From Perkinsus chesapeaki ATCC PRA-425 (lineage: Eukaryota; Protista; Perkinsozoa): 64,000 bases of DNA. Within the stretch, counting starts at the first letter, position 1, and each line of letters starts with the position of its first letter. This document shows positions 1 to 64,000 of the stretch, one piece after another. Position numbers and translations under genes: made by a program. Location: the NCBI GenBank assembly GCA_013115145.1, contig JAAPAO010000061.1, forward strand, positions 1-64,000, given 5' to 3'. A model generated the notes under the pieces. The model searched no databases. It saw only the letters and a list, made by a program, of their open reading frames with translations, and was not told where the DNA came from.

Positions 1-512
1 TTCATCTGATGAACCAAGTTAACGCTATTAACGCGTACGTACACTGGTCACGAATCTCGCTCGTCCCTCAATGCCTCGTCACGAACTGTGATACGCAGAC
101 TTTGTATCGCAGTAGTTGTATAAGGGTACTACTGCACACTAGAACCGGGCTGGGCCACACAATGGTGCCGGGTAGTGCCGGGGATCTTGGAGGGCCGCCC
201 GGCTATCGCCGGGTAGCGCCGGGTAGGGCACCGGGCCGCCCGGCGGCTGCCGGGTTGCCGGGTGGGTTGCGGCGCCTCTGGGTGACGTACGGATGGTGAC
301 GTGACGTCATATCGATTTCGCTAATGGCGAGCGAGATACAAACTGCGTCGCTAACTTGGTTAGGGAAGAGCAAGCTGACAAGACAATGCAAGGCCTAAGG
401 TCTACAATACAACTCTGTGAACATGCGTTGAGGAATTACAAGAATGTGATAGATTTCAAGATTTTCTTCCACGTGCGGATTGTCATGACATCCAGGTATC
501 TTTTGAGCAGTA

Positions 513-1859
513 ATGGCTACATTTACTCGGCGTGGAAGTCTTGATTCGGCTGCAGTCGATCGAGGACCGTCTCGGCAACTACGAAGGATGCCCACTATGG
601 GGCTGCCGCCTACTCTACCTGGCCTTACTGATGTACTGCCTAATAGCAGTACAGTGCAGAACTCTCGGTTCCTTGATACTGGCGGGGTTACCTTAAATGA
701 CGCGAATAATCAAGAGAGCGGTATGAGACCTGACCAATGTGAAAGAGGGAGTAACTCTGATGGTGATAATGCTCACAGTGTTCCCACTCGCCATACCATA
801 TTCGTCCTTTACGCCCGTAATTTTGCCCCGGATGGAGGGTACTGGCCACAGGAACGTGTTACCAAGATATTAATGGATTTACTAAGCATTATACTGTTCT
901 TCATGTCGGTGCTCAACATATATCTCAGCATGGCATCTCTGGCATTTTTCAATCTAGACGAATTCGAGACTTCAACTTTACTCTACTCACTGTGGGGCAG
1001 CTCAGCCGGCATGGTCGTTGTGGCAATCCTAGGCTGTCAAGCGATACGAACCGGCCCTAGTAGGAAGCATATTGTATGGTACATTGCATTGCTTGTGGTC
1101 AGCCTTGGCCTTTACATCTCCTTTACTTTTATCTATCATCGCTTCTATGTAATCCTCAATAGAATCGACAAGCAGGGTGTCTCTTCATTTGACCATCTAA
1201 CCAGTGGGAACGAGGCGGATCTTCTGGACTCTTTTCGGCAGGAGTATCTCGATCAATGGCAAGTGGGCCAGTGTTCAGGAGGCACTTGCATTCCAGCCGA
1301 TTGCAGCGGGCCATCACTGGACTTCGCCCCGATAGAGTGCAAGGATGCCAGCATAGAGCATTTCCTTTCGACGTGGGCCAAGCAATACTATGGGACGAAA
1401 GAGCAGTTCCTAGCTTGTAGAGAGGCTGTGTCCGGATTCCAGCCTGACCTGAGTGATGGTCAGATTAATAGTTGGTGCCGTTCGAGAGATCTTTATGTCA
1501 GCGAATATGCGCGACAGGCAAGGTTCCTATTTGGTGTACTTACCGTACAGTGCCCTATAATGACAGTACAGCTCGTACTGGCTATAACCGTATTCATATA
1601 TAGGTGGCATGGAAAGGAACATACTACTGGTTGGCATAGGCCAGTGTTATGTGATAAGGACATCGACCGCCCTAATATCAAAGCGAGTGCCTCAACTAGA
1701 AGAATTAGGGAGTTGTTCGGGCGACTGCCGAGGAAACTGTCACGTCGCGTGAACTCACATGATATCGTTCCGGAATGTGAGCAACGGTTAGCTCGACGAG
1801 GCTCCGTTACGGACCCCTCGGATGATGATGGACGTGCTAGGGAGCCAGCACCGGTTTGA
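513..1859 (+). CDS. Intronless four-TM membrane protein, tetraspanin-like topology
   Basis: 448-aa ORF. Three close hydrophobic helices (LLSIILFFMSVLNIYL, MVVVAILGCQAI, IVWYIALLVVSLGLYISFTFIY), a long Cys-rich loop, then a fourth helix (FLFGVLTVQCPIMTVQLVLAITVFIY). Start could be a later Met. Confidence 0.65.
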   Translation: MATFTRRGSLDSAAVDRGPSRQLRRMPTMGLPPTLPGLTDVLPNSSTVQNSRFLDTGGVTLNDANNQESGMRPDQCERGSNSDGDNAHSVPTRHTIFVLYARNFAPDGGYWPQERVTKILMDLLSIILFFMSVLNIYLSMASLAFFNLDEFETSTLLYSLWGSSAGMVVVAILGCQAIRTGPSRKHIVWYIALLVVSLGLYISFTFIYHRFYVILNRIDKQGVSSFDHLTSGNEADLLDSFRQEYLDQWQVGQCSGGTCIPADCSGPSLDFAPIECKDASIEHFLSTWAKQYYGTKEQFLACREAVSGFQPDLSDGQINSWCRSRDLYVSEYARQARFLFGVLTVQCPIMTVQLVLAITVFIYRWHGKEHTTGWHRPVLCDKDIDRPNIKASASTRRIRELFGRLPRKLSRRVNSHDIVPECEQRLARRGSVTDPSDDDGRAREPAPV

Positions 1860-3132
1860 TGGCATGTAACATTTTACTGAACAATTTGATTACAATATTT
1901 TTTTGGCTATATTTCTGCTGTGTAAACTGGATTGGACGCCACGAGGGGGGAAGAGGAAGGTTATTTGATTATGCGGATCTCAATCTCCGCGATTTCAGTT
2001 TTACTGCGTTTCATTTCCGACGGTGTGGAGTTCGTCGGTGAATTAGTAGGATACGGTAGAATGATACGGACTTAAGAGGACTAGTACGATTAATTATTGT
2101 AATAGAATCGGTTACGTATATTTTAAAAAGAGTATTTGGCTGCTTATTTTTAGAGGACGGAATCAACGCATAAAAGGGCAATTTGGTTTCTTGGATTCGT
2201 TCTAGTTCGAGTTCGTTGATGGAAAATGCCAGATCGTGCCGTGTTGGACTAAAGGCTATTTCATTGCCTAATATCCATCACCACCATCATGTACATAATC
2301 ACACAAGAGTGGCAAGCGGCCAAGGCGGAGTGATCCCTCGAGACTGCGTGATTAGAGCAGAAAAACTGGTAGTAGTAAACCGGCCTCACACTTGGAAAAA
2401 TATGTTTGCCTGCGGAAAGAGAATTATCGGAAAACTGCTGTCGACGTTCGAGGGGTATATTTAATAGTGGTTTGAAGTATCTCCTCGGTTGGTCAGGATG
2501 GAATGAAGAAAAGTGTGTCACCACAGTCACGCCATGTGAATGTTATTAATGCTGATGCTAGTAGCAGCTTTGATAGAGGAAGGTAGTCGTTGGTGCTGTC
2601 TGGGTATGACTTGAGGAAAGTGTGGTAGGGGCCGCTACAGCAGTGATAACAGCTGTGGAGTATCTGATTGGTACATGCCTTGGGTACCGAAGCTACCGAT
2701 TATCGTTCAAAACAGCTTGGAGGGCAATATGAGGGAAAGGAGTGTTGATAGTGGTAATACCGAACTGTTGGGGTGGTGGAAATTTATATAGAGAAGGATG
2801 GTGCGAGGTTGTTATAGTCGTTTTATATGAGTCTAGGCGAGGAACTTTGAGATATTTGTAATTCTATCTTTCTATAATTTCGTATTAACCATGGGTATAG
2901 TAGATGGCGGAATAGACAAATATAGTCTTTTGATCTATTTACTATATTATTATAAATATGTTTTAATGTACACCTTATTTGGTTCGTGGTTGGCGCTGTT
3001 GCTGACTCGACCTCTCTGCGTTTCATTTCGGCATAAATCCGAGGATTTTTTATGGCCCGTTATTCAACATTATATGTTTATTATTATAGTTATCGGTTTC
3101 CGGGTTTTATACCTCAGTAATGTCGGGTAATT

Positions 3133-4459
3133 ATTTCATCTCAGTCAACCACGAGCCGTCCACCTCGTATGAAGCTCAAGATAGGTAAGATCGGCAGCTG
3201 CCGTAGCCTCTCAATAATGGCGTCTCAGGGAGGAGGATATGAAGAAGAATACAAAGCCAAAGACAGCTCCTGTCTCTAAGGGCAGAAATAAGCGTGGAAA
3301 AGCTAAGGTCGTACTAGGGCGGGGCGGTTTCGAGTTTCGGGATTGTCGGTATGAAAGATGCGTATTATTGGCGACACCGCTAGGGGATGACTTACATGAA
3401 TAATTGTTCAGCGTGATATAAACTCGGTGAGCACATGCTCCCATACCGTCGAGCGCTTCACTCGTGCAGTATCGCCAGTGGAGATTCCTTCTTCCGCGCC
3501 GTTCCGAGAGGCCTACGGCGAGAAGGTTCCAAGAAATGTCATCTAGCATCCCCGCCGCTTGGACGGATGGTCCACGTAGCCGTTAGCCTTCAAACGTAGA
3601 TGGTCTATGGGTTTCGTCCTCCCTGAGATTGTCTCTATCAGAGCCCGAAGCCCCTGCCACTAATGGACCTAAGAGAGTTGCCGCCAGTAGAAGCATTGAG
3701 GGAAGCGCTCAAGCTGAGAACAGGAAGTCTCAAAAACGCGTAATGGATCTTGTACGGGTATGTTCTAAAGTAGATGTGTTTTAGTTATCGAGCACTGGAT
3801 AGTAATGGTAACGGTGAAGTAGGATTCTCTGAGCTGGAAGCAGGGCTGGGATCTCTTGATATTGATTCTAGACAGATAGCTGGTGAGGAAGAAGGGGGGA
3901 AATGGGCATGTGGAGGAAGATAAAGGAGGAGTCTTAATGAGAATGTATTCAAGGTTTCTGTTTCTTCCTGCACTAGTAACATATTTTATATTATATCTCC
4001 TCCGCACTAGTAACATATTTTATATTATATCTCCTCCGCACTAGTAACATATTTTATATTATATCTCCTTCGCACTAGTAACATATTTTATATTATATCT
4101 CCTTCGCACTAGTAACATATTTTATATTATATCTCCTTCACATTAGTAACATGCACCTTCGCAACTCTCTGTCTTATTGTCATTTAATCACGTATCCTCA
4201 TTAAGCTTTTCCTATTCAGATTTGGATCTCCGCAGTCTCTTTAAACTACTCGACTCGGATAGTAGCGGGCAACTGAGCCTAGAGGAGGTACTCCACGCTT
4301 CGCTCATTACCGTTACTTTTCTTCAAGGTGCTTGGTATCAGCTCTCTCACTGAGGAGGAACCATGGCCTGAGCAGATCACCGATGAAAATCTCGATGGGC
4401 TCTGGCAGAGATATTTACACCGTACAAGAGATGTTTCGGTTGGTGGTCAGCCAAGGTGA
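3133..4459 (+). CDS. Multi-exon EF-hand calcium-binding protein (5' end not defined)
   Basis: Manual splicing gives AYRALDSNGNGEVGFSELE and LFKLLDSDSSGQLSLEEV, both canonical EF-hand loops. GT-AG intron 3883-4219 restores the frame; stop TGA at 4457-4459. Confidence 0.7.
3970..4152. repeat. 34-bp AT-rich minisatellite, 5 full copies plus a degenerate partial copy, inside an intron
   Basis: Unit GCACTAGTAACATATTTTATATTATATCTCCT(C/T)C starts at 3970, 4004, 4038, 4072 and 4106, head to tail with no spacers. Confidence 0.97.
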
Positions 4460-5037
4460 TAACAGGGTCTATTAAGCGGGACCACCGTATACAGTAGATA
4501 AATATCAATGTCACGTCATGAAGGTTTTTACATTCTTCAACTGAAGGACGATCGTTCTGTTTATCAAACCATGATAAGGCCGCTCGGGAGCCTCAAACCC
4601 GAAATATTCCCCCTGCTGGAAAAATTCATTTTTCTAGTTCACTGTATAGTAGCATATTCTTGGTTATCTCGATGGGCGTGCCGGGAAATCATCCAGTTAG
4701 TGTTAGACGTGTTCCACTGGAAAGCTTTTTGTAGGGATTATGCCGTTAGTTTGTATTCGATTGTAATTCTCGGTAGCATCTTCCTTCGGTAAAAGTGTAT
4801 TGGAAGTGATTTTGGTATTAGTGTGTCAGGGTAGAGCCTTTCATGACGACGGGGCAGCTCTTGGCGGTATTCCGCGCGAAATCTCATTCAGTTAAATATT
4901 TCCTATCAAATTTCTCGCTAGAGGTTTTGCTGGTAGAGTTTTTCTTTAACGCACGATTCTTTGGTCAGAATGGCGAAGTGGGAAGGGTCGCCCGCGGCTG
5001 ATAGGGAACTTCAAATAGTACAGAGGCGGTGTAGGAG

Positions 5038-7634
5038 ATGGGAAATGAGGAAGGAAGAAGTGTAAGGATTAGAGGAAGTTTCGGTATGGAATTAAGTGGA
5101 TATAGGCGTCGACACCTGAGGGAAAATGATGAGTTTTCGGAGCAAAGGAAAGGCATATGTCTGTCATTGGCAAGGCAATCAGCTCAGCAGTACATGGGAC
5201 TACATAGACTCAAGAGGAGTGGCAATGCTGCTTATGAAGGCAAGGGCAGCAGTAGCAGCAGGTAGTGGGGGAGCAGGGGCTGGATTGAGGCTCAGGGTTG
5301 GTTACCCGAATGCAGTACGAATAACTGTTATACTATTATTGGCTATCGTTAATTTGGTCATCAGTGCTGCTGCCTTTGGAGAAGAGCAATATGATAATCT
5401 ATATTAGTTTATTTGTGAAACTATTTCATAACTTCAGCACGGCACAGTGTTACAAAGACGGTGTAGTTACTGTAGATTCTTGGAGTCTTTGAGGAAAAGA
5501 TGGTATGGAACTTGTTATGCACGAAAGACGTATAGATTTTAAAGTACTTGGGTAGTTGATTGAATTGCGGCGAACCTGTAATAAAAATACCTCCACGGGT
5601 AGTAGCGCTCGTCTTCATACTACATGGTTCACAATTTTCGGTGGGTAGTAACCTGGCTATCATGAATAAGAGGCGTTGACCTGGTCGAAGGTGGGGCGTG
5701 TGCTAGTTGTGAATAGAGATAGATTTATAGTGCCACTAGGCAGAGTCAAACAGGAGAAATAATGATACAAGAAATACGACGAGGGTGGTGACGGGATATG
5801 TCGGTTCAAACGGAGCTGCTATATTGGGCAGTGTTTCCAGACTTTTTACATCTTTCTTGTTAGGTTCCCTCTTCAATCCATGGAGATATCTAGCACGGTA
5901 TCATCAAGGGTAGATCTCCTCGTTGATCAATGTGCATTACTGTTGACTGCAGCTTAGGCGGCGAATGGCTGAGCAACGCTTGAAGGGGAGGGTGGGGATG
6001 AGGAAGAGCTCTACGGCAGGAGCGTCTGTGGCGTCGGGGCAAGGTGGGACTTTAAGAGGAGAAGGCATCTCACATCATCCAATTTGTGGTGCATACTTCA
6101 GAACAACGTATTTATTCGGCAGGCCCCGACCCTCGAAGTCCGAGCAAACGTGGTGGTGTTGCGATGCTTGGGAAGGTGCCATTTTATAAAGGCAGTGCAC
6201 TCGACCGCAGTATTGCTTTGAGGGTTATGTACGACTTCTCCAACCTGAATAAGCAAGTAGCAGCTAGAGCTGTTATGGAGGTAAGATATAGTGCTGCTAT
6301 ATGATAGGGTATGAAGTATTAACTTCTATTACTTGCTTTACATTAATTTTTTCATGTTTCATTAGTTTTGTTGTCTTCATTATATAATATAAGGTTCATT
6401 AGATCGATCGATTATTACCCCTCGTATAGTTTGATCATCAAGCTATAAGAGGATAATAATTGATCAGATTTGTCATTTTGCTTTAACCTTAACCAAAACG
6501 AACCTTGGAGACCTTTGTCATTGAGCCTCTAGGATGTATAAATATGATCAACACTACCAAGGGACTCGTTGAGCATCGCCCTTTCGATTTTGTAGGCGGA
6601 GAAGCGCGATATGGAAAGGATGAAAGAAAGACAGCGGCACATAGAAGGAGTTGTGAAGGACCTGGCCGGACTGAGGCGAGAGGTGACTAGTGCAATGTTT
6701 ACCGGGAATTTAGCAAGTTGGTCAGCTTTGTGCTTCGACAAACGCTTTGGCCAAGGTGATAGGGAAAAAGAAAATACGTCAGGAGCACCCTAATAGAAAG
6801 TCTATAGGAGCACAGGTGAGTCTAAGTGAGCCGGGTCGCTGGGTTGACTAGCTGCTGGTAGATTGTGACATCTTTGGGGGGCTTCCGAGAGATATCTAAG
6901 GTTGAACCGAGCTCCGCGGAGAAAGTGGGATTCTTTGCCGTCTCGTTAAGTGAAGCGGAAAAGCAAGTAAGGATGCGTTTTAGTCGAGGCTATGTTTATA
7001 TTGCCTTGGGCATTGACACAGTCAGTCATCGATATGTCAACTTACCCCTTTTGGTACTAAAATGTTATGATTGTCATCTCGTTGTGCGAACTCGTTTTGT
7101 AGTAACGAGTTTTTCACTTTCCCGAGCGAGACATATACTATACATCAGTTAATATTACAAATGATGGCTTTCGCCAACATACAGGTCTCATTTCAGTGTC
7201 TCGTTTCATCATCTTCAGCATCATAGAGAACCGGTATAGTGCTTTTACGCTATTTTCCCGCAGCATCACTGTGTGGCTGTCTGAGCAGATAAGAGATATG
7301 GCCAGAAAGCACGGCGTTTCGATACCAGATGCTGAAATGATATATCAGAAATTCAGAGAAGTTGATAGGGATAACAGCGGAGCAATCGAAAGGGACGAGT
7401 TTGATAGGCTAATGGGATCGTAAGTGCTCCTTGCCGGGATCGAACTTGGGCGGACGGGTGTTCAGTTTTAATCCCGGCGTGGATCTCCGGAAAGGCCAGC
7501 TTGACAGCTGGTGGAGAGTGATTGATTCTAACCGTACAGGAGAGGTCAAGTTTGAAGAATTTTTAGTTTGGTAGTGTCCCCGAGTTTTCTGGCGCGTGAC
7601 GTTTTCTCTCAGGTATGCTCGCAATCTTATATGA
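5038..7634 (+). CDS. Multi-exon hypothetical protein with coiled-coil segments and a C-terminal EF-hand pair
   Basis: Exons read KFREVDRDNSGAIERDEFDRLM and WWRVIDSNRTGEVKFEEFLVWYARNLI*. Upstream exons and the start are tentative. Confidence 0.6.
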
Positions 7635-7956
7635 TACTACATGTTTTTTATAAAGATATATCATTGCATGTTGCCACGCTGTTGGTTGCGCCTTATTGCC
7701 TTGTTATCCTACAACTGACTGATGTTGTGTTATTTAGTAAACTGAATTAATGATAGTGAACTCAATTAATAGTAATAGGTAGTATAGGTATAACTTATTT
7801 ACACTGCGCGTCAAATTCTTATCAACAACGGTTTTTTCGAACTTGAAATTTAAATGCCACGTATTTGGTATTATCGATAGGGCATGTCGGACTCTGGAGT
7901 GAAACAGCTAGAGGTGTCAGTAAACTGATTTGTTCCTTTACTATTTCCTTTACAAT

Positions 7957-9923
7957 ATGAGCAGTCAGCTCATTGTAACTCGTTGCCTGCTGCAACCTTT
8001 CGTTAGACTACTGTATAGAATCCTTCAATACTTCCCCCGTCTAAGAGAACTTCTCGCTTACCTGGCTAGACTGGTCCTCCTGGTGTGTGGTGAGGAGGCT
8101 GCCAGCTGCCAGAGCCCTTTGCGGCAACAACAGCAACCAAGCTTGAGACATGTGGACGAGTTTGTTGGTGGCTTGCAGTGTGCTGGTAGGTTCCTTTCCT
8201 GAGTCACCGTTAGGCAGTCGGAAATGCATATGGAAATGGGATCAGAACCGTTGAGGCCCTCCAGAATCAGCGGGATAGCCTCTGACACTTGACTGTCATC
8301 AATTTACTTGGTTTCGACGACTCATCTTACACTTTACTTCACTGTACTCCCGGACTTTCTGTTATATCCAGCTGCTCTCTATAATGTTGACACACTTGTT
8401 AGTTTTTTCAGCGTGTCCTAGAGATCCCGGCACTCCCGATCTCTTTTACCCAGTTGATCGTCCCGATCGTTATCTTACATCACTCTCAGTCGATCTCTCG
8501 TGCCGAGCTGGTGGGGCCCAGTTGCCGTTGCTGGTATCGACAACTTTATCATATTACTGTTTCATTATTACTGCTATTATCACTCTATATTATTATCCAA
8601 TTCATTCCATTTTCACTGTCTTGAATCTCTGTTATAGACTGCGCAACCGTCTCCTTCAACAACCAGCTGTATGACCTTATCAGGTGAGCTCCTCGACCTT
8701 GAGCTTTACCCCGACGTAAAGGAAGTATCCGAGTCAATGGCGGCGTTCCATGCGGTCAGACGTCATCTCTTTCCTGGAATTGGGATGAATCAGAGAGACG
8801 TTGGTTGTGTGGTGGTAGGTCACGGGTGTTGGCATCTCTACTACCAAATCAAGTGTTAGGTTGGTGATGGCAGTACACCGAGAGCTGCAGCTTTGTTTGC
8901 TTATCGAACTAGCTGGAGAGTATGGTCGATTGACCCGCAGCTCAATGCTACTCAGTAGGTCGAGCCTTATAGGCTTTCCACAGCCACTCTCTAGTCACGG
9001 TTTCTTCAAGAGGGGCATGATTTCACCAATTAATATAAATGATCACCACTATTTATACTTGAAACATGAAATAACACTATACTGTGAAGTATAATGGTCC
9101 TTTCCTTTATTTTTCACTATAAGCCATTGGCAGTTGCTCTTATCAGTGCGACATGTGAGTTGTATAGGCTCTAAATCACAAACGGATCAAATCGGTGAGT
9201 CATGGAGGAGCATTAGATGTTGACCCCAGAAGGAATGCATCTGGTGTTTGCTTTTAGTTAGGAAAAAAGTTGTTCTGTAGAAAAAACTTTATCTCCGCAT
9301 CACTGAATCGTCTCGATCCCCGAGAGAGCACATTTCTCTCAGGCCAGATGGCTTGAAGCCAGTGGCGTCCTGACTCAGCTGAAGTTATTCTAGGTTGTCG
9401 ACCTTTGTTTCAGGTACGAGGGGCAAGTAAATCGGTTGCATCTTCTAGATAAGAGAATCGAAGACTGTCGCTTATCCAATCCCAGCATCCGTGCCTGGGT
9501 CATCGTTTGCGTTCATGCGCATCTGCGAAGTCTACAAGACGCCGTGGACTGTTGTATTGTTTCCGGCAAACCTGGAAAGTATCCGAGGGTTGGAACGGCA
9601 AAGTCAGGAACTCCTTTCTTAGGTTGGCACTAGTGGTGGCGATGCCTTGTTGCAACAACTACTCTACGATGTTGCTTGACTCCAGGAAGAACGCACTTGG
9701 GCCGATGGAAGAGTACCAGGACTGGGGAATCCTGTCACCTCATAGAACTGTGCGAGTGTGGACGGCTGAGGAGCATTCTAGACACCACAATGGGCAAGAT
9801 GAAAGTGTGAAGAGCGCGACGGCTCGGAGCAAAGGTGGCTCGGTGAGGGCACAGAGGAGCAGAAAGCGTCGAGAGGATGAGCAAGAACGCCTCAGGCGCG
9901 TCGAAGCTGCTTACACTACGTAA
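7957..9923 (+). CDS. Conserved-looking uncharacterised protein, possibly Rossmann/methyltransferase-like
   Basis: Spliced reading HVDEFVGGLQCAG|ELLDLELYPDVKEVSESMAAFHAVR...CVVV|VGDGSTPRAAALFAYRTSWRVWSIDPQL...VIVCVHAH...VVAMPCC...YQDWGILSPHRTVRVW, with in-frame GT-AG junctions. Confidence 0.65.
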
Positions 9924-10306
9924 AAGTCGTTGATACGTTAGATGCTAAACGTGTTTTGTTGACAGTTAATTTTAAGGGGTGACTTCTGGAAAATCACCTT
10001 AATTGTTGGGAGAGTGTTCGGTGTTGGATAACTGAACAATCTCGAAGGAGGAGTATTGGACGTGTTGTAACCGAAGATTTCTCTGTGCGTAAATCATGAC
10101 GAAAAGGGCGTATTGGAATTACAGGCGCTCGCCGAAGCAGATCTGTTGGGTAGGCTAATCTGCAAGATTGAAAGTAGGACAAACAAGTCATTCACCCAAG
10201 ACGCATTTCGGTAATACCAAAATTGTTATCCATTCCGTACCGCTGCCTGACGGCTCAGTGTGCTAGGAGAGATCGGCACATGGTAGAGTGTTTAGAAGCT
10301 AGCTTA

Positions 10307-13171
10307 ATGGCCGCAGCTACCGCCGCCATCATCCACACTGACAATGAACAGTGTAGTGATGGGTGTGTGGCTCACCTTGTAAAGATGGGTAATATGAGAG
10401 CTAGTGAAGTAGATGCTACCAGAACTCCGACTGTTGTACATCTAAGAGTAAGGCAAACTAGAATCTGGGTGGTGAGCTGCTCCATGTTGACTATCACATT
10501 GCGGCGCCGAGCTGCAGATCGGCTTGGTCCTCGGTAGAAAACTCAGATATTGTTTTCAGGCTGCCCTAGACGGTAGCGCAAAAGTGATAGTAGGACGAGT
10601 TTCAGATCAGTGTGACGTGGTGTTGGCATCTGACGTCCGTAAAGGCATGCTGTCTCGGCGCCACGCCTGTCTGCAGAGAAGAAGTACGTTAAGTCGTTCG
10701 TCGTTGTTATGGAGCATCGATAGTGACAGTATTATGCTGTATGCCGCCATACGTTATCAAGGTTATAATTTATGTACATTGGCACCCCTACGAGAGCCAC
10801 ATTGTCTCCGGCAGGAATTCTTCCCGTTCTGTGCGTTTGCCAGCCCTGGGGGGAACTGGGAAGGCGTAGATGATTTTATAATGTTAAGCTAGTCTGACCT
10901 CAACCCTGGCTCAATTTATTAAATGTTTATGAGTGGAAACTGACGGATATTTCTCACCTTTCTTTCGGTCATCGGCATGTCTGTTGTGCACGGCTAACAC
11001 AGCACTGATTAAAGCATTGTCTATGTCTGAAAACACCGCTGAAGTATCCGTATGTCTAGTGCCTTAATTTCAGATAACTCCGGCGAGTGGGTTATAAAGG
11101 AGCTTCGAACCGTCAACGGTGTTCTCGTGGATGGCAATATACTGGAACCAGACGTAGAGTATCCGCTCAACGACGGCGACGTAGGGGCGCAATTCGAGAA
11201 CTTATTGCCTTTCGCTCGCGGCAGATCATCACCTTCGGCAAGAAACTCGTGTGCCGGGAATTCGAGTACCAGTTCCGCGTGGGGCCATTGGTGCTACAAG
11301 AAGCTGCGTCTCGGAGTCTGCCGGAGATAGTCGACTGTGATGAGTCTGTGGATAGGGACAGACCGTCAACTGCGGACTCGACAGGTGAGGACGGATGATC
11401 TTCATCTTTCCCGAGATTTAACAATGCTGGTGACCACCCGCGCGTCACTGCTAGTGTCTTTTATCGCGTGATTAGTACATTGCTTTCACTATCTCGTTCT
11501 TATTACGAGACTAATACTACAGCGAGTGATACACCTCAATTTAGTTGAGCCGTATCACGGTGCTTAGTGTAACTATGCAGGACCAGTGGGGATACTCCTG
11601 ACTCTGGAGTACAGACAAATAAGCCCTTTTACAAAGCCATACGACCTCGATTATATTATCAATTTAGTTATCATAGTTAGTAACTAGCTGCTAGTTTATA
11701 GCTATCGTATCAGTTATTCAGTTTAGTCAATTATAATATCAATTTTTCACGCGCAATTATTTTTCGGAATTAGTGGTATTCCGAGTCAAGGCGCTTTCGT
11801 TTGTCCGCTCGGGGAGATGACGAACTCCAGGAAAATCTCCAATATTGGACGCGGAGGTATATTTAGCGAAATCTCGATACTACTAGACGACCCTTGGACA
11901 TCAATCCATCTCAGCAACAAGTCGCAAGCGAACTCGATCGCCTCGCAGCCGGAGCGCTAGGGCCAAGAAAGCCAAACGAAGCTCTGTCGATTCTGACGAG
12001 GAGGATGACAATCATAGCGTAGGGTTATTTGAGTGATCTGAACGGGGCCATGCGGCAGCATTGTCAGGAGGAGCTGCAAAAACAGCTGGACGCGATTAGA
12101 CAAGAAAACGAGCAACTGAAGGAGCAGCTCAGATCGGTGACAGCTAGTCCGTCAACGCCCGGTAGAGATAGTTCGATCGGCGTGATGTTCATGTCGTACA
12201 TGCTAGGTAAGGAAGGCTCGGTGGTGTCCGTTAGAAACCAGCAGACACCGGCTGAGAAGGCGAAAGGAAGACTGTAAAGCACGTGTGTGGCTGGGTAGCA
12301 GCTCGATTTCATGCTACTCAGATACGCCGATTTAGAATGCATCATTTGTCGAGATTTGATGGTCTCTCCGGCAACCCTGGAGTGTTCTCATTCCTTTTGT
12401 TTCAAATGGTGAGATAAAGCTGCTACTCGTTGTGCATTTTCTTAATATCCAACAACCCCTAGTAGAGTATCGTTCTTTGTTAGTATCGAAGAGTGGCTAA
12501 CCGCTGGTAACTTCCGCTGTCCTGTCTGTCGGGCCGACATTACAAGATCACCAACGAAGACCTTGCAGCTCCAACAAGTAGGTTGAACGTACTCCACTGC
12601 CTACCATCGTATTTGCCTAGGTAGTCACAACTGCCATAGAGACCCACGGCGATGACGCAGAACAGGTCAGCGCTCATCGGGTGCTGCGATCGTTGATACC
12701 TTCTTCAGGCCGATTATGCCGACAGATTGGACGAACACAAAAAGTGGGACGAGAGGCGACAGATCCTCCGAGCGCAGCTGATGGGTTCTATCGAAACGGC
12801 GTCCGAGAATGGACTGCAATTCTTCGAGATAGGGTTAAAGTGGAACTCTGATGATAAGACAAGATTCCACGAGGGTAAGTGTTCCTGTATCCCTCTGTGG
12901 TGAGATCTTTTACTCAGGCATACGACGGTACCATAGTGATGCCCGAGAGGTATACTGCGCTAGCATAGGACTCACAAAATCATGGGTAAGATATGCGAGC
13001 GGTTGGCCATTGCATTGTCCTGGTCAGATTCAGCAGGCAACGCGTGGAGAACTCGAAATGGCTATGGAGAACCTCAGGATCGGGGTGTCCTCGGACGATT
13101 ATCCAGGCGACATCCCTAAGCCAACTGATCTAATTAGACGCCGGCTTCTATTGTTCACTCGATACTGCTAG
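10307..13171 (+). CDS. FHA + coiled-coil + C3HC4 RING E3 ubiquitin ligase (CHFR/RNF8/Dma1-like architecture)
   Basis: FHA motifs VIVGR...MLSRRHA...ELRTVNGVLVDG...LNDGD|IITFG. RING: CIICRDLMVSPATLECSHSFCFKC|IEEWL...CPVCR. Stop at 13171. Confidence 0.85.
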
Positions 13172-13823
13172 CCGGTGCAGCAATGCCTTATTGACACACC
13201 ATTACCCATGCTTTAAAGTGAAGCTTTCTGAAAACGAGTGATTCGCGTTCTTCAGTCAGATTGGAAACTGTTTAGACCCAGCCTTATTGCGGCCTAGTGA
13301 CACGCGAGATCACTCGAGTTGTAATGTGACCATTTCAGCTACTATCAATGAAAAGTTCATCGTACCGTAATTTGTATTGAGCGCAGTGACAAGAGTACAG
13401 TACTGAGTTTAAATCACAGGACGGCATGTTCCCAATCGACACTCATTCAAGTTTGTTCGTATCACCGCTTGTTTCACCATTCGTGAGATATTCAATTCTC
13501 AGCAAACGCGAACACACTCCACCCTCCTATCAACATTTTCACAACCAAAAAGCGCCTTGAGCAATACGATCCCTCAAAGCTCACTGTGCTTCAGGATGGA
13601 CAAGTCGCAGGTTTCTTCGCTACTTTCAATGGAGGTTCTCGTTGCCTTGACTAGAAACACAAGACAATCGGTCGAAAGCATTTGAAATATCGAATGCTCG
13701 GCTACAATATGCACGGGTATGCCTTTCTTAGGCGCTACTATGACGGACGACTGCGGTTCATATATTCATATAAATATCAAAAAGTTATCTGTATGCTACA
13801 GTGATGCAAGTCATGTTAAATGA

Positions 13824-14342
13824 TCACATGTCAAGAAAGGCAAGGCTGAAGTTATCTCTAGAGGTCGGGGGATAGTTCATGGTCTTCCTCGCACCAAGCA
13901 CGGTCTTCCTGTCGCATCTTGGTGGTGACGCATAATCTCTCGGTGACCTTACTGGTGTAACCACGGACGATTTGTAGCTCCGCAATGGTGATTCGGGTGG
14001 AAGAGGAATCCCAGCTAGAACCACGCACATGCCATGTATGTATGGCAGGACGAACTCAGGCGGGAGAAGAAGTTCGTCACAAGACTCAAATTGTAGATAG
14101 ATCCAACGATTTCGGTGCTTCTGTGTAGCTAGGTCGTCGACACCGAGACCAGACGTCTTGTTGAGAGTTCGGCCAACTCGAACAGTGGCTAGAAGCCAGT
14201 CGACGAAGCGGTCCGCCTGGGCATGAGAGCAAGGTGGCATGAAAGGGTCAGCACGAAGCTTGTTGTGGAATACCCGAGAAAGCTCTCGGAGCTGATACCG
14301 ACCACCACACCGATCGACCAAGTCCGAAGGGAAGATACTCAT
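13824..14342 (-). CDS. Intronless hypothetical protein (172 aa)
   Basis: ATG-initiated ORF with normal composition in an otherwise gene-free gap; no recognised motif. Confidence 0.45.
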   Translation of the reverse strand: MSIFPSDLVDRCGGRYQLRELSRVFHNKLRADPFMPPCSHAQADRFVDWLLATVRVGRTLNKTSGLGVDDLATQKHRNRWIYLQFESCDELLLPPEFVLPYIHGMCVVLAGIPLPPESPLRSYKSSVVTPVRSPRDYASPPRCDRKTVLGARKTMNYPPTSRDNFSLAFLDM

Positions 14343-14798
14343 TTAAATCACGTGAACTCTGAATAGACTGTTTGGTTGAATGATTTCTCTTTTCCGCCAA
14401 ATATTGAAGTACCAAAATAGACGCTAAAATGCGTGTCTCGTATCTATCATCTGTAACGGTATAATAAGCAAGCGTGTGGATCCTCTCACCATGCGAAGAG
14501 TTACGAGGATAGCAGATTCGACGTAAGGGTATCTTTCGCCACTTGCTTTCTGCCGCAATTTAGCTATTTCCTAACGAAACCGAAACTTCCGCGCGCGCCT
14601 CAGCGCATCACGGCTTGTCCGCAAGTTGAGTCCGTAAGCGCTTCTTATCTTGAACATAATGTCTTTAAATATTAATGATTCGTTGAGCTCATTTTCTCGC
14701 TCCATTTATTTCTGATTAATACGCTTTACACAGTGCCACTGTGGCGCGTGACGGTGTGGATATCTTTACATGGTCTTTAACGATAGCAGCGTCTTCAT

Positions 14799-15857
14799 TT
14801 GATTATGACCATCCTCGGCTACACTCTAAAAGAAGCGCTCATTATAGCTGCGTGCTTTGCCTCCAGCCTCTCTATGATGAACTCTGTGAAATATATACAG
14901 ACGAATCTGGACTACCCCTACCCTCTCTTTATTAGCGCCATGCACATGCTCTGGTCCTTCGTCGCTTGTGGGATGTATTTAAGATTTGACTTGGCGGCAT
15001 TGAAGGACTACTCTACCCGCAAGTATCTCCGTGAGATAGTGCCAATCGCTACATTCTCCAGCGCGAGTATATCATGCGGCAATTTGGCATTGAAGTATAT
15101 TTATCCATCTTTTAATGAGCTGCTCCAGCAGACCAGCGCTGCTGTTACAGTTATAGTAGGCGTTTTAATTTTCGGCAAAAGGTATAATCTTGCCACTTAT
15201 ATTTCCATGTTGCCCGTGTGCGGCGGTGCCTTCCTATGTGGTCACGGTGAAGTAAATTTCGTCCTTATTGGAGCCCTCTTTGCCATCGGTAGCGTCTTTT
15301 TCCGAGCTCTCAAGAATACAATGCAGGGAAATCTCCTTAGCGGCTCATTTTCCTCGCTCGAGCTCTTATTTGCCCTCGCTCCAGCGAACCTCATATTTTT
15401 CCTCGTAGGCTCAGTATTGTCTGAAGGTCTTTCTCCTGTCTGGGAGGCTTCTACTAGTCCGCGGATCATTCTCGCGCTAGTACTGTCATCTGCGTTGGCG
15501 TGCGCCTTCAACCTCTTGACCTTTATGATGCTAAAATTATTGTCTCCAGTTGGAGCTATGGTGGTTCACTCTCTGAAGACCCCCGGTATGCTCATAACGT
15601 CTTGGGCTCTCTTCGGCAACCCTGTGAGATCGTCTCAGATATTAGGATTTGTTATCATTACTGCTGGTGTATATTATTATAAGACTCATAGCGTAGAGCT
15701 AACTGCGAGTCCAGAGTCCCCTATAAAGATTGCCAATTCAGCAGCAAGTGGTGACACGGCGTCTGAGGGCGATCTCGAGACTTCCGTTGGTGACGTCTCT
15801 AGCGGTTGCACCGATCTTGAGATCGGAGAGGTTGGATCTGATAGTGGTCTCGAGTGA
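14799..15857 (+). CDS. Triose-phosphate/nucleotide-sugar transporter family (TPT/SLC35E-like), intronless
   Basis: 352 aa with about 9-10 TM helices. Motifs YPYPLFISAMH, SISCGNLALKYIYPSF, GEVNFVLIG, LSPVGAMVVHSLK, LFGNPV...ILG. Confidence 0.9.
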   Translation: MIMTILGYTLKEALIIAACFASSLSMMNSVKYIQTNLDYPYPLFISAMHMLWSFVACGMYLRFDLAALKDYSTRKYLREIVPIATFSSASISCGNLALKYIYPSFNELLQQTSAAVTVIVGVLIFGKRYNLATYISMLPVCGGAFLCGHGEVNFVLIGALFAIGSVFFRALKNTMQGNLLSGSFSSLELLFALAPANLIFFLVGSVLSEGLSPVWEASTSPRIILALVLSSALACAFNLLTFMMLKLLSPVGAMVVHSLKTPGMLITSWALFGNPVRSSQILGFVIITAGVYYYKTHSVELTASPESPIKIANSAASGDTASEGDLETSVGDVSSGCTDLEIGEVGSDSGLE

Positions 15858-16226
15858 GTCACATTTCTTATTTTATCATATTAGTGAATGTTAGTGCTGA
15901 GTGATTGTAGACTAAGTTGATCTATAAGGGTTTCTTTATGATACGCAAGTGTCTCTAGAGTCATAAGCAGCTTGTGTTGGTCTGGGGTGTTTCCCGAGTA
16001 CCGTAAGATCCCATGGTAAGGCTTCGTATTACATTGTTGGCCGGTTTGCCATCCTGGAAGTAGTGTGTTTGACTAACACTGTGTGTTGGTTATGTGCGCA
16101 TCTCATGGGTTTGTGTGAGTATACGCGAACCTCGCTATCAGTCGAGGAATCGATGGGAATGTGAGCCCTTTGACTTGAAAAGTGAAGGGTGTGGAATAAC
16201 CGAGAACACGGAGATTATATGGGAAA

Positions 16227-16299
16227 CGCTCCACGATGGGTTCGAACCACCGACCTTGTGGTTAACAGCCACACGCTCTGCCTACTGAGCTAGCGGAGC
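16227..16299 (-). tRNA. trnN: tRNA-Asn(GTT)
   Basis: Reverse complement GCTCCGCTAGCTCAGTAGGCAGAGCGTGTGGCTGTTAACCACAAGGTCGGTGGTTCGAACCCATCGTGGAGCG. 7-bp acceptor stem, anticodon stem TGTGG/CCACA with loop CTGTTAA, T-loop GTTCGAA. Confidence 0.97.
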
Positions 16300-16352
16300 C
16301 GATGCTTAATTTCTTTGGTCTCTACAAAGTCATGTTTTACTCGTTTTAATTA

Positions 16353-16679
16353 ATGACCTCTTCCGGCATCCGTCTCCGGCTTTCGCAGGCCTTCCGTCCA
16401 GCCAAGCCATGGTGCGCCCTAGCACCGCGCTTCGAGACCCTTGTTAAAGAGTCCGGCCTACAACATAAAAATGAGGCAATGCGTAAAATAGTCTCTGATG
16501 GGTATTTCACCTCCGAGGAATGTACTGTCGGACTGGCAGCAACGAGCGGGACGGTGTACGTTGGCTTAGCAATACCAGAGGTGAGCCATCTGACTGTAGA
16601 AGTGGTTATAATGGGACAGACTGGGATGTGCGTACGTGTGTATGTGAACAGAGTAAATGTCCCTTTCTCTAAGAGATAA
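16353..16679 (+). CDS. Short hypothetical ORF or gene fragment (108 aa)
   Basis: ATG ORF immediately beside the tRNA; no recognised motif. Confidence 0.25.
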   Translation: MTSSGIRLRLSQAFRPAKPWCALAPRFETLVKESGLQHKNEAMRKIVSDGYFTSEECTVGLAATSGTVYVGLAIPEVSHLTVEVVIMGQTGMCVRVYVNRVNVPFSKR

Positions 16680-17020
16680 TTTAGTATAATAATGAATAAC
16701 AACTTGCAATATACTCACTGTATACCTAACCGAAGGTCTAATTCTATGTGCATGAAAGCAGTTATACAAAATATAACCAAAGATTCCTTAATCGAATAGA
16801 ATGTAGAATGAATTCTATTAGGCCGATATAACCCCACTGGAAAGCCTGATAGCTAACTTAATGAACCATGGTGAGATAGGACTGGCCGAGTACTGTTATG
16901 GCATCGGCAACTGTGATACTATTTTAAAAGGCAATGAGCGAGCTCTGTTGAAAGCTCTGGGTCGGAGGCCGGCCCGTATTTTGCTCGGCGAAGTGCCCGA
17001 CTCGAAGAGTAGGGCAGCGC

Positions 17021-17675
17021 ATGGGAAATGCAGCAGCTTCCGTTGTAGATGATGACTCCGTCCCGCCACCCAAAGGGCATGCGAGGCTTTTAAAGCACTA
17101 TATAGGGAAGGGGGCGGAGGTCTTCGATGTCATCTGTAAGAGCCTCATGGACCACGCATATGTAGTGAATCGCGGCGGACCACTTGGGACCGCTAGGGTT
17201 CAGGTTGCCAGTCAATTGGCCTATAACGGCGGTGGAGGCTGCGCACTCAGGCTGGAATCTGGTGACATTGTTCGGGCACCGGGGATCGTTGTGGAAGGTG
17301 AGTGCCGGCAAATTCTCCTAAAGTTGGCGTTTCGAACTCAAAGGGTGTCCCTAACGCCTGTTATGTTAAACAGAGGGTTAAGGTGATTCTTGTGCTCGAG
17401 TTTGACGTGCCCAAAGAGAGTTGTTTTGGATTGCAGGTGAACCAATCATTTCGGCCGCCCAAGCCGCATTGGTCGGTCTCCGAGCTAATGGCTTGGTAGA
17501 TCCCGGAGCGGGCATAAATGCGTCGAAGGTCATCGAAGCAGCTATTTGTAGTGGTGATAACGAGCAGGCGGGTGTGGCCGCAGTGGAGCTAGTTCGCAGT
17601 TTGTGGCCCTCGATCACTTTACGTGTCGAGAGCGAAGTCAACTGTACGCCTTTACAGCCGCAGCCACGAGCATGA
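17021..17675 (+). CDS. Two-exon 171-aa protein resembling the non-catalytic C-terminal half of homodimeric cytidine deaminase, with an N-terminal MGNAAAS motif
   Basis: Intron 17298-17436 (gtgagt...ttgcag) joins ORF 17021 to the frame of ORF 17421. Product contains GCALRLESGDIVR...ISAAQAALVGLRANG...IEAAIC...LVRSLWPSITLRV. Confidence 0.65.
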
Positions 17676-17785
17676 ACGTTTCTGAGGGGTTCACGAGAGT
17701 CTAGTTTTCAATTCAAATTTGGGATAAGGCAAAGCTGGCATTCTGAAGTTCAGTGGCGTGTTTCGACTCGTCGTAAGTTGTTGCC

Positions 17786-20074
17786 ATGTATCCTGGTAAG
17801 CCTCAGCGTCATAGTACTCCTCCTCCTCGGATAAGCTCGCGTGAGATGGTGGAATTGGAGGACCAAATAGTGGCCAGACTGAAGGGGCATTTGGACTATC
17901 GGTTGGAGGTACTCGAGTAGTTGGGCAGCAGCAGCAGTAGCAGCAGGTGCTTTGCCTCTGCTTTATGATTCATTTGCCCCCTTATTAAAATTGGTTCACC
18001 AGTTTTCGAATATCTCTTGCCCTCTATCACGTGAAGCTTCCTCGAAACTATAGGCAATGTGATGATGAATTCGACCCGACCTTTCAAATTCTTTCTACAA
18101 TTTTTCCTCATCCCACTTTTGAAAGTGTAGTGGGCTGATACCCTACACAGGCCCAGTGGGTCTGTCTTCATTCGAACGTCCGGAATTCTCGACAGTTCTC
18201 GCGCGACCGAACTTGATGAGTAATTTTAACTGCAATATGTGCCGTTTCAGGGTCTCAAGGCGTACATAGCAGATGAGATAGCATCAGCGAAAACTGAGAT
18301 TCTAGAGGCTCTGGAACCGCGCCCAGATAGAGCACAACGCCTGTCTCCACGAACGGACGGGCATTATCCAGCGGAGTACCCCTTGAGGAGAGTCGAAGAC
18401 CGAAACAGTTATGTAAGGCAGGTTGAGACCGCAAGGGCTTGAAGGCTTGATCTCAGATGTCGGCTAGTAGGCCGGTGCGAGGTGTGGAGTCTTATAGATG
18501 CTATAGACGGGAGAATGTCGAGGCGATTAGCCCAGAACCTAGGGAGCAACAACATGTGGAATTGCCAAGGAAACCGACGCAACGGCCGCGAATGTGTAGT
18601 ATTGGAAGTCACGAACAGCCCACTAGAGCCGCTGTAGGAAATGCTGTGAAGCAGGATATATCGGGTAGTAGGGAAGCACTTGGCTTGGGGAAGTATGGGT
18701 GTTTGCAGCTCAAACCACGATGCCATTAATTAATGTGGATCCGGAGCAACCTAATGGAGCTGCTGCTGCTGCTGCTGTTGTTGATGCAGTGGGTGCTGCG
18801 GAGTCAAGTGGGGGTAGTATGGGATTGAGGGAGAATTGATCAGGGACGGATCTTGTAGAAATTGTTCATCGTAGCAGGTCATTAGGAAGATTCTCAGTAG
18901 ACGCTTATTTCATCTAGAATGACTAGGTCATTATGGTTAGGAGAATAGTAACTATACTAAGTGGTAATTCAAAGCCACGATAGGCATTGGTATCGGATGT
19001 CCCGACTCCACCGATTTCTTATATTCACAATGTTACATAATGCCGTTTCCGTTCTTTAGGGTACAAGACACCTGAAGAGGCGAATCGCGCCATCGGCAGC
19101 CCCACGGAGGAGAATTCTCATTTAGTTCGGAGAGCTAAGAGTGGGTCGACGGAGCGAAGCACGGGATCGAACCGAAGTCGTGGCGTTGTTAAGGTGATGG
19201 GGATCTGGAAGGCATAGGGGAATGACGATTACTTATCTCGAAAGCTATGTATCTGTTACTTCAGGAGCACATTTTAAAGCTGAAATTCGGCGTATTATCA
19301 TTATTGTATATTTTTAAATATTATTATCAAAAACGCGTTAAGGTTGTGGGTTATATTCTCAGATCTTCTAGGATGGCGTCACTAGAGGTTTCAAAGAACA
19401 TAGAAGGTCTCGGGCAATGGGGACTAATGTTTTAGATTGCATGTCTGTGTATGGGTAGAGCATTTTGGGTTACTTTCTGCCCATGAGGGGAAAGTTCATG
19501 GCTCAGCAGATGGGCCAGGCACGTATCTCTGGTGCCAGGGCTGTAGAGATTCCCCCAGTTCGAGATACCAAGTGTAGTGGTGGTCTGAGCACGTGATAAA
19601 TGAATGAACTACCCACCTCTGTCCGGCATCTGACGGCCGTGATAGATACTGTACATGCTGCCATATTAGTTGTAGAGAATCTTAGTTATATTCCGCTATA
19701 GAGCTCTCGGAATGCTGGAATTGACTGGTATATGTATTGTTATCAGGGGAACTCAGTGAGATATCGATCAACCGTTTCACTTGCCATTTTATTATCATAT
19801 TTGGCACGAGCGCAAGACTCTGGTACAATGCTCAAGTCTTGCCTTTAGTGCGGCCAGCAAATGCGCGTCACGAACGACTTTGTGGCCGAGGATGTCATTG
19901 AACTTTCTATTAAAGCAGGGGAGCGTATTACGGTGGGTTCCATCCGGATGAGCTTCGACAGTACTGAGGTGGCCTTAGGTTAACGAGAGCAGGCCGGATT
20001 GGACTAATGTGATCAACGGGGAGGGTCAGAATGGATGGGTACCAACATCTCATCTGGAGCCAACAGAAGACTGA
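17786..20074 (+). CDS. Multi-exon low-complexity protein with a C-terminal SH3 domain
   Basis: Spliced C-terminus MRVTNDFVAEDVIELSIKAGERIT|VNESRPDWTNVINGEGQNGWVPTSHLEP fits the SH3 pattern. First exon MYPGKP...LDYRLE joins GLKAYIADE in frame. Internal exons are tentative and could belong to two genes. Confidence 0.6.
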
Positions 20075-20498
20075 AAGTGCGGATAGTTTTAATGCGCTAA
20101 GTTTGTGTTTCGACATGTTTGAATTCATCTGGAGTGTTGAGTTTTGTAATCACCTGGGGAAGGTTCGTAAGCTCTATAGTGGGCCGATGCTGTCGAAGAG
20201 GGTGGTGGAGGGCATCCTTTTTGATGGAAGATGTGAGCGACTTGTGACGCTCTGTTTTTACAGAGCGTCATAGTCTTATGAAGGCAATACCGTATAAAGC
20301 ATGTACTGATGACTACTCGCGTCATATGATACTAACTTTCATATAGCAAACATTCGAGTGACTGTGAGCGTGGTCGTGGAGGAGGACGTTTTCGTAAGGG
20401 TGAATGAATATGCATGCTAGCAAGTACCTCGCGTGATGCTTGGAGGTGCTGTAGGGTAGCAGTACTACTTTTTAGTTTATTTGAATGCTTACTAGTTC

Positions 20499-23400
20499 AT
20501 GTCTCCACAGTCCTCGAGTTATCAGATACAGGTAGTAGTTCTGTTGATTTCGCAGGAGAATACGGTATGACATTAGGTTGCTGTAAGAATTAGACCGCCC
20601 AATTTACGAGAAGAGAAAGCAGGAGAACTGACAGTGGTGAAGGTGAAGAACTCCACCACTGTGAAGACGGTGGACGTTCATGGGAGAGCATCCACGTATC
20701 AAGTCGACTATGTCATCGATGACTCAGAGAAGTTATTGGCGAAAGGTCCTTGAGCTCTCTGGGCGAGCCGAGGCAAGACGACTACCTGTCATCAGGCTCA
20801 CGTGATGTCCGTCAGCAGTGCCTTTTCGATCACACTGCTGCCCCTTTGCTTGGTGCTGTTGTTGAAGGATATTCGGCCTGTCTGCTTGCGTAGGAGTCAG
20901 TGACTCATTATCGATTATAGACTATTTTTAAGGTACGGTCAGAGTGGTTCGGGGAAGACCTATACGTTATTGGGTGCGGGGGCAGCCGAGACAGGACCGG
21001 GCTTGGACGTTCCTGGGGTTATACCGCGAGCAGCGTCAGGTGAGGTGGGCAGGGTAGTTCGAGGCTTCGGGGCCTCTTTCGAGGGGAAGAGGGATGCATC
21101 TAGCTAAACCAGATATCTTAGTATAAAATATGCTTCCAATGGGGAGATGTGACAGAAAGTTTTATAGGGAACACTTCCTCGGAGAAAGGGAAAACGCTAT
21201 GCGCATCATTTCTGCGAAAATTTGATGATTTCCTATTTGTGTTCTCCTCCCCGTTCGTAATGAAAAATAAGCCTCAATATTTTTCCAACTTAGGGAGCAT
21301 TATTAAAGCTCTGAAGGGTTCCTCTGTCGTCACTGGTTCCCTTTCAGAGTTATTCCGCTTATTGCAGTGCAGCCGAGCTACGCGCTTTGAAGTGTGTTTC
21401 TCGTATTTGGAGATTTTCCACGACCATTTGGAGGACCTGCTGGCGCCCCGACAGGAAGGTGGTAGTGGGTACCACCGTAAGCGCCTTATGGACGTGCATA
21501 TGCATCCCACTATTGGCGTCTATGTCTCTGGGCTAACACTGAAGCCGATTGAATCTCCGACAGAGGTGAGTTACGACGGAAACACCGTTATTTTTTGTAC
21601 CCATATTTTTCCGCCTGGAATGAAACGGTTAATCGATTTAGATTTGCGTTCCCATAGCGTATCAAGCGCAATTATGTTACCAGGCTTCGGAAGGTTGCGA
21701 TCAACACTGAAGTCGTTGAAAACGAAAATTTTCCAGATCGCGGGGGAGGGATGTAGTTGTGGACTGCGATTCGCAGTCTGCGAATAGAAATGATGCACAA
21801 CATATCGACATCATCTCTGAAGCTGACCGTTGTAAGCTTTGAAATATCTTGAGCTGCCATCCCCTGGGAAAATGTAAATCTGTAATGTGGCTGCATGTGA
21901 ATGCCGGAATGAGAATGTATCTTGGGCCCATCGCTAGGGTGCGCACTGCGTAGTTTTTCTGATATATTACAGTCTTCGGTTCAAGCTCATCAGTTTCAAG
22001 CTGTGTAACTTCACCGAAGTGAATTGGTTAATAATCTTCATTATCTGGTGCTTGCTGATTAAATCTACCAAGCTGGCCGAGGCCCATTGATAGTGTTAGG
22101 TAACGGCGTTGCTACGATATGGCCTGCAGACGAGGGCTCTGTCGTGTACGTCCCTGAGCGATCGCTCATCCTTCACCCACACTATTGCGACACTCCACGT
22201 ACTTCAGTACCTAGAATCTGATGGGAAAACCGGCGACAAAGGTGTGTGTATTGAGGAGGCTTTGGGGAAGTGGTTTTATCTCAGAGGTGATGTTGAACTC
22301 CAAGCTGCAATTGGTGGATCTGGCTGGTAGCGAGCGAATGCCAGGGTGCACCGAGGCGAAGGGACGGCATACTAGAGAAGTAGGCTGCTGAGTGGTGATG
22401 CAAGGTTGATTGTGTGGAGTAGGGTGTGATGGTGAATAAAGGCCTTCATCAGCTTACATTGTGCATCACCCGACTAGCAGCTAAGGCTGGTCATGTCGCT
22501 CGTGGTCATGGGATAGAGGCAGATAAGATACACGTGCCATATAGGGACTCCAAGCTCACACTGCTGCTCAGAGAGGCTCTTGGAGGAAACACACGTAGGG
22601 ACATAACAAGAAGACTTATACGTATTCCTTTGTAAGCCCATACTCTGGCAGAATTCGTTCGGAAATATCTTTGCTTGATGTGAGCTATTCACATAACAAT
22701 TAGCATTTACGCGCCACTTTGATTCTAAATTTTACGATGCCACTAAGGGCTCTTGTGCAGTCGGGGATGTCTATGTTTTGCACAATGAAATCTCCTCTGA
22801 CACGAGAGTGTTGAAATAATCAACCTATGCCAGCGGGCATAGGCATCCTGGACCTATCATTTCTGCTCCGCATGAAACATGGTTGTTGGCAACAGCTTCG
22901 TGCTCGTCATATCGATCGGCGTCGCTAAGATATTGCACGCATGCGACCGACAGGTTGTGTCGAAACATTGCGCGTGCGTGACGGGGCATCGGGTGTTTCA
23001 CTCTCTTGATCTTTCGTCGATTTCACCACCGCAACGCTCCGCTATGCTTTCAACTCTTACAGTGCTAGCTATCGGCATCTCAGGTACAGTGATGATTGCT
23101 TGCATTGCCCCTACAATGGGCTGCCTTCCCGATACCATATCAACTCTGAAGCTCGTCGAGCGGGCGAGGTCTGTGGGCAATCGTCCGAGCATTTCTAGGA
23201 GGCTGTGTGGCTCTCCTAGCCACCTGGACGAGGTAGCTTAGTGGCCCTCATCCTGGCTACCGAGAACTTCATCTGGAATCTATTTCAATGTCTCTCGAGA
23301 ATTCTATCCTTTTGGCTGCTTCTCGACTGTGCTCTGGGAAGCGTCCATTTTTAGGCAAATTGTATTTTTTGCTTGACAAAACTCATACACTCAGAAACGA

Positions 23401-26400
23401 AAGATATGTGGTTTGCTTAAGTGAAATAGCAGGCTTCTTGGTGGCCTCCCGTGCGCTTTGGCTTGCTCTTTCTGGGAGGTCATTCGACTTGACCTTCATG
23501 TATTTGAGAAGGGATGGTGCGTAGGTACGAGAGCTTTCCAGGAAGATGTCTGAGACAAAGCGGGAAATGCAGAGAGCTTCATCTCGAGGAGGTGGGTACC
23601 ATTTTGTAGTCGCCTGTTGAAGAAAGCGAAGTTAGTGACCGATTGGCGAATCTTGTAGCCTTAAGTACTGAACGAGTTGTATAGGAGAGCGGAGCTTGAG
23701 ACTTGATGAAGTCTGCCGAAGTTTCCCAAACAAACTGGACTAACATATCCCCTCCTGAATCCTTTTTAGAATGCGTTAACATTTGTTTACCAAGTCGCTA
23801 AAGGTTGAACATCTCAAACTGGAGTTGGACATATCAGACACGAGGAATTCAGTGGTATAACATCCATAACAAAACCCAGAACTGTTAAATCTGGATGCCG
23901 AGCGGGAAAGCAGTCATTATTTAGCATTGGTTTTGCACTGTACGTGACATAAACAATGTGCTCAGATTCGGCGCAGCAGGACTCGTGTGATGCGGAACTC
24001 GAGAACACAGAATCGATGTAGGGTGAAGGATTGGCCATCAGGGACGTTGCTGTTTGCAGGCTGCGCTTAATTGGAGCTTCCTTACATGGCAGGTTGCAGG
24101 ACGAACTCCGGAACTCTGCGAGGTGGTAGGAAATAAGGCTGAGGGAAGGAGGTTGTGCTCATTAGTAGCTCAGGGCACAGTAGCTTTCGCACCTTAGTGA
24201 CTCATCTCCGTGAAGGGCGGATGACAAAATTTTATGAACTCTCGTGGCAGATCTCTGAGCTCTGTTTAAACCTCTGTTGTGAAGTATCTTACCAGTTCTG
24301 AGAAAGACAAACAGATGTATTAACGCTGCAGCTCAATAGTGGCATAGGTAGCAGGCCTCGTTGCCTCTACTTGCGCCGAATTTGCTATTGGTTAGACCTG
24401 CCGGTGTAGCAAGGAACATCCGCTTCAGGTCCTCTCCAATTCATTCTAGGAGATCCCCGAACGTTGGCAATGCCTCTAATTTCCCAAGACTCGTGTAAGT
24501 ATTCTCAGCAGCCTGAGTAGTATTGTCGTTTTCAGGAACCTATCGCAGGACCCTGCCGTATCCGGCTCTTTGTCGTAGGTCCTTCAAGCCTGTTGGGCGC
24601 AAAGCCGATGCTTTCAGGTACGAATTGGACCCTTCAACGGCCTCGACCATCGGTTGTGGTTCTATGGACTCTGTGAAGCTCCGAGATGACGCGCTAAGTG
24701 TGAATGGCAATATGTGCGAGCTTGTTGCCGGTGATGAGGCCGGTACAATGAACCTCAAGATCAATAATTGTAGGGCTACTAGCTCTCCAGGGAATTGGTT
24801 ATTATTGCTCAGCGTCGGAGAACCGAGTACTAGTTAATGGCCGACAAGTCGTGGACGATACGGTCGTGCGTGATGGAGACCGGCTGGGCTTCGGTCACTC
24901 GGTTTGCTTCCGACTTGTCATGTCTGAGAAGGTCTCTACCAAGGCAACTGATGCATTGCAGCGGAGAAATGAAACCCATGTACGTTCGCAGTGGACGGTG
25001 GCTTTGAAGTTGCCTTTTAGCACGATCTCGCCGAGGAGCGACGAAACGAAGGTTGCCGCGAATCTCCAGAATACCAGGAAGCTGTCCAATTTGCCGACGA
25101 ACTCAGCGAGAGGATAGGCCGCACGCGGGCACAGGAATTCCTCAGCAACTTCTCGCGCGCCCTGCCTCTTGTTGCGGAGGCGAATGCTTTAACGTAGCTG
25201 ACGATAACGAAGGGATTTCGGTTATTCTTGTCGCAGTTGTGCACTACGGCCTCATGACCGGATACGATTCTCTTTGGAAGTCGTGGTGGACGTTCTGACC
25301 TTCGGAAGTGTTGTTCCTGAATTGGTGGTAAGCACTGAAATTAACCAATGGGAGAATTGAAATATACAGTGGCTTGTTACTAGCCTAGCTCTCTTTTAGG
25401 TTCGAGTTTGGGCTCCGATTGATAACGCTGACCGTTGGGCAAACGATCCGAATCAAACTCGCACTGCAGGTAAGAAACTGTGTACGGGTACAGACGAGGC
25501 GATCAGCCATTGAAAAATAGCGAGTGCAATGTAGAAGCTCGTGAAACAGAGTATAGTCTGCCTTATGCAACTCCCCAGGCTAAGACGTGTCATTGTGGGG
25601 TAGGTACCGAGAAGTGGGACATCGCGAGGCAGTCCATGAAAGATGCCCGAGTTCGGTCAGCATTCGGTCTTGATGCGAACATGGGTGGGAGTCAATTGGA
25701 ACATGCAATAGAGATATGCGAGGTGGTTTGGGTGTTGTTGTACTTTAGCGGCATGAGATGGTAAATGAAATTTCCAGCGTCAGTTTGGCCGAGTGGTCTA
25801 AGGCGCCAGACTCAAGTTCTGGTGGAGAGATCCGCGTGGGTTCGAACCCCACAGCTGACATTTTCTTCATTTTTCTCAGCTACCAGTTTTTATGCAAAAG
25901 CTTCGCCTTTTACGAGAACTTTACGACCGGACAACCCGAAGAAGCTCGTTCGCCGCACCCGATTTGACCACGATTGAGAACAACGTGTGGTCAGCTATTA
26001 CATGCTATGATGTGAGCAGCAGCTCCCTCGGAGGCCCAGTTAGCTCTTGGTCGCAGGTCCGCGCCGCCATTGCTGATTTGAACTGCGAGCTTGCTGACAC
26101 CACGGCGGGGAGCCAGCGTCGAGCGGACGAAACGGAGCGTTTGCGGAAGGAGATTGCGGATATGCGCGCTGAGGTTGCGAGAGCACGACAATTGTGCGAG
26201 AAGATTGTAAGGCGGTCGGTCCGCTAAAGAACAAAGGAAGGTGGCTCCTATTATGCAGGCATCACATGAAGCTACTATCGTTGAGCTGACCGCGAAGGCA
26301 TCGAAACTCGAACGCACAGAGCACGAACTTCAGATGGCTGAGCTAGAGCTGCAAGCCACGAAGTACTATTGGTCCGTCGGCCGCTGATGTTCCGCACTGT

Positions 26401-26711
26401 TTACCGTTGGTAGAAACGAACTGGATCAAGCTAAGATTCGGCTTGCTGGGACAGTCGGAGAGAACAGTGGTGTCGAGCCATCATCTCAAGAGGTCATCAG
26501 CAACCTTGAGCTTCGGCTGGACCTTAGCGGTATCCCTTGATGTCCTTTCTTTGTCCTGGATGTTCCCTTGTCAGCCTCGGAGAGGAACACAGCCATTAGG
26601 TTTGCCAAGGAGCTGCAGAGGGAACTATCGGAGGTGGCGGTCGCCTTGGGAGATGACCAGAAGCGAATTGACCGGATTAGAGGTCGGCTTCTCGATCATT
26701 CCAGCAGTTGA
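20499..26711 (+). CDS. Kinesin-3-like protein (motor + FHA-like + coiled coil), many exons
   Basis: IQ|VAVRIRP; P-loop YGQSGSGKTYT (~20934-20966); SYLEIF; LVDLAGSER; VPYRDSKLTLLLREALGGN; TVMIACIAP; FHA-like DGDRLGFGHSVCFRL; LPLVAEANA; C-terminal coiled coils. The stop at 26711 is tentative. Confidence 0.88.
25779..25860 (+). tRNA. trnL: tRNA-Leu(CAA), copy 1, inside a kinesin intron
   Basis: GTCAGTTTGGCCGAGTGGTCTAAGGCGCCAGACTCAAGTTCTGGTGGAGAGATCCGCGTGGGTTCGAACCCCACAGCTGACA. Anticodon arm CCAGA-CTCAAGT-TCTGG, long variable arm. Confidence 0.97.
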
Positions 26712-26814
26712 ACGAGCGCTTCAGCGTGTTCCATGCCTTAACTCTGCTGTGCTGAGGTGTTACCAGTTGCGTTAGAGTATTTAACCGGTGTCATTTCACG
26801 TGATAGTCCCGCTC

Positions 26815-27376
26815 ATGGAAGCTAGCCCGCGAGATAGACAAGAGCCTAGCCTTCAAGGAGGCGATAGAGTTGATGCGGTTCTGCCTTCTTGGTTCCGCTC
26901 TGTAAGAGCAACAGCTCAAGCGTATGAGATCACTGAGGACGAAGTGGACCAAGTAAGGCTTACATGGTATACGTTATATCTTAATCTTCTATTTCGTCAT
27001 TGTTCCCCGAATCGGCAATGCCGACGGTTGTCCGATGATGCTAGCTCTGACCGCATACAGTAATTCTTGCCAGGTTTTCACGATGCTGGACGCCGACGAT
27101 AATGGCTCGATATCCTCGTCCGAAGTAGTCCACTGCCTCGGCCACCACGTCTACACCAGCTTGAGAACTGAAAGCATGTTTCGATCATAGGTGGCAGAGT
27201 TGATGCGGATGCTCGGTCTCAGTGAGGAGGACGCGACGGTCGAAAGGTTCATGGCTGACGTTGCTGATTTGGGCGGCATGACTCGGCGAGATTTCCATGC
27301 CTTGATGACTAGGAAAGTCTCACCAACACGCATAGGAGCCAGTTCGAGAAAGGATCTAGTAGGTTTGGAGAAGTGA
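26815..27376 (+). CDS. Calmodulin-lobe-like EF-hand protein
   Basis: Spliced EITEDEVDQ|VFTMLDADDNGSISSSE|VAELMRMLGLSEEDATVERFMADVADLGGMTRRDFHALMTRK parallels the calmodulin N-lobe; the second loop is degenerate. Confidence 0.7.
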
Positions 27377-28268
27377 ACCCTTATCAGTTGAACTCCTTAA
27401 GTGGATCACTCCAATTACTCAGAGCGATGGGATCGATCTGCAGTTGATTGCAACTTCAATAGTAGGTCAGAGCTGGTCGAAAATGTTGACTTCACTTATG
27501 AACGGCCTCAGTCCCCAAGGTCTTTACTTGTTTAGAGGGAGCTTAGACCTAATGGCAATCTGCAGCACTCTCCTCAATATATAAGGATTTTTCTTGCCTC
27601 ATTAACCTCGTGCTGCTCCCTATGCATCTAGTGGGGCTCATCTACGGACTTTCGTACTTGTTGTTCTTGATGCGTGTGAACTGTGTTGGGAATATAGAGG
27701 GACGGTCAAAAAATAAATAGTGACTTCATACTAGTGGGAAATACGAGGCAAAAGTCTATCGGTACCACATGGTCTTGTTCAAGGCTTGACACATAGCATG
27801 GCGTGTCTTAAGTTAGGATGCTTCCGAATTCTCAGTGGGTCCGCTCAATCAGAAGATCTACACCGTATAGAGAGTAGGTTGGCATGGTGAGTGTAAGGCT
27901 GAACTCCTTCTATTAGGAAGTCGGATCGAGGAATGTCTTCGAGAACACTGTCTCTCTGAAGGACCAGGCGAAACGGCTGACATTGCAGCTGTAAGCTGAG
28001 ACGCCAGACTGCGGGGATCTGGTGCGGTTGTTGGTAGGTTCTAGATGGCATGCCTTTCGTGACGCAGGCAGACGGAAAAGAGACTCTTGATTTCAACGCG
28101 TAGCAGTTGCTGCTATACGCCACCGCAGAAGAGCATCTCTCAGCTACGTCATGAGCATGGCTGACGAGTGAGCTCCCAGGAGACTCTATGCCTCTACTGA
28201 GTAGAATGCTAGGCGGCGCGCCTCATAGTAGGAGCCACGTAGAAGCCTCGGTGTAAAATCGCTCAAGC

Positions 28269-30335
28269 ATGAAACCTCTCTTGTATCTCATCGCTATAAG
28301 CATTGTGTTCACTCTCTCACCAGGGGTTCCCAATTCGTTGGAAAATAGTAATTTTGATATGGCTATGCAGCAGCACTTCCCAAGGTTGAAGATGAGCACC
28401 GGTCAGGCCATGGGCTCTCTAACCTATCGAGTGGCCAACGCTCCGACAGTAGATAACCTGCTCTTTCATCTCAGCAACGAACCAATGGACCGTGTCCTGA
28501 TGCCTAAGGTGCTCAACGCTGCACTCAGTAGAGTGGCGAAGCTCGCAACAGTTCCTCATCGCGGCGAGAACGGCAGTATCGTATTCGACAAAGTTATCAG
28601 TATTATATTGAAAGGCGTCAAGTGTCGACAGTGGGACAATAGAAATCTTGCTGGGGCCTTCTGGGCTGTGGCCAAGTTCCACACCGAGACCACTGAGACG
28701 CCGCTGCCGTCTGAACGGGTGGTCGAGCTCTTCGAGGCACTGGCGCCCTACGTAAAGCAAGACGCCTGCACCGCTGTTGATGTCTCCAATATCCTTTGGG
28801 CCCTAGGGACTTTCCAACTAGCGATGAGCCAAGATTTTCGATATTCCTCCTTGGTCGAGGATTTGGCTGCCTCCTTGTGTGTTGCGTGGTGTAAGGTGCT
28901 TGCGTCTTCGGAGCCTGGCAGTCGAGCCGTGAGCACTACAGCCTGGGGAGCTGTTACTGTCCTTGCGGACCATCGCCTGTCGGACGCCCTTAATTTGCTG
29001 AAGAGCACGCTGAGTCATGCTATACCAAGACTGGATACTTTTAAACCTCCGGAGATTGCCATGCTTCTCCACATGGTTGTGCGATGCCGGGACGCGCAGA
29101 ATCTACCTGAGGTGCGACCATTTATCGACGAGTGCTGCCGCGCTGTCAACCCGAGCCAGTGGGAGCCTCGAGAAATATCTATCGCTTGTCGCAGCGCGTC
29201 CAAGTTCGCATTTCCGCCCTCCAAGCTGCTGTGGAAATTCTCGGAATACCTGATCTCGAGTGACGTGCTGACGAAGATGGTTCCGGCGCAGTTCAGCATC
29301 ACCGTCAACGGTATCCTTGTGGGCTTGGCGTCGGCCTCCTACATGGGGGACCTCAGCAAGTTCATCGAGAAGGCTCGATCTTACCTGAAGGAAGCCAATG
29401 GCCTTCCGCTTAAATTCGGCGGCTTGACCGAGGCTCAGGAACTTATGGCTGTCCACGCTATCCTATACGGCGGTGAATGCCGGCTGACAGAGTCCGAGGC
29501 GAAATTCGTTCGAGGCTGCGCCCGCCAAGCAATCAGCGGGTCAGTGGCATTCGAACCAAACGCGCTGAATCGCTTGCTGTATGTTATGGCCAGTATCGCT
29601 CATATTGAAGGGGAAGTGGATCTGGCGATAGAGCTGTTCAAGCATGCATACGACAGAAGTGGCGAGTTCGACGAAGTTTCTGTTGCGGGATTCTGCAGCT
29701 CGCTCGCGATGCTAGCCGATCCCAGCAAGTTCACGTCCACCCAACTGCCATTGGTTGAAGAACTTGTTTCGAAGGCCCTCGGCATCGCCGAGAGTTGGCG
29801 GAAACCCGACCATGAGAGAGCCGGCACTGCCAAACTTATGAACTGGTTTTTACTTGGTGCCAAATACGAATGGAATATCCCACTGTCCAGCTCGCTAGAA
29901 GGGCTGCTTGCGGAGACTGCTCAGCACTGCCATGGGAGGCATTTAGGCATTCAGTCCTCTGCGATCCAGAAAAGCGGACATAAAGGAATTCAAGACGCCG
30001 TGCGCGGCTGTGGTGCCAAGTTGAAGATCGTTGACGAGTGGCAGTGCCCGAAAACTGGCTGGTACATTGACGCGGCTATCATCGGAGCTGAGGGTGAGGC
30101 AGTGATGCTGATCGAATGTCAAGGCAGAGTCCACTCACAAAGTCCATATTTGCACGCTGACAAATTGAGGCTTAGGATCCTCCAGTCCATATATGGCGAA
30201 AAGAGAGTCGTGGAAGCGGGCGCTAGTGGACTCAGACTCGGTGACTTCGCCCAGCGTTCGCGAGATCAAGTCCGCGCGGCCCTTGCTAGCTTAGGTGTGA
30301 TTGGAGATGATAGTGAGGTTGTTTCTGACATGTAG
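28269..30335 (+). CDS. Helical-repeat (OPR/HPR-like) protein with C-terminal RAP domain, intronless
   Basis: 688 aa. Repeats such as DNRNLAGAFWAVAKF, TAVDVSNILWALGT, FKPPEIAMLL, WEPREISIACRSASKF. RAP-like WYIDAAII...MLIECQGRVH...DKLRLRILQS. Confidence 0.8.
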   Translation: MKPLLYLIAISIVFTLSPGVPNSLENSNFDMAMQQHFPRLKMSTGQAMGSLTYRVANAPTVDNLLFHLSNEPMDRVLMPKVLNAALSRVAKLATVPHRGENGSIVFDKVISIILKGVKCRQWDNRNLAGAFWAVAKFHTETTETPLPSERVVELFEALAPYVKQDACTAVDVSNILWALGTFQLAMSQDFRYSSLVEDLAASLCVAWCKVLASSEPGSRAVSTTAWGAVTVLADHRLSDALNLLKSTLSHAIPRLDTFKPPEIAMLLHMVVRCRDAQNLPEVRPFIDECCRAVNPSQWEPREISIACRSASKFAFPPSKLLWKFSEYLISSDVLTKMVPAQFSITVNGILVGLASASYMGDLSKFIEKARSYLKEANGLPLKFGGLTEAQELMAVHAILYGGECRLTESEAKFVRGCARQAISGSVAFEPNALNRLLYVMASIAHIEGEVDLAIELFKHAYDRSGEFDEVSVAGFCSSLAMLADPSKFTSTQLPLVEELVSKALGIAESWRKPDHERAGTAKLMNWFLLGAKYEWNIPLSSSLEGLLAETAQHCHGRHLGIQSSAIQKSGHKGIQDAVRGCGAKLKIVDEWQCPKTGWYIDAAIIGAEGEAVMLIECQGRVHSQSPYLHADKLRLRILQSIYGEKRVVEAGASGLRLGDFAQRSRDQVRAALASLGVIGDDSEVVSDM

Positions 30336-30461
30336 CTTTCAATGGTTTCTGATTGTTCCGCGTTTTTGCGTTCAGTACTCGTCACAAGGGGCCCACGGTC
30401 GCGTCTTATTTCCGGCGTTACATGCCACGTTCAGTAACAGCATTGGTGAAGCAAGGTTTCT

Positions 30462-32369
30462 ATGGTTGGCTTGCGATGCTCGCTTTCTCGGCTACATCAG
30501 TTCTCCTTTGCTGCGCGACTACGGTGTTGCGACAGCTCTCGAAAAGTTCTAACTCTGGTGAACACCTTTCCTAACATGCTCATCGAGGCCCGAAATGCCG
30601 AGGCAGTTATGCACAGAGTCGCTTCCTTCCCGCCAAGTAGAACCCTTCACGAACTATTCCAACGAGTCGCAGTGGAACTCACTCGAGAGTCTTTCCCGCA
30701 AGATGCTCGGTGGGACAACTCTAGCTTGATGAGCATCCTGCGATCAGTGGTGGAGTTCCGAGTCAGAAGCCCTCTGCTTTGTGATGGCGGCGCCGCCAAG
30801 AGCTTGCTCGAATTCGTGGCTCTGCGAATAGTCCCGGACTCGTGCACCCTTGACGAGGCCGCCTATGTTGTGTCCTCGCTGGCGCGGCTGAAAACGCTGG
30901 TCGCCGATTCCGGTCCCTGCATGAATGTCGCCTGCCAATTTGTCGATGAAGTTCTGAAAGGTTTTAAGTGTGGAGATGCTCCCTCGGTGAATGTTCTAGC
31001 CACCTTCGCATGGGGTGTAGTAGAGCTTCTTGGGTCTTCGACCGACGGGCGCGCACAGAAGGCCATCAGTGGTGCCATAGAGTACATTGCAGCCTACCAG
31101 ATCCAGGAATTACGGATTCCAGATGCCATTGTGATTATTCGGGCAATAGCACAATGTGAGGGAGTAGAAGGTGTTGGTGACTTCTGGAGCGCACTAGCTG
31201 GCAGCCGGTGTCTTGCGGGCATGGACAAAAGCTCTATAAAGCCGCTCGTGAAGTCCCTTGAACAGCCATCTAGTGTGTCTTATTGTGTATGGGGATCTAT
31301 TCTTTCTACAATGACAATCAACAGCATCGTTAAGAATCTCTCTCCTGGAGACCTCGCAAATGTACTGCGTACAGCAATAGTACCGATACGGTACGAGTCC
31401 AATGTGAACACTAGGGACCTGGCAGTACAGGTGTTCCGCTACATTGAGTCGGAGCCTCAAGGCCGCATTGGGCCAAGCCATATGGTGGATATTTGCTGGT
31501 CGCTGAGCATTCGATGTCATCCTCCTACTGCTGCCATTCTCGGTGACTTAGTATCACTCGGCACGGCTGTTGCACAAGGCCACGGTAGCATCCCGGACGT
31601 GTCACTTGGTCGTCTTGCTGAAACTCTAGCGAGGACGGCTGTTAGCCGTGGCTCTGTGCTACCCGGGGTACTGGACTTCTTCAACCATGTGGTCGCGAAA
31701 CGCCAATGGAAGGCGAAGCCTGCTGCGCAGATGGTCGTTGAGGCGGTGGCTCACATTTCGGATAGAAGAGTCATCGGCGACCGTCAGGCCCGAGCTTTGC
31801 TCCAAGGAACTTTAACAGGGGTGTGCGGGGGCGCCGTGAAACCCGAGAAGACCCTGCAAGTTCTCGTTCGTGCTCAAGTTGACCTCAATCTGGACTGCCT
31901 CACCCGGCAACAGCGATGCGAATTAGAACGTGCTCGCGCTGATGCTCATTGTGCTATTGCGAAGATCCTGGGGAGGGAGTCGAGCGATAACCTCGTCCAG
32001 GAGCTTCAAGAAGAAATTCAGAATCGCGGGCTTGAGCTACGCGTTTCATCCACGTGGCGGTGCCCTCAGAGCCTTTGTATTGCTGATATAACAGTGCTTC
32101 GACAACAGACTGATGATCCTGTGCTCTTCGTGGACATGGACGGCTCCCCATATGACTTGTGGTCTTACGAGAGACAATTACGGTATGGGCTTCTCAGTGC
32201 GGTATACGGTGAAAGTACGATCATGAGATCCAGCGACGAGGGCGCATCTAGGGCGCTGTCTCTAATGGGTGGACCAACCGATATGATTGTGAGCGACCAA
32301 CAACCTTTGGAACGAACGTGTGCTAGCTTGATTGAAAGAGCAATGTCCCGACTCGACCCAGTTGCCTGA
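30462..32369 (+). CDS. Second helical-repeat protein with a degenerate RAP domain, intronless
   Basis: 635 aa. Repeats TLDEAAYVVSSLARL, LSPGDLANVL, IGPSHMVDICWSLS. C-terminal WRCPQSLCIADITV...LFVDMDG...RQLRYGLL. Arg/Ser-rich N-terminus. Confidence 0.72.
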   Translation: MVGLRCSLSRLHQFSFAARLRCCDSSRKVLTLVNTFPNMLIEARNAEAVMHRVASFPPSRTLHELFQRVAVELTRESFPQDARWDNSSLMSILRSVVEFRVRSPLLCDGGAAKSLLEFVALRIVPDSCTLDEAAYVVSSLARLKTLVADSGPCMNVACQFVDEVLKGFKCGDAPSVNVLATFAWGVVELLGSSTDGRAQKAISGAIEYIAAYQIQELRIPDAIVIIRAIAQCEGVEGVGDFWSALAGSRCLAGMDKSSIKPLVKSLEQPSSVSYCVWGSILSTMTINSIVKNLSPGDLANVLRTAIVPIRYESNVNTRDLAVQVFRYIESEPQGRIGPSHMVDICWSLSIRCHPPTAAILGDLVSLGTAVAQGHGSIPDVSLGRLAETLARTAVSRGSVLPGVLDFFNHVVAKRQWKAKPAAQMVVEAVAHISDRRVIGDRQARALLQGTLTGVCGGAVKPEKTLQVLVRAQVDLNLDCLTRQQRCELERARADAHCAIAKILGRESSDNLVQELQEEIQNRGLELRVSSTWRCPQSLCIADITVLRQQTDDPVLFVDMDGSPYDLWSYERQLRYGLLSAVYGESTIMRSSDEGASRALSLMGGPTDMIVSDQQPLERTCASLIERAMSRLDPVA

Positions 32370-32472
32370 ATAGCATGATTGATTTCTGTTTCAGGGAGTT
32401 TCTGATGTCGTACGTCCAGTGTTCTCGATGTGACTTTTGCATGCGATCAATTGGTGAATATCTTTAAATTTG

Positions 32473-34624
32473 ATGGCCGTCCCGAGTCGAGGGGAGAATA
32501 TGCGACTTCTGTCGCAGCAAAAGAGTACATGGATTACCCTGCTCAACCCACACGCAACTGCCGGTTTCCTTGGCGGTCTCTGTAGGTTAGGTTACAGGGA
32601 AATGAGCTCCATCAACCTATTATGTAAAAATTGCTGCTACACAGCTTGCTGGCCACTCTGAGACATACTTGCTGATTTCTAAAAACATATCGTAACGTTA
32701 TCGCTGATAGTTGGGCAGCGAGAATCTTTCTAGTATCCTTCTTCTTGTACCAACAGAAAGACTAGGGAGCAGAAACCTATTTGACATAAGCGCTTACATG
32801 GTGATTTTAACCGAATCGGATAATGCCGCCAACAGTCGTCCGAAAAATGATCAACCATGTTATTTAAGGTGACGTATGAGTGTCATGTACTGAAGCACCT
32901 CATCCTGTTACTAATAGTTACGTATGAACCGATTCGTATGTGGCTTTCGCGCCTGTGTGGTGCTTTCGAATAGGATATGGAAAGACCACAACATCTTCCC
33001 CATCAGGCTCAACAGCTGCGTTTTACCCACTGGACCTGCTGAGGGTTCATCTGCAGCGCCACTATGACGCCTTAACCCGTCCAAGCATACGAGAACAGTT
33101 TCTGAGAGCTGTTCGGGAAGAAGGCATGCGATCTGCTCTTTATCGAGGTTTCAGTAGGCCAAGCATAATGTCACTCTAAGATGTTGCCGCCTTTGAGTTC
33201 TGGCTCGATGAGCGATATAACATGCCTCTTTATATGCCTGCTTATACTGTATTATTCCTTTATGGATTACTCCGCCCCTCAGGTGTGAGTGTGGTAGGAG
33301 CATCTCTTGCGTGGGGCCAGTACTTTTATGGGTAGGACGTTGACTTATTGGAATTTTTCGTAGCTGTTCAACTCAGATACTCTACTTTCAAGGCCGCCAA
33401 TGTTTTTAACCTCTCGCCCGCTGCTAACCACCTTGTCAGTGGATTTGCTGCTGGATCGTTGGTAAGGCTGTTCTTGCTCAGAGTTGTGTAAATCCGTACC
33501 GCATACTTCTCTAGGCGCTCTACATCGTATAGGCTGGAGCACCTTTGTCCGTTGTTTCTCATCTACTTGCATTTCGAGAAACTACTGTATGTAGCTTCCA
33601 TTTGAGGCCCAAGCTGACGCCCTCGAAGAAGCGGCTTCTTAGAAGCCTTCTCACTATTGGCGTTTATTCCTTTATTGGCGATCTTTACTGCTATCAGTAA
33701 CCGCGGTCTCCGTGGTAAAGGCTTCGGCCGCGACTTAGGTACAGATAGTTCTATGTCCCCTATGGGTGACTAAACTGAACGTACAGCTGGCAGTCTATCC
33801 TGGTGGCGTTAGCAGATGCGTAAGAGAGCTCTACCGAGACCGAGGCATCAAGGGCTTCTATCGTGGACTGGTAAGCTTCGGTTACACCTGAGTAGCATCC
33901 CGTCCATTTTATCATAAGCCTCTCACCATCGCTGATAGTAGCCTTGAAACAGCCTCGCTAACCCAGAGGAAAATTTAATATCATATTTAACGGAACTCTG
34001 AGGGGGCCTTCATGGCTGACTTTTGACAAGACATGGTATACCATTTCTTCTCCAGGCCCCCAGTCTTTGGGGATCAGTGCAAGGGGGTATACAGTTCATG
34101 ATCTATGAGCCAACTAAGTGAGAATTGTGGTAATCCATTCACGGCATTCCCGCGCCCAGGTCGAAACTCAAGTCGTATCGCGATTGCGAGCAGCTTTCTC
34201 CATCTGACATTGTCATGGCGACGACCATATCCAAGTCGGCTGCAATGGTGACATGGTATATTGTCTTTTTTGTCATCCACGCGGCTTCAGATAATTGTGA
34301 ATCCTATAACGGTCTTAACAGTGAGGATGAGAGACGCTGGGTTCCGAACCCACAACTATGATGACTTGTGGAACTCTGTGAAGAGGTGTGCTCTATTCGC
34401 TCATTTTTTCCGAGATTGCCGTTTAGTACTCTTGCGAAGGACGGCATTACCGGCTTCTACAGGGGAGTGTTGGTTTCCTTGGTAAGGTCACTGAGGAAAG
34501 TCCACGAGAGTTGGTTGATTACTTTCTTTAGGTGAGAGTAATGCCAGCCCAGTGGTGTACGTTTGTAACCTACGAGTATGTTAAAGACGCCATTCTCCGC
34601 TGTCAAGCCGATATCACTGGGTAA
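32473..34624 (+). CDS. Mitochondrial carrier (SLC25), folate/FAD-carrier-like
   Basis: Spliced ATAGFLGGLC|STAAFYPLDLLRVHL (PxD/ExxK/R motif); ALYRG...GASLAWGQYFY; IKGFYRGL; NPITVLTVRM; final exon VRVMPAQWCTFVTYEYVKDAI. Confidence 0.85.
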
Positions 34625-35221
34625 CTCTCGGCAAATACCATTACGGCGGTAAGGTGCAGTTAGAGTCACTGCAGGCCTTGAGACACACATACTCCGGACT
34701 AAGCTCCTGTTGACGCAGCAGGTGGTGGGTGGTATAGTCCAGAAGAGCGTAAGGTGCAGTAGAAGCTGAGACACCTAAGCCATAGATGCCTTGAGTTATC
34801 TTCTCCCACTGTTGACGTACGGGAGGTCGTTTGCTGTCACCATCTCTGCCTGAGTCTGATCTTTTGAAGTGGTCAGATTTTTTCAATGGTTTTCATATGC
34901 ACCTTGCATTGTAGTGTAGTCAATAGTAAGGGGCTGGTTACTGGGCCTCTAAGTTGCCGATTGGGTGTTGGAGTTGCTCATCATTAGCTAGTACCATTGT
35001 ACCAAACATCACAGCCTGCCTGTAAGTGCATTCCCGTGCTTCGGTGTGACGAGACGCAACTATTGGACAGTGTGAGTTGCCCTGCCAACGCTTTAATATG
35101 ACAAGTCGAGGAACAATCACTAGCAGAGACGCGCACCTCATGGCGGGCATCATGGCTGCTAATGCTAATACACAAGTCGGGGAAATCGAAGGCCCAGTGA
35201 ATATCGAGTAAATAGAACTAG

Positions 35222-37212
35222 ATGAGCTTAGCGTTGAATCGGAAGACTTTCACTGTTATCAGGCAGCTTCGGGCTTTGCGGGAACGTCGCCTCCCGTTTG
35301 TTATGCGGGGGATCGGCGCAAAGTGGGCGATCGTTCGAACCTGGTCAAATGACAAAAAGCTGAAGTCTCTGGCGAGAAAGGAGGAAAGAGAATGTCCAGA
35401 GCGGAAGTGCGGACTTAAGGGACATCGCTCCTCCCCAGTAGTCCCCCACAGATACACCGTTTATGCCCCTGACCCTGCCGGTGATGTTAACCAGAGTGAC
35501 GCAATGCCAGTCGCTAAAATGAGCATCTCTAAGTCGGTGGTTGCCTGAGTACATTTTGCAGGCTATCTTCATTGCAGATTCCTCGAGGTGGGGAACCGAA
35601 GAGGCCAGTATCTCCTCGGTGTACCAGACAAGCACGGTCGGGGTCTATCACCTTTCGAGCCATGCTCAAGAACAGACGTTTCCAGAGGTACGCCATCTAA
35701 ACTCGATTAGTGCCCCTTCACTTGATGATCAGGACATGGTAGTGAAGGAAAGGTTTACAATCCCGTCTTTGCAGCTGATATGGACAAGTCCGGTGACACC
35801 TCGGTATTCGAGGATCTTTTCGGCCAGGGATGCATCGACAGCAGACGTCATTTATTTTTCAATGCTGCCTACTGCTTTACCAACTGTCACTATGACACCG
35901 ATTGGAATTGTTATCTCTGTGCTAGAGGTGAGGCCAGGGGCAATGCGTATCCACGCTACCATCATCATCACACGTGGTGAAGCATCGTCATCCCCACGCT
36001 GCAAGTCCTAATGATAATATCCCTAACCTATAGTCGAGCGTGTCTGTGCTGGTGGGGATGGCAATAGCCAAACGTTACAGGCAACCGCCGCTGGTCCCTG
36101 GCGCATCCTGACCAAGACCCGATACTGAGCCATAATGGAAGTGCGCGCTCACAGTACCAGCCAACGCATCGGAGGAATGCAGAAGCCGTCACTGATGTCA
36201 CTAGTGGAACGAGGACCTGGAACCGCTACGCTGACCTGGTGAAGTAAGGTGAGCTCTAGCGCTCTCGTAGCGAGGCCCCTGTTACTTTGGATTCCATTAT
36301 GAGCCTGACTTCCTCCTATAACACCTGGGGGGATTAAGAATTAGTCATCATGACAGCTCTCGTCTCGATAGAGTCTTCTAATAGGTAACGATAGAAACAT
36401 GTACAGTGTTATTAACCGTGCCATGCGACGTTCTGGCCATTGCTTGTTCTTGTCATCCTCGCGGTTTCTATCAGATTTGTCGTGGTCGATCTGAACCCTG
36501 GGGACGTGCTTATCGTTCCACCGCGATGGTGGCATGTCGTCGAAGGCTCTCTACCAGCCGATGGAAGGCCGCGCTTTAGTGCTGGCATTAATTGGTTCTT
36601 CACGTCAGGCTGGGGAGGGGCGTCGAGGTTTTCGGTTCAATAGGTTTTGGGGGGTCAGGTACGACTACGAGGAGACGTATCGAACATGTCCTACCGATAT
36701 TAAAAATATGATCGGCCTGCCGAGTGACGACAAGTCCGTATACCTAGGCTCAGCTGTAGAAATGATGAAGGGCTCACTTCCATCACAAAGAGCTGCAGAG
36801 CTTATGGAGGTTCGTGCCAGAGGGAACCCGTCGTCTCGAAAGGCCAATGCTGCTTTCAGATAGCGAGGCATATGGCTGACACAATGAGTGTCCCGCTCTT
36901 GCAGTGTAGAGTCCTGGACCAGCTTTTGGCAATCGCCGTTGGGTAGGATGAGCCTCCTGGGTATGTCAGTGTCGTGATCGTGATTAACAGATATGTGGCT
37001 GCTAGGCGTGAACACGTCGAGCCGCAGGGCGTGGAAGACGCGCTGCGGAGGCTGGTCGAAGCTGCAGTAAGCTAGGGCTGCTGGGGTTCAACATTTTGTT
37101 GCGATGGAAGCAAATAATCTAGTCATTAAACATCTACCCCAGATCAGTCGTAAAAAAGCTCTTTCGGGGTAAGCGCTCTTTTCACTACCGATAATTGCAG
37201 AGGGACTCCTGA
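35222..37212 (+). CDS. JmjC-domain (cupin) 2-oxoglutarate/Fe(II) oxygenase
   Basis: PFVMRGIGAKWAIVRTW; TNCHYDTDWNCYLCARG (HxD); LNPGDVLIVPPRWWHVVE (distal His); SAGINWFF. The 3' end is uncertain (37212-37429). Confidence 0.85.
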
Positions 37213-37506
37213 GGGGCACACTGCTATAATGACTAACCACAGCTTCCACATCAATGATCCAGCAATGATGTATCAGAGCCGTGACAGGACGATCCAAACC
37301 TCGAAGACTATGAACCGTATCATTTTTTGTACTTTCCAACGAGTACTTATCCCACCGAGACGTTGTGCGTACGCGTGCAGCGTTGAAGCACCCTTGATGC
37401 ACGTTCATTCAGCGATGTCAATCGAGTAGGGTACCTAGACGGGACTGCTCTCCGTGACCTTAGACGTGCTTTGTCCCATTCAGTTAAGTACCATTAACTC
37501 CCAGCC

Positions 37507-38052
37507 ATGGCCGTATCAAACCAGGTCTGCATTCCAGAGGAGCTTTGTCATCAGGTTGATTCTTTCCACATCGATAGGCTTTACCGCATCTGCCGTTTCT
37601 GTGCCAATCGTGTGAGACTCAATAAACGCCAGGTGAGGGCCAACCCACCAACTCAGGCTGGGCGTGTGCTCTCCAAGCAATTCTTGGGTATTGACTTCGA
37701 AGGTGAACTGACAGACATTCGGCTACCCAAAGTCCTGTGCAGCAGCTGTAGGCGGCGTTTGACACATCTTCGAGACAACCACATGTCCCCAGCTAAGTGG
37801 GAAGAAAGGAGAAAGCTTTATGGCAAAGACGCGGCCTGGTTTGGTGCACCCATCGGTGCTAGTGATGGCTCAGAGCACGTCGAGGCCATCATATGTTCAG
37901 CTGATCAACGTTGCAAGGTTTGCCGCATTTACAGCAATCCAAAGTCCAATGGTTTCCTGAAAAAAGGTTGGCCGAAACCAGGTCGCCCGCCCGTCCGGTC
38001 TATGGGCGGCGACTGTCGCGTTGGAGAGGAGACCGCTAATGTGCCGCCATAA
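37507..38052 (+). CDS. 181-aa zinc-finger protein resembling the RAG1 N-terminal / Chapaev transposase Chapa domain (possible transposon derivative)
   Basis: H21-x7-C29-R-x-C32, then GID(63), P74-x3-C78-x2-C81, W111, H124, C136-x2-C139 and KPGRP. Intronless; no transposase core follows. Confidence 0.6.
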   Translation: MAVSNQVCIPEELCHQVDSFHIDRLYRICRFCANRVRLNKRQVRANPPTQAGRVLSKQFLGIDFEGELTDIRLPKVLCSSCRRRLTHLRDNHMSPAKWEERRKLYGKDAAWFGAPIGASDGSEHVEAIICSADQRCKVCRIYSNPKSNGFLKKGWPKPGRPPVRSMGGDCRVGEETANVPP

Positions 38053-38408
38053 AAAGCGGTATCTGCCCTCCGAGAGCTCGAGAACCCTACAGCTCCAAGT
38101 CCCTTAGATTATTCTGTTTCTGTTGTCTTTCTCGTGAAGTAGATGTATTTCTTATTATGATGCCGTATAGTATCAAGAGCGGACTAAGTAATCCTTGCGT
38201 TGGAGAATTCCTAGTGAGGGCTGAATTTGGTGCGCGTTAACGCGTAAACCCTCAGTCAGTCACCGAGTGGGTGCAAACATGATTTTGCCCACTGTCATTC
38301 GAATCAGTGCTCGGAAGTTACGATTACTGAGTCAAGTAACCCAGATATGGTTTACTCTGGGCTAGTCGTAGCGCTGGTCGTTCATTGTGTCTTGCTTTTC
38401 AGGTCGAT

Positions 38409-41400
38409 ATGTCCAAACCCATCGCTGCAGGCGAAACTCGCAAGCGCAAACGCCAAAGCATCGACGATGGGGCCCCACCCACGCCCAAGTGGTTACCATT
38501 CTGCTCAACTACAAAGTGGGAGTTATAAGTTGCTATTGATTGTGACGTAACGTCACTGACCTTTGAATGCATTGCATGGACCTCTTACCAGTTATGGTAC
38601 GTACACTGTAGCCTGTAATATGCAAGTTCTACGTATAAATATCCTCGCTTTGTGTGGTAGTTTACGGTGAATGGATGCCCACCTGTCTCAGACTTTATCG
38701 GTAACATGTGTTCATCCACCTAGGGTTATTGCCATGGCCACGGCCACGCATGCCGCGTGTTAGCGATGTATACATGTTAAGTGTTCAGCGAGCTCTGTGG
38801 GGCGTCGCCTAGCTTCCGAAGATTATCCCTTAGCTAGTGATGGGCTTATTGACTTTCCTAGGATAGAGAGCTGGGCTGCTTCTCGTGAGGTATGATACGA
38901 ATCGTATCATTCGGCAAGTTTTTAAGCGTCAGTTTGGCCGAGTGGTCTAAGGCGCCAGACTCAAGTTCTGGTGGAGAGATCCGCGTGGGTTCGAACCCCA
39001 CAGCTGACATTATTATTAGTCATCAAGTCTGTACCTTTTCCGAGGGTAAACGGGCCTAATTCACCTAGCTCAGGAGGCCCGCGAAGTAACACATGTTCAG
39101 CTAAAGAACAACCGTACTGTTTTCTTTTTTCAACGACCATTACTCTATCGATGTTTTTTGTTTATCGCGCAATGCTTTGTCTCCGCGCGGATGTTGTGCA
39201 AGAGAGTTGCACGGCTAGGCGAGACGAGACGGTGACATTCCGTGAGACGTGCGGGCTTCGAGCGAACTACATCTATGCAACCGCCCCCATTATCTCATCA
39301 GCATCATATTTCTTCTTTTACGATGTACTATTCTCCACCGCAGTTTCTTCTAGGCCAGAGGGTCCAAGCGATACCTCCGAGATATGATCCAAGATTTCCT
39401 ATTCACGCGGTAGCACAGCCTCCTCGGGTCAATAATGGTGCATTGTAAGTATCTGAGCTCCTATGTGGCTCTAGTAGAGCTGCTCTACCATCAGTAACTG
39501 TATGGATATAGTCATTGTGAGATGCCCATTACCTTGACGAGCTAAGCTTGCAAGAGCGATTATATCCTCGACTTGCAGCATAATGTTATCCTGGAGGGAA
39601 TTTTAGAATGTATAAATTCAGAGTCAAATGAGTTAATTCCGTATTTGAAAAGTCAATCGAATGCGGCAAATTCAGTACTACCCATTGACAGTGGGCAGTA
39701 CTAAATTTACTACTAAATTTGTAGTAAATTACAGTGCGCCACTGTAATACAGTGAATGTATCACAGGCCTTCCGCCTGAGAGGCTCGGAATCAATACAGT
39801 ATGCTCAGGTTGCAACAATTGTCCCAAGTGAAACAGCAGCTTCCTCAAACGAATCCCACCACCCCGACCCTGCCACAGAGTACGTAAATTCATTGAGCTC
39901 CGTTAATAACTCTGTTTCAGTAATTCAACGGTCTGATGATCCCCCACCTTCGGTCGGGAATCTCGGGAAGGAAAAAGGGAAGCCAGCGTAAGACACCTCG
40001 GGCCATTGACAGCGCTCTGCCCGCTCTATCTTCTGATTAGCACGTGCTCACAAAATCTCGCGTGGTCTCCAGGAAACATCCGTGAAGCTTGAGGCTTAAG
40101 CTCCAGGCCAGGCCTAAGCATTTTCCTTTTATGTACCTTAGGAAGTTGAAAAAATCTCTTTTGTTAGAGCGGAGCGAGCCCAGCTGGACAGAAGCTCACG
40201 AAAACTATGCACTGCCAAAACTGTTATATCGTCGTCAAGCTCTACACGACTACTGGAGCGCAGCAGAAGATTCGAGGACCTGTACGATGACCACAAGAGC
40301 CGCCAGGAGCGCCTGATGTACTCAGTCTTGCAGCTAAGAAAAATTTATATCATTTTGTGTCTGAAACAGAGCATTGATGCAAGAGAAGAGAGCTGCGGAA
40401 GAAGCGGAGTTCGCTGAAATGCAGAAAAAAGTCAATGATTCTACCAAGTATTTCTGTCTTAACTCGATTCCTACCTCGCCGTCGATATTCGAGGAATGCG
40501 TCCTTAGCTGCTCACTTGTCTTCAGAATAATTCAGAACCCTTATCTTAGGAGAGTCGATCTTGCTAAATTCCGAGCGCGGTTGGATGAGGAAGTTCGGTC
40601 ACGTGCTGAGCGAAAACGATTACGTGAGAAGGAGAAAGAGCAAGCTGTCAGGGAGAAGGAGCTCACAGAGGTAACTCTCGAGCCGTATCTGTCAGATTGC
40701 TATATCCTTTTGTGTTTTAGCTTATGCATTGCTCCTTTCAACCAATGAAAGCTGCAGATTTCCGCAACTCGACAAAGGTGGGTTCTTCAGCTCTCATGAG
40801 TCTTCGAATTGACTTCTGTTCTGCGCAGAGCTACACGTCCAGTATGAACCAGTCGAGCTCCGCAGGATGTCATAGTGGTGGCAACTCTGCACTTCCCGAC
40901 GTTCTGTGCGATGGTAAGATACAGTTCCATGTCCTCTGCATGCTGCCATCTCTTGCAGAACGGCGAGGCCCATTGAGAAGCGACATGTTAAAAGAAGCTG
41001 TTAAAGAATTCCTGCAGTCTGAGGAAGGGAAAACATCCCTGTAAGTGCCCAGCCAGCGATAAAAAGATTCTCCCAGCGTTACGGCGAGCTATCGTTTGTT
41101 TTTTTCAGCGAACAGCATCTAGAAGCATATCGCCGCATAAATCCCCTTGCTGACGAGAGCGTACTTGTAGAAGAAGCCGAGCACGATTTAAGTGAGTCGG
41201 AAACGTTTATCATACATGGGAGACCGGGGCGTCCTGAATTTGGCAGACTACCGATCGGGCAACTTGCACGTTTGAAGGAATTACATCTACCTACTTTTGG
41301 AGTCTCACTAAACTCTGGCCGTATTCCCGCAACACCTTTTTGTTGTATCAGTTACTCAGTTCGAGAAGGAGTTTGATCAGAGCATACTTGAGAGTATCTC

Positions 41401-41488
41401 GCCATTCGAGGCTGAAGAGTCCGCCATAGCCATGGACGGACAGACGCCATATGACGACGAAACAAGTGTGAGCATGTGGCTTGAGTAA
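38409..41488 (+). CDS. Multi-exon hypothetical coiled-coil protein (5' exons tentative)
   Basis: Coherent exons from about 40170: RRFEDLYDDHKSRQERL, MQEKRAAEEAEFAEMQKK, RAERKRLREKEKEQ, ending SVSMWLE* at 41488. A possible first exon MSKPIAAGETRKRKRQ starts at 38409; its linkage to the rest is not certain. Confidence 0.45.
38928..39009 (+). tRNA. trnL: tRNA-Leu(CAA), copy 2
   Basis: 82 nt identical to 25779-25860. Confidence 0.97.

Positions 41489-64000: not shown

Follow-up and report, generated by a model that had tools for sequence, protein, structure and literature searches.

A head-only reading frame in an intron of Perkinsus chesapeaki, a probable relic of a Chapaev-like transposon

The Chapa domain is a complex zinc finger common to the Chapaev, Chapaev3, and TransibSU transposases and to the N-terminus of RAG1 (Kapitonov and Koonin 2015, PMC4411706). 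The published CHAPA alignment can be summarized as H-x3-L-x3-CR[IVF]C, [IV]D[IVF], (H/P)P-x2-[FMI]C-x2-C, and W-x-P-H-x3-5-C-x-[IV]C (PMC4411706, Additional file 5), and in Chapaevs a basic motif of the KGR(P) or GR(P/K) type lies directly past the domain (PMC4411706). In vertebrate RAG1, the counterpart of CHAPA is the Central Non-core Domain, or CND (positions 87-217; PMC3124419). The CND is a monomer, which binds two zinc ions as well as DNA, the latter without sequence specificity (Arbuckle et al., PMC3124419), and residues C110/113, C175/178, and C210/213 have been mutated to probe its two zinc sites (PMC3124419). At the level of the element, the hallmark of Chapaevs is a target-site duplication (TSD) of 3-4 bp together with invariable CAC...GTG termini (PMC4079192). 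More generally, the order D, D, C(2)C, H(4)H, E is a signature common to EnSpm, Mirage, Chapaev, Transib, and RAG1 (Kojima, PMC12730594).

The lineage that unites CHAPA, Chapaev, TransibSU, and RAG1 is central to the origin of the V(D)J recombinase. In the literature searched, CHAPA and this lineage are reported from animals only (PMC4411706, PMC4079192), and none of it describes Chapaev or Transib elements from Perkinsus. Here, we describe an open reading frame (ORF) of the alveolate Perkinsus chesapeaki that encodes a zinc-finger head of this type, and we compare it with its relatives and with the systems described above.

A reading frame with full-length relatives

The ORF lies at 37507-38052 of the window (the whole 64-kb stretch of DNA analyzed), on the + strand. 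It comprises 181 codons from an ATG start, has an intact frame, and is the longest ORF in the region of ~35000 to 43000. Family homology covers residues 1 to ~170 (nt 37507-38016) and identifies the ORF as the zinc-finger head that forms the N-terminus of a Chapaev-like transposase. An earlier note, made from the sequence of the window, had quoted a series of motifs in this ORF, and every one of them is present as described: H21-x7-C29-R-F-C32, I62-D63-F64, P74-x3-C78-x2-C81, W97, C136-x2-C139, and the family-conserved G159-R160-P161 (37981-37989, + strand). The stop, which the note had placed about 20 residues after GRP, is found exactly 20 codons past it. The second cysteine site can be extended to C130-x5-C136-x2-C139, which brings the number of candidate zinc ligands to eight (H21, C29, C32, C78, C81, C130, C136, and C139). 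All of these are present in the ORF, and each is conserved in 84-100% of the members of the family.

An exhaustive search of 1.84 billion representative proteins returned 22 relatives, the best with an E value of 6.9e-39 and 51% identity, which indicates that the ORF did not arise by chance. With the ORF as sole query, a word-seeded protein search gave 0 matches, and no gene on record has a product identical to that of the ORF. The relatives that carry a species label all come from Perkinsus olseni, Perkinsus marinus, or P. chesapeaki; the others, along with 12 further members found by a profile search (P0034-P0045), come from ENA or Logan assemblies. Three of the ENA contigs were examined, and the two that were measured have a G+C content of ~35%. 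ORFs neighboring the family members on the ENA contigs encode THAP, P-element-like, hAT/ZBED, Tectonin, and two-domain arginine-kinase domains. The low G+C content and the THAP, P-element-like, and hAT/ZBED neighbors suggest that these AT-rich contigs are of animal origin, and we consider them as probably animal. The family tree places the ORF next to the P. olseni/P. marinus lineage, as its sister (support 98/93), and the members from AT-rich, probably animal, genomes form a sister clade; the tree is silent on the direction of any transfer, including the acquisition from an animal host that the earlier note had named as possible.

Seven long members of the family (P0003, P0006, P0017, P0024, P0028, P0030, and a nearly complete copy at locus L009) reveal the architecture from which the ORF is probably derived. 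They start with the same ~165-aa head, which is followed by GRP-x-EQSP, a small C-x2-C...HD...C finger, a basic patch of the KRPR type, a GHLGLG segment, and a core. The core contains LK(F/L)QxDGGxxFLK, ACD(L/F)KVxA(M/L)(M/L)VGIQ...PCPFC, LK(A/S)HIxSxHxEEY, and SSEQSGExxH, that is, the order D, D, C(2)C, H(4)H, E. In the ORF, similarity to these proteins ceases at the beginning of the small finger: the segment at 38005-38052 (+ strand) holds a degenerate start of this finger, with the substitutions C167G and S168G, and continues with unrelated residues up to the stop, homology ending between 38016 and 38037. The first cysteine of the family's CxxC is thus a glycine in the ORF, and the frame closes 14 codons further on. 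From this layout, the 38005-38052 segment is a probable deletion junction.

The core of the long members is not recognized by Pfam. PDB sequence searches with the ORF and two family profiles returned nothing relevant, and the core profiles miss RAG1. Similarity to RAG1 is visible at the level of predicted structure, as residues 385-727 of P0028 (ESM Atlas model) match RAG1_RNase_H, RAG1_ZnC2, and RAG1_ZnH2 clusters with TM values of 0.59-0.74. The link between the family core and RAG1 is therefore one of motif layout and predicted fold, not of sequence score.

The ends of the element could be defined for three relatives. In P. olseni, L006 (3666-6230; 2,565 bp) has terminal inverted repeats (TIRs) of 138 bp and the TSD AAAG, and L002 (3153-4306; 1,154 bp) has kept both TIRs and the TSD TACA. 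In an AT-rich genome, L009 (9204-12826; 3,623 bp) has TIRs of 384 bp that are 98% identical, with the TSD GACC. All three begin with CACAGGTGT and end with ACACCTGTG, and they carry the TSD and the termini that are the hallmark of Chapaevs. L002 consists of 964 bp of the 5' end joined to 188 bp of the 3' end, retains both TIRs and the TSD, and encodes a 217-aa head-only ORF; it is a textbook case of an internal-deletion derivative. A head-only copy with a 3' TIR was also found in P. marinus (L001), and in an AT-rich genome L008 contains the head alone within 3.5 kb on either side. The three Perkinsus head-only loci (L001, L002, and that of the window) are mutually non-syntenic.

The Dada superfamily, which was previously described in P. 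marinus (PMC3706591), was considered as well. It was rejected, as Dada elements have a DxxH motif and small-RNA gene targets and do not have the RAG1-type C(2)C/H(4)H layout.

The zinc-finger head compared with CHAPA and ZAD

The CHAPA-type domain proper spans residues 18-142 (37558-37932, + strand), as delimited from conservation, the published CHAPA alignment, the AF2 model, and the RAG1_imp_bd neighbors described below. When the Perkinsus family was compared with the published alignment, every motif was found in the same order; this comparison was made by eye, on an OCR-damaged table, and is unscored. In P0003, P0024, P0028, and L009, the domain precedes a catalytic core, which the ORF does not have.

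Predicted structures tend in the same direction. A single-sequence AF2 model of the ORF was unusable (pLDDT 35); with an alignment of 31 sequences, the mean pLDDT rose to 74, and it was ~90 at residues 11-105. Of the ten shape neighbors listed by the Atlas, vertebrate RAG1 fragments account for five, and a RAG1_imp_bd cluster (PF12560) of arthropods for a sixth. The RAG1-type neighbors have TM values by query of 0.44-0.50 over 107-126 aligned residues, which is borderline and compares predictions on both sides; for the arthropod cluster, the TM by row is 0.62, again between predicted structures. The Atlas feature search gave a top match of 0.93, with 203 of 256 features in common, to a cluster dominated by molluscs, whose sole recurrent Pfam family is RAG1_imp_bd, whereas a zf-AD cluster scores only 0.80.

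The CHAPA domain is partly covered by the Pfam family PF12560 (RAG1_imp_bd). This family gave no match to the ORF at E values up to 10, nor to 18 relatives or fragments at E values up to 1-10, for which only sub-threshold zf-AD matches and noise were obtained. Similarly, a word-seeded search with profile A2 retrieved family members only and no RAG1_imp_bd protein, leaving RAG1 unreached. The links of the ORF to RAG1 consequently consist of motifs, predicted structures, and the hallmarks of the elements. The earlier note had read the ORF as a domain of the RAG1 N-terminal or Chapaev type, a reading with which the architecture of the family, the published alignment of CHAPA domains, and both Atlas searches, by feature and by shape, agree. 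We hold with high confidence that the head of the ORF is a CHAPA domain.

The only Pfam family that matches the ORF is zf-AD (E 0.011, 16.4 bits for a cut-off of 28, residues 28-88). Alignment of the model to solved ZAD domains with VIA-align gave Z scores of 3.2-3.6 for residues 21-100, with an rmsd of 3.7-4.4 over 64-67 residues. Foldseek returned nothing from the PDB at E values up to 0.001, ZAD appearing at an E value of ~2, and neither of the two PDB fold searches returned a RAG1 N-terminal structure. These results could be taken to mean that the likeness to RAG1 and Chapaev is superficial and that the ORF encodes an unrelated treble-clef zinc finger of the ZAD type: zf-AD is its sole Pfam match, ZAD domains are its best solved analogues, and PF12560 does not match it. 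However, the zf-AD match is below threshold and extends over the first CxxC...CxxC module only, and beyond this module the ORF has a second conserved site, [C]-x5-C-x2-C, and the GRP motif, as in CHAPA. In addition, the head is joined in the relatives to a core bearing motifs of the RAG1 type, within elements whose ends are of the Chapaev type, and RAG1_imp_bd clusters outrank zf-AD clusters in both Atlas searches, by feature and by shape. Moreover, since no RAG1 N-terminal structure was returned, ZAD as the best PDB match is the outcome expected for a CHAPA domain without a solved relative. An unrelated ZAD-like finger is thus very improbable. The earlier note had named a best match to a finger such as zf-AD as the result that would speak against its reading; zf-AD is indeed the only Pfam hit, but it is uninformative on this question, as it covers the first module alone.

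The first zinc module of the head is ZAD-like, and the sub-threshold zf-AD match is explained by its character. This module, with the ligands C29, C32, C78, and C81 and a helix that follows the second pair, resembles the treble clef of ZAD (zf-AD, PF07776). In contrast, ZAD is a one-zinc dimerization module placed before C2H2 arrays in arthropod proteins, whereas the domain of the ORF carries a second candidate zinc site and is of a type found in transposases; unlike ZAD, the RAG1 CND is monomeric (PMC3124419). The locus also illustrates a ZAD-like character for the first of the zinc modules in RAG1's N-terminal domain.

The host intron and the remains of the element

The ORF is located, in sense orientation, in the last intron of a gene of the Cupin_8 (JmjC-like) type. 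This intron (37067-38402, + strand) is in phase 0, has the boundaries GTAAGC...TTTTCAG, and leaves a continuous frame across 37066|38403. The penultimate exon, whose end is at 36989-37066 (+ strand), corresponds by tblastx to positions 16531-16611 of the syntenic P. olseni locus, L004, and the last exon (38403-38528, + strand) is conserved with P. olseni, with the pattern RKRKR..DDG..WLPF..TT.W. The intron measures 1,336 nt in P. chesapeaki and 98 nt in P. olseni; the remaining introns of the gene are of ~30-230 nt.

The P. olseni locus was located by means of P0033, an ortholog, at 55% identity, of the neighbor gene; in the window, a single-exon neighbor ORF at 30462-32366 is an annotated protein of assembly GCA_013115145.1, with the same coordinates on contig JAAPAO010000061.1, so that the window equals positions 1-64000 of this contig; other proteins of this assembly carry the name P. 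chesapeaki. The gene order in L004 matches that of the window: kinesin, a 658-aa gene, a 643-aa gene, Mito_carr, Cupin_8, and tRNA-Leu. In tblastx comparisons, the Cupin_8 exons at 35097-37069 align with 14542-16611 of L004 and the last exon (38445-38528) with 16743-16826, while the tRNA-Leu at 38925-39014 aligns with 17557-17646. No homology to the family was found anywhere in L004, and the ORF is thus absent from the P. olseni ortholog. The sequence added in P. chesapeaki is interpreted as a transposon-derived insertion of ~1.24 kb at 37090-38375 (+ strand); these ends are approximate, as no TIR or TSD is left. In scale and layout, the ~1.24 kb of extra DNA resembles derivatives of the L001, L002, and L008 type.

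Given its position, the ORF might instead be an alternative or retained exon of the Cupin_8 gene rather than foreign DNA. It shares the strand of the host gene, and the deposited annotation consists of one fused Mito_carr and Cupin_8 model of 1,106 aa (32473-41488), which spans the ORF. However, read-through at the donor site meets a stop after two codons (TAG, 37073-37075), the frame is continuous from exon to exon solely when all 1,336 nt are removed, and the P. olseni intron at this position has only 98 nt. Furthermore, the hits of the exhaustive search include no 1,106-aa protein of P. chesapeaki, which implies that the deposited model probably omits the ORF. An origin as a host exon is therefore extremely unlikely, more so even than that of an unrelated ZAD-like finger. 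As for the Cupin_8 gene itself, no consequence of the insertion is evident beyond a long intron.

Outside the head, little of the element can be recognized. When 32 family proteins were compared with the whole window by tblastn, the only match was at 37507-38037, and a post-head profile run on the six frames of 36900-39000 detected no remnants of a core. General repeat searches in the intron found no TIRs. A Smith-Waterman comparison of the leader with the reverse-complemented tail gave a score of 30 for a shuffle mean of 35, hence no long inverted repeat, and a scan of 37000-38500 for the terminus CACAGGTG gave no 8-mer within one mismatch. Finally, an exhaustive search of the intron for pairs of TIRs with a 4-bp TSD found 0, with 0.23 expected. 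The statement of the earlier note that neither TIRs nor a DDE core lie nearby is thereby borne out, as is its description of the domain as one that stands alone in an alveolate, for there is no core in the window.

One short trace may be left upstream of the ORF. A 23-nt stretch of the 5' leader (37372-37394, + strand) matches the leader of L002 at ~3316-3338, similarly placed relative to the ATG; its score of 29 was reached by 0 of 300 shuffles, for six comparisons run. This was the only match, and a short one, when the tail and leader were compared with those of other lineages. It hints, weakly, that sequence derived from the transposon continues upstream of the ORF.

Retention of the head and comparison with described systems

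We propose that the ORF is an immobile, head-only deletion derivative of a Chapaev-like transposon, a relic lodged in an intron, and we regard this as the probable explanation, although with less assurance than for the identity of its domain. According to this scenario, a cut-and-paste transposon of the Chapaev-like type (RAG1/Transib-related CMCT group) would have inserted in the last Cupin_8 intron in the P. chesapeaki lineage. The insertion would have retained its 5' leader and the first ~170 codons, which correspond to the predicted two-zinc CHAPA head, and would have lost the catalytic core and both recognizable ends; with these lost, the copy in the window should be unable to move or to cut DNA. 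As it is in sense orientation inside an intron, the ORF presumably forms part of the host pre-mRNA until splicing removes it. If translated, it would yield a small protein predicted to bind zinc and probably DNA, without catalytic activity. Starting from the observed homology, the architecture of the relatives, the position in the intron, and the absence from the P. olseni ortholog, we infer both internal deletion as the mechanism and the absence of a present function.

The divergence of the ORF bears on this last point in two ways. No terminal branch of the tree is longer than its own (0.96, for a median of 0.26), and of 53 columns that are strongly conserved, it retains 38 (72%), compared with 85% in its sister and a family range of 64-94%; the conserved residues R55, Y60, T124, and R125 have been lost. 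Between the ORF and its nearest relatives, dN is 0.41 and dS is saturated, so that no dN/dS ratio can be given. A saturated dS with a dN of 0.41 nevertheless points to selection over most of the history of the ORF, selection that could date from the active-transposon phase of the lineage. Since an open frame and all eight ligands, next to ends that are no longer recognizable, are unlikely after long neutral decay, some constraint is possible.

This raises the question of whether the head-only ORF is functional, either as a repressor or as a domesticated DNA-binding gene nested in an intron. A precedent exists for the former: the KP element, an internal-deletion derivative of the Drosophila P element that has the N-terminal DNA-binding domain only, represses transposition. 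A KP-like protein of Perkinsus could bind the ends of the family's transposons or titrate the full-length transposase, and so damp transposition. Consistent with a function, the ORF has an intact frame and every ligand despite the loss of the termini, and copies reduced to the head have been found repeatedly, in three species of Perkinsus and an AT-rich genome. In addition, the head-only copies of P. olseni and P. marinus have a dN/dS of ~0.06, and the vertebrate counterpart of the domain, the RAG1 CND, is a monomeric two-zinc DNA binder (PMC3124419). However, the syntenic site of P. olseni has no ortholog of the ORF, the three head-only loci are not syntenic, and the ORF combines the loss of conserved non-ligand residues with the longest terminal branch in the tree. 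Furthermore, internal deletions of DNA transposons passively retain the sequence that adjoins the 5' end, and a low dN/dS can stem from the era in which the element was active. We therefore consider a present function unlikely, and a relic remains the preferred explanation.

The earlier note had offered two origins for the ORF, a domesticated module or a deletion derivative of a Chapaev- or RAG-like transposon. The latter fits best with the insertion in an intron and the head-only precedents; the former finds no support, as nothing of the ORF is present at the syntenic locus of P. olseni, and in P. chesapeaki it occupies an intron-sized insertion. The suggestion that the window holds an undescribed system was not sustained either; the ORF belongs to the known Chapaev/CHAPA type.

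By itself, the locus is an ordinary dead insertion. Its interest is as a further data point for the lineage, in that an alveolate parasite of bivalves carries a Chapaev-like family. The sister clade in AT-rich, probably animal, genomes has the same CACAGGTGT termini, which makes transfer between parasite and host testable. A more speculative idea, to which we give even less credence than to a function of this one copy, is that in Perkinsus selection maintains head-only CHAPA ORFs as a group of small zinc-finger proteins that act in trans, either as KP-like repressors of the Chapaev-like family or as domesticated DNA binders, the copy in the window included. If true, this would be the first functional stand-alone domain of the RAG1 N-terminal type outside animals.

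Compared with described CHAPA domains, the head of the ORF agrees in motif order and in spacing class, including a ligand-x3-5-C-x2-C site followed by a basic GR(P) motif. The full-length relatives likewise have the domain at the N-terminus, ahead of a core whose motifs are of the RAG1 type, whereas the ORF stands alone. Two positions differ: the sixth ligand is a cysteine (C130) in the ORF, not the histidine of W-x-P-H seen in most animal CHAPA domains, and the residue that precedes the proline is leucine or lysine in the Perkinsus family, not histidine or proline. The host is also different, as the published members are from animals and this one is from an alveolate. With regard to RAG1, the three CxxC pairs of the ORF correspond to C110/113, C175/178, and C210/213. 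However, the family has no RING finger after the head; in its place is the small C-x2-C...H...C finger, which is degenerate in the copy of the window.

At the level of the element, the full-length relatives share with the Chapaev superfamily (CMC/CMCT) the 4-bp TSD, the CAC...GTG termini, the DDE residues with C(2)C and H(4)H, and the N-terminal CHAPA domain; the copy in the window retains none of the element-level hallmarks. The elements of Perkinsus and of the AT-rich genome differ by their long TIRs, of 138-384 bp, and their placement in the superfamily is by hallmarks, not by a tree. Lastly, the resemblance to KP is that of an internally deleted transposon whose surviving ORF is the N-terminal zinc-finger head, a situation that recurs in L001, L002, and the window. 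This likeness is one of sequence layout, and the copy in the window differs in that it has also lost its termini.

Conservation of the head-only copies

The N-terminal zinc-finger head of the Chapaev-like transposase family is present without the catalytic core in other Perkinsus species, as a head-only copy in P. marinus (L001, 10001-10525) and another in P. olseni (L002, 3488-4141). These two copies are 89% identical in DNA, and their comparison over 165 codons gave a dN of 0.03 and a dS of 0.38-0.48, i.e., a dN/dS of ~0.06-0.08. Judged from these substitution rates, strong purifying selection has acted on the head along the path that joins L001 and L002.

Family elements in P. olseni and in an AT-rich genome

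In P. olseni, a full-size element of 2,565 bp (L006, 3666-6230) is bounded by the target site duplication (TSD) AAAG. It is flanked by two gene calls, each of which matches the ATG9 family, and an ATG9 gene of this species may contain the element or may have been split by it. Another family element, 3.6 kb long, was found in a long-read assembly with 35% G+C (ENA ERZ20067936; L009, 9204-12826). This element is young. Its terminal inverted repeats (TIRs) of 384 bp are 98% identical, the TSD is GACC, and the CACAGGTGT termini are common to it and to the Perkinsus elements. Its transposase is split into three ORFs. In contigs related to L009, adjoining ORFs carry THAP, P-element-like, and hAT domains, and the host is therefore probably an animal.

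Gene models around family copies

The deposited annotation of the window places Mito_carr and Cupin_8 domains in a single model of 1,106 aa (32473-41488), which extends beyond the tRNA-Leu gene. This model is probably a false fusion, because the Mito_carr gene (256 aa) and the Cupin_8 gene (455 aa) are distinct in P. olseni. The window contains two copies of tRNA-Leu(CAA), at 25776-25862 and 38925-39011, which are 100% identical across 87 nt; both have counterparts in the syntenic P. olseni locus L004 (5051-5141 and 17554-17643). Elsewhere in P. chesapeaki, the annotated protein P0009 (273 aa) combines the transposase head with a C-terminal Peptidase_S28 fragment (Pfam E 9.7e-05), and is probably a gene model that leaves a transposon relic and continues into a protease gene of the host.

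Likeness of the first zinc module to ZAD

In the window's CHAPA-type head, the first zinc module (residues 21-100; 37567-37806) is similar to the treble clef of ZAD domains in zinc-finger proteins of insects, with a sub-threshold Pfam match and VIA-align Z scores of 3.2-3.6. If this likeness is real, the N-terminal Central Non-core Domain (CND) of RAG1 may also include a ZAD-like module.
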